Source: Octopus sinensis
Lineage: Eukaryota
Direction: 5' to 3'
Length of the DNA stretch: 64,000 nt
NCBI RefSeq assembly: GCF_006345805.1
Contig: NC_042999.1
Coordinates: forward strand, 116,002,001 to 116,066,000
Shown: positions 1 to 64,000 of the stretch, piece by piece
Numbering within the stretch: the first letter of the stretch is position 1
Layout of the letters: the number at the start of each line of letters is the position of its first letter
Program-made: the position numbers and the translations under genes
The notes under the pieces: generated by a model
Database searches by the model: none
Seen by the model: the letters and a program-made list of their open reading frames with translations, nothing else
Told to the model about the DNA's origin: nothing

Positions 1-499
1 AGTTCAACCAACTTTGCAAGAAAATTGTTGTTACCGTTCCTATCTTCATATTTAGCTGAATGTGGCTTTAGTGCTGTAAATGATTTGTTATTGAAGAAAG
101 AAATCAACTGGATATCACTAAACGAGGAAACTCGAGACTAGAGCTGACTAAATTGGTACCTAATGTAAAACCTCTCTGTAGCAGGCATGAAGCACAAGGA
201 TCTCATTAACTTTAGTTTGCTTTTTCTATATTCAAACATTTTATATTTCAGCATTTCAGTTCTCTATTACATGTTTTTGAAACTTTATTTATTTAACTAC
301 CCTTCCATTTTTTCTTTTTCTTTTTCATGAATGCCACGTTCTTCGGAAGCTTGTTTAGAGATTAAGTTAACAGCCTTTTAAGCTTCCTCCAAGTGAAGAG
401 TAGTAATATTCTGAATAACAAAATTAATTATCACAAGGGGGCATCAGGACTTTAGAAATGATTCGGTGAAGCATGGCCAAAAATCTGTTGGAACCACTG
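1..499 (+). mobile_element. 3' end of a hAT (Charlie/Buster-type) DNA transposon: frameshifted transposase C-terminus (1-209) and right TIR
   Basis: Frame 1 reads LLLPFLSSYLAECGFSAVNDLLLKK; after a frameshift RNQLDITKRGNSRLELTKLVPNVKPLCSRHEAQGSH* (stop 207-209), the hAT C-terminal dimerisation region. Ends in ...gttggaaccactg (499), the reverse complement of a CAGTGGTTCC hAT terminus. Confidence 0.85.
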
Positions 500-529
500 A
501 TATATATATAGATAAATACACACACAACA

Positions 530-560
<31 letters not shown>

Positions 561-608
561 CCACACACACACACACACCACACACACAACACACACACAC
601 ACACACAC

Positions 609-677
<69 letters not shown>

Positions 678-716
678 TATGTATATATATATATACGTAT
701 ATGTGTGTGTGTGTGT
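500..716. repeat. Compound (CA)n/(TA)n/(TG)n microsatellite
   Basis: Directly visible. Confidence 0.95.
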
Positions 717-933
717 AACTGTTTGGACTGTGGGTACATGTCTATTAGTATTTCGATTAAAGCACATTCACCTTTTGGACTACTTGATATCAAGAATTAA
801 AATATAATTTTCGTTGCATCTGAGTCAGAAAATCCGCTGTGTTTGTTGAGTTATAATTTATGAGGGAAACGGAAAATGGATTTAGAATAAAGACACATAT
901 TAAACCCATCGTCCATTTCCCTCGTCAATTATA

Positions 934-976
<43 letters not shown>

Positions 977-989
977 TGTGTGTGTGGGT

Positions 990-1034
<45 letters not shown>

Positions 1035-1039
<5 letters not shown>

Positions 1040-1259
1040 GTTAGCTGAAAAGCTTTATGGTAGCTTTATGGATTTCGCGAAAGGCCTGGTTGGAAGAGGC
1101 CTAACCCTTTCGAGTTCTTTTACTGTGCTTAGAAAAACTAAAGGACCGCTGCAACAAGTGTGTGAATTTGAGGAAGAAATATGTTGAATAAAATCATAAT
1201 TAACTGATCCTCCTGAATTTTTTTTTACCCAAAGCCAGAAACTATTCAGCACCCCCTTG
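1035..1259 (+). mobile_element. Internally deleted mariner element (MITE-like)
   Basis: Imperfect TIRs cgagggttagctgaaaagctt / aaactattcagcacccccttg followed by TA. Internal aacaagtgtgtgaatttgagg...tatgttgaataa reads KCVNLR..YVE*, the mariner transposase C-terminus. Confidence 0.7.
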
Positions 1260-1289
1260 TATATATACATACATACATGCATGCATGTA

Positions 1290-2587
1290 AAGGTCCAGTA
1301 ATGGTCAGCTTGCAGTCTACGGATTCCTGAATCCATACTTGGTGCGTGTTATTAATACGTCCAGGAATGCCAGCCGATTGTCTTTTTCCTTTTCCCTTGT
1401 GAACTGCATGGATGGCTTTATTGAGTTCACATGATCTTCCTGGTGGGGCCAGAGTATAAAGGTGTCATCAACATATCGTAGCCATAGTGTTGGTTCTAGT
1501 GTTGTTGATCCTAAAGATAAATTCTCAAAGTATTCCATGTATATACTGGCTATTACTGGTGATAATGGCGAACCCATAGCTAAACCCTCCTTTTGTCGAT
1601 ATATATCAGTGTCCATACTGACGTAGGTAGTTTCTACACAGAAGGTCAACATTTCCATCAAGTTTCTTATTGGTATACTAGTGCATTCTTTTAGATGGGT
1701 GCGTGTCACTAGTTTTTCTTGTATCACCGATAGTGCTTCACCAGTTGGGACTTTGGTGAACAGGCTTATCACATCTAGACTCACCATCTGGTTGGATTCA
1801 ATGGGAGTATCCTTGATCAATTCTGTGAAGTGGGTGGAATTCTTCACGTACCATGTTGACTTTCCTGCTAATGGACTGATTATATCCACAAGGAAGCGGC
1901 TCAGTGGATAACATGCTGAACCACCACAGCTCACTATAGGTCTTAATGGAATACCATCCTTGTGAATCTTACGGGGACCGTACATGTGTGGTAGTTTACT
2001 GTGGTGTTGGGTCAGTTGTCTGTACTTCATTGGTGTAAAGTGATCCTTGTTCTTGATCAAGATCTGTGACAACTTCCTCTCTGTTTTCAGAGTTGGGTCT
2101 TTCTTTACTTTGCTGTAGCTACCATCACTTATACGACTTGCCAACTTTTCATAGTAGTCTGACTTGTTCATCACCACTGTAGCATTTCCCTTGTCCGCGT
2201 TGGAAGTATTATGATGGAATTGTCACTCTGTAGTCTTTTGATAGCGAACTTTTCTTCCTTAGTGATATTTGGTTTAGGAAGTTTTGCTTTTTCCAGTACC
2301 TGTCTCACTTCCCACCTTAGTTCATCTCTCTGAGCCTTTGGTATCTTTATGGCTATCTCTTCAATAGGGGCTATTATATCCAAGCATGGAATACGCTTGA
2401 TGGTTGCCGCAAAGATGAGACCTTTGTTTAGTACTGCTTCTTCAGAGTTTCTTCTTACATTCAGTTTCTTCTCGATAACTTTATCAATGAGCATAACTTC
2501 TCCTTTCCACTGTTTAAAAAGAAGCCTGTTGCATATTTTGTTAAAGCCATTTAAATCCTTTCGTCGATGTTTGCATCTTTTGTTCAA
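1290..2587 (-). mobile_element. Penelope-like element (PLE) reverse transcriptase, frameshifted and 3'-truncated before the GIY-YIG domain
   Basis: ORFs 2171-2587 (VLNKGLIFA) and 1317-2177: YGPRKIHKDGIPLRPIVS, SLDVISLFT, GLAMGSPLSPVIASIYME, WLRYVDDTF, LAFLDVLITR. A degenerate VYRKPT-like motif lies near 1300-1320. Confidence 0.92.
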
Positions 2588-3286
2588 GAGTAGGATCTTG
2601 TATGTGTTCGAGTGTGAATTGTATAAACGTTATATTTGTTGATGTATAAGGAAGAAACAGCAATGTGCGTATGCCTAGAAATTATTATTGTTGCTGTTGT
2701 AGTTGTTGTACTTTCACTTTTGTTTAAAATAATTTGGATGATATGTTTACAATCTTTGGGTTTTATATTAGGTGAACACAATAGGATGTTGAGAATTGTT
2801 TTAAGTACTTCGTTGTAAAAGGTAAAAAGAAAAGCAAAGAAAAAGAATATTTGTTTAGAGTAAACATCGAATATGCGGAGCTCCATGTAATCTTCAATTT
2901 ATTATTTTTGTTACATTGTATGGCTATGTGTAGGTTGAAATAGGAAATGTTTATTTGCGTTTCAATACGGAAAATTTTCTTGTTAGAATATTATTTACTT
3001 ACAAAAAATATTAGATTTTCCCGAGTTTCAAAAGAGCCAAAGAGAAAATACTTGGAAATTATTCGGTGAATTGCATTAAATCTTAACGAATTCCTGGTGG
3101 CTTGTGCGGCGTTCACATATATTCGCACGCAAACACTCTACACACCCCACGCATATATTCTTTTATATAATATAAATGTATACATATGAATATATTCATG
3201 TACGTATATATTGATATATATATTAATATGAATGCATGTATATATAAACTTATGTACACACATATATAAATATATAAGATAATGGG

Positions 3287-3623
3287 TAAAGATTCCTTTG
3301 GGTCTTGAATGACCATGGGATTGCACCTAGAAAGGTACCCTTTGAAGCACAAGTCCGGGTAAGGTTGTTTATGGAAGACCAGCGGTCACCCTGCATACTG
3401 GTCTCCCCGCTCCACGCCACTGATGTTATCCAAGGGAAAGACAAAGGCTGATACAGCTTGGCACCAGAGAAGTCGCAACTCGTTTCTACAGCTGAGTGAA
3501 CTAGAGCAACTTGAAATAAAGTGTCTTGCTCAAGAACACAATACACACTCCGGTCCAGGAATCGAACTCACTACCTTATGATTGTGAGCCCGACGTTCTA
3601 ACCACTGAGATATGTGCCTTCAC
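3287..3623 (-). mobile_element. tRNA-derived SINE (family A in this report)
   Basis: Minus-strand head with A-box-like tctcagtggttag and B-box gagttcgattcc, followed by gttcttgagcaagacactttatttca. A close copy lies at 14608-14931. Confidence 0.85.
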
Positions 3624-4159
3624 CATAAATATATATAAATGTACATATACATACACACATAAGCACACACACACACACACACGAACACAACTATTAGTAG
3701 CTTCTGAACATATTTGTATATTGTTCCTTTAAATCCAATATTGAGAAAAGGAAGTTATGTTTTTCAATATGGTTTCAGGAATATGTATAAGCTTATACCT
3801 ACGCAACAAGTACAACTGATTTTGACGTTATCTTTACTAAATGGTTTGAATAGGTGGTTGTATTGAGAACGTTATGTATAAGATGTATAAGATGAAATAA
3901 GCTTGTGGCTATATTACATGATACATTCAATGAAGAAGGAATTGTCTTTTATTTATTATTATTTGGGGTGTGGTGCGGTATGATGGTCTATCTAGTATCG
4001 TGACAACAGACAACATGCATTATAACGTGGCACTACTCGACTGTCGAATTCATTCTTCGAATCCTAAATATATGGATTCAAAAGCATCATGTCAGTACAT
4101 GTGACAATCGTTATAGTGAAACTTCTGGCTTCTACAAAAGAGCAAGCTCAGCATAACCA

Positions 4160-4186
4160 ACGATAATAATAATAATGATAATGATG

Positions 4187-4275
<89 letters not shown>

Positions 4276-4367
4276 AATAATAATAATAATAATAACAACA
4301 ACAACAATAATAATGATAATGATAATGACGACGACGACGACGACGATGATGATGATGATGATGATGG
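4160..4367. repeat. Compound (TAA)n/(TGA)n/(CGA)n trinucleotide microsatellite
   Basis: Directly visible. Confidence 0.95.
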
Positions 4368-6905
4368 TGATTTCGTTTATTTGTCACAAGGGCGAAGGAT
4401 GAGGGGACAATACAAAGACAGACATAAAGTGTGTGAGGGTTTACATATAATGAAATAATAAAAAAGAATAAGAAAGAAAGTATACACGGTATACACTGAA
4501 AAAGAAGGAACATATGCATAGCATATAAAGGTTTAAAAAACAAAAGAAGGAGTAGGAATGATGATAGACATGTGACCCTCCTGATACAGGAATGTCTCTA
4601 GCGATAATCGAAGAACTCCGCTGTCCGAGATTTCCCTGAAACCCCAGGCGAAAGTGCTCTCTCCAATTCCTTCTCTCTAACTCACAGGTCTACACTTAGA
4701 GAAGTACCATCCACTCTTGTCATTTTCGCAACTTTCACCCACCTTTCAATAAACTCACTCGAGAACAGCACTTCCCTCTTCACTCTCAATTTCCTTTTCA
4801 AGTGAAACTTGAAGAAGTCAACGAGAGCTCTACCAAAGAGGAATGTATCCGTCCTCATGCCTTTCAGCCTTGTCCACCACACAACCTCTTTCACCACAGC
4901 CACCAGGCAAAGAGAAACTGCCTTGCCTGTCCGATTGAAGGAGGGCGGCGGTGCGATCATCACTATAGACTCGGCCGACAGACGAATCCGTCCCACACGT
5001 AACAGCCGCTGTTTGACATAATTCCACAAGTCAGCAATACCCGGACACTGAACGAGGGTGTGCAGAACGGTTTCGTCACACTGCGCGCAACTCGGACAAA
5101 CCCATCTGACAGCACATCCGTGCCTGTAGAGTTTATCGCGAACCGGTAGCGCCCCCCCCCCCTGTAGCGCTGCCAGGCCAAGGTCATCCGGAAATCATCC
5201 ATGATAGTTCCCGACCGGAAAGTCCTCCGGAACAGACTAGCCGGTTCGTTCTCGTCGGCGCCGAGAACGTCGTTGCACTTCTCCGCCATTAACCCTCTAT
5301 AAATTGCTAAATTGGAGCATCCACCGATCCCATTGTCCAACTGATAAAGGTCTGTGAACGCCTGACGATATTCTAGGTGCCAGGCGCCCAGTCTCGGTCT
5401 TTTCTTTATCCAGGCCTGCAGCTCCGTCAAGGAGACGAGCTGCAGAAAGACGAACCTCACAAACGGAGACCACACACGATCACCTTCCAGAAATCGTTGC
5501 AGGTGGCGTAACCTAAAAGCGTGTCTGCGCATTAGGAGCTACGGCATACCTAATCCGCCACTCAGAAGATGCTGGCAACAGGCTGACTGCCTGACCATTG
5601 GAATGCGTCTCTACCACAATAACTTAAATAAGAGACGCCTCAACCTGGTCAAACAGTAACAGGGACAAGGCACGACGGTCAGGTGATAAATAATAACGGA
5701 GGCGATGTACACATTCGCCACCTCTGCCCGACCTTTCAAAGACAGCTCCTTCTCAGCCCATTTTTTGGTAAGACTGGCTACCCTGTTCGCCTCCTCGTCC
5801 CAGTTCTTATCAACCAGTTCGAAAAGGAGGCTTCTTAGCTGTTGCAGCTTCTGAAGCAGTAGCTCGAGTGCCAATACGTACAGAAGAGGCGACGGTGGGC
5901 AGCCCTGATGGACCGAGCGTGCGATGCCAAACGGCTCCAATAGGTGGCCGTTTACTTTGACCATTGAAGAGGTACCGCTGTGCATTGCAGCGATCCAGCC
6001 TCTGAAAACGGGTCCGAAACCGCCTACTTTCAGTACAGCTTTCAAGTAGTGATGGTCGACCCTATCGATTGCTCTTGATTGATCCAAATTGGTCAGAGCA
6101 CCCACGAAGCCAGCTTTGGTTCCAGCCCTCTCTATGATATATCGCATAAGGTGGAGGTTGTCGTGGATAGACCTGCTCGGGATTGCGGGTGTTTGCCATT
6201 CTGCGACCAGGCTACCAAAGACAAGCGCCAGCCTTTTCGCTAACACCTTGGCCAAAATCTTAAACTCTGTGTTTAGCAGAGTTATGGGCCTTAGTTCAGA
6301 CAACGAAACCTTCGTGTTTCGCTTCGAAGGATCATTCTCGCCGTTAACACACCGGTCGCAATGCCCTTTTTAATCGCTTCTTCTAATTTGCTATCTAGTT
6401 CACCCTCTGATCTATTCCTTTCTATTGCTAACTCTTTCCTAACTGCGATCGATTCTGTTCTAATCGCTCTCTTCAGGGTGGCTCATCAACAGGTGTTGAC
6501 GATTGCCCTCGTCAACTGTCACTTAACTAGTTCACTAATCCGATACTTGTAGTCTTTGCGTACCGGAAAGGTCACGTTTAACTTCCAGTAACCTGGTCCC
6601 TGTCTACGGGTCCTAGCTAACTCGACTGTGCAGATCACCAACTCGTGGTATATGTAACCGACCAATTCCAATTGTAAACAACCTACACTATCCCTATTCT
6701 CTGACCTAACAAATGCTCTATCTAGATACGATCTGGGTGACCCATTATGGTTGCTCTATGTCCACACTGGCACAGTCGATACCTATCAGGCAATTGGTAG
6801 TCTCTGAGTAAGTTTTTGAGGCATCCCCTTCTTCTGTGTACTAGCTCCACACAATCCTTCCGTGCGTCCAAAATCCCATTCCAGTACACTACTAAATTGC
6901 GAGAT
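4368..6905 (-). mobile_element. Tx1 (L1-clade) LINE remnant with internal deletions
   Basis: APE endonuclease pieces (WNGILD, SYLDR, GPGYWKLN) at 6570-6900. RT in ORF 5611-6303 (LRPITLLNTEFKILAKVLAKRL, LDQSRAIDRVDH, SVHQGCPPSPLLY), with the YADD block deleted. C-terminal region extends to 4682. The 3' UTR ends in AATAAA next to (CAT)n. Trinucleotide repeats flank both ends. Confidence 0.9.
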
Positions 6906-7072
<167 letters not shown>

Positions 7073-7073
7073 A

Positions 7074-7103
7074 TACGAAGTCTGTTCAAAAAGTATCCAA
7101 CCT
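7074..7103 (+). mobile_element. Isolated mariner-type TIR fragment
   Basis: TA-cgaagtctgttcaaaaagtatccaacct resembles mariner termini; no partner TIR found. Confidence 0.4.
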
Positions 7104-7130
7104 GTGGGCATAAAAATCAGTTTTTTAGAT

Positions 7131-7165
<35 letters not shown>

Positions 7166-7502
7166 TATCATTTTTTCTTATGCTGTATACCCTGTATACT
7201 TGCATTCATTACTTTTGTTGCTACTGGACGCTATGCAAGCATTTTTTTTTCAATTATTCCATTCTGTGTAAATCCCCACACTTTACGCCTGCCATTGTAT
7301 CTTCTCCATCATTCGTCGCCCTGGCAGTAGATAAAACCACCAATATCACCACGACGACGACGACGACCACCACCACCACCACTACTACTACAAGTAGTTT
7401 TATTTTTATTATATGATTATGTTTATCGGATACAAAACGAAATTTTACAGTCCAGGGAAAATTTTTGTATTTATGTATTTTACATCTTCATATTGAACCC
7501 TT

Positions 7503-7731
7503 ACACACACACACATATATATATGCATATATATATATATATGTATGTACATATATATACATACATATGGAATAGCATGTATATGCATTTTATATATGTG
7601 TGTGTCTGTAAACACTCATGTATGCATCTACACACACATGTTTATATATGTATATTATTACAAATATACATGCATACATATATATATATATACACATATA
7701 TATATATACATGTATATATATATTATAAATG

Positions 7732-7780
<49 letters not shown>

Positions 7781-7784
7781 ATAT

Positions 7785-7837
<53 letters not shown>

Positions 7838-7861
7838 GCATACATGGATATATACATATAT

Positions 7862-7897
<36 letters not shown>
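7503..7897. repeat. (TA)n/(CA)n low-complexity tract
   Basis: Directly visible. Confidence 0.95.
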
Positions 7898-8042
7898 TGT
7901 TAGAGAAAGGGAGAGAGAGGGGGGCACAACGTTATTGATTCCTATCCATATATCTATATCTTTTTGCGCATGTGTGTCAGAAAGAGGGAGAAAGGAAATG
8001 ATGGAGAAAGATCAAATGTAAGATTGCTTCTGCATGTGTGTG

Positions 8043-8099
<57 letters not shown>

Positions 8100-8512
8100 T
8101 TAATAATCACTTTAGGCCTCTTCAGCCGTATTTTGCTTAATTATCTCATTTGTTTATAAAGCAATTCAATACGCGGTCGGCCGTCCGGCTGAAAGTATGT
8201 ATTGCGTGCGTGCTATGTTTAATATTGATAGAATATGCAACACAATGAAAACTATAGCCACGCGCTAATCGATAATTATAAGATCTTTTGATTGTAAGGC
8301 GTGTTGCTTTCCATCAGTTTTCTATCTCATAAATTTCCGATCAGTTGGAAGAAACATCGAGATCAAAGTGTTCCAATATTATACCAATGATTTGACAAAA
8401 GTTTTCCTTGTAGCTTAAATCGCATCGTACCCTACTGCATATGAGTGTGTGCATAAAAATGCGTGCATGTCAGTATGAGTATGTGATTGTATATACATGT
8501 GTATGTTTTTAG

Positions 8513-8693
8513 CCCAATATCATCGGTATTCATTTAGAATCGCTTCGTCGCTATCGTTCGTTAATGACCGGGAAAGAAGCATTAATGTCACCGGGTTCCG
8601 TTTATCTCTTCTATAACTCGAGAGCTTCATGCCTCATTTCAAAATGTTTGCCCAGCGGACAGAATGCTGAAGGAATTCATAGCTCAATCATTC
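8513..8693 (+). other. Candidate internal exon of an unidentified gene
   Basis: Unique CpG-containing 181 nt between tttttag and gtaagt, with one open frame (PNIIGIHLESLRRYRSLMTG...GIHSSII). No protein family recognised. Confidence 0.25.
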
Positions 8694-8842
8694 GTAAGTT
8701 CGCGTAATTCCTTTTAAAATGCTGTGCAACGAATTATGTATGTATGTGTGGATGGAAGGATGGATGGATGGATGGAATGATGGATGGATGGATGTGTATA
8801 TACATACATACATACATACATACATATGCATACATATATATA

Positions 8843-8937
<95 letters not shown>

Positions 8938-9253
8938 CATATATAAATATAATAACTTACTGTGATATATAATATATATATATATATACATATATAAATG
9001 CAATATCTTACTGTGATATATATATATATATATATATATACTAAGCAATAAGGGTTTAGCAACGAGTTGCCTTACCACATACCGAATTTAGAAATAGCAG
9101 TCAAAGGGTTACATATATATTAATGTTTGCTTATATATTTAGTTATAAAAAGTCAATTTTACATTAATTTGAGGTGTTATCCATACTTTCGTAGAGTGTA
9201 AATTTATTACTCGTTACAAGAATAGTATTGACAGCGACTTCGAAGTAACCGTT

Positions 9254-9408
9254 TTCAAACTGAAAAATGTATGTTTTACAGGTTGCTTAAATAGCAAAAA
9301 ATTTTTTATTACATGTATAGATGCAAAAAAATACACATAGTATGCATATTTGTAAGAGAAAATCTTTTGCTATTTAAGCAACCAGTAAAACACATTTTTC
9401 AGTTTGAA
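9254..9408. repeat. Inverted repeat (~58-bp arms, ~37-nt spacer)
   Basis: ttcaaactgaaaaatgt..ttttacaggttgcttaaatagcaaaa..ttaca pairs with tgtaag..ttttgctatttaagcaaccagtaaaacacatttttcagtttgaa. Confidence 0.85.
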
Positions 9409-9443
9409 TACTGTACCAAGGACTTTCTCTTTATTATTCTGCT

Positions 9444-9516
<73 letters not shown>

Positions 9517-9634
9517 ATATATATATAAATATATATAAAGTTAATCCAAACAAGAAAACAGAAAAAAACACAGCAACGCGAGGACGTGGAACAATTAAAG
9601 TATTATTTGACGCTCAGGAAAGAAGGGAAGGAGG

Positions 9635-9670
9635 GTTTAACGTTTCGAGCGGAGCTCTTCGTCGGAAACA
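9635..9670 (-). ncRNA. Minimal type-I hammerhead-like motif with a core mutation (CCGACGA)
   Basis: Minus strand: gttt-CCGACGA-a-gagc/tcc/gctc-GAAA-cg-TT-aaac. Confidence 0.55.
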
Positions 9671-9820
9671 AAGGAGAAGGAAAGATTCCGAGAAGGGAAG
9701 ACAGAGGAAAAAAATTTTTTTGCTGGTGGTGCTCAAGAGATCACATATTGAAATAACAGAAGTTGAAAGGTAGACGAATCATGATTTTTTAAAAACAAGA
9801 GAGTTTCAAAGACAAGGAAT

Positions 9821-11110
9821 GTGTGTGGGTGCGTGTGTGTGTGTGTGTGTGTGCAAGGATGACAAGTGTGTTTGTGCGTGCGTGCGTGTGTGTGTGTATG
9901 TATGGTGAATAACAGGCATGGCAGGCCAGCTGTCATAAAGGAGTGGCACTTTTTTGTGTCCAGCAAGGTCAAAACCACGTCGAAAACAAAGGGGTATATG
10001 TGTGTGCGTGTAAGTATATTATCGTGTGTGTGTGTTGTTTGTAGTGTGTGTGTTGTTTGTAGTGTGTGTGTGTGCATGTGTGTGTTCGTGTGTGTATGCG
10101 TAGAGTTTGGGTGTGTGGCGAGTGACTGTTCTTAACTTAGTGTATGTGTGCGTGTGTGTTTGTACGTGCGTGTGTGTGTGTAGGGATGTATGTGTGGGTT
10201 CATTTGTGTGAGTGTGTATGTATGTGCGTATATGTGTGTGCGTGTATGTGTGCGTTTGTATGTGTTTCTGTGTATGTGTGCGTGAGCGGTTAGGTGTATA
10301 TTGTGTATGTATATCTGTCGGTGTGTATGTGAGTTTGTGTGTGTTTGTACGTGTGTATGTGTGTGTGCGTGTAAAGTATATATATGTAAATGTGTGTGTG
10401 CGTAGTGTGTGTACGTGCGTGCGAGTGAATGTATGTATATATGTGCATGTGTGTACAATGTAGAGGCTTATATGTGTGTATGTGTGTGTGTATGTATGTA
10501 TGTATGTATATGTATGTGTGTGTATGTATGTATCTATGTATGTATGTGTGTACGTATATGTGTGTATGTTTGTATGTGTGTATGCGTGTATGTGTATGTG
10601 TATGTATGTGTGTATATGTATGCGTGTGTGTATGTATGTATGTGTGTGTATGTGTGTATGTATGTATGTATGTGTGTGTATGTATGTATGTGTGTATGTG
10701 TGTGTATGTGTGTATATGTGTGTGTATGTATGTGTGTATGTATGTGTGTGTATGTATGTATGTGTGCCTGCGTGTATGTGTGCATGTGTGTGTGTATGTA
10801 TGTATATGTATGTGCGTGTGTGTGTATGTATGTATCTATGTATGTATGTATGTATGTATGTATGTGTGTATATATGTGTGTGTGTATGTATGTGTGTGTG
10901 TATGTGTATGTATGTATGTATATGTATGCGTGTGTGTATGTATGTATGTGTGTATGTGTGTGTGTATGTATGTATGTATGTATGTATGTATGTATGTATG
11001 TATGTATGTATGTATGTATGTATGTATATATGTATGTGTGTGTGTGTGTGTATGTATGTGTGTGTGTATGTATGTATGTACGTACGTATGTATGTATATA
11101 TATATATATG
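9821..11110. repeat. Long (TG)n/(TATG)n microsatellite field
   Basis: Directly visible; it produces the 200-383 aa spurious ORFs in the track. Confidence 0.95.
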
Positions 11111-11479
11111 ATCCATTGTAGAGATCCAGAGATTCTCAGTATAGAAGACATCAGTGCTCAAAAGATTCAAACTTAGACTCCAATGTCTTTACACGGAATC
11201 GATTCCGCGGGGTAAAGAATGTCTCTAAGATGGATCAAGTTGAGTGGATACAGAGGCAATTATGCGGATAAACTAATGAGATGCATTAAATATAATAGTC
11301 TGGGTGTGAAATACAAAATATGTATATATGTATACATGTACAAGCAAGACGAAAGAAAACAAAAGGTAGAGACTTTCAGACGATGAATATTTAAGTACGA
11401 ATATATAGATATTTATATTAATAGATCCAACTTACACAAAGTACAAATGAGAAAATTGAAGGGATGGAAGGTGTTATAA

Positions 11480-11546
11480 GTTCAACAGCTGTTTCTGGGG
11501 TTCGGAGATCCATGCTAATGTTGGTATATGTAGTTCATCAGTGTAG
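11480..11546 (-). ncRNA. Degenerate hammerhead motif
   Basis: Minus strand CTGATGA...ccca-GAAA-cagctg-TT. The core and palindromic stem III are intact; stems I and II pair poorly. Confidence 0.5.
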
Positions 11547-11950
11547 AGAAGATCCTACATTTCAGAGCTTAATGCAGAGAAGTTCAAAGATGGAACTCGT
11601 CTCATATATATATAAAATTAGATAGGGGTTGTAAATTCAACCCTCCATGGGATAACATATATCCAATATACTGCTAGAGAAGTACCCAACAAAACTAATA
11701 CATAAATGTTAAAAATTGCGATGCAATTAATTCATCTACTGTATTATGTGGGAAAGGGTAAAATTATTACCGTAAATTAATAATACAAAATGAGAAAATG
11801 GAGAAATATACCTAAATTAATCATCAACCATCAGATAATACCCAATCAGTACTTTATTAAACCATTACACAACAGCAGTTATATTATACATAATATATTA
11901 CAAATATAACAAGACATAGAAATAGAAATAGAAAATACATTTATATTGTA

Positions 11951-12061
11951 TCTGACAGCTGTTTCGGCCGTGAAGACAGGTATGTCCCATTTAACCTATT
12001 AGCTATATAAAGCAGGTATAAATGAGACATTAACAAGAATGTCTCACGACGTCTTCAGAGA
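11951..12061 (-). ncRNA. Type-I hammerhead ribozyme motif with an extended stem II
   Basis: tct-CTGAAGA-c-gtcgtga-gaca...tgtc-t-tcacggc-c-GAAA-cagctg-TC-aga. Confidence 0.7.
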
Positions 12062-12311
12062 ATTTAATGTAAGTATGAAACAAATTTACATATAAATATA
12101 AATATGTGTGCATAACCATATAATGTTTTGTTGTCTCTTTTTTGTATCATCTAGCTGCCTGGATATTTTGCCTGTCCCATTTTTTGTCGCATATTATGAT
12201 GAACTACATCTACTAACGTTAGTAGATGTTTGGAGTCAGTTAGGCATAAAGGAGAGGAGGCACCGTCTATAAGTAGAGAGTCGGAACAAGTTTCATTTGG
12301 AAGGCTAAAAT

Positions 12312-12470
12312 CTACCATTTTTGTATTCATTATTAATTACTCAAAATCTTTCGTTTTTTAGGTTCTACCATTTTCGTATTCATCATTAATTACTCAAAAA
12401 CTTCTTTCTTTTTTAGGTTCTACATTTTCGTAATCATCACTTATTACTCAAAAAATTTCTGTTTTAGATC
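12312..12470 (+). repeat. Three ~53-55-bp tandem copies upstream of the transposase ATG
   Basis: ctaccattttYgtattcat..ttaattactcaaaa..tttttag, three times. Confidence 0.8.
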
Positions 12471-12475
12471 TCATC

Positions 12476-13617
12476 ATGAATTGGACCGGTGAACATCGTG
12501 GCTTTGTTGTTTAAGCGTATTATGAACATGACTGATCTCTAACAGCCACGTAGCGAGCGTTCCGTTGACACTTTGCGCTCGGTTGAAACGCATCTGTATC
12601 AGACCGAAAACGAGTTTGCTTTGGATTTCTAACCTTCATGCAACTGGATCCACATTGAAACAAAAATCTTCTGGCAGACTTAGGACCGTTAGAACTTCAG
12701 AAAATGTGACACCAGTGACAACATCTGTTCAGCAATTGCCAACGCGTTCTGCTCGTAAGCATAGCATAGCATTAAGAATGTCTAGCCGAAGTCTGAGGAG
12801 GATTCTGCATTCTGATTTGAAACTGCATCCTTATAAAATTATGTCAGTTCATGAATTAACCAAGACAGATCATACCAATCGTAAAGCCCTATGTGTGGAT
12901 AATCTTGCATAAGTTCCCACTGCAGCTGTTCTTCTGAGCACCGACGAGGCTCACTTCCATATCAATGGAAACAAGAAGAATTTTCGTTATTGGGCTGAAC
13001 ATAATCCTCATGAACTCCACAAAAGACCGAGTCATTCTCCTCGTGTAACTGTTTGGTGTGCAGTTGTCGATTTTGGAGTCATCGGCCTGTATTTTTTTTT
13101 AAGAAGGTGATGAAACAGTAACAGTTACTTCTGGCCGGTACATTGAAATGTTGGAGAACTGTTTGCGCTCTAAACTGAACTGGTTGGATACCGAACATCT
13201 ATGGCTTCAACATGATGGAACCATGGCTCACACAGCATGACGTTCGCTTGGAATGTTGAGGGAAATGTTTCCTGGGCATTTGATTTCTTTGAGGGGAGAC
13301 GTGGTGTGGCCAGCAAAGTCATCAGATTTGAACCCTTGTGATTTTTCCTTTGGGGATACTTAAAGGAAAAAGTTTTCCGACATCATCCACGAACTCTTGA
13401 GGATTTTAAATCAGCGGAATACCACTTAAGATGACACGGAGAGACATGGAGAACTTTCGGGAACGACTGCATCGCCATTTGCCTAATATAGTTTTTAAAA
13501 TCTAGTAAAATAAACTGTGTTGTTTATGAACTTTACAGTGACAAATTTTTTTCCTGGGTGGTTGTGTTCTCTTTTTATATTCATTCACAATGTGGGAGAT
13601 CTTCATGCCTCACCTTG
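12476..13617 (+). mobile_element. Tc1/mariner DD41D (rosa/Visitor-type) transposon; transposase pseudogene
   Basis: ATG 12476 MNWTGEHRGFVV; then TGS..KSSGRLRTVRT, LKLHPYKI, TDEAHFH, VTVWCAV, QHDGTMAHT, WPAKSSDLNPCDF. I counted 41 residues between the second and third catalytic D. Many stops and frameshifts. Right terminus ...tcaccttg-TA at 13617. Confidence 0.9.
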
Positions 13618-14024
13618 TAGCTACCTCTTTCAAAAACTGTTTAAGAGCAGAACACAGTTAGATTTCCGTTACCTTGTTTTCATTTATCCATTTAGGAATT
13701 TTCCAACACGATCTTTTTTACATTTATAAATTAAAGTTTATGTAACCGTTTCATTATATTTCGTTACATACATTTAGCTTTCAGATTTTTGTAATGTTAT
13801 CATTTTCTTATGGGAAACGCATGAAAATTGTTGTGTATGTCGATAAAGGAGGTTTCTAATTGACAAAATTCTCAAAATTTAATGTTTTGTAACATTATGT
13901 TACTAATTTTTGCTAAAACTGAATGTGATTTGCATAATCAATATTCAAATCTACATCAGCATAGAAATTTTTTTTTTATTTTGTACTGAGCAAACGAGAC
14001 TGGAAAGATCTGTAGTGCAGTTAT

Positions 14025-14430
14025 TGTTAAGGTTAGGGTGAATCTTGGGATTGGGGTTAGTGTTAGGGTTAGGGATGGGTTAGTGTTAGGGTTAGTGTTT
14101 GGTTTCGGTTTAAGATTAGTGTTAGTATTAAATTTAATGTTAATACTTAAACCAGAGCTAAAGTTAAGGCAAGGTTTGGGTTTAGAATTTGTGTTAGGGC
14201 TCGAGCTAAGTTTGTGGTTAGGGCTAGGTTAGGTACAGCATTATGGTTAGTGTTAGGCTTAGGGCTAAGTTTCAGATTATGTTGGGTTAGGTCTATGGCT
14301 AGGGCTCGTGCAAAAGCTAGGTCTTGGACTCGATTCGGGGCTAATGCTTAGGCAAGGGCTATTTAATTATAAATGTTAGGATTTGGGTAAGGTTAGGGTA
14401 AAGGTTAGGTTTAAGTTTAGGGTGTAGGTA
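14025..14430 (+). repeat. Degenerate (TTAGGG)-like hexamer array
   Basis: gttagggttaggg-type units with 6-nt periodicity. A short opposite-strand version lies at ~15105-15175. Confidence 0.8.
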
Positions 14431-14607
14431 CGAATATTGTTACTTCGTTCAAAAGCTGTTTAAGTGCACAATTTCATTGTTGTTGACTTGTTTACTTTGT
14501 TCCATTTTAAAAGTTTTCTTTAAGTGTTTTTGTTTTTAAAGGTTATGTAACGTTTTCACTGAATTTTAGGTGTTCTGTAATATTTTCATTTTCATATTGT
14601 CAATATA

Positions 14608-14931
14608 TAAAGGAATCCCTTCGATCATGAATAGCCATGGGATTGCACCTATAAAGGTACCCTCCGAAGCACAAGTCCGTGCAAGGTTGTTTATGAAAGA
14701 CTAGCAGTTTGCCCATGTCTCCCCTACCCACGCCACTGATGTTAACCAAGGGAAAGGCAAAGGCCGATACAGCTTGGCACCAATGACGTCGTAACTAATT
14801 TCTACAGCTGAGTGAACTAGAACCACATGAAATAAAGTGTCTTGCACAAGAACGCAACACACTGCCCGGTTCGGATATCGAACTCACTACCTCGTGGTTG
14901 TAAGCCCGACGCTCTAACCACTGAGCCATGC
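14608..14931 (-). mobile_element. SINE family A copy
   Basis: Colinear with 3287-3623. Confidence 0.85.
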
Positions 14932-15197
14932 AGAAATTGAGAAATTGTGGTATGTCAATTATGGAAGCTTTCGTTGGGTTGAATTTTCAAAATTTTAAGT
15001 TTTGCAATTTAATTATTAATTGGTGTCAAAATGAATGTAATTTTCATAACTAGCACGCAAAACTACATCATCAGTCATTGCGAATAAAATTACAGATTCC
15101 CTTACTTTAACCCTAATCCTAACATTAACGCTAACCTTATACCTAACTCTAGCCCAAACTCTACCTGTAACCCTGTAAACATTATATTTGGGGGTTT

Positions 15198-15613
15198 GGA
15201 TCTTTTCGGTTTGAACGGCAATTTTTAACATAATTTCTAGGTAACTAAAAAATTTTAAACTTCGTATACTGGTAGAATGTGTTTATAAAACATCTTTCTC
15301 TCTTGGCTTTATTGAGAAAATTCTATAGTTTGTAAGATATTTGTTGTTTTTTTCTTCAATTTCTGCAATTTCAATTAATCACTGTCGTCCATTGAGGTAA
15401 ATAACATTCTGTGCCGTGTGAATATGTCCCTCGTTTAAGAAACAGATTGGGTTTATTTACATTTGTGAAGAAAAAAAGGATACCCTTCCCCCCACCCCTA
15501 ACCCTAACCCTAAATAGATTGAAATGCAATAGATCGATACTAGGGTCATAATTATGGGTAACAATTTCATATGACACCGCTAGAGAAAACTGCCGTTCAA
15601 ACCGAAAAGATCC
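15198..15613. mobile_element. Non-autonomous DNA transposon, Merlin-like (GG..CC ends)
   Basis: TIRs ggatcttttcggtttgaacggca / tgccgttcaaaccgaaaagatcc, with the direct repeat ggggttt on both sides. Confidence 0.85.
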
Positions 15614-15718
15614 GGGGTTTTTTTTCACAAGGTTTCTAAAAGTTTTCACATGTTACGAACGAATTATTATTATTTTTTTTAAATTTCATTATTATTGTTC
15701 CATTATTATTGAAATGTT

Positions 15719-15955
15719 ACGGCGAGCAGGCAGAATAGTTACCACGCCGGGCGAAATGCTTACCGGCATTTCGTTCGTCTTTACGTTGAGTATTCAAATT
15801 CTGCCGAGGTCGATTTTACCTTTCATCCTTTCGGGGTTGATAAAATTAGTACCAGTTGAATATTGAGGTCGATAAAATAAGTATGAGCTGAGCACTGAGG
15901 TTGATGTAATCGAGTTACTCACTTACTCGAAATTGCAGGCCTTGTAGAAAAGATT
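15719..15955 (+). mobile_element. tRNA-related SINE (family C)
   Basis: ggcgagc.ggcagaat..ttagcacgccgggcgaaatgc...ttcaaattctgccgaggtcg...gataaa..agtaccagttg; many copies in the window. Confidence 0.8.
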
Positions 15956-16441
15956 ACTATTGAAGTGTAATGTATTTTCTCTGGCTTCTCAGATATTTTG
16001 AAAATTGATGATAATCTGTGTCGCAAATATCTGCCAATAAACAGTTCAGAGTAATTGGAAAGGCCCTTTGCCGTGAGAAGTGTAAAATATAGCATTCCGT
16101 AGGTGCTGTTTTTCAAGTAAGAGTGAATAAAAGCTGAAGTTTAGTGGGGTAATAACTCTGATGATAGAATACACATCGATGAATTTACCCACGCATTTGG
16201 TATGCCGGTGGGTTTACCAAGGACATATTGTCTCGTGATTTTATTGACTTGCGACAAAATTACAAGGCAATGTTGTAAATATTCTTTTCTACCCTAGGCA
16301 CAAGGCCCGAACTTTTGGGGGAGGGGCCAGTCGATTAGATCGACCCCAGTACGTTATGAGCAGTTTTAGCACGTGCTTACATCATATTCCGCCTATTCAT
16401 ATATATATATATATATATATACCCACATTCATACACACACA

Positions 16442-16500
<59 letters not shown>

Positions 16501-16999
16501 CGTGTGTGTGTGTGTGTGTGTGTGTGTATATTTGCTAGTGTCTGTTTTTCATTTACTTTTTGTTTACTTATACACATCAACAAATGAGCCAATGCGGTAC
16601 TCTCTGTGTCGTTGTTCAATTTGCTAGGAATAACAGCCAAATCTCCCTCATGCTATGCTCTTGTTAATATTAAGGAAAGGGAAAACGTTTACTCCTCGCC
16701 ATCATTACGATTAAAATTAATATTTTTGATTTTGTTCGGCTCTATGAATTAATTTTTTTTAATGCTTTTATCCATTGCTTGATACCGGAAATTGGAAAAT
16801 CCTGACCAAAACAGAGAAAGTCTATCTTAACAAAACTTTAGAAAGAGAAAGAAAAGGTTCTGTTTTCCAAAGCTAAAAGTGGTGTTTTTAGCTGGGTTGT
16901 AATTTTATACTTAAAACAAATTCAAAATTTAAATTTCAGAGCATAAAACTTATTACGTTATCTGGTGTATAGCCGCAGTTCAAATGTGTACAAAACCTA

Positions 17000-17080
<81 letters not shown>

Positions 17081-17275
17081 GAGGGCTCTTTAATAGCCAG
17101 GGGTCAATTTAAGTTCAGTCGCAGATAGGAATTCAAAACGGCAATACGCGCAATTATATACATGCAAACATACCCATACATACACACACATACACAAATC
17201 CATACCTATCAGCCACTCCCAAAAGCCAGTTTGATCCAGAATTCTGACCACCATTCTTTATATATTTGCACACAA

Positions 17276-17445
17276 GCAGAAGTGGCTGTGTGGTAAGTAG
17301 CTTGCTAACCAACCACATGGTTCCGGGTTCAGTCCCACTGCGTGGCATCTTGGGCAAGTGTCTTCTGCTATAGCCCCGGGCCGACCAATGCCTTGTGAGT
17401 GGATTTGGTAGACGGAAACTGAAAGAAGCCTGTCGTATGTATGTG

Positions 17446-17491
<46 letters not shown>

Positions 17492-18598
17492 GTGGGTGTA
17501 TGTGTTTGTGTATCTGTGTTTGTCCCCTTAACATTGACAACCGATGCTGGTGTGTTTACGTCCCCGTCACTTAGCGGTTCGGCAAAAGAGACCGATAGAA
17601 TAAGTACTGGGCTTACAAAGAATGGATCTTTTCAATTCTGAAGCCAGGACCACAGATCTTTCTACTTAACTAAATATTCTGAAACTTCGTATGCTGATAG
17701 AGTCTAGCAAAACAAGACACAGGTTGGAACTAGTTTATTTGAGAAAAATCTATTTTATGACTTTAATCGTAGATTAAAACTGCGAATTTTAACCAATCAG
17801 ATTGTTTGTTTTCATGTGTAAAACTTGACTGCATTCTATTAGTGTGACGTAAAAGCGCTTTTGTGACGTACTAACGTTCGGAAAACTGTAAACAAACACA
17901 GAACGTAACGGCAGACGAAATACGGCTACGTATTTCGCCCGGCGTGCTAACGTTTCTGCCAGCTCTTTGCTTTTTTAATATTAAATTTCTTGCCTTTTGC
18001 ACAAATAAATACAATAAGTGAAATGAAACGCATTAGCTTAGAAACGAAATCTTGTTAGAAGCCTCGTCACTGAGATGCCACTTCTTAATAGCAAACGAAA
18101 GCAAGTACTAACAGAATGGAAACATTTTCAATTTAATACATGTGGCTTATTAACTAGTTTTAAATATTGTTATTAGAAGGTGGCTGACTATAGGATCCTG
18201 GAAACATGAGTACGTTAAATAATTAGAAGGAGATTTCACGGAGACATGCGGCTTGTTTACATTTAAGATGTTTAATACGTCACCAAATTGGTGGTCGAGA
18301 CGGAGTAAATAAAATAAAGCCGAATGACGGAATATCATTGGTTAAAATTCTAATTATTAAACAACGTTAAACTTAGAAGTTACAATTCCGTTTTCATTCT
18401 GGTTTACAATTAAGTTTACTTTTGACACATTCTACCAGTATACGAAGTTTCAAATTGTTTGGTTCAGTAGGAAAAATTTGAAAAAACTGGCTTCAGAATT
18501 GAAAAGATCCCAAAGAATAAATCCCGGGGTCGATTTGCTCGACTAAAGGCGGTGCTCCAGCATGGCCGCAGTCAAATGACTGAAACAAATAAAAGAGT
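17276..18598 (+). mobile_element. SINE family B (internal microsatellite), split by a MITE
   Basis: Head gtggctgtgtggtaag...gggttcagtcccactg, body to 17623, tail resuming at 18511 and ending gactgaaacaaataaaagag. Confidence 0.88.
17624..18510. mobile_element. Merlin-like non-autonomous DNA transposon with an 8-bp TSD
   Basis: Perfect 24-bp TIR ggatcttttcaattctgaagccag, extending imperfectly to ~90 bp. TSD CAAAGAAT at 17616-17623 and 18511-18518. Contains a SINE C head at ~17900-17970. Confidence 0.9.
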
Positions 18599-18934
18599 AA
18601 GCACACACACACACATTCAGCTTATCGCTTTTATCCATTACATTTTTCTTTTAATCGTCTGTCAATATTTATCTGTTTTTAGTTTTTGTTTTGTGGGTTT
18701 CACTTTAGCGACACCAGTTACACATGGTACCATGGTACTTTCCCACACTTGGTGTGGGAAAAGTTGTTTTTTAAGTTTTTGAAAGTTTGGATCAAAAACT
18801 GATGGCTACTACTCGTTAATTTAAAATTAAACCTATCAAAGGCGAGGGTCTTCCAGCGACCCCTAGCGCCCTCCAAATCTCTTAACGCCCCACTAGTGCC
18901 CCTTTGCTGCAAAATGCCTCCCTCGAGCTCCAAA

Positions 18935-19245
18935 TCCCCCTCCCCCATTTTTTCATTTCATATAGTCTGTTTACGTTTGCTTTAGGGTGTAGCGACCCAT
19001 GCAGCGTCATCAACTTTCTCGTCCTTCTATCCAGTGTTGATATTTCCTCCTTAGTCCATTTGAGGATGAACATGCTATATCTGACCACCGCAACTGCCCA
19101 GATATTCTTTGCTTTAATCAAATTTTTGGCATTTTGGTTGGATTTCAAAACCATCTTTATCCTTTTTTGATACGCCTCGCTGACCTTGACTTTCATTTCG
19201 CTGTGTAGAATGACATCCAGCTCCAAGATCCCTAAATATCGTCGG
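18935..19245 (-). mobile_element. R4/Dong-clade LINE fragment (RT thumb region)
   Basis: YLGILE...KRIKMVLKS..NAKNLIKA.NIWAVAVVRYS...LDRRTRKLMTLHGSLHPKANVNRLY...GRG. Confidence 0.85.
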
Positions 19246-19276
19246 GTTATTATTATTGTCATCATCATCATCATCA

Positions 19277-19343
<67 letters not shown>

Positions 19344-20365
19344 GACGTCGCACAGTATACAATATCGTGAGGTTGTTGATTGAAGCTATTGTGTCTAGCG
19401 AGTGTTTGTACTGTCAAGTCACAAGTACCTCACATAGACAGTACTTTACGCAATATGCGTGCAGTTCCAAGTAATGCCGACTTTTGCAATACATCTAGAT
19501 TGTAAGTAATCTCTAGGTTTCCAGACTTTTCTTTTTTTTAGATTGGGTTGCATTGAACCCGATACTCCGATGACAATAGGGATAACCTTTATATTCGACT
19601 CTCGTAGCTGCCACATCTTAGCAATCTCAATTCTCAGGTCACCATATTTATCAGTCTTTTCTCTTTCTTTCATGATGATATGCTGCCCCCCTGGCACTGC
19701 CACGCCAGTTATTAGGCACTCTTGTTTGTCCTTCCTAAAGGTTATTATATCCAGCCTTCGATGCTCTAATACCTTATCTATCTAGAAGTCAAGTCCCAGA
19801 GGAGTTTTGCGTTCCCCTTTTTGTCCATTACCTTTTCCGGTGTATGTTGGTACCAAGTACTCGTTATGTCGTATCCATACTTCCTGCATAGTAGCCAGTG
19901 GAGGTTTTGGGCTACCTTGTCGAGTCTGGGCTTGTACTCGTTCTGTACAAGACTTTAACAAGCACTAACAATGTGAGTCGCGCTTTCGACCCTCTTCCCA
20001 CACATTCGACAGAAGTTCGTTGCACTAGTATGGTATATATCCCTTTTCACTTAGTTGGTATTCAATGCCTGATCCTGAGCAGCGATGATTAGGCTTTCAG
20101 TATTCTTTCTTAGGTCACCCTTGTTGAGCCACCTTCGTGATGCTTTCTGGGTTTTTTTTAATGTTATTATCATGGTGGTACTGACCATGTAATTCCATGC
20201 AGAGTAGGGTTTCTTCTCTCTCGTTGGCTATTCATGATCGGAATTCGTGAGCACTCTCAAGTCCATTTTTGGTAAATCTTTCTGCATTAGCAGCATACTG
20301 TAGCAGGTCTTGTTTGCTGTTTACCAAATATTCTGCCATGTTTCTTCTTTCACTGTTGATACACT
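19277..20365 (-). mobile_element. R4/Dong-clade LINE 3' part: CCHC finger, restriction-like endonuclease, 3' UTR and (TAA)n tail
   Basis: LHGITWS(MHGQY-like), IIAAQDQALNT, CRMCG..HIVSAC, LHWLLCRKYG, WYQHTPEKV, AVPG..EREKTDKYGDL.IEIAKMW..KVIPIVIG across frameshifts. The 3' end joins (TAA)n at 19277-19341. Confidence 0.85.
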
Positions 20366-20790
20366 TATTATTATCATTACCGTTCCATTCTGTGGCACAT
20401 CAGACGGTTTCACTAACACATTAGTTATTTCGTTTTTTTTTTTCTTTGAGAAGTGGTTGCTAGCATTTTGAACGATCCATTTCCATTTTTATAAAACGGA
20501 CTCTGTGAGTGATTCTCATAGTCTTCCTTCTATGCATCACAATTTGTGTAAGTGTTTGTTTGTTTGTGTGTGTATGTGTGTGTGTATAGAGGGAAGAGAG
20601 AGAGGAGACAGACAGACAGACAGACATGCTGAGACAGACAGAGGCAAGTAAGCAGGCAGACAGAATATTTAATCACCAGTACTGGAACGATATTTCATGG
20701 ATCCTGAAATGACCTCTGCCGAATTTGAATTTGGAGTGTGGAGAATCGGAGCATGTACAGCAAGGCGTTCTGTATGATACTTTAACAACG

Positions 20791-20791
<1 letters not shown>

Positions 20792-20860
<69 letters not shown>

Positions 20861-21158
20861 GTCTGGCTGTCTGTCTGTCTGTATGTCTGTCTGTCTGTCT
20901 GCTTGCCTATCTGTCTGTCTGTCTGTCTGTTTGCCTGCCTGTCAGTCTGTCTGTTTGCCTGCCTGTCTGTCTGTCTGTTTGCCTGCCTGTCTGTCTGTCA
21001 ATGTATTTGTCTGGGTGTCTGACTCTGTCTGTCTGTCTATCTACCTATCTATACACACACCACACACACACACATACATACATACCTACCTACATACATA
21101 CATACATACATACATACATACATACATACATACATACATACATACATACATACATAGA
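20792..21158. repeat. (TATC)n/(TGTC)n/(TACA)n tetranucleotide microsatellite
   Basis: Directly visible. Confidence 0.95.
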
Positions 21159-21199
21159 CAAATGTCACTCCAGCATGGTTTAATTTTTATGTATCCGGC

Positions 21200-21543
21200 C
21201 TTAGCACTGATAAGAAGTGCTGATCTATAGTTCACGAACAGATCTCTGCATGCTGCTTCCTTGTGAGATTTGCTTTTGATGCCATCTTCCTTTGGGATTT
21301 TGAGCTGGAAGTCAAGTAGCAGTTGGGATCCAGACAGCTATGATTCACTGACCTTCTTTGGCCTTCGCAAACTAGATACATCTTGAACTGACCCTGTAGC
21401 TTTAAATGGTACTGGAATTGTACTGAGTGTAGTTCTGAAAAAAAAAAACAAGGAAAATAAATAAATAAAATAATGTGACATAATATTAAATAAAAATCTA
21501 ATATCATGTAAATGCCAAATGAGCTTTTGAATCGCCTTGTGTG
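21200..21543 (-). mobile_element. 5' fragment of a Tc1/mariner element
   Basis: Terminus TA-cacaaggcgattcaaaag; transposase HTH remnant FKATGSVQDVSSLRRPKKVSE and KSQRKMAS. Confidence 0.55.
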
Positions 21544-21595
21544 TATAGATATGTGCGTGTGTGTGTATTATGCATGTATGTATTTGCGTGACTGG

Positions 21596-21632
<37 letters not shown>

Positions 21633-21648
21633 TATTACATATATATAT

Positions 21649-21804
<156 letters not shown>

Positions 21805-21827
21805 TAGATAGATAGATAGATAGATAG

Positions 21828-21888
<61 letters not shown>

Positions 21889-21917
21889 GATATAGATATA
21901 TAAATATATATACATAC

Positions 21918-22410
21918 ATATAAGTTTAAATAGATAAGGATAAGATCGTTATTTAAAATACCGATCATATCAGGTGGCTAGCATGGGAATAAAAACCTCA
22001 AAGATAATAATTATTATTAAAATTATAATTAACGGTATCCAATTATAATTAACGGTATCTAGATATAGCAGCCAAAACGTGACTCTAATACCACATTAAA
22101 TGTTCATACAGCACCAGAAGAGAAAACAAAGAGACAAAATAAACTAGCAAATAATATATATATATATATTGGATAATTCCAGATCCCGGATTACTGGCTC
22201 TGCATAAGAAATGTTTTGCCTTCATCAGTGGAATATGGTTTTAGAGTCAAGTTTGGGCTGCTGTATCTAGCATGGTGTTATCTCTTAGATACCCTTAATT
22301 ATAATTTTAATAATAATTATTACCTATGAGGTTTTTATTCCCATGCTAGCCACCTGATATGATCGGTATTTTAAATAATGATCTTATCCTTATTTATATA
22401 AATTTATATA
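21918..22410. repeat. Long inverted repeat (~180-bp arms) enclosing a hammerhead motif; probable PLE terminal-repeat structure
   Basis: Arm ~21918-22098 (aaggataagatc..accgatcatatcaggtggctagcatgggaataaaaacctca..) is the reverse complement of ~22232-22410. Confidence 0.88.
22176..22234 (-). ncRNA. Type-I hammerhead motif with a GAAA>GTAA change
   Basis: attcca-CTGATGA-aggc...gcca-GTAA-tccggga-TC-tggaat, with a perfect 6-bp stem I. Confidence 0.6.
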
Positions 22411-22547
22411 TTCATTTCGTCATTATATTCACTGCGATGGTATTTTGACCATATCGCACAGGTGTTTAGGCGGGCAATTTAAACTGGTCATGTGCATACG
22501 TGCATATATATGTGTGTATACGTGCGTATAAGTAAGTATTCGTATGT

Positions 22548-22583
<36 letters not shown>

Positions 22584-22591
22584 ATATATAT

Positions 22592-22678
<87 letters not shown>

Positions 22679-22738
22679 TAATATATATATATAAATGAAA
22701 GAATGGAGTCGAACGACGATTTAACAAAATTCCTTTAT

Positions 22739-22794
22739 TCTCGACATATGTTTCGAAGACTGCATATTCTTAATGCCGTCTTCTCATCAGGAAA
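22739..22794 (-). ncRNA. Type-I hammerhead ribozyme, intact core
   Basis: tttc-CTGATGA-gaagac.gcat/taagaat/atgc.gtcttc-GAAA-catatg-TC-gaga. Confidence 0.82.
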
Positions 22795-23371
22795 GACAAG
22801 GAACTTATGTCAGCATCATGACGAACAAAAACTTTTAGATGACTGCCCACACGGAGTCCATAGTGATAATGAGTGTTTCTTTAAAATATTCCGTTATAAG
22901 CAGTGACGTCAAAAATGGTTAGATGGATAAGATTCTAAAAAGTTCAAGAGTTCAAAAATGGTTGGAAGGGGCAGGTTCTAAGAATAGGGGGGTGACAGAA
23001 TGCAAGTCGTATGTATGGTGATGCGTTGTTGTTTGCTTTTGCCAATGTGATTGAGTGCCTATGTGTGTGTATGTATATAACTGCATTCGTGTCTATGTGT
23101 GTGTATATGTGTGCGTGATTGTTTGTGTGGAGGGATAAATGCCAAATATATCTAGTGGTGAAGTGACAGGTTTGTGTCTGTGTGTTTGATTGTGCTAATA
23201 TAGAGAGAGGGAGAGAGAGAAAGGGAGAGGTAGAGAGACAAAGGTAGAACATACCCCAACGAATTTGGTAGTAGGCCTTCAAGTAATGGAGTATAAAAAA
23301 ATTTTGCCTCTGGTGTTGTTGTAGATGTGGAACCAAATTTTTAAATTCAAGGAGGTTATCTATATTAATCA

Positions 23372-23581
23372 TCATTCATATGAGTGGAAGGTGTGTTTCT
23401 GCCAGTGCATGCACCTATAGGATTTTGTGTTTACTAAAGGGAATTTGGCGAAAAGTGTATAGAAAAGCTCGGAATTACAGACGGCACAATATTTTCTGCC
23501 CTTATCAAAAGGAAAGGATACAGACAATATGGACCATTCCAGCTTGAAAGTTATATTGCTGCCCTTGGTATGTAGCTTCAA
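23372..23581 (-). mobile_element. PLE GIY-YIG endonuclease C-terminal remnant
   Basis: FKLEWSIL...PFDKGRKYCAVCNSELFYTL...LVN...CMHWQKH matches the PLE W.I...Y...C.LC..EK..I...LN...C.H pattern. Confidence 0.7.
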
Positions 23582-23665
23582 CCGTGCTCTCTGACGTAAA
23601 TTTGCTACCCGGGTATCGGTTAACCGAATTATCCATACTACGATAAATCATTCAACTACTTAAAC

Positions 23666-23717
<52 letters not shown>

Positions 23718-23746
23718 GTAATATATGATAATTACTCGGTAGCCAT

Positions 23747-23807
23747 GATAAAACTCCGAGTTTCGGATGCCGAGGTGGAAATCCACGCCGCCATCTCTTC
23801 AGTTATC
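23747..23807 (-). ncRNA. Type-I hammerhead ribozyme motif
   Basis: gataa-CTGAAGA-gatg..gtgg/attt/ccac..catc-c-GAAA-ctcggag-TT-ttatc. Confidence 0.72.
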
Positions 23808-24246
23808 CGGCCATCGGGAAAATACTATGAAAAATGACCGTTATACAAAGGGGAATTACTGTGTGATTGACCGTTATTAAGACAAAAGAGCTATTTGATT
23901 GACCACTAAGTGAAGGGAGGGAATGAAAGTAAGGGTGTAAAAAGTTCATAGTATCCGCGTGAGCGCGCATGCTTATACCTACATATGCGCGCCCGCACAC
24001 CCACGTGCATGCGCCTAAAAGTATACATATACAATCCCCATGTTAAAATTGACACTGAATTAACAGCTGTAAACAAAATTACAGTAAAGGCTCATTTCTA
24101 AAAATAAACACTGAAAATGGTATGGCATCATTTCTAAAGATAACCAAGCAACTACTACTTCTATCCACAGGAATGTTTATAAAGGACAAAATTTAACCAG
24201 TCAACCACAGTTGAAACCAATGAACACAACTGTCACCACCACCATA

Positions 24247-24289
24247 TGAACCTGAAGATTGCATAAGTGCAAGAAAGTATACTAGTTCA
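24247..24289 (+). ncRNA. 43-nt minimal type-I hammerhead ribozyme, fully paired
   Basis: tgaac-CTGAAGA-ttgca/taag/tgcaa-GAAA-gtatac-TA-gttca. Confidence 0.85.
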
Positions 24290-24443
24290 ATAAGAATGGA
24301 CATTTAATATTGCGTTTGTTCAATAAGAATAGACAATTAATACTTCATTTCATTTCTTTTTACTCTGTTATTTTATATCTTATATTAATATTATAAGAAT
24401 ATAATAAAACGTGAAAAACAGACGGAGTTGGAATTCCTTTGAG

Positions 24444-24502
<59 letters not shown>

Positions 24503-24639
24503 TGTGTGGATGGGCGTGGGTGTATATGTGTATATGTATATTTGTAAGCATGTATGTTTCTACGTGTACGTATGTAGGTAAGTAGGCAGCTGTGTGTAAG
24601 CATATGCATAATCGATTGTAGTTCGGTGGGCCGAACAAT

Positions 24640-24900
24640 GCATCCACTATAAAGTGCTCTATTGCATCGAAGGAAGACCTTTTCAAGAAATGCTTATACA
24701 ATCACGCTACATCATTTAGGAGCTATTAGTAGCAGAACATCATTACACTCACCAGCCTCATATAGAGCCTCTAAATATTATATGAAAGAAAGGTTATTAG
24801 AGAAATGTAAACTTTATACCAACAACGGCAGGAGATGCAGTTTGTGCTTAGCAGAAAAGATTCAGATACCTTGTGCTTGAGATGTACCTCAATGTCAAAT
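24640..24900 (+). mobile_element. PLE GIY-YIG endonuclease remnant
   Basis: FKKCLYNHATSFR in one frame, then LLEKCKLYTNNGRRCSLCLAEKIQI. Confidence 0.72.
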
Positions 24901-25404
24901 TTTCATTCCTTTTTTTACGCCAAACTTTGACACCTTCTTTACACGAGCAAAAGTAGTCTTATACACTGGTCCGTACCACCACAAGGGAGTCTACTGCAGT
25001 GTCCCTTTCTGCCCTAACACTTCTCATGGTCGGCCTTTATACACTCCTTAATTTATAACATCCTTCACTTTATCTTTTTCCTTTTCCCCCCTATTTTTCT
25101 TCCTCCCCTCTCTTGTTTCCCCTCCGCCCCTTTCTCTTGTTATTCTACATTTTGCTTTCTTTATACTTAGAACTTATTGTGTGTCTACTTCTCTACACCT
25201 AAGCTCTACTGATAACTCTCCTCTTGCCATGAAGGTAACGCATAAGTCCTCAACCATGAGCTACCATCTCTACACATTTAACCACATTTAACACTTAATT
25301 ACTTTTTTCCTTTTAAAATTTATTATTTAGTTTTCTGAAATGCTTTCAGCTTTGCTGTGCTCAGAGTGAATCCAAATTTGAACACCTATTTTTGAAAAAA
25401 ACTT

Positions 25405-25697
25405 TTTAGGTGTTTCAGTCAGCTGATTGTGGCTATGCTGGGGTATTGCGTTGAAGAATTTTAGTCGAACGAATCCGGCGCCAGCACTTATTTTTCTTAA
25501 GCCTGATACTTATTCTATCTGACTTTTTTTTGCCGAACCGCTAAGTTACAAGGACATAAACAAACCAATAACTTGTCAAGAGGCGGTGGAGGACAAACAC
25601 ACACACACACACATGTATACAACAGGCTTCTTTCAGTCTCCATCTACCAGATTCACTCACAAGGCTTTGGTCAATCAAAAGCTTTAGTAGAAGACAT
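25405..25697 (-). mobile_element. SINE family B, partial
   Basis: Matches the family B body and tail in reverse. Confidence 0.75.
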
Positions 25698-26389
25698 GTA
25701 TGTATGTATGTGTGTATGTATGTATGTATGTATGGATGTATGGATGGATGGATGGATGGATGGATGGATGTGTGTGTGTGTGTCGTGCGTGTGTGAGAGA
25801 GAGTTTTGGATGGAGAGGGAGAGTACATGCGAAAACTTTTAAAAAGTTTTCCTCCGACCATTAATATCACCGAGCACCAGTAGAGTCTTTTAAAATTCAT
25901 TGATATTTCTCTTCTATTTACTAATTAATAAAAAAAATATATGGGACTGTACAACTGCTACACACTTCCTTGATTATCTCCCAAAATAAACTTTCAGCTA
26001 ATTATTGGCAAAGATCTATTCACCAGCAAACTAAAACAATTAACTCACTAATTAGCTTTTTGCGTCCCTATTACAACTAGTCTTTGAAAAAAATTACATT
26101 ACACTTCTGTTCACATCCTTCAATGCAGCCATCCATTCTGCACTTGTCTTCCTTCCATTGTACCATGCATCCCTAACCTAATGCCTCTAAATATATCTAA
26201 CTTATTACCTCAGCTCTCGAGAACACCCCGCTTTCTCCACATTTTCCCCTACAGCTTGTAATAATCACTTCATGGTTATTACTATAACCCCATACACATT
26301 GCTCTCCCCCAACATAGTTTTCCTGCCACATACACTGATGCATCATAGCTTCCTAAAATTTTATTCTAGCCATGCCTTTTGTATAGAAT

Positions 26390-28155
26390 GGACCGCGTGT
26401 GAACTACCGTCTGACAAAACTATTTCCAAAATTAGACATGTTTTCAGTCTGTATAATTTACTGCAGCTATCGCGTGATGCAGCCAAACTGTCTTCTTGTA
26501 GTCTTTAGCCCCGCGCTTTTCAAGCAAAACCCGAAGGAAGCTGTGAGTTTATTTCTCCCCACAAACAGAAGAGTTTGTAAGAACTTAGTCGGTTGCTATA
26601 CGTTGCTGTTTTTCTGTCACAGAGATCTCTGTCAATCCGTATTGTCCAAAAATGTGGGCAAAGTGTCTGTGCACTATTGTCTTTCTGTCTATAATTCAGA
26701 AATTTCGAACTATATTGACGCATACGCTGTTACACATCTCACTAAATTGCAATACTATAACACGTTTTCTCTCTCTCTCGCACACACTCACAGACACACA
26801 AATAGTAATAATTATTACTGGGTTTGTTCTGTTATACCCGCACGTATTACCAAAAATGTAACCGTTGTATTACTTTTAAACACAGCGCCAACTATTAATT
26901 AAATGAAGAAATGTTTTGTTGGAAAGAATCTTCTGTATTTATTTTATCTGGCGTTACTTAAACAGGTTACATCACACGCTCTTACTGTATCGAGACGACC
27001 TCGTGTCGTTGATCGCTATAGTACTTTGGTTTCCTAGAATCCCAACAGAAATTTCCTCCTTACTCTATTTCATCTATTGATGCTATCAGTCACTGCAAAG
27101 CAGTCTAGCATTTTATAGGCAAGTGAGTTAGGCTAGCGAAATTCATAACAAAGTTGAGCAACTGCGTCGATTTCACTAGGTTGTGTTTAGAAGTTGGTGG
27201 AACTCACCCACGAAATAACAATTTCTAACACTGGCTGAATACTTTTGGTGGAAGGGAATATTCGATGAAACCGAAACCAGAACGCATCTGGTCTTTAATT
27301 CATATAATTGGGAGAAATTCATCACCAGCGAAATAACAGATTAGTCACACAAATTATGAGCTTGTAGTTCAATAACCCTAACTCATATAATCTAACGGTC
27401 AATACCATGAACCAGTAAATCGGAGACATCGATGTATTTATTTCGAGTTCAGATCCATTAGGGCGATTTTTATCTTCTAACACATATTGTGTTTATAAGA
27501 TAAGGTACCATATCTAAATTCGATCAGATTATTACTAAAATAGGTACCGGTTATATTTTAAGATTAATTCAGTCGAATTAATCTAATTCTCTGCAATTAT
27601 TGGCTTACAAAAATGTCAATAGCTACAGTCTGACTCGAGAAGGAAGTTCGTCTCTTAAATAATTGCTACACTTTGAAGCATCCATAGTTCAGCTATTAGT
27701 CAAAGGGAAACAATACATATATAAAATACGTAAAGTTTGATAATGAAACGCAAATATATTTTGGTATATATAAAAATGACAAGTTTTAATCAGTTAGAGA
27801 ATTTTTAAAGCGATAAGTGAAGATATAAACGGATTTGCATTTTTAAATCAACCAGATTTTAAATAACTTGAAAAAAGAAAGTTCTTCGAAATTTTAAGTA
27901 ACTTGCGTATAAACAGGAAATAAAGTTAAGTTCTTCGAAATAAAGTTAAAATCAAACAAACAAATGTAATATGTAAAATAATATCAAATTAAACATATAT
28001 CTGTACGTTATATGAACCCTATGTTCACACCAGTTCTTCGTAAATTAGGTGTAGCTTTGCTTCGAAGTCAGGTAACTGCGACGAGAATACACTGTGTGGG
28101 CGGAATTATACGGAGTAATTGTTTACATAAAAATTCGGTAACATTATCACTGAAG
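26390..28155. promoter_or_regulatory. Largely repeat-free, CpG-retaining promoter/5' region upstream of HDHD1 exon 1
   Basis: Lies just upstream of the first coding exon, contains no recognised TEs, and has frequent CpG. GAAGATGGCG (YY1/TISU-like) overlaps ATG 28156. The TSS was not determined. Confidence 0.45.
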
Positions 28156-28213
28156 ATGGCGAAATACCGGCCTGTAACACATGTCATATTCGATATGGAC
28201 GGACTTCTTTTAG
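28012..28213 (+). CDS. HDHD1: First coding exon of pseudouridine-5'-phosphatase (HDHD1/PUDP/GS1-like HAD hydrolase); conserved start at 28156 with an in-frame 48-aa extension from 28012
   Basis: MAKYRPVTHVIFDMDGLLL-(D) matches the HDHD1 N-terminus (human PVTHLIFDMDGLLLD; HAD motif I DxD). Strong context aagATGG; phase-1 donor TTAG|gtaaat at 28213/28214. Confidence 0.88.
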
Positions 28214-28828
28214 GTAAATTGTGAATTCCTTTTATATTTCTCTTCCCTACCAAATTCAGTATTTTCACTAAGTGTATACGATTCTGTTCTTTCTATTATA
28301 ATATAATACTGTTACCGGTGACTAAAACCTGATCGCAATATTTTGTTTTGCCACATTCTTACCTGTGTTTGAAGAACTTTTTCTTAATACTCTTATTTTA
28401 TTCATCACATAACCAGGCAAGATACTACTGGTTTTCTGAATAATAAATTTGAAAAGCCCGCCTTGCTTTGAAAAGCATTTTTGTATCTTTTTGCCGTATT
28501 ATCGATAGGACAGGGGCACCATGGAAGATCATGAAATTGTGAAGCTAAGCAGTTGTAACGGGTTTTTAGGGTTTTGCTATCTGATGGATATGTAGAAGAT
28601 TCAGTATTCCAGGATTGTCCTTATGATGTGTGGTACTGACTGTTTTGATATTGTCAAAGAAGACTAAGTTTGTCATGTTTATCACCTTTCTTTAATAGAA
28701 ATCATGCAAATCTCTGAGTTGACTATCTTGCATATGCATGATTACACTGTAAAAGATCCAGGAGTGAAGAACGGTACCATCTCCATCAGAGTATATTTGC
28801 AAAAACAACAACGAGTAGGCTGTTATAT

Positions 28829-29122
28829 AGGCGCAGTGGGTGGCTGCGTGGTAAGTAGCTTGCTTACGAACCACATGGTTCCGACTTCAGTCCCACTGCA
28901 TGGCACTTTGTGCAAGTGTCTTCTACTATAGCCTCAGGCCGACCAAAGCCTTGTGAGTGCATTTTGTAGACAGAAACTGAAAGAAACCCGTCGTATATAT
29001 GAATATATATATGCATGTGTGTCTGTGTTTGTCCCCCCAACATCGCTTGACAACCGATGCTGGTGTGTTTACTTCCCCGTCACTTAGCGGTTTGGCAACA
29101 GAGACCGATAGAATAAGTACTA
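28829..29122 (+). mobile_element. SINE family B
   Basis: Colinear with 17276-17623. Confidence 0.85.
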
Positions 29123-29943
29123 GTATGGGTGTGAGGTTAAAAAGTTTACTTCCCAACCACATGGGTTCAGTCTTCTACTGTAGCAGTAGTTCATAACTGT
29201 AAGCTAAGTATGTTGCACAATATATCATCAATATTATAGTATTCCACATTTTGAAACATTTGTAATACTCATTTTTAGAGGAAAAATTTCATACTCTCAC
29301 ACCTTCATTTTAATTTTCACAATTAAAATCTTGGAAAAGCAAGAGAGAGAAATTCTGATTTATGCATAATAGATTTTCCAATTTTTTTTTCTGAAAGAAT
29401 ATAGATTATAAGTGTTTCAAAATGTGGAATACTTCATGATGAGAAATAATTTTTAAAAATTGTGATGGCTTGTGTTCCGAAGATATGAGAAGGTATAGGT
29501 AGACATTTAAAAAAAGCATGGATTTAAAAGTTTTAAAGGAAGTCCTCCCATGCATGTCTTGAAATGTGGGATACTCTAAAATGTGGAAAAATCCTGAAAA
29601 AACAATGAGAAATCCCAATTTATATAAGAGAGCTATTCAGGAAGTCCTACAAACATAAATTAAATGTCTTTTTTTGTGTTTTTAAATTCATAATGACAGA
29701 GTTTCTAGAACAAAAAAAATTGTGGAAAACACCAAGTAACAAAAACAATGGATGAGCTCCAGTTTGAACTGTACTATGATAATGTGCATGAGTCTGTTGG
29801 GTCATGCTTAACAAATGTACAAAGACAAATGTACAGTTCTTTACTAAGAGCAAAAGTCAAAATACCAAATTATGGAAGATATAAAGAAGCTTACTTTTTT
29901 TCTGAAAAACTACATGCTCAAGGTAATATCTGTGTGAAATACA

Positions 29944-30059
29944 TAGAAGTCAAAATCCCCAGAGAATACTAAGCAGAGAAGCAAGCTGCCAAGACCATAA
30001 ATACATACACACATACACATGTAAATGTATGTATGTATATGTGTATGATACATACCTAT

Positions 30060-30145
<86 letters not shown>

Positions 30146-30250
30146 ATGTGTGTGTATAGGTATATACATACATACATTTACATGTGTATGTATTTATGGT
30201 CTTGGCAGCTTGCTTCTCTGCTTAGTATTCTCTGGGGATTTTGGCTTCTA
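29944..30250. repeat. ~307-bp near-perfect palindrome with a (CA)n(TA)n(TG)n centre
   Basis: tagaagtcaaaatccccagagaatactaagcagagaagcaagctgccaagaccataaatacatac and its reverse complement ending at 30250. Confidence 0.92.
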
Positions 30251-30372
30251 GAATGACCACTGGTTTCATCACCCATGCCATAGATACATGTGTGTGTGTG
30301 TATATATATGTATGTATATATATATATATATATTATATATATATATATACACACACACACATACATACACAT

Positions 30373-30409
<37 letters not shown>

Positions 30410-31014
30410 TTCCCTATATATAATATATATATACATACCCACATATATGTGTATGCATACAAGCATATCTAAACATTTGTGTATGTGTGTGTATATGCAG
30501 AGAGACTACTGGAGGCTACATTGTGGTAGAGAATATTAAAGCAGAAATTAGATCATTCTTATATTTACATATGTATGTATGTACATGCACACACACACAT
30601 ATACATTCATACTTATATATATACATACTTATTTCTACATATATATGCACATGCACACATACATATATATATATATATACACACTCATACATATATACAT
30701 ATATTATATCACACACATATATACATTTGTACATATATACATAGATACGTATACACATGCATATATGTATATATATTCATTTTGTTATTGCTGTTATCCT
30801 TGTCATCATTGTTGTTGTTACTAACGTTTTTGTTCAGTGTTATGTTTTCATCTTTTTAGGGAATTCTCTTGGAAATTTTATGACTAGCTTCATTAGTAAA
30901 CTTTCCGCTGTCCACTTTGGGAAACACTGTCCTATTGCCTCAGGCTGACCTAAGTCTTGTGAGTTGATCTGGGAGATGAAACTGAAAAAAGCACATCATG
31001 TAAATAAATATATA

Positions 31015-31067
<53 letters not shown>

Positions 31068-31136
31068 GGAGTAAACACATAAATGTGAAACAAGGTGGAA
31101 AAAAGAGTACTCAAATACCAGGGGCAGAGTAATATG

Positions 31137-31188
31137 CTTTATTTAAAAGCAGCAGAAATTCAACAATTTCTGCTGCTTTTAAATAAAG
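31137..31188. repeat. Perfect 24-bp hairpin with a 4-nt loop
   Basis: ctttatttaaaagcagcagaaatt-caac-aatttctgctgcttttaaataaag. Confidence 0.95.
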
Positions 31189-31200
31189 TATATATATATA

Positions 31201-31313
31201 TACATTAGAACACATTAAGAGGCTTCCAAATAGGAAAGCCTTGTGCTAGAAAGAGCAGTTCTTTCTAGCACAAGGGTTTCCCATTTGGAAGCCTCTTAAT
31301 GTGTTGTAATGTA
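31201..31313. repeat. ~54-bp-arm hairpin with few mismatches
   Basis: tacattagaacacattaagaggcttccaaataggaaagccttgtgctagaaaga...tctttctagcacaagggtttcccatttggaagcctcttaatgtgttgtaatgta. Confidence 0.92.
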
Positions 31314-31431
31314 CACAATATTTTTATGTGAATAATATATAGTCTATTGACTTTTTTTTTGTGCTAGGCCACTGGTAATAATAATTTCTATAATTCTTAT
31401 TACCCTAATATTATTTATTATGTTTAAATAA

Positions 31432-31464
<33 letters not shown>

Positions 31465-31477
31465 AATAATAATATAT

Positions 31478-31515
<38 letters not shown>

Positions 31516-31664
31516 ATATAATATAAATGTATAAAAGGTATTGGTATCTAGAAGACCCAAAGAATGGCAGGTAGTGCTAAGTAAGTGCTAAGGACAGACC
31601 ATAGTTAAACTCTTGGTTCGATTGTGATATGAGTGAGGACTCAATCATTTATCTCTCTCACATT

Positions 31665-31712
31665 GTCTCTGATGAAGGTATATCCATAATATCCCAGAAA
31701 CAGATGTAAGAC
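31665..31712 (+). ncRNA. Type-I hammerhead motif, sense orientation within HDHD1 intron 1
   Basis: gtct-CTGATGA-aggtatat/ccata/atatccca-GAAA-cagatg-TA-agac; one mismatch each in stem II and the stem III palindrome. Confidence 0.68.
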
Positions 31713-31786
31713 TATATCTGTTTCCTTATAAATGCCCTAAAAACTCCTCACAGCCTTGGCTTTGTTATCTGTTTTTGTCTTATATA

Positions 31787-33240
31787 TCATCATCATCATC
31801 ATCATCGTTTAACGTCCGCTTTCCATGCTAGCATGGGTTGGACGGTTCAACTGGGGTCTGGGAAGCCCGAAGATATATATATATATATATATAGTCCACC
31901 TGTGCATACCTTCCTTCTTGTGACACTTGTGAAGACCTGTTGAGGCAAGTGAAAATCAAATCAAAACAAATCAAAATAGATGAACATCAATGGAATCTGT
32001 ATCTTTGTGGTACTAGTGCCGGTGGCACACACTTTGTGGTACCAGTGCCGGTGGCACACATGAGAACCATCCGAACGTGGCCGTAGCCAGTTCCGCATCG
32101 ACCGGCCTCCGTGCTGTGGGCACGTAACAAACACCATCCGATCATGGCCGCTCGCCAGCCTCATCTGGCACCTGTGTCGGTGGCACATAAAAAACACCTT
32201 CCGAAGACCCGACAAGACTAGTCAGTCCACCTGTGCATACCTTCCTTCCTTCTTGTGACACTTGTGAAGACCGGTTGAGGCAAGTGAAAATCAAATCAAA
32301 ATAGACAAAATAGATGAACATCAATGGAATTTGTATCTTGTGGTACCAGTGCCTGTGGCACACAAGAAATCCATCAGTGCCGTAGTCAGTGCGGTGGGCA
32401 CATGACAAACACCATCCGATCGTGGCCGTTCGCCAGCCTCATCTAGCACCTGTGTCGGTGGCACATAAAAACACCATCCGAAGACCCGGCAAGACTAGTC
32501 AGGCCATAACCCATGGCCCCTACCTGGGACGTAGTCAGTCCACCTGTGCATACCTTCCTTCTTGTGACACTTGTGAAGACCTGTTGAGGCAAGTGAAAAT
32601 CAAATCAAAACAAATCAAAATAGATGAACATCAATGGAATTTGTATCTTTGTGGTACCAGTGCCGGTGGCACGTGGCACATAAGAAAACCATCCGAACGT
32701 GGCCGTAGCCAGTACCGCATCGACTGGCCTCCGTGCTGTGGGCACGTAACAAGCACCATCCGATCGTGGCCGTTTGCCAGCCTCATCTGGCACCTGTGTC
32801 GGTGGCACATAAAAAACACCATCCGAGCGTGGCCGTCTGCCAGCCTCGTCTGGCACCTGTGTCGGTGGCACATAAAAACAACCATCCGAGCGTGGCCGTC
32901 TGCCAGCCTCGTCTGGCACCTGTGTCGGTGGCACATAAAAAACACCATCCGAGCGTGGCTGTCTGCCAGCCTCGTCTGGCACCTGTGTCGGTGGCACATA
33001 AAAAACACCATCCGAGCGTGGCCGTTTGTCAGCCTCGTCTGGCACCTGTGTCGGTGGCACATAAAATCACCCACTACACTCTCGGAGTGGTTGGCGTTAG
33101 GAAGGGCATCCAGCTGTAGAAACACTGCCAGATCTGACTGGACTGGTGCAGCTTTCGGGCTCCCCAGACCCCAGTTGAACCGTCCAACCCATGCTAGCAT
33201 GGAAAGCGGACGTTAAATGATGATGATGATGATGATGATG
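31787..33240 (+). mobile_element. Amplified RTE-LINE 3' UTR block: three ~315-330-bp units, five 61-62-bp units, (GAT)n tail, and an inverted tail copy at the left end
   Basis: Unit gtccacctgtgcataccttcc..gaacatcaatggaat at ~31893, ~32225 and ~32537. caccatccgagcgtggccg..gtgtcggtggcacataaaaa five times at ~32754-33066. 31787-31872 is the reverse complement of ~33152-33240. The same tail follows RTE ORF remnants elsewhere in the window. Confidence 0.8.
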
Positions 33241-33517
33241 ATATATATATATATAAATATATAAATGTATATATATATAAATGTATGTTTGAGTTTCAGT
33301 GTCGTGATATTGCCTGATAATTGTAAATGAGTGTCACTGTCATACAAGCAGTGTTATGTGTTTCCATTATTCTGTGAAAACATGTTGGCCATGGGGAAAT
33401 ATTAGCTCACTTGGAAACAAGTAAGGGTTGGTGATAAGAAGGGCATCTGGTTATAGAGGATTTGCTTCATTAAACTTTGTCAGCCTTGGTAAAGTAATGT
33501 TAAAATGATGATATGTT

Positions 33518-33712
33518 AAGGCAGTGAGCTGACAGAATCATTAGCACACCAGACAAAATGCTTTGTAGCATTTCATCTGTCTTTACGTCCTGAGTTCAAA
33601 TTCTGCTGAGGTTCACTATGCCTCTCATCCTTTTGGGGGCGATCACTGGGACTGATGTAATCGTCTTACTTCCTCCCCCGAAAATACTGGCCTTGTGCCA
33701 AAATTTGAAACT
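33518..33712 (+). mobile_element. SINE family C, CpG-decayed
   Basis: Colinear with 15719-15955. Confidence 0.75.
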
Positions 33713-36614
33713 GATATGTTTAGATATGCTACGTGTCGTTAACACAGAATTAGATGAGCAGTAAAATATGTCTCGAATGGTACACCGTAGTTATTGTAGC
33801 AGGTCAATTATTCAATAGTTTACTCTTGCAACCACCATGTGTGGCTAATCGTTAGCATTTTGTCCCAACACTAGATAAATCAAATAAATTCTAATAATAT
33901 TCTTGCACACTAAAGTATTAGAACAACTCTTTTATGATAGTAACGTTATTACTCATTTGTTTGATATTTCATTAAACATATATACAGTTAAAACTGCCGT
34001 CAGAGTTATCGTTTTAATTTTAAATATTTAATTTATATTATCTAAATGACCTTTAGAGAGTCACAGTAACCTTTGCTATATTATTGTTTAGTATTTTGTG
34101 CGTAGTTTTTACTGCTGACTCGACCCAGTTTGTTTTGGTTGTTCAGTGGAAAAGACTGAAGGAGATGTTGGCTACTTATAAAGTTCATAAGGCAATGTGA
34201 TTAGGTTGATATCCATATGTTATTGCATTCATCTGCGATCCTTTACATTACGAAGTCTCCATCAACTGTCCAGTATTTTACAGAGTTACGTACCATATAG
34301 GGAAACCTCTAGTGGTCGCTCGACTTGCTGGAAATAACTACGAAACAACATTCAAATCACATATCATTGTCTGAAAAGGATCCACCCATTTTATATTGTG
34401 ATATCACAACATAGAAAGAAGGATGGTCAAGTCTGAAATGTCTATAATCATAGTGATCCTGTGCTTATCACCAATATGTAGCACGTTTAATACAGTTTAT
34501 CTAAGGGGGATAACACTCTTTTTCGACAACGATATTTAAAAAAAGATTAATACATTATTTTTTAACCTCTGAATATTTCCTTCGCAGTAATTATTTTAAC
34601 TCATAATACGCTGGGATTTGCACTTAAATATAGCATGGAATGCTGAGCACATTTTATGAAAATGAGACTATCATGCACACATAAACAAAAAAATAGTTAA
34701 AATGTCTTCTTAGTATATAACGGTAGCAAATTTTACATCATCTGAAAAGTCATTAGTTGAACTATTAGTCCTCTTGCATTCTCGGTGGTATCGATCAGAG
34801 CGTTTGAGCAACATTAGACCCTAACAAACGCCCATAAATTAAATGCATCTATCTGGGCCACGATCGTGGCCTTTCGACCTGTACTTGACGGCCACGATCG
34901 TGGCTCGTAGCACTTTATGTGTTAAGAACGATATACAGCGATACTAGTAACAACAGAAATAATAAGAAATGTCCAATAGCAATTTTGTCTCAACTTGGAA
35001 TATAATGACATCTTTTATCTTTTACTCGTCTCAGTCATTGGAATACGGCCATGTCAACCGAAGTTTCTTTTTTCTTTTCGTTTTTAAGTTGAACTAATCA
35101 ACCCCAGTATTTATTTCTTAAGCCTGGTACTTATTTTATCGATCTCTTTTGCTGAACTGTTATATAATTAAGACGTAAACGAACTAACACTGATTGTCAA
35201 CATGGGGTGATAGGGGGCGGACACAAAGACGAGTGCGTGCGCACACGCACACACGTGCGTGAACATACAAGGGTGCGTGGTCTAGTGGATAGAGTAGATT
35301 GTGTGATCGTGGGTTCGATTGTCAGACTGGACGATGCATTGTGTTCTTGAGCAAAACACCTCACCTCTTATTATTGTATGATCACTATGGCGTCTTATGT
35401 GTGATACAAGTGATGTGTGACACAGTCCAATGCTTGAAACATGTGAAATAAAAGAAATGCAAAAAAAAAACAATTTCAAATTCTTATTCTCAAGTCTCAA
35501 CCTGATTTCAAAGTAAACATATCACTACCAGTGTTATATGATATGTGTTAAAAATATTTATCTTTATGAGATATATTTCTTAAAACACAAGTGTAATGTA
35601 GCTTCTGTTTTTTTTTCTTCTCGCATTGTAATTTTTCTTGTGTAATTAATTAATCATCACCATCATTATCTAAACACTTGGCACTTTTCATTCTCTATTT
35701 CTCTTTGGAATGAAGTACATAACTATGGCTGTCTTGGTTGTTCTACCTTTTGTGTTGCTGTTTGAAATACCTGTGGGTTTCCAGGAGAAAAGCACCCGGT
35801 ACACTCTGTAAAGTGGTTGGCATAGGAAGGGCATCCAGCCACAGAAACCATGTCATAGCAGACAGCAGAGCTTGGTGCAGTCTTCTGACTCACCAGTTCC
35901 TGTCAAACTGCCGAACCCATGCCAGCATGGAAAACATATGTTAAATCATGATGACGATGGCTTTATTTTGTGATAGAGCAATTGAAAGCCACCTTGAAAA
36001 ATAACTTAACCCTAATTAACTGCCATTCTTCATGTCACCAATACTTAATAATACCAATAGACTATTAGATTTTAGTGATATCTACAATAACATATTTCTC
36101 AACAAATGTCTGACTGGAATTTCTCTGTGTTATTAGAGTCCCTCTTGTTTTCTGCAGATTTGAGGTGAATTATTTCAATATCTATTTCTGTACCACTCAG
36201 AACTTTTCATCTAGCTTGTGACAACCATCTAATTTACTTGAACATATTTTCCCTCCACATCAAAAGGCCCCAGATTTAAATCACCTATAAGTTTTACACC
36301 ACAAAAAGAAGAACTAAGGATGAGAAAGTAATTCTATTCTTCTTGGTAGAATAAAAAATACACTTTTAGTGATCTCAGTGAAAAAGTAATTTTATTTAAT
36401 TATAAACTTAATGTTACTAACATAGCACACAATACGCTCTGTAGAGTGGTTGGCATTAAGAAAGATATCCAGTCGTTAAAACCATGCCAAAATTACATGG
36501 AGATCTTGTTGCGGGCCTACAGCTCGCTGGTTCCCTGTCAAACCATACCAGCATAGAAAGCAGATCTTAAATGATGATGATGATTCTGTACTATGTTTTA
36601 CTGCTTTATAATTT

Positions 36615-36815
36615 TTGCACGAGGCCAGCAATTTCAGGGGAAGGTGAAGTCGATTGCATCGACTCCAGTGATCAAATGGTGCTTATTTTATCGACCCTGA
36701 AAGGAAGAAATGCAAAGTCGACCTCAGCGGAATTTGAACTCAGAACGTAAAGACAGACGAGATGCTGCTGTGTATATTGCCGGCGTGCTAACGATTTTGC
36801 CAGCTTGCAGCCTTA
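36615..36815 (-). mobile_element. SINE family C
   Basis: Reverse complement of family C. Confidence 0.8.
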
Positions 36816-37119
36816 AAATTAATGTTATATTTAAAAAAACGCTACAAGTAAAGTTCTTGTAAGATTCTTGCTATGAACTCATGTTAAAACATATTTTTAA
36901 ACACACTGATATAATGTGAAGTGTTGACGATAAATGTGAGAAACATTTCCAGTAAAAATGAAAAATAAAACTATAGAAAATGAGCAAGGGAGGCAACCTA
37001 ATTATGTTTAAGCAAGGGGAATAAATCTTTAACAAAAATGAAGCTTAAGTAGCTTCCCTTGTAAATTTACTCTCTTTTATTCAGATTAATGAAAATAGTT
37101 GTAAATAACTTATCGGGTG

Positions 37120-37502
37120 TTTTACTCTTTTTACTTGTTTCAGTCATTTGACTGCAGCCATGCTGGAGCACCGCCTTTAGTCGAGCAAATCGACCCCAGG
37201 ACTTATTCTTTGTAAGCCTAGTACTTATTCTATCAGTCTCTTTTGCCGAACCGCTAAGTTACGGGGACGTAAGCACACCAGCATCGGTTGTCAAGCGATG
37301 TTGGGGGACATAGACGTAGACACACAAACATATACATACGACAGGCTTCTCTCAGTTTCCGTCTACCAAATCCACTCACAAGGCTTTGTCGGCCCAAGGC
37401 TATAGTAGAAGACACTTGCCCAAGGTGCCACGCAGTGGGACTGAACCCGGAACCATGTGGTTCGTAAGCAAGCTACTTACCACACAACCAATTCTACGCC
37501 TA
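37120..37502 (-). mobile_element. SINE family B, full length
   Basis: Reverse complement of the family B head, body and tail. Confidence 0.88.
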
Positions 37503-37969
37503 TGTTTATGTTTCACACAGAGGTATATCAATCAAAATTAGCATGTCTTTGATAAAATGAATATCACAAAATTTAGGTATATAAAGTTATTAGAGCAACA
37601 ATCAGTTAATAAGTTAATGCATCAAAATATATGGTAGTGTGGTGGTGACAGCGCAGAAAATTAATGTACTGAATATGATGGCTATTACAACACATTATTC
37701 ACATGTAACTTTGGCCCCTGTAACTTTGTGGGTGGTAGACATCAATTGTTTCCGGGTGAGTTCAGCGCATATGCTGTGCATATATTTATATGTATCACTA
37801 TATTGACCTAACTGATGGGTGTTGTTATATACCGCTGGTCACAGTGCACTTCCTCACTAGGCAGGCAGGCCTATGGCTTATAAGTGACTGAGATCATGAT
37901 GTACCCCACTAAACAGGTCGTCAGTTCAACTAAGTGGACTGGGGCAACGTGAAATGAAGTGTTTTGCTC

Positions 37970-38528
37970 CGGTGCACGAAATTTTTTTGTTTCCACAAGA
38001 GTTCCAGACACCAGTTATGAACTCATTTGCATACAGCCAATCAGATCTCAACTATCAAATTAAATTAGTGCATATCAAGTGATGGGCGATAAGATAAAGT
38101 CACTTGGGTAAGGAATGATCATGCTTCTTTTCACTTTTAAGAATGTTTGTTGTTCTTGTTCTTGTTTCAACCATGGCTGCCTCTGCATAGTTATTTGTGA
38201 TGTTTACTTTGTAAAACAGTAAGGAGAGAAGGTTTCTAGCACATCACTCTCTACCCACATTTTTCTCATCCACATCTTTACCATGTGGAGCTCTAGCAAA
38301 ATCCGATAATAGGTATAGATGCAAATCTATCTAATTACTTGTCTCCTTCTAAAGTCAGACATAACTTGGAAATTGGTCAATTTACAACACCATTCTTCGT
38401 CTTGAGTTTACTTGGTAGACTGTGTTTGTTAACTTGACAAGTTCAAAGTGAGCCCTGATTGGCTGTATGCAAATAAGTTCATTATTGGGGTCCAGAACTC
38501 TTGTGGGAAAAAAACTTCACGTCCAGTG
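37970..38528. mobile_element. MITE with ~85-bp imperfect TIRs, inserted in a family-A-related SINE (~37790-38595)
   Basis: ttccacaagagttc..atgaactcatttgcatacagccaatcag pairs with ctgattggctgtatgcaaataagttcat..gaactcttgtggga. SINE sequence continues on both sides. Confidence 0.75.
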
Positions 38529-38944
38529 CAGGAATTGAAAGCATGATATTGTGATTGTAAATGCGACACTCAAATCACTAGACCATGTGCCTTTGCCTAC
38601 ATACACGTTTATAGACGTGTATATATATATATATATCATGGTATCAACCAGAGAGAAATTTTATACTTTTAAGAATTTTAATTAGTTTGCTGAGAATATA
38701 CATTAGAAGATTGTTTGAGAAAGAGACGACACATAGTTGTTGTTGCTGTTTAGCCTTAAGCCTGTCTTGATCAAAAAGGCCTACGATCAAATGCATTCTG
38801 ACTGTAACCTCTTGGTCTTATACAGATGGAACCCAAATCCATGTATTTTTGAAGACTATATGGTGTGATTTTGAGGGAATGAAAATAAGGGCATCCAGCT
38901 GTAGAAAATTTGCCTCAAGAAATTCTGTTTCAACTAACCATAAG

Positions 38945-39620
38945 CATCATCATCATCATCATATTCATTTAACATCTGCTTTCCATGCTGGCATGAGTTG
39001 GATGGTTTGATTGAGGACTGGCAAACCAGGAGGCTGCACCAGTCTCCAATCTGGTCTGGCAAGGTTTCTACAGTTGGATGCCCTTTCTAACACCAACCAC
39101 TCCGAGAGTGTAGTAGGTGTTTTTACATGCCAGTCAGGCAGCACTGGCATCGACCATGCTCGAATGGTGCCTTTTACATGCCACTGGCACAGGAACCTGT
39201 CAAGTGGCACTGGCATTGACCACACTTTTATGGCGCTTTTTACATTCCACTGGCATCTACCATGCTTAAATGGGTGCCAGTCAGGCAGTACTCGCATCGT
39301 CCATGACAACGATTTCATTTGACTCAACAGGTTTTCTCAAGCACAGCATATTGTCTGACGATTGAAGGGAATTCTTAATGAGCCAGTTATGTGACACTGG
39401 TATAGGCCACAACTACAATCTCACTTGGCTTGCCAGGTCTTCTCAAGCACAGCATATCTCCAAAGGTCTTGGTTGCTTGTCATTGCCTTGAAGGTCATGC
39501 TTCACCACCTCATCTTAGGTTTTCCTGAGTCTGCCTCTTCCACAGGTTCCCTCCACTGTTAGGGTGTGACACTTATTTCACACAGCTGTCCTCATCCAAA
39601 TGTAACACATGACCATGATG
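38945..39620 (-). mobile_element. RTE LINE 3' end (ORF end, UTR, (GAT)n tail)
   Basis: GHVLHLDEDSCVK remnant at ~39580-39615 and the shared tail catgccagcatggaaagcagatgttaaatga. Confidence 0.8.
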
Positions 39621-39699
39621 ATGATGGTGATGATAAAACTGAGTAACAGTTGAAAAGCAACTTATGAGGTTAGTATTCAACCATACATTTACAAAAAAT

Positions 39700-40443
39700 T
39701 TGTGGTAGATCTTTACAGACTTAATTTCCAAGGATAGTGAGATGGATGGTGTCAGTAGAGCAGTAGATTAATGGCACTGGAAACATATTTATTCAGTGGT
39801 GTTCAGAGAAGACAACAATTGTGGTGGTCAAACATTTTCTTTATATTCTAGAACCCACAACATTGCAGATGTTCATTGTTCTGAGTTTCTTAATGAACCA
39901 ATGGACAGTTTCCATATGGTTCATCAACCTGCAAGAAATAGCAGTGAAATTTCCATCAAACCACACCCTGGTGCAGATCTTGATACAATGTTCCTAATAG
40001 TAAGATGTGATGGTCATACCTGGGATATTACACACACACACACACACATGCATGCATGCACAAGTGCAGTTGTTATTTCTGTTAAAAAATCCCTGGTCAA
40101 CACAATGTATCTGTGGCACGAAACTGAATCAATTTTGTGTCACAACTTGTTGAAAGCTCCTGGGCCTTCCACATCATCAATTTCTTTTGCTGCTGCCGCT
40201 TGCACTCCTTTTTTCCACAATTAGCATAAAATGGCTCTAATTGCAATTTTTTCACTACTCATTATGAAAGCCATAAAATAAGGAATAAATAGTTAGTGTT
40301 TACGTTATTTGTGAAAATAAAGAATAAACAATTCAGCAATGATTTAATGACAAGTTGTATCAAATTAATGATTTATCGTGGAAATACAAGTTACCAAAAA
40401 TCATCAGTGAAAATCTGTAAAAAAACTATTGACTCAACCTGGT
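39700..40443 (-). mobile_element. Mariner remnant (5' TIR and N-terminal HTH)
   Basis: TA-ccaggttgagtcaatagttt terminus; ATG at 40262 MSSEKIAIRAILC*LWKKGV.AAAAKEIDDVEGPG. Confidence 0.7.
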
Positions 40444-40579
40444 ATAAGCAGTGCTCTAATGGATGTCTTTGTGGAGGATCAGCTACTGATCAAGTCTAAA
40501 ATTGTTTCTATTCAGCTTTGGCTACAGAAATGGTAGAACACTATTTGAGCATTGCAATTTAATCTTGCTATTCTGCATT

Positions 40580-40945
40580 CATCATCATCATCATTAGGCA
40601 TCTGTTTTCCATACTGCATGGGTTAGACTGTTTGAGCCAGAGAGCTGCACTGGGTACCAGTCTGTTTTGGCTTGGCTTCTATGGTTGGATGCCCTTCCTA
40701 ATAGCAACCACTTCACAAAGTGTACTGGCATGGGTGCCTTTTACATGTCACTGGCACAGGTGCCTTTTTTTGTGTCTCTTGCACTGGCCATGACTATGAT
40801 TTCATTTAGCTTCTCAAGCACAACAAATTCTCAAAGGTCTGGTCACTTGTCATTGCCTCCATGAGACTCAACATCTGAAGACCATACTTCACAACATTGT
40901 CCCACATCTTCCTGGGTCTATCTCTTCCACAGGTTCCTTCCACAA
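40580..40945 (-). mobile_element. RTE LINE 3' end
   Basis: VEGTCGRDRPRKMWDNVVK plus the shared tail. Confidence 0.78.
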
Positions 40946-41341
40946 AGTTGATAAAATACCTTAAAAGTCCACATAGAATATACACTCCCATGTAAAATAT
41001 GCATCTTTACTTGAGGCTTAAATTATCTTAAAACCTATATGATGCCATGTCTTTGACATGCAATATTGCACAAACTGTTACAAGAATATATAATCTACTA
41101 TAACCCAATTTTTTGGTGTATTTTTCAATATTTCATTTTATGTAAAGTGGTGAACTGGTGGGATTGTTAGCTTAGTTGCATTTTGCCCATCTTTATGTTC
41201 TGAGTTCAAATTCTGCCTTTCATCCTTTTCATGTCAATAAAATAAGTACTAGTTTTGAGCATTGGGGTTGATGTAATTCACTTACCCACTCACTGAGACT
41301 AATATTTCATTTCATGTAAAATATGTCGACATATGTCGTAG

Positions 41342-41476
41342 ATACAGGTGTGGCTGTGTGGTAAGAAGCTTGCTTCCCAAATACATGGTTCTGGGTTCGG
41401 TCCCACTGCATGACATCTTGGGACATCTAGTGAGTGGATTTGGTAGATGGAAACCAAAAGAAGCCTGTCGTAGATT

Positions 41477-41517
<41 letters not shown>

Positions 41518-41750
41518 ATATGTCTGTGTGTGTCTTTGTCCTCCCTCCCGTCATCACTTAACAACCTGTGCTGGTGTGTCTACGTCTCTGTAACTTAGCA
41601 GTGCAACAAAGACACTGATGAAATAAGTACTAGGTTTTAAAAAAAATAAGTCCTGGGGGTGGAATTGTTTGACAAAAATACTTCAAGGTGGTACTTCAGC
41701 ATGCCCACAGTTAAATGACTGAAATAAATATAAGAATAAAAGAATAAGAA
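41342..41750 (+). mobile_element. SINE family B
   Basis: Family B head, body and tail. Confidence 0.82.
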
Positions 41751-42146
41751 AAAGCTTTATAATATAATTGTGTGTGTGTGTGTGTGTGATTTTTTTTTTC
41801 TTAATTAAAAGTGGGTGAGGAAAAACTTTACAGCCATACCATATATTATATGCATTTTTTATATTAGAATAAATATTTCTCTCATAATTCTTATATTGTT
41901 AGGATGACAGAAATGTATACATCTTGATGCATTTTGACAAAAATAGCTTAGGCTAATAAACTTGGTCTCTTCCAATCTGTGAACTATAACTTGCAGTCAC
42001 AAGAGAAATTAATTTTGTGACAAGCATCTTTTTATTATTATTTCAAATGACAGTAGTTGTGTGAAGATTATAAAAGAAGAAATGTAGCCTCTTTGCAAAC
42101 CACAAGAATTTATAGAGATTGTGCTTAACTCTTGATTCTTCAGCAT

Positions 42147-42781
42147 TAACTCTTTTGATGCTAACCTACCTGAGACCACCCCTGGTTCTATGATACAAGC
42201 TTTCTCTTTTATAATGATCTATAGGTACAGGCATGGCTGTGAGGTAAGAAACTTGCTTCCCAACCACATGGTTCTGGGTTCAGTCCCACTCTGGCACTTT
42301 GGGCAAGTGTCTTCTACTATAGCCTCAGGCCAACCAAAGCTTTGTGAATGGAATGGTAGACACAAAATGAAAGAAGCCCATTGTATATATATGTGTGTGT
42401 GTGTACCTATGTTTGTGTGTCTTTGTGTTTGTTCCCCATCATCACTTGACAACTGGTGTTGGTGTGTTTATGTCCCCCATAACTTAGCGATTCAACAAAA
42501 GAGACTGATAGAATAAGTACTACGCATAAAAAAAAATTAAAAAGTAAGTCCTGGGGTTGATTTGATTGACTAAAACCCTTCAAGGCATTGCCCACAATTG
42601 AGTGACTGAAACAAGTAAAAAAATGTTTTAATTAATAAAAACCATTCTTCAAAATTTCAATTTTATATATGTCTCAAACACCAGTTTAACAATGTTGTTT
42701 TCTTAAATTCTCCTTCATATTGAAAATTAATTGAAACAAAGGTATTGTATTTCATCATAAATACGGTAACAAAAGCATTAA
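42147..42781. mobile_element. piggyBac-like MITE (TTAA ends) carrying a SINE B insertion (~42222-42620)
   Basis: ttaactcttttgatgc...gtaacaaaagcattaa. An uninterrupted diverged copy lies at ~56186-56414. Confidence 0.6.
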
Positions 42782-42869
42782 GCACACAGTGTGAATCTCC
42801 CCATATTCCAAAATAGGATAATAGTCTATGGCAAGTAAACCTTTTTTTTTTTATTTTATAAAAGTTGAT

Positions 42870-43243
42870 TCTACTCTCTTGTTTCAGTCATTTGACTGTG
42901 GCCATGCTAGTGCACTGCCTTTAGTCGAGCAAATCAACCCCAGGACTTATTCTATTGGTCTCTTTTGCCAAACCGCTAAGTTACAGGGGCGTAAACACAC
43001 TAGCATCGGTTGTCAAGCGATGTTGGGGGGACAAACACAGACACACACACACACATACATATATATATATACATATATACGACAGGCTTCTTTCAGTTTC
43101 CGTCTACCAAATCGACTCACAAGGCTTTGGTCGGTCCAAGGCTTTAGTAGAAGACACTTGCCCAAGGTGCCACACAGTGGGACTGAACTCGGAACCATGT
43201 GGTTCGTAAGCAAGCTACTTACCACACAGCCACTCCTGCGCCT
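42870..43243 (-). mobile_element. SINE family B
   Basis: Reverse complement of family B. Confidence 0.85.
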
Positions 43244-44109
43244 ATGTATTTTCCCCTACAAACTCCCAACTTAATGAAACAGAAATCTTGTACTCTATCT
43301 GTTTGATCATTTTGTCAGTGAAGTAAAATGGTTGCAGCCAAAGATGTAAAGTTGATTTGGATTTGGCTGATTACAACTCAGTGGGAAATCACAGAACTTA
43401 TGTGGATATAACCTATTAATCCATTAAATTAAGAAAATAAAGTTGTTAGTTCAATTCAAGACATAATATTAACTTGTGTGTAAATTCCAATTTGGTAACC
43501 AAGTTGCTCTGAAAACTGATCCTGTGTCACATATTATCAGATGTAGCTGACAGGGACAGGTGTGTCCTTTAATCTTTGGTTAATGTAAGAGAAATAGGAG
43601 CTGGGTTAACCCTCTCTGATTTACTGATTAGCTTACAGAATGTTATTTTACTGACCTAGGAATGGCTTTGGGTGAGGCTTAAAGGTCATTGTGGGTGTTT
43701 CCAGTTAATAAAAGGAGTAATTGAGCAACTGAATAGCATTTAAAATGTATATAATCTCTGCTCATCTTTAGAAAAACAAAATTAGAGCACTGTACACTCC
43801 CCAATTGTTTTATGTATAGTTTCTAAACTGAAGGATTTTATAATAGCACTTTAAAGTACTAGAATTAGCCTTACATTGAAGCATTATTTGGGAAACCTAT
43901 GGGATTATTATTTGCAAGGTAAATGATTGTTTCATAGACTACAAGGTATACCTTTTAATATTTAGTAAAAAATAAAAAAGAATTGTTTCTAATTAAATAC
44001 TGTTAAATTTACCTCATTATAGAATACCATTATGATCCTTGACTCAATTCAACTGGGCCAATCGGGGAGTTTGTATTTGATCACTTGACTCGTGAGAAAT
44101 AGTAGCCAA

Positions 44110-45012
44110 TCATCATCATCATTTAATGACTGTTTTCCAGGCTTGCATGAGTTGGACAGTTTGACAAGAGCTTCCCGGGTTCCATGTCTGTTTTGGCATT
44201 GTTTCTTCAGTTGGATGCCCTTCCTTATGCCAACCACTTTACAGAGTGTATTAGGTGCTTTTATGCAGTACTGGCATGAGTGCTTTTATGTGGAACTGGC
44301 TTAGGTGCTTTTTACATGGTACCAGTACCAAGAAGCCCACAAGATTAGGATCACTCTGCTGAAGAGGGATGCACAGGACATACCTGTATGCAAGGACAAC
44401 CATGATTTTACTTAGCTTGACATGTCTTCACAAGTACAGCAAACTGCTAGAAACCTCAGTCCCTTATCATCTCTGTAGTGAAGCCCAATGGCTGAAGATT
44501 CTTTCTCACCACCTTGTCCCATGTCTTCCTGGGTTTACCCCTTCCACACACTCTTTCAACAATTGGCACTTCTTGATGCAACTGTCCTCATCCATATGCA
44601 TTACATGACTGTACCAGCATAGTCTTCTCTCTTGAACACTACATCTGATGCCTTGTATACCCAGTTTTTCTCTCAAGTCACTTCCACTCTGTTGTATGTG
44701 CACTCTGACATTACCCATCCAGCTGGACATATTGGCTTCATTTCTTTGAAGCCTTTGCATGCCCTCTCTAGTCATAGCTCTTGTCTCACTGCCATGTAGC
44801 ATAGCTGTTCATACATAAGCATCATATAATCTGCCTTTCACTCTGAGGGAGAGGACCTTTGTTACTAACAAAGGTAGTAGCTCTCTGAACTTTGCCCAGC
44901 CCATTTTTATTCTTGCAGCTATGCTTTTGGAAAATTCCCGCCACTGCTAACTTGGTCACCAAAGTAACAGAAACTGTCTACTACTTCTAAGGATCCTACC
45001 TGACATTTGAGG
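44110..45012 (-). mobile_element. RTE LINE, 5'-truncated
   Basis: EVVDSFCYFGD; MLHGSETRAMT..RLQRNEA..LREKLGI.GIRCSVQERRLCWYSHVMHMDEDSCIKKC; then UTR and tail. Confidence 0.85.
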
Positions 45013-45452
45013 GGACATTTGACCATAAGGAATAAGAAGTTTGCTTTGCGATTATGTGGTTTCAGGTTCAACCCCATAGCACAGCACCTTAGCATGTATC
45101 TTCTACAGTAGCTTTAGGTCAAGGCTGTGTGGTTAGAATTAAATAGATGGAAACTAACAGAAGCTTGTTGGATTGTATTTGGTCATGGATGGTAAACCTA
45201 ATCTATTACTCATTTTAATTCAAGATCAGGCACTTTGGTGCCTTCAGTGAAATCTGCTCTGTTAGATGCATTTGGACCAGATCTTTGGTGTGATGCTAAT
45301 TACACTACTTCCTATTGCAGTAACTCATGACTTGTTTCTTCCTCTATTTTCTCCTACTAATCTTGGACGCCCTGCAAGGGTCATTGTTGCAGTCCTCCTT
45401 TGTTTTCCACTGTGTAAATTTATGTTTACAAAATAAAGTAGCTTTGCTTACA

Positions 45453-45828
45453 TCTCTCTCTATATATAAACGGCAGTTTGTCTGTGCGTGTTTCTGTGTG
45501 TCTGTTTGCTTGTACCCTCACCCTGACCACGGCTTTCAACCGATTCTGATGAAACTTGACACACACATAGTCCAATGTCATAATTCAAAACTAACGCAGC
45601 GAAAATTTTGAAAAGTTCCCCCAGTTCAGAAAAAGATCGATAAATTCGACATGGGGTCAACAATCAGAAACAGAAACCGCAGATGGTGATGGGGACGCAA
45701 CTTGGCCTTTTTAACTATCAAAAAAAAATTTACCATCATTTTTTTCCCATTTTTTGGCTATAACTCTCTAAAAGTGCTTTATAGTTATTTCCCTTACAAA
45801 CCCGAGCAACGCCGGGCGATACTGCTAG
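45453..45828 (+). mobile_element. Non-autonomous Helitron
   Basis: 5' TC after A; subterminal hairpin cccg-agcaacgc-cggg (45801-45816); 3' CTAG followed by T. Confidence 0.8.
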
Positions 45829-46394
45829 TTACATATAAGAAAATTGGAACAGTTCCTTTTTGGTGCCAGTGAATTGATTTATGACAAAGGAAAAGTATTG
45901 CTTGTTTCTTTTTCATTTAAAATACCATTGTGTCCTAGAAAGAAATTGATTAGAAGTTGCTTTGATAAAAGTTAAATAGGTGGTATGTGATCAGGTTAGT
46001 TACTCTGAGGTTTGAGGAGTACCTTAGCACCATGGTTCAAATTTTCATTTGTTAAAGTTTAATTTACTCTGTTACTGTTCTTGAGAAAAACCTAATCATC
46101 CTATTTATGTCTTCTCTACCATCTGAAATCAATGGTACTAAAAACCAATTCATGGATAATTAATTGTGTCAACTATTTAACTCTTTGTCCACATCTGCTT
46201 TATGAAGCTTGAAGAAATGTTTTTTCTTTCATTTTTTAGAGAGGAGAACAACAACTTGCCCTAATCATATATATCATTTAGCGTTTCAATCTCTGACTCA
46301 AAGGAGCTGCTTTGGCTATGATTCTCTTTGTCATTGAGCTTCTCTCAGTCATCTATACTCTACATGTGAAACAACATGAAACATTTCATTTGTC

Positions 46395-46589
46395 TTTTAT
46401 CTTTTACTTGTTTCAGTTATTGGACTGCAGCCATGCTGGGGAACTGTCTTGAAGGGTTTAGTTGAATGAACCAACCCCAGTTCTTATTTTTAAAGTAGGG
46501 TACTTATTCAATTGATCCCTTTTGCTAAACTGGTGAGTTACAGGGATATAAACAAACCAGTACTGGTTGTCAAGTAGTGGGTGAGGACA

Positions 46590-46633
<44 letters not shown>

Positions 46634-46710
46634 ATGGGTTTCTTTCAGTTTCTCTCTACCAATCTACTCACAAGGCTTTGGTTGGCCCAGGGTTATAGTA
46701 AAACAACACT
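46395..46710 (-). mobile_element. SINE family B, decayed
   Basis: Reverse complement of the family B tail and body. Confidence 0.75.
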
Positions 46711-47659
46711 TGTCCTCTGTCCCCTTGACATTATCATCCCTCTTGTGAGTTCACAATGCTAACATCCAGGTTAAAAACACTACTGCTCTACACAAACCAA
46801 TTAGGGTTCTCAACCTGCCACACACAGCAGCTAAATCTCCTTCAAATCACATACTACTGTCTTAGTACACCAGAAACAACACTTTCTTCCATAAATATAG
46901 GTACTAATAATTTTTTTGCTATTGGCACAAGGCCTGAAATTTTAGTGGGATGGGGTTAGTCGGTTACATTGACCCCTGTGTTCAACTGGTATTTACTTTG
47001 TCAATCTTGAAAAGATGAAAGCAGAATTTGAACTTGGAATGTAATGAGCTGAAAGAAATGCTGCTCAGCATTTTGTCTGGTGAGGCTAACAACTCTACCA
47101 TGTCACTTCCTGAAATGTTAATCTTCATTTCAAGAATCAGTGCACCCAGGAATTCCTTCTCCTTTATTGTATTCATTTTCTTAGAGCAGCATGACCTAAG
47201 AAGAACTGGATGAGGTCAGTGCAGCTAAATGATTCATGTAAATTGTTTGAGGACTTAGGGCACGGGGTGGGGTGGGCAGGGAGTTTCAAATAGATTCTAG
47301 TTTTATATCCTGTCCGGTTTACTCCTTTAGAATACTTGATAGAACTAGCGGTGGATTTGTGGATTTTGCGGTTTTGGGTTAGGTTAGCTGGACAATGTTG
47401 TTTGTACACACCACACACACAAAGCAATATTGCACATCGGTACAGGAAGTACATCTCTCTCTCTTTCTCATACTCTCTCTCTCACACACACATGCACACA
47501 CACACACACACACATACACACACATCTGCTTACCACCAATTTTGCCTAAAACAAATAAATGCTTGATTAGTATCAAGTTGTCACTCTTCCTGTTTATATT
47601 CGGTAGGATCCAATAGGATTTAGTTACCCAACCACTCACTTTCACCACTTTCACACAAA

Positions 47660-47744
<85 letters not shown>

Positions 47745-48396
47745 CGCACCTACCTTATTGCCCTTTTTTAAATCTTTTTCTACCTTGAGATCTTTTTCTG
47801 TTTCTTTCTCTTCTTTATCCCCATCCCCACCCGCTTCTGTACACACATTAACTGTGCCTCATTTTTTCTCTGTTCACATCGCTACCCTACCTGTCTGTCT
47901 TTCTATCTATCAATGTGTCTGTCTGTCTGTCTCTTTCCCTCTCTGCTCACATCTGTGTTCTCTCCCATTCTTTCTTTCCTTATATCTTTGTTTCTTAGTC
48001 TCTTACTTTCTCTTTCTTTCCTTCCTCATTTCTTTGTTCTTTCTCTCTTTCTTTTTCCCTTCCCAGTTGCTTCATCTTGTCTCATCTTCAGTAACATTAT
48101 ATTTAGTTGGAGTTTCTATCATTTTCCGCTATCACTATCAACACCACTATCACCCTAACAAATAACAACACCAAACAGCATCACCCATAAATACCACCAC
48201 CACCTTCACAATCTCTCTGCTGTCAACAATTATCAAGAAGACCACTTCATTAATTCTCCTGTAACTTCCAGTATATCAAATGGTTATTTATATAGATTCC
48301 TCCTGCCTTCAACCACATTTACCATTCGTGTTGTTGTTATTTTGAGTGCCATGTTTGTGATCATAATACTTAGCTTCCAATGACCAAGTCTACTTT

Positions 48397-48615
48397 GGCG
48401 GTGCCTGGCTTAGTGGTTAGGGTGTTGGACTCATGATCATAAGATTGTGGTTTCGATTCCTGGACCAAGCAACACGTTGTGTTCTTCAGCGAAACATTTC
48501 ATTTCACATTTCTGCAGTCCACCCAGCTGGCAAAAGTTAGTAATCTTGTGATGGACCAGTGTCCTGTCCCGGTGGGGAATATCTATGCCATGAAACTGGG
48601 AAAGCGGCCCTTAAG
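48397..48615 (+). mobile_element. tRNA-derived SINE (family-A-related head)
   Basis: tggcttagtggttag A-box and gtttcgattcc B-box. Confidence 0.75.
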
Positions 48616-48797
48616 AACTTACCAAATCTACTGAGATGTCTAAGTCAACTTTCAGCAAGCAGACCTGTAACCACAGACATTCTGTGATTCTTTTTTTTTA
48701 TTATTTTATAAAGTAACATATCCCAGAATGCACTCCTGAATGAGCTCTTCCTTTTTTAACTCTGTCACACTGTATTCCCACTATAGTGGGCATAGAG

Positions 48798-48965
48798 TAC
48801 TGTATTTCAATGTGCATAAGGAACCATTTATTTGTCAAAAATTAGGTTAAAAAAATATGGGAGTTTCTTATACATGGATAGTATTATAATCTCTTACAAA
48901 ACCTTTTTTTCCAAATTTTAAGCCCCAAAAATTAGGGGGTTCCTTATACTCATTAAAATACGGTA
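48798..48965. mobile_element. pogo/Tigger-like MITE
   Basis: TA-ctgtatttc...aaaatacgg-TA termini. Confidence 0.55.
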
Positions 48966-49084
48966 ACTGTCATCTCTGCTGGATTCCCAGTAAAGCCGTA
49001 ATGAACAACATAGAAAAAGAAGATGCAGCTGATTCTGTCCATTACTTTGCCTGCAATCGTTACTCTTGAGCTGTATATGCAACT

Positions 49085-49610
49085 CATCATCATCATCATC
49101 ATTTAGTGTCTGTTTTACATGCTAGCATGAGTTAGATGGATTTACTGGAACTGGTAAGCTGAAGTACTGCACCAGGTTCCAGTCTGTTTTGGCTTGATTT
49201 CTACAGCTGGATGCTCTTCCTAATGCACCACTCCACTGAGTGTACCAGGTGCTTTTTATATGTCACCAGCACTGGCCGTGACTACAATTTCATTTAGCCT
49301 GATGTGTCTTATCAAGTACAGCGAGTCACCAAAAGTCTAGGATGTGAGTCTCATGGAGACTCACAACCGAAGATCATATTTGACCACCTTATCTTACATC
49401 TTCCTGGATCTACCTCTTCCATGGGTTCCTTCCACAGTTAGAGATCAACACTTCTTTATGCAGCTGTCCTTGTCCATGCACATCACATGGCCATATCAGC
49501 ACAGTCTTCTCTCTTGCACACCACATCTAATACCTCTTATACTCAATTTTTCTCTTAAGATGCTTACATTCTGTTGTACATGCACACTGATATTGCACAT
49601 CCAGCAGAGT
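49085..49610 (-). mobile_element. RTE LINE 3' part
   Basis: WMCNISVHVQQNVSILREKLSIRGIRCGVQERRLC plus the tail. Confidence 0.82.
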
Positions 49611-52600
49611 GTTTGCTCCAGAATCCAAGTGGAGAGTAAAGTTAGACACAGAGGCCCAGGTCTGCGAGGGTTAAGATGATAGATGTGAATTCTACTTACT
49701 CTCTTAGTCACATTGACCCAGAGATGTGAGAGTAGTGAGGCCTCTTATGTTTTGAGGTAGCAAAGCAATCTCACTAGTGTCTTAGAAAAGGGGTTAGCTT
49801 TATGATATACATCCAATACTCACTGTAAACTGGCTGGTGAATGCGTGGATAACAATTTAGGGTTGTGAGAAAATTTTAGTTTTGTCTTATTGAAGATATG
49901 ATAACCTGCCTTAATAAGTGGTACAATGATATATTCATACAACGCACTATAAAATGGTTGGTACTAGGAAGGACACCCAACCAAAGAAACCATGCCAAAA
50001 ATGGTATGTATAAGTGAGACATGGTCCGTTAACCTCTCTTGCAGTTTACTCTAAAGGAAAACTGACTTTGACTGTCATGACTTGTCCAACTCTGCCAGCA
50101 TGGAAAGCAGGTGTAGAACAATGGTAATGATGATTGTATATACACATGACCAGAAATTTGGAGAGAACAATGGAAATCAAAAAAGAATCAAAGGTCCTTC
50201 CTAAGCCATAAACTCATAAAGCTATTGTATAGTGTGTGTATTAGCCTGCTTCCTGGAAAAATGCTGGTCTGTCACAGGATTGTTATCCTTTTTGCCACCT
50301 GAATGGACTGAAGCAGTGTGAAATAAAGTGTCTTGCTGAAGAACACAATGCATCATCCAGTCTAGGAAGTGAAACAACAATGTTATGTTCATAGTGCTAT
50401 ACCCTAACCACTAAGCCCTTTGCCTCCACAATAATGAAAATAGACACCACTATTTATCAGTTAAACTCTCTTCCTCAAACAAAAATGACCTTGTGCCTTA
50501 CAGAACAATATTTTATTTTTAATATTCCACAACTTATGTGAAGTTAAGTAAGCACACACACTCATTTGGCATGTTCACAATCTCCCACTATACTGACCCT
50601 TGAGTAAAATAAGTTGACTTTATCAAGTTTTGAACTTTGAACTTATTGTTATTAAACAGCTGTGTCTATAATACTAAACTCCCTATTAACGAAATCCATT
50701 GAATTTTATTTTTTGCTGCGTTGTTTTCATTTCACTTATGGTTTCATTATACACTTGAGATAGCCATGAATTATAATTGAACCCATACACTCTTCGCACA
50801 TTTGATAGCATATACCCTAAGAAGAAGGAAAAAGAAATTACACAATTGAGTCTAATATTTAATTCCTGGTCATTGCCCTATCTTCAGATCTGGTGAATTT
50901 AGTTTGGTTGAATTATGTTTAGGTAGTATAATAACTTTGGCCTGTCTTGCCATTTCATAACCATTTCCCCTCTCCACAAAAGATTACAACTTGGAACATT
51001 TAGAATACTTGAACAAAAGATTGTGGAAATATTTCACTGGTATATCAGCAGCTAAAATTAGCTGTCCTTTCTTGATTCCTGTGAACTGGCAAATTATTAC
51101 AGATATTCCAGTTGAATTCAGTGCAATTCAAATGTGGTTGTGCACAAATCCACATGAAAAATGGATAAACATTAATTAACAAGACTGGTTAATTAGTAGT
51201 CATATTGATTTACAATCCCATTGCATGTAACTGAATTAAATTCTAGTTAACAACACTAACCTCTTATATCAATGAGTTTTTTGATGGATATTCAACCTGC
51301 TGGCCTCTACCTATCTTTGGTATATGCATAAAATTTTAGGCAAACTAGCTACTGATTATATAAGTATTACCATTTTTGTATTGTTATTACTTCTACAGTC
51401 TGACTTAAAGAATATTGTTGCTGTTGAAATAAACAACTTAGCTATTTGGGGCTCATCTAATATTATGTTGTTTTCTCCCTTTTCTTTCCTGTTCAGTTGA
51501 TGTATAATTGGGAATACTTCAATAACATGATGTCTTCTTCAAACTTCAGTACACCACCACTGTTATGATAACCAAGAATATTTTACATTAGCAGAAAGCC
51601 ACAAATTCATATAGGAAAAATGCATTGTTAATTGAATTGACTTTCACTATATTTTTTTATCCTTTCAGCTTTGAAAGGATAAAAAGTAAATTTAAATATG
51701 GCAGGATTTGAACTATGCAGAAGAATGAAGCTAAGCTACATCAAGGCTATTTAATCAATTTAATCTGCTGCATTACCATTTCTGTTAATTCATCTACTCA
51801 AAGAGAAACTTTAAAAGTCTGCAAAATGGATAGATAAGTGTTGGTGCTGTTCTGTTACTGTCAAAGGGATCTTGACCATCTGGCCTGAGTGACACCTTGA
51901 TCCATAAATTGAATTTGTTGACCTATGTATCATATTATGCATTATTGTGAGTGGAAACTAGTTGAGGCATACAAATCCAGTGCCAAGCGGAATTTAATGC
52001 AACCGCTTGGCTATTTATAATCTAAGACAACCCTCTAAATCTCACTCTGAAGTTGACTTATTACATCACTTAGCTTGTCTTATGATAGTCTTTCCATCTG
52101 TACTGCTGTTACCTTGACCTACACTAGTTGTGTTGATTTGGTATGAAGCATTTTTACTGAGATAATTAGCCTTATATACCATAAATCTCATGGATTTATA
52201 TTAATTTGTTTTAATATTTGAAGTTGCTCAAGTAAAATATTGCTGTTTTGTTTTACTGCTGTAATTTTCTTTGAGCATTGTAACCCTCATAAATAAATGC
52301 TACCATGAAGTTGAAGATGTTGTACTTAAGATAAAGGAGCCCAACAAAAACCTGGGATAAGTAGTTGGACTGAGTGACTTTGCTATAAAGATGTTTTTAA
52401 TAGGATTTTCTCGACATAATGTCATTGGGCGACATCCACAAACTAGATCTGTGGATGTCGACTTCCATCTGGCTGGAGTTAGACATAAGATGATATGATG
52501 GTGGAGTGGTTCCAATGTTAAGGTTGTTTGTGATGCTCAAACTTGATTCATAATGTTGAAAGATTTGATTATGCCTTTGATTTCATTCCATAATTATCGT

Positions 52601-53439
52601 TGTTTAAAGTGTAACACTTGAATATGATTTATGACAAACAAAATAATAATATAGTTGATTAGTAAATGTAAGAATACAATTTTCTCTTTTCCTTATCTTT
52701 TTGCATGTATAATTTCTGTTTTTGCTCCTAATCATCTAGTATCTTTTGTGGTGGAAACCATTGATAACTATAGTTAACATTTCTGGTAATATCTTTGCTA
52801 TAATTGATTAGGTGTGTTGTTTTTCTCTAATTCATTTTCAATTTTTCCCTTGCATCAAATTATTCTCTATTTAGTATATGTATATACATTTATATAGTAT
52901 TGGATCTCATGGAGTTTGTGCATCACTGAGAGTCCATCCTTGTTGTTTAGCCACTAGTCAACCTTGTTCATTTGCATACAGTCTGCCACAAAAATATGTC
53001 TAGACTTCTTGTGCAATCTTTGTAAACAAAAGGCTCATCCAACTAGTATCTTTCATATCCAGCTCCTTTTGTAACCATATCTGATCTGTTTGTTGTTCAA
53101 TTGACTAAGAGACTGGAAATGGGTAAGAGTTGGCTTCAGGAAGGATAGCTGCCCATTGAAAACTCTGCCCCACTAACTTCCTCTTGTCTGACCCACGAAA
53201 GCATAGAAAAGTAAGTAGATGTTAAAATGATGAGATTAATAATGACAAATACCCTTATCTTAAATCTGATCATGTTATAGCTGTTGTAAATCCTTTGTGT
53301 TAGATTTACTCCAATCCCTACTCTACAGCGTAGCTTTACTGGAACTTTGTCAAGTTCAATGTTTTGCCTAGAAAGACTGCAGCACACCTGAAGCAGGTTT
53401 GAACTCATCAGAGAAAACAAAAATGTCACTTTTCATTTT

Positions 53440-53902
53440 TGACTTGCGTGCCAGTGGCACATAAAAGGCACCATTCAAGTGTGATCGTTACCTGTGTCGC
53501 CTTACTGGCACTCAAGCCCCATGCTAGTAGGGTGTTAAGAGCGCCACCCGAGCGTGATCGTTGCCAGAGCAGCTATCTGGCCTCTGTGCCAGTGGCATGT
53601 AAAAGGCACCATTCGAGAGTGATCGTTACCAGCATTGCCTTACTGGCACCTGTGCCAGTGGTATGTGTAAAAGATTCGAGCAAGGTTGTTGCCAGTACCA
53701 CCTGACTGGCTCTGTGCCGGTAGCACGTAAAAGCACCCACTACACTCTCGGAGTGGTTGGCGTTAGGAAGGGCATCCAGCTGTAGAAACTCTGCCAGATC
53801 AAGATTGAAGCCTGGTGCAACCATCTGGTTCGCCAGCCCTCAGTCAAATCGTCCAACCCATGCTAGCATGGAAAGCAGACGTTAAACGATGATGATGATG
53901 AT
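53440..53902 (+). mobile_element. RTE 3' UTR fragment with ~60-bp repeats and a (GAT)n tail
   Basis: Shares cccactacactctcggagtggttggcgttaggaagggcatccagctgtagaaac with 33070-33125. Confidence 0.8.
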
Positions 53903-54179
53903 TATAGACTTAAGGCATCTTAGTTCTGTTTTAATTATTCAATTTTTGCTTATCTCCTTCACATGGTTTCAGTTTTGATATATTGCAGACTTGATCCACT
54001 ATAGCTAGTAGTCCCACGGACAATATCCAGAAGTTAAATTAGCTAGAGGTTAAAGAAAAACAACCAAAACTAATCCACATATTTATTTATATTTCCACCA
54101 CTTTCCAGTCTGCCATTATTACTATCAACCACCATCACAACTTGGTAGGGTTACATGAAAGGTAGACAGTAAACTATTG

Positions 54180-54279
54180 NNNNNNNNNNNNNNNNNNNNN
54201 NNNNNNNNNNNNNNNNNNNNNNNNNNNNNNNNNNNNNNNNNNNNNNNNNNNNNNNNNNNNNNNNNNNNNNNNNNNNNNN
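54180..54279. other. Assembly gap (100 N)
   Basis: Run of n. Confidence 1.
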
Positions 54280-54299
54280 CACCTTAATAATAATCCTTG

Positions 54300-54800
54300 C
54301 TACTATAGGCATAAGGCCTGAAATTTTAAGGTGAGGTAGAGTCTGGTCAATTACATTGACTGCAGTACTCAACGCAGTACTTATTTCCTGGATCCCCAAA
54401 CAGACGGAAAGTAAAGCTGGCCTTGGTGGTATGTGAACTCAGAATGAAAAGCTAGAATAAAGGCTACTAGTCATTTTGTCAGGCATGCTAACTGAGTACT
54501 GGGGGTGATGTAATTGAGCGGTCCCCACTCATTTAAAATTTCTGGCCTTGTGCTCATTGTGGAAAGAATCATTATTGTTGTTGTTATTAAGGTGGCAAGT
54601 TGGCAGAATTGTTAGCATACTGGGTGAAATGCTCAGTGTCATTTTGTCCATTTTCTTGTTCTGAGTTCAAATTCTGCTGAGGTTGTCTTTGCTACTAACC
54701 TTTCAAGGTTGATAAAATAAGTACCAGTTGAGTACTGGAATCGATGTAATCAACTTACCTCCTCCCCCAAAATTGCTGGCCTTGTACCAAAATTTGAAAT
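54300..54800. mobile_element. Cluster of SINE C copies in both orientations
   Basis: Minus copy at ~54300-54495; plus pieces at ~54495-54565 and 54588-54800. Confidence 0.75.
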
Positions 54801-55441
54801 CATCATCATTATTATTATTATTATTATTAACATTGCCTGTGTGCCATTCAATTTGAACATTTAGTCTGGATGTAATTGCCCTCCCCCACCTAACTAAATA
54901 TACTTGTCCTCATTCTGCTTGCTCCATTTGATTGGTAGTAGTACTTTTTTCTAACCACCAATCCCCTTCTGTCAGGTGTGTGTGTGTGTTGGGGGGTGGG
55001 GTGAGACAATGATGATAATGATGATGATGGTGTTGGTGTTGCTGTCCTTTTACCAAAGATCTTCCTGACAAAAGCTGTTGGCATTTTGATATATCATATC
55101 AGTATCAAATCATTTTGCTTCCTTCAGTTCACAAATGTCTCCTTTTCCTCATGTGTGTGTGTGTGTGTATGTATGTGTAGTAAATACCAAATTTAGAAGG
55201 CCCAAATTGATGGGTCAGCATCCAAGGTGTCCTTTCTCCTCTTCCTGTTTACTGAACCAACTCCCAACTCTCTTTCTTTCTCTCAGTCCTTCTATCCCCC
55301 CTCTCTTTTCGTCCCCCCCTCTCTCTCTCTTTCATTTCATTCAGAAAGGTTGCTTGGACTGAATACTTTACTAGTAAGTTTATTATATCCAAATGCTAAT
55401 TAATTAGACTCTTATAGTAATTCATGAAATACAATTATTTC

Positions 55442-55476
<35 letters not shown>

Positions 55477-57004
55477 TTAATGAATGTGACCATGTAATCA
55501 TACATACATAAAAACACACACGTGCACACACACACACACACACACACACAAACAAACACGGTCTTTCAGGACAAACAATTAATACCTTTATATACACATA
55601 GATGGGGTGTACAGTTGTGCATATACATAATTGTTGTTGCAATGTTATACACATATGTACACACGTTCGTATCTACACATGCATTCTTACTGTCCCAAAT
55701 GGTTGTTCACATTTATGCATACATGCACACATACACTCACTCTTGTGATCTCCTGTCTTCACACATGCTCTCACATACACTCACAAGTTCATTTACTTTT
55801 AAGCTCGCCCACTCAAACATTCGCATGTGCTCACCCCCATTCTGGTCATTTCCTCATGTTAAACCATTAATCCCTTCACATTTTGTTTCTCTCCCTGTTT
55901 TTCATTCTCTCTCCATTTTTGTCCCTCTTTATCCCTTTCTATTGAAGAGCTTAGGCTCAGAATACATAATCGTGATGGTTACTTGCAGGAGTTATTTTTG
56001 CTTAATTCTTTCAATTTTTTGTTAGAGCATTACCAGTTTTCATGTATTACTAGCAACCCTCTCTGTTTATTACTTGTAAGAATAGGTTAAGACAGGTATA
56101 TATTATCCTGGTGTTGACCAATTGAAAAGTAATGTTATTGATCATGTTTGAAATTTCCATCAAATTTAAATTTAAATACAAACATTTAAACTCATTTGAT
56201 AGTAACATGCCTGGGACTGTCTCTGGTTCTACAATACAAATTTCCTGTTTTAAAGTGAACTAAATTAAAACCTTCCATCAAAATTTCATGTTAATTTATA
56301 TTCTAAACACCAGTTTAAGAATGACAAATTACTTTGATAAATTCTTCATTATTTCCATAATTAATTAAAATTAAGGCAGTGCATTTCCACACAATATGAT
56401 AATAAAAGATATAAATGGTGGTCTGGGGGTGGGGGGCAAGTTGCTACTAAAAGAGTAAATGTAGAATTTTTAGAATATTTTCTGCCTTAAATTAGTAATA
56501 TTGATTTCTGTTAACTGAACAAAGCAAATATTTGAGCAGAGTTGTATAATAGATTAAATAAGCTTTTGATGGTGCATCTTGTGTTGGTAGTTCATGCTGG
56601 GCATTTCATTTATTTAATCAATAGAACCACCTATTGTTTTTCCTTTTTTCTAATTTTATTTTGTATTGAAATTTGTGGAGACTAGCATTGATTTACAGAT
56701 TTCCAACAGGCCAGCCCCATTGGTTCATTTTTTTTTTTTTTTTTTGGTAAAACTGGCAAAGATGTGTCATTGGATTTTCAGTTTCTCATTAATGTCTATA
56801 CTTTCCATTCATATTTACTTTGGTGAAAGAGAGGGAGGGACACACAAACACACACAGTTTGCTTTCCAACCACATGGTTTCAGGTTCAGTCTCATTGCAT
56901 GATACCTAGGACAAATGTTCTACTATAATCCCTGGCCTTGTAAATAGATTTGGTGGACAGAAACTGAAAGAAAACCATTGTATATATATATATATATATA
57001 ATCG

Positions 57005-57611
57005 GTACATTGAACCTTATAAAGGAGATGACAAAGGACTGGGATGCCTGGCTCCTTGCTGTACTCAAGAAGACCCGTCTGCCACAACAGAATTGATACT
57101 GGTGCTGGTGCCACGTAAAATGCACTCAGTACACCCTGTGGAGTGGTTGGCATTAAGAAGAGCATCTGGCTATAGGAACCAAGCCAGACAATGGATCCTG
57201 GTGTGGCCCCTGGCCTTACTGGCTCTGGTCACCCCATCCAACCCATGCCAGCATGGAAAACAGACATTAAATGATGATGATGATGATGATGACCATGTAT
57301 ATGTAATGTGCATGTGTGCCTCTAATTATATTTGTACCCTCGTGACCGTTGCCAGCGCCGCCCCGACTGGCCTCGTGCCGGTGGCATGTAAAAAGCACCA
57401 TCTGTTCATGTCCGTTTGCCAGCTCTTTCTGGCACGTAAAAAGCACCCACTACACTCACGGAGTGGTTGGCTTTAGGAAGGGCATCCAGCCGTAGAAACA
57501 CTGCCAGATCTGACTAGGCCTGATGAAGCCTTCTGGCTTCACAGACCCCAGTTGAACCGTCCAACCCATGCTAGCATGGAAAACAGACGCTAAACGATGA
57601 TGATGATGATG
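57005..57611 (+). mobile_element. Two tandem RTE 3' ends
   Basis: Shared UTR and (GAT)n tails ending ~57291 and ~57611. Confidence 0.78.
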
Positions 57612-57656
57612 TTCTTTGATGGTATTCATTGCTCTCTCATGCAATAATAATAATAA

Positions 57657-58012
57657 TGTTTCCCTTATTAACCACTAAGGGTTCAGAAAAACTTTGATGA
57701 TGGTACAGAACAATACAATGTGGGGTTATATAATAGGTGTATAAAAAAGTAAAAAGTTACAAAAATATAAATTTTAACAAATTCACCAAAGGGCTACTTG
57801 TGGCATCTTCACAAAACCAAAGAGGCCCTGACCAGTAGGGCAGGTACCCTCACCAAATCATCTACAGGCACATGTTTAAAGCAGGCATGTTCACTCATAC
57901 TATTCACTCACCTTTCAGTAGAGTTGCTGGTGGGGTAGCACTTCTCTCTCTACCTTCACTTTCCATTTTGAGTGAAACTTGAAAAAGTTGATGAGAGCTT
58001 GGTCAAAGAAGA
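57657..58012 (-). mobile_element. Tx1 3' fragment
   Basis: 57960-58010 resembles 4790-4840 (ttcc.tttt.agtgaaacttgaa.aagt..a.gagagct). Confidence 0.6.
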
Positions 58013-58019
58013 AAATATA

Positions 58020-58050
<31 letters not shown>

Positions 58051-58051
58051 T

Positions 58052-58390
58052 CCCAGTGTTTCACTGGTACTTAATTAATTGACCCTGAAAGGATAAAAGG
58101 CAAAGAATTTGAACCCAGAATGTAAAGATGGACGAAATGCTGCTAAGCATTTTGCCCAGAATGCTAACGATTCTGCCAGTTTGCCAATAATAATGGTTTC
58201 AAGGCCAGCTATTGTAATGGAGGTGGATAAGTTGATTACATTGACTCCTGTATTTGATTGGTATCTATTTTATCAACACCATAAGGCAAAGTCAACCTCA
58301 GTGGTATTTGAACTCAGAACATAAAAGATGGACGAAATACCACTTAGCAATTTGCCTGGTATGCTTACAATTCTGCCAGATCATCACTTT
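58052..58390 (-). mobile_element. Two SINE C copies
   Basis: Reverse complements of family C. Confidence 0.72.
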
Positions 58391-58682
58391 TTAATAATAA
58401 TAATGATAATAATAATAATAATAAAAATAATAATAATAATATATTGTTGTTGTTGTTGGGTGGAGCATGTACATAGCCCCATAGTTCAGCTGTTTTAAAG
58501 CCTGATTATTATTAAAATCTAATCAAAAATGCAAGAAAAAAATATATATTCAGGAATATTGAAAAATTCCCTTAGCTGTCTTCCACTTAAATTTTTTTAA
58601 AAGTAATTTTCTCCTTCCCTACTCTTTCAGTTAGATTTTTCCATTTGTTCCCTCAAATTTCTCTCCTACTCATTTTTATTAC

Positions 58683-58719
<37 letters not shown>

Positions 58720-59725
58720 AATGCTTTTTAAAAATCTGCATTATGAAACCTAAGCAATTTCTGAAGATTATGCTTTTTCTTTTTTTTTTTCTTTTTTAGT
58801 TTTAATCTTGTGGTATGCTTTGAGTTTATCCTTTCTATATTGTTGTTGTTGTTGTCTTAAATTGCTTATCATTTTGCTAAAGGACATGTTCATAACAGAG
58901 TAAACCCTTTGGGAAAGATATATATATATTAGCTTGCATGTGTAGAGGGGAAAGAAGGGATCATTTCAGCTTTGTACGCTGCAGCCTATTTTATTATAAT
59001 TACCTTATAGCTTTTGAAATCTTATTTAGGCTTGCATAATCCTTGAGTTATATCAAGAGCATTAGCTTATCAAGAGACTTCTCCATTTTGACGTCAGCAT
59101 TCTTAACAGGAACACATTTTCACATTACAGCAATTAAGAAGCTGGAGTATAAATACATTAATTAATACACAAGATTTTGGCTGGCATAAGATAAGGAATA
59201 CATTTTAAAGGAGCAATCCATTTTCTAGCGGGTGTCAACAACTGTTAATAAATAAATATTTTGATTTAGGCATTTTTTTTTCTTTGTTTTTGCTGGCCTT
59301 GGTGTTTGAATTTTTTTCATTTTTCTTAATAAATTGCTTTGTGTAACTCTCGTGTGGATTCTGCTTTCATAAATGTTAACTGATAAGCACCCTACATCAA
59401 CATCAACTGGATATGTTATAATTCAGTCTGATTCATACCTATAATGCTGAATACATTAAGATTTTTAGTTGTTGTTGATGTCATTGTTGGTGTTAGTCTT
59501 GTTTCAGTTCTATATGAGCTGATCTATGGTGTGGTGCTATCTGATCAAACAAATCACTATAGTTCAATGACAATATAACATTTAATTACCTTTATTTACA
59601 GACTGAATGTATACGTAAATGTATGTGTTAGGTTATTGGGTTGTATGTATGTATTCATAATCAACATCACTTATAACTCCTATATTAAACTATACATGCA
59701 TGCATACATATATATATATATATAT

Positions 59726-59905
59726 ACAGGGTGCAATGGGAAAATTGTTGCCTTTTTATATTTTTTATTTCATGCATCTGCATTGTTTATTTTTGATTTA
59801 GTTGACTACACAGTATAGTAGAGTCAATTGGGCACTGTCTGTGAGAAAACCAGCACCATGACACAATTCACTCTGTCAGAAATTTGGAAAGATATATTGT
59901 ATGCC
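59726..59905 (+). mobile_element. Tc1/mariner 5' fragment
   Basis: TA-cagggtg terminus after (TA)n, followed by a short ATG-initiated remnant (MTQFTLSEIWK). Confidence 0.5.
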
Positions 59906-60264
59906 ACTTTCCCTTTTTGAAGGGAAAGTGGTTTGAGCTAGATTTCTGTATTTCTTACAGGTTAAGTAACCATATAAAGGCTTCCTTGTTGGCTTGGCTA
60001 CTTCACTGTTTGGTCAAACAGTGGAATGTATTTTATGGTATGGAGAAGAAGATAGCTCTAACCTTTCGGATAGTTGCCCTTCTTCAAGGAGAAATGATAA
60101 AATAACGGTCTTTTCATTAAACCAGCAAACTGTTAAGTGATTGGCAGCAGAACAGCAAGAAGAGTTTTTGGCTGCAAGGAAAGCATAGCTTCTGAAAATA
60201 TGGAGACCCCAAATTTCTTTCACTGGAAAACAATACTATTGTATTGTTATAATATTCATAATTT

Positions 60265-60625
60265 GTATTCTTTTATTCTTTTACTTGTTTCAGTCATTTG
60301 ACTGTGGTCATGCTGGAACACCGCTTTTAGTTGAGCAAGGACTTATGCTTTGTAAGCCTGGTACTTATTCTATTGGTCTCTTTTGCCAAACTGCTAAGTT
60401 ACGAGGGACGTAAACACACCAGGGGGTACAAACACACACACACATATATATACATATATACAACGGGCTTTTTTCAGTTTCCGTCTACCAAATCCACTCA
60501 CAAGGCTTTGGTCAGCCCGAGGCTATAGTAGAAGACACTTGCCCTAGGGAACACGCAATGGGACTGAACCCGGAACCATGTGGTTGGTAAGCAAACTACT
60601 TACCACACAGCCACTCCTGCGCCTA
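60265..60625 (-). mobile_element. SINE family B
   Basis: Reverse complement of family B. Confidence 0.85.
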
Positions 60626-61201
60626 TATATATATCACCGTGATCACCGTGACCGACCAGGTTATCAGATGTTGCTACACATCACTGGTCACAATGCGCTT
60701 CGCATTGTTTTAGCCTTCAAATGACGCCACCCCGCTATATATACTATATCATTGGCATAATGACACATCTAGTACTCATCAATATGTGTGTGTGTGTATG
60801 TGCTGTAGTAGTAGTAGTATATTCCATCACTAGCTATCTCATCATCGGCCCTTTGTTATTCAACCGTTTTGTTTGTTATGAGCATCATCATCATAGTCAT
60901 AGTTGGTGTTTACAGATGAATGGATGTCAGGAGTTTTACATCTATTTTTTGCGTATTAATATGGGAAAGATATTTTTGGAAAAAAAAGAAAGAAAATGTT
61001 CAAAACAAATTTGACCCAGAGTTCACAATGTCCATCAGAAGTAGAAGATGATAGTTGTGCTGGAAGATTTTTCTTTGTCCAGATGGCATAAAAGTTAGTG
61101 GTAATCAAATCTTTTAATAGCTTATATTCAGTGATGATGCTTCTGTAACTTAATATTCCATTGATGAGTGTGTTTCTACAAAACATGTGGAAGTTGGGGA
61201 A

Positions 61202-61240
<39 letters not shown>

Positions 61241-62184
61241 TGATTAAACCTTGGTGTGGATGACTTGAGGGTGGCTCTTTGGAAATGTAGTGAGGAGCCA
61301 AGTGAAGGTCAGAATCTATGCCAGTAGGTTACTACAGAGATGTAGGTCAGTGCTATGTGTGTTTAATCTGTCTAGGTCAAACTACTACTACTACTACTAC
61401 TACAACCACCACCACCACCACTTCTTCTTCTTCTTCTTCTTCTTCAAGGTGTTGATGGAGGTAGTGATGATGATGACAGTAATATATGGGATGAATACAG
61501 GAAGAAATGCTTCTTCATAAATGGTATCAGAGAGAGAGTTGGCGGGGATAGAATAACTGTGTTTGTGCAGATTTCCTTAATCAGGGTTCTATCTAAAATA
61601 AACACCTTGACCTATCTTAAATTTCCCTTAAAAAAGAAGTTCAGCCCTATTAGATCTTCTTTCTTTCTGGTCCCATCTCTCAGATCCTCACCTCCTGTCT
61701 CTCAGATGTTCTTTTTATTATGGATCTTATTAACTATTGGGGGATGCTGTCTTAACCATTCACTTCTGTATTTCAATACATCTATTTATTTGTTTTGTAG
61801 CCCTAAATGTCAAGATTTTTATTACTTGGGGAGAAATGAGTATTCTATATCAAAATAAGGTGGGACGGATTTATAGCTGGTTATTGATTTACTTAGTCTA
61901 TAGGGTGGGGCTGAGACAGGAAGACAAACTGTCCTCAACCAGCCATCAACTAAATAAACATAGCGGTATATGTACAATGCCACCTCAGCTGACCCCCCAC
62001 TTCCACCCTGCAGTACTTAAGTCAACTAAGGAGGGAATGTAAATCATAAGTCATTCAGACTGGTTTGAAATAGTAGCCAAATCTCCTTAGTCTCATGCTA
62101 TTAAAGACAAAATCAGATAATATGATCACATCTAGAATAGCTTTGATTTTGGCCGGAAGAGGTTGAGTCAATGACAGAGTTTCT

Positions 62185-63045
62185 CTACCACACACAAATG
62201 CTATCATCCCAGTTAACCCTTCTTTTATGTTGCTGTACCTCTTATGCATCCATAGCTTACACTGGGTACATCATATGGAGTTTCTACCTACACCTTTTCT
62301 ACAGATTGAGCCCTGTGCAGGGCTTGTACAGCTCTTATTAGCCACTCATCTATCCCTAGTTTCTGCATTGCCCACCAGATAAGGGATCAAGGGACCCTGT
62401 CAAAGGCTTTCTTAAAGTCAACAAGAGCTAAGTATAGGGGTTTATCTTTAGCTAGGTATTTTTCCTGCAGTTGCCTTACCAGGAATATAGCATCAGTAGT
62501 GCTTCTGCCTGGCACACAACCGAACTGTATCTCATCTAAGCAGACTCTCTCCCTAATTGGTTGGGCTATGACCATCTCTATGACCTTCATCACCTGTAGT
62601 TATTTCTATCTAAAGCATCACCTTTACCTTTGTAGTTGTTGACTATGATGCTGCTACGCCAGTCATTGGGTATGACTCCTTCGTGAACTACCTGGTTTAC
62701 AATACAAGTGACTAGACCATAACCCACACCACCAGATATTTTAAGCGATACTTGATGGGCCGGGGGCTTTTCCTGAATTCATATCCTTAATTGCTTTATT
62801 TACCAGGGTGCTATCCATTTGGGTAGCTGGTCCCTCAACTGGGTCAAAATTTGGCAGGCTCTCCTCCTCCCATTCATTCTCCACATTCAGTAGCCTTTCA
62901 TAATGGCTTCTCCAAGCCTCTTTCATTGCAGAATCATTAAAAACAAGTGCACCATCATCCATGAGGACACATTTCTCTCCTGCAACATCAAAGTTTTCTC
63001 TCACACACTGTCTTGCAATCTGAAATAATACTTCAGTTTGCAAGA
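62185..63045 (-). mobile_element. RTE LINE internal fragment (RT N-terminal part and Cys/His finger; RT core deleted)
   Basis: KAIKDMNSGKAPGPS; QFGCVPGRSTTDAIFLVRQLQEKYLAKDKPLYLALVDFKKAFDRVP; then ICRKGVGRNSI*CTQCKLWMHKR..FVCGR. Confidence 0.88.
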
Positions 63046-63164
63046 TAGTGTGTGATATATATATATATATTTATATACACACACACACACACATATGCGT
63101 ACATACATACATATATGTGTGTGTGTATGTATATATTATATATATACATGCACACAATAGGATT

Positions 63165-63330
63165 CTGCACAGGTTTTGTCTAACAAATTTCCTCACAAGG
63201 CAGTATTGGTTGGCCCAAGGCTTTAGTAGAAGACGCTTGCCTAAGGTGCTGCACAGCAGGACTGAACCCAGCCCAAAACCAGCTGTTTGCAAAACAAGCT
63301 TCTTAACCCCACAGCCATGCCTGCACCTGT
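63165..63330 (-). mobile_element. SINE family B head
   Basis: Reverse complement of the family B 5' part. Confidence 0.7.
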
Positions 63331-64000
63331 TGAAAAGTTTTCACTAACTGCATGGAAACTTTCAGTTAGCCTGACTGCATGACATATGTGAGACCCTCCT
63401 GTAGTCACGTTAGACTTACCATAGTTTACCTGCTCACTTACCACCAGACTCTCTAGAAATAACTTTACTGTTACAAAATCTGTTTATTAACTAACCTACC
63501 AGAATTAGTTCCAGTCAGTCACATAAGTTGTCTTAGTAATGTAGAATTCTATTATAACTTATGACCTGCTTGCTAATCATATGCTACCAAGGTAGTATTT
63601 GGTTGTCTAGTACTTGTCAGAAAATTACTTATATTTGTTGTAATGTGGTTGTGTGTGTGTATCGTATTCTGTATCCAGATGTTCAGCACTTGACTATTGG
63701 AATTTTTCAACCAGTGACCATCATATGAGATAATGTCCTAATCCTAAACGAGCTATATAACAACAACAACAACTATAATAATAATAATAATAATAATGAT
63801 TTTGTGGGGTCCACGCTACAAAATAGTAAATTGGGGATCTACAATAGTATTTTAAGGTACTTGAAAATTTTTTGTTTTAGATGTATGTAATGGTATGTAT
63901 TGCAAGAAACAGCTATGTTTCTTGCCCTAACAGGTACATGGTTCAACCCACAGAAGTTAATGTGTGAAAAACAAAATAGGAAATTTGGAAGAAGTTTCTA

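Follow-up and report, generated by a model that had tools for sequence, protein, structure and literature searches.

The hammerhead motif and other features of the window

The window, that is, the whole 64-kb stretch of DNA that was analyzed, carries on its forward strand a 43-nt motif (24247..24289) with the type I hammerhead topology known from Penelope-like elements (PLEs). Stem I is composed of tgaac (24247-51) and gttca (24285-89), and stem II of ttgca (24259-63) and tgcaa (24268-72), which enclose the 4-nt loop taag (24264-67); both stems have 5 bp. The elements that place a sequence among type I hammerheads, namely, CUGANGA, GAAA, and UH, are present in this order, as CTGAAGA (CUGAAGA) at 24252-58, GAAA at 24273-76, and, following gtatac at 24277-82, T (U16.1) at 24283 and A (A17) at 24284. 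The palindrome AGTATACT occupies 24276-83; by prediction, two copies pair through it as a helix III of 8 bp. In hammerhead numbering, the cut lies 3' of the triplet CUA (24282-84), which gives a predicted cleavage point at 24284/24285. Every part described in the first-pass annotation (core, stems I and II, palindrome, and CUA) was found in its place, the cut that it predicted after 24284 agrees with the anatomy read here, and the U-A pair with which stem II opens was confirmed as a departure from the usual G-C.

Both strands of the window were scanned for the core plus stems, and two motifs were obtained, at 24252 on the forward strand and at 22790 on the reverse strand. In 100 block-wise dinucleotide shuffles of the window, loose motifs appeared about 0.1 times per shuffle, while the strict form of the 24252 motif appeared in none. 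A chance match to the hammerhead consensus would agree with the folding energy, which by itself is ordinary (z −0.19), and with the Rfam search, in which the window motif had no hammerhead match either at the gathering score or at E ≤ 10; the matches found in the window at E ≤ 10 were microsatellite noise. However, besides the shuffles, the motif pattern with the 8-nt palindrome AGTATACT had 62 genome matches against 2 for its control, the pattern with the 6-nt palindrome AGTACT had 963 against 20, and the location of the motif, a PLE pseudo-LTR, is the one known from publications. A chance match is refuted by this position and by the family evidence, and its probability is practically nil. 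The Rfam models seem insensitive to this form of motif, and the more canonical 22790 motif was likewise undetected.

The second motif (22739-22794, reverse strand), which was found in the motif scan, belongs to an unrelated repeat family with 2456 candidates in the genome. It is more canonical than the 24247-24289 motif, with G10.1-C11.1, a GUC triplet, the palindrome ACATATGT, and a 4-bp stem I containing a G.U pair, and about 25 nt of loop II, present in each of the 11 other fetched loci, are missing from the window copy. Its family is probably another PLE, judging from a weak RT match upstream of the motif in one locus (L132). It lies on the strand opposite to the 24252 motif and has a different palindrome, and no second copy of the latter's family was found within the window.

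A further Penelope-like element has left disrupted RT frames at 1317-2629 on the reverse strand (tblastn E 4e-24 to P0001, and open reading frames). The features at 4682-6369 and 18882-19781 (both on the reverse strand) and at 32673-33066, recognized from repeats and open reading frames, comprise a 63-bp tandem array and remains whose motifs point to two other non-LTR retrotransposons. No host gene was recognized among the window's open reading frames of at least 110 aa, a search by which short exons would be missed.

The host element and its copies in the genome

The motif is contained in a 354-nt fragment (24092..24445, forward strand), in which no open reading frame remains and the optional tail is absent. 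Family matches and collinear copies identify it as the 5'-truncated pseudo-LTR, or 3' end fragment, of a Penelope-like retrotransposon with an endonuclease; the earlier finding on 24247..24289 did not name a host element. The genome was searched with 24040-24445, and 48 matches were obtained from 40 scored of 2129 candidates; for the copies other than the window fragment, the identity to it was 79–96%. The left edge of the element was placed at about 24092, where the family matches begin (query base 53). A left boundary at 24040 was rejected because 24038-24082, directly left of the fragment, is a short piece of a different, abundant repeat that continues as such in reads and contigs. The check on copy number and arrangement around 24040-24445 that the first-pass annotation had proposed was thus answered by many copies, which elsewhere in the genome include tandem (L135) and inverted (L029) arrangements.

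Two copies (L003 and L066) are about 92% identical to 24092-24445 and continue upstream, collinearly, into the remains of RT and GIY-YIG frames. In most other copies, the sequence upstream of the point equivalent to 24092 is the end of the GIY-YIG frame (REKDFINKFKPKLNKQ), about 240 nt before the motif. Fuller copies occur in a sister subfamily that is about 80% identical in the body. In one of them (L064), the repeat flanks a 777-aa frame on both sides, and this frame matched the Pfam families GIY-YIG (E 6e-5, above the cut-off) and RVT_1 (E 2.4e-6, just below the cut-off). Pfam matches were found in two of the three proteins from fuller sister copies and in none of three short ORF fragments from close copies. 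The order of RT followed by a C-terminal GIY-YIG with a CCHH motif (CIKCPNC...H...H in P0001) is thus seen in the relatives and not in the truncated window copy. The relatives also contain the RT–EN linker motif CX2-5CxxC (KCNDRRCATC in L005 and KCNDSRCGT in P0001), which defines the Neptune/Nematis clade (PMC8557442). The CxxxxCxxC form of the linker suggests that the host is a Neptune or Nematis element. Among named sequences, those closest to the element's protein come from molluscs.

In the sister locus L135, the motif recurs in units of 4263 and 4267 bp arranged head to tail; L029 is an inverted truncated pair. An extra tail of about 35–40 nt was present in 13 of the 19 right-end rows, absent in five (including the window copy), and interrupted in one; an optional tail of 30–40 bp is a PLE signature (PMC8557442). 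The family thus has the marks of EN+ PLEs, namely, pseudo-LTRs, partial tandems, inverted truncated copies, and an optional tail (L064, L135, and L029), and these marks together with the RT and GIY-YIG frames identify an endonuclease-bearing Penelope-like element (PMC8557442). According to the repeat annotation, an (AT)27 microsatellite (24446..24499) abuts the end of the window fragment, and most other copies likewise terminate at TA-type repeats; the microsatellite is likely to be the insertion target.

The fragment, being about 350 bp long and non-coding and having a type I hammerhead, could also be read as a non-LTR retrozyme, that is, a short non-autonomous tandem repeat that makes circular RNA. 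Such a repeat is absent from the window locus, where a single unit was found, and the left ends of the copies are ragged, with most running on into the endonuclease frame. These two observations largely refute the retrozyme reading of 24092-24445, which we consider highly improbable.

Several further observations were made on the fragment and the sister element. A 33-bp direct duplication, 85% identical, lies at 24285-24350 of the window and starts at the 3' strand of stem I; it is common to the subfamily, with one unit missing in 2 of 30 rows. The long inverted repeat around the PLE fragment (I18) is of low complexity. In the sister element, a long upstream frame of about 430 aa, for which no Pfam match was found, overlaps the RT frame at a run of A and a run of T (L064:2741-2900 and the matching stretches of L056-L058, L060, and L135). 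The two frames stand in a −1 relation in four of the six sister copies, which suggests a programmed frameshift, blurred by assembly indel errors (25 gaps between tandem units). A frameshift of this type is mentioned for PLEs in the legend of Fig. 1 of PMC8557442.

Folding, decay, and variation of the motif

As a monomer, the motif has a helix III of 2 bp closed by a 4-nt loop, and the probability of the A15.1-U16.1 pair was 0.023. A stable helix III was therefore lacking in the monomer, and in the folding models, which are blind to tertiary contacts, it forms only between two copies. Thus, the motif was rightly called fully paired in the first-pass annotation as regards stems I and II, and wrongly as regards helix III of a single molecule. 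When two 43-mers were cofolded, the MFE structure was exactly a double hammerhead, at −18.8 kcal/mol compared with −9.4 kcal/mol (2 × −4.7) for the separate molecules, and this structure persisted when the two copies were folded in their 81-nt context. The palindrome had been taken earlier as a pointer to a dimer; the cofold and the low helix III probability of the monomer support that suggestion, and self-cleavage of the motif is predicted to depend on a second copy.

The surroundings influenced the fold considerably. In 24230-24310 (81 nt), the middle pairs of helices I and II had probabilities of 0.92 and 0.99, respectively; when the full 354-nt fragment was folded, stem I fell to 0.09, and a rival hairpin reached 0.75. 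This predicted hairpin (GUUCA/UGGAC, 24285..24301, forward strand) can draw the 3' strand of stem I into its own pairing, and its probability ranged from 0.03 to 0.77, strongly dependent on the flanks folded. In the two-copy MFE structure of the full fragment, the palindrome helix was retained and stem I was lost. As all five pairs of the hairpin occur in 29 of 60 relatives and fewer in the remainder, a conserved switch is not claimed.

The state of the window copy was assessed in 30 aligned rows, which include the window copy itself and three near-duplicate pairs. The match to the majority was 94.0% in the motif columns and 94.0% and 95.6% in the flanks; the motif is thus no better conserved than its flanks and shows no signal of selection. 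The core was kept in 9 of the 30 rows and the fully intact motif in 4, compared with 14.3 and 3.1, respectively, expected from neutral decay by a rough calculation on the same rows. Against the column majority of the other 29 rows, the window copy has 10 substitutions and a 4-nt insertion over 350 columns. It is thus a decaying copy spared so far within the 43 bases of the motif. Few copies are intact as this one is, and the U10.1-A11.1 pair is better formed in it than the corresponding position in most relatives. The claim that 24247..24289 is the best candidate for an active ribozyme is not supported: it is part of a solo 5'-truncated fragment, has no partner in the window, and is as intact as neutral decay predicts. 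Moreover, paralogues that do not conserve the core, which the annotation itself had named as counting against activity, are the majority.

The motif could be an efficient stand-alone ribozyme with a function at the window locus, as all core bases and both stems are intact and the middle pairs of stems I and II exceed 0.9 in the 81-nt context. However, this is contradicted by the helix III probability of the monomer, the absence of G10.1-C11.1, the lack of a selection signal in the aligned copies, and the lack of a recognized host gene among the longer open reading frames. In addition, a published single minimal hammerhead (min-HHR) showed no cleavage, and its dimers and trimers cleaved weakly (PMC4209133). 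A stand-alone ribozyme is therefore very improbable, efficient cleavage by the monomer is hardly to be expected, and a host function of the window locus is scarcely credible; a constructed dimer of the window sequence would, somewhat more probably than otherwise, cleave measurably at high Mg2+. Reads from three raw RNA runs of a single study, sampled at about 6% of each run, fell on 24000-24445 in numbers of 39, 51, and 20; none was at least 99% alike, and no pile-up of ends was seen, at a depth too low to bear on expression or cleavage and in runs whose species may differ from that of the window. The sister motif had 15, 15, and 6 reads in the same runs, with none at least 99% alike at this low depth and with the same possible difference of species.

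The variation of the motif was followed in 60 fetched relatives, namely, the first 30 in order of the 62 matches with the 8-nt palindrome and the first 30 of the 963 with the 6-nt palindrome, which are kin and not independent. The palindrome of the sister subfamily, AGTACT, is two bases shorter than AGTATACT, and the palindrome is thus retained through a 2-nt change in length. Stem I, which was outside the search pattern, was fully paired in 42 of the 60 relatives and had four of its five pairs in another nine, and one subfamily (L081 and L085) swaps it to GGGAC/GTCCC with one extra C. Covariation in 12 hand-picked rows was weak, with a score of 0.129 against 0.086 in shuffled rows (15 of 500), and other measures on the same rows gave 37–312 of 500.

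A G-C pair is preferred in hammerheads at 10.1-11.1. Among the 60 relatives, this pair was never found; the position was U.U in 28, A.A in 14, U-A (as in the window copy) in 11, C.A in 6, and G.A in 1, and was thus unpaired in 49 and paired in 11. In published PLE hammerheads, G10.1-C11.1 is listed as highly conserved, being typical of the consensus and outside its definition (PMC4209133), and passages of PMC544870 and PMC2837043 give no rate for U-A at this position. The core version with U4C had 344 exact matches in the genome and none in the control. It occurs, together with U.U at 10.1-11.1, in L135 (G000:C2:68657500-68667400), where the head-to-tail 4.27-kb units are 99.2% identical. From this identity, the U4C sister subfamily appears to be the youngest and looks very young. 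Of the leads obtained, U4C alone is somewhat new, and it bears on the family and not on the window locus.

These variants raise the question of whether the motif of the whole lineage has mostly lost catalysis and is kept as a signal for RNA dimerization or protein binding, or is drifting. The open 10.1-11.1 position and the U4C matches, including the nearly identical tandem units, agree with such a loss, as does the PAc (Poseidon) element of Anolis carolinensis, whose hammerhead catalytic mutants inserted normally in vitro (PMC11167929). On the other hand, subfamilies with about 20% divergence in the body still share the palindrome and the remaining core positions, and in a viroid, U4C strongly lowered activity in vitro without abolishing it and allowed infectivity (PMC3088659). 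Hence, a general loss of catalysis is considered unlikely, though worth keeping in mind. An equally tentative reading is that this PLE lineage carries a non-standard hammerhead, with the core-adjacent pair mostly open and U4C fixed in the youngest tandem subfamily, and yet kept amplifying.

Interpretation and comparison with published hammerheads

The motif is very likely a Penelope-like pseudo-LTR hammerhead in a lone 354-base end fragment, predicted to cut only as two copies paired through the palindrome. In the parent element, transcription of head-to-tail units would place at least two motifs on one RNA, spaced by about 4.3 kb. The palindromes of two motifs would pair into an 8-bp helix III, and stem I would form crosswise between the two copies. 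Cleavage of the RNA after CUA would follow, at a probably slow rate and perhaps with the aid of the element's protein. As cutting is predicted only when two copies pair, the window copy is likely to be idle, although RNAs transcribed at other loci could pair with it in trans.

The window locus itself matters little, as it is one among many decaying PLE ends. The main use of the family lies in the natural series present in one genome, with 8- or 6-nt palindromes, U-A, U.U, or A.A at 10.1-11.1, and U4 or C4, which could be used to test whether the spread of a PLE requires cleavage by its hammerhead. If the non-standard-hammerhead reading were true, the genome would provide evidence for the spread of PLEs whose ribozyme is damped or dead and whose palindrome is kept for pairing their RNAs; the U-A version in the window would then serve as the more active control of the series.

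Among four of the five articles found for hammerhead ribozymes and octopus, none was on the window family by title or the start of the abstract, and repeat databases may already catalogue it. The arrangement itself, a dimer-type hammerhead in a PLE pseudo-LTR, is already described, and the window copy is another member. Cervera and De la Pena (2014) reported minimal hammerheads in the pseudo-LTRs of metazoan PLEs, among them forms whose helix III is small and palindromic; most occurred as single truncated copies (PMC4209133). The window motif shares with them the type I topology, the 5-bp helix I, the intact core, the palindromic 15.2-16.2 and loop 3 of the dimer-type architecture, and the location in a pseudo-LTR, mostly in single dispersed truncated copies. 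It differs from that consensus in having U-A for G10.1-C11.1, where its relatives are mostly unpaired, in a helix II of at most 5 bp compared with 6–8 bp, and, in the simplest parse, in lacking a bulged base between A9 and 10.1.

The function of PLE hammerheads is described as unclear (PMC8557442). In the case of PAc, the hammerhead required the protein of the element for cleavage, and no ends were seen by RNA-seq at the point of cutting (PMC11167929). The window family resembles PAc in the pseudo-LTR hammerhead of an element with RT plus GIY-YIG at its C terminus, in the optional tail, and in the AT-rich targets. The cleavage of PAc was assayed and is protein-assisted, whereas the window motif is known from its sequence; moreover, PAc is a Poseidon element, whereas the host of the window family has the CxxxxCxxC linker typical of Neptune/Nematis. 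Non-LTR retrozymes, which are related to PLE pseudo-LTRs, likewise consist of a short unit that is non-coding and has a type I hammerhead (PMC7229834; bioRxiv 10.64898/2026.07.22.740005). Unlike these short-unit tandem arrays, the window fragment derives from a coding element, of which it is the broken end.
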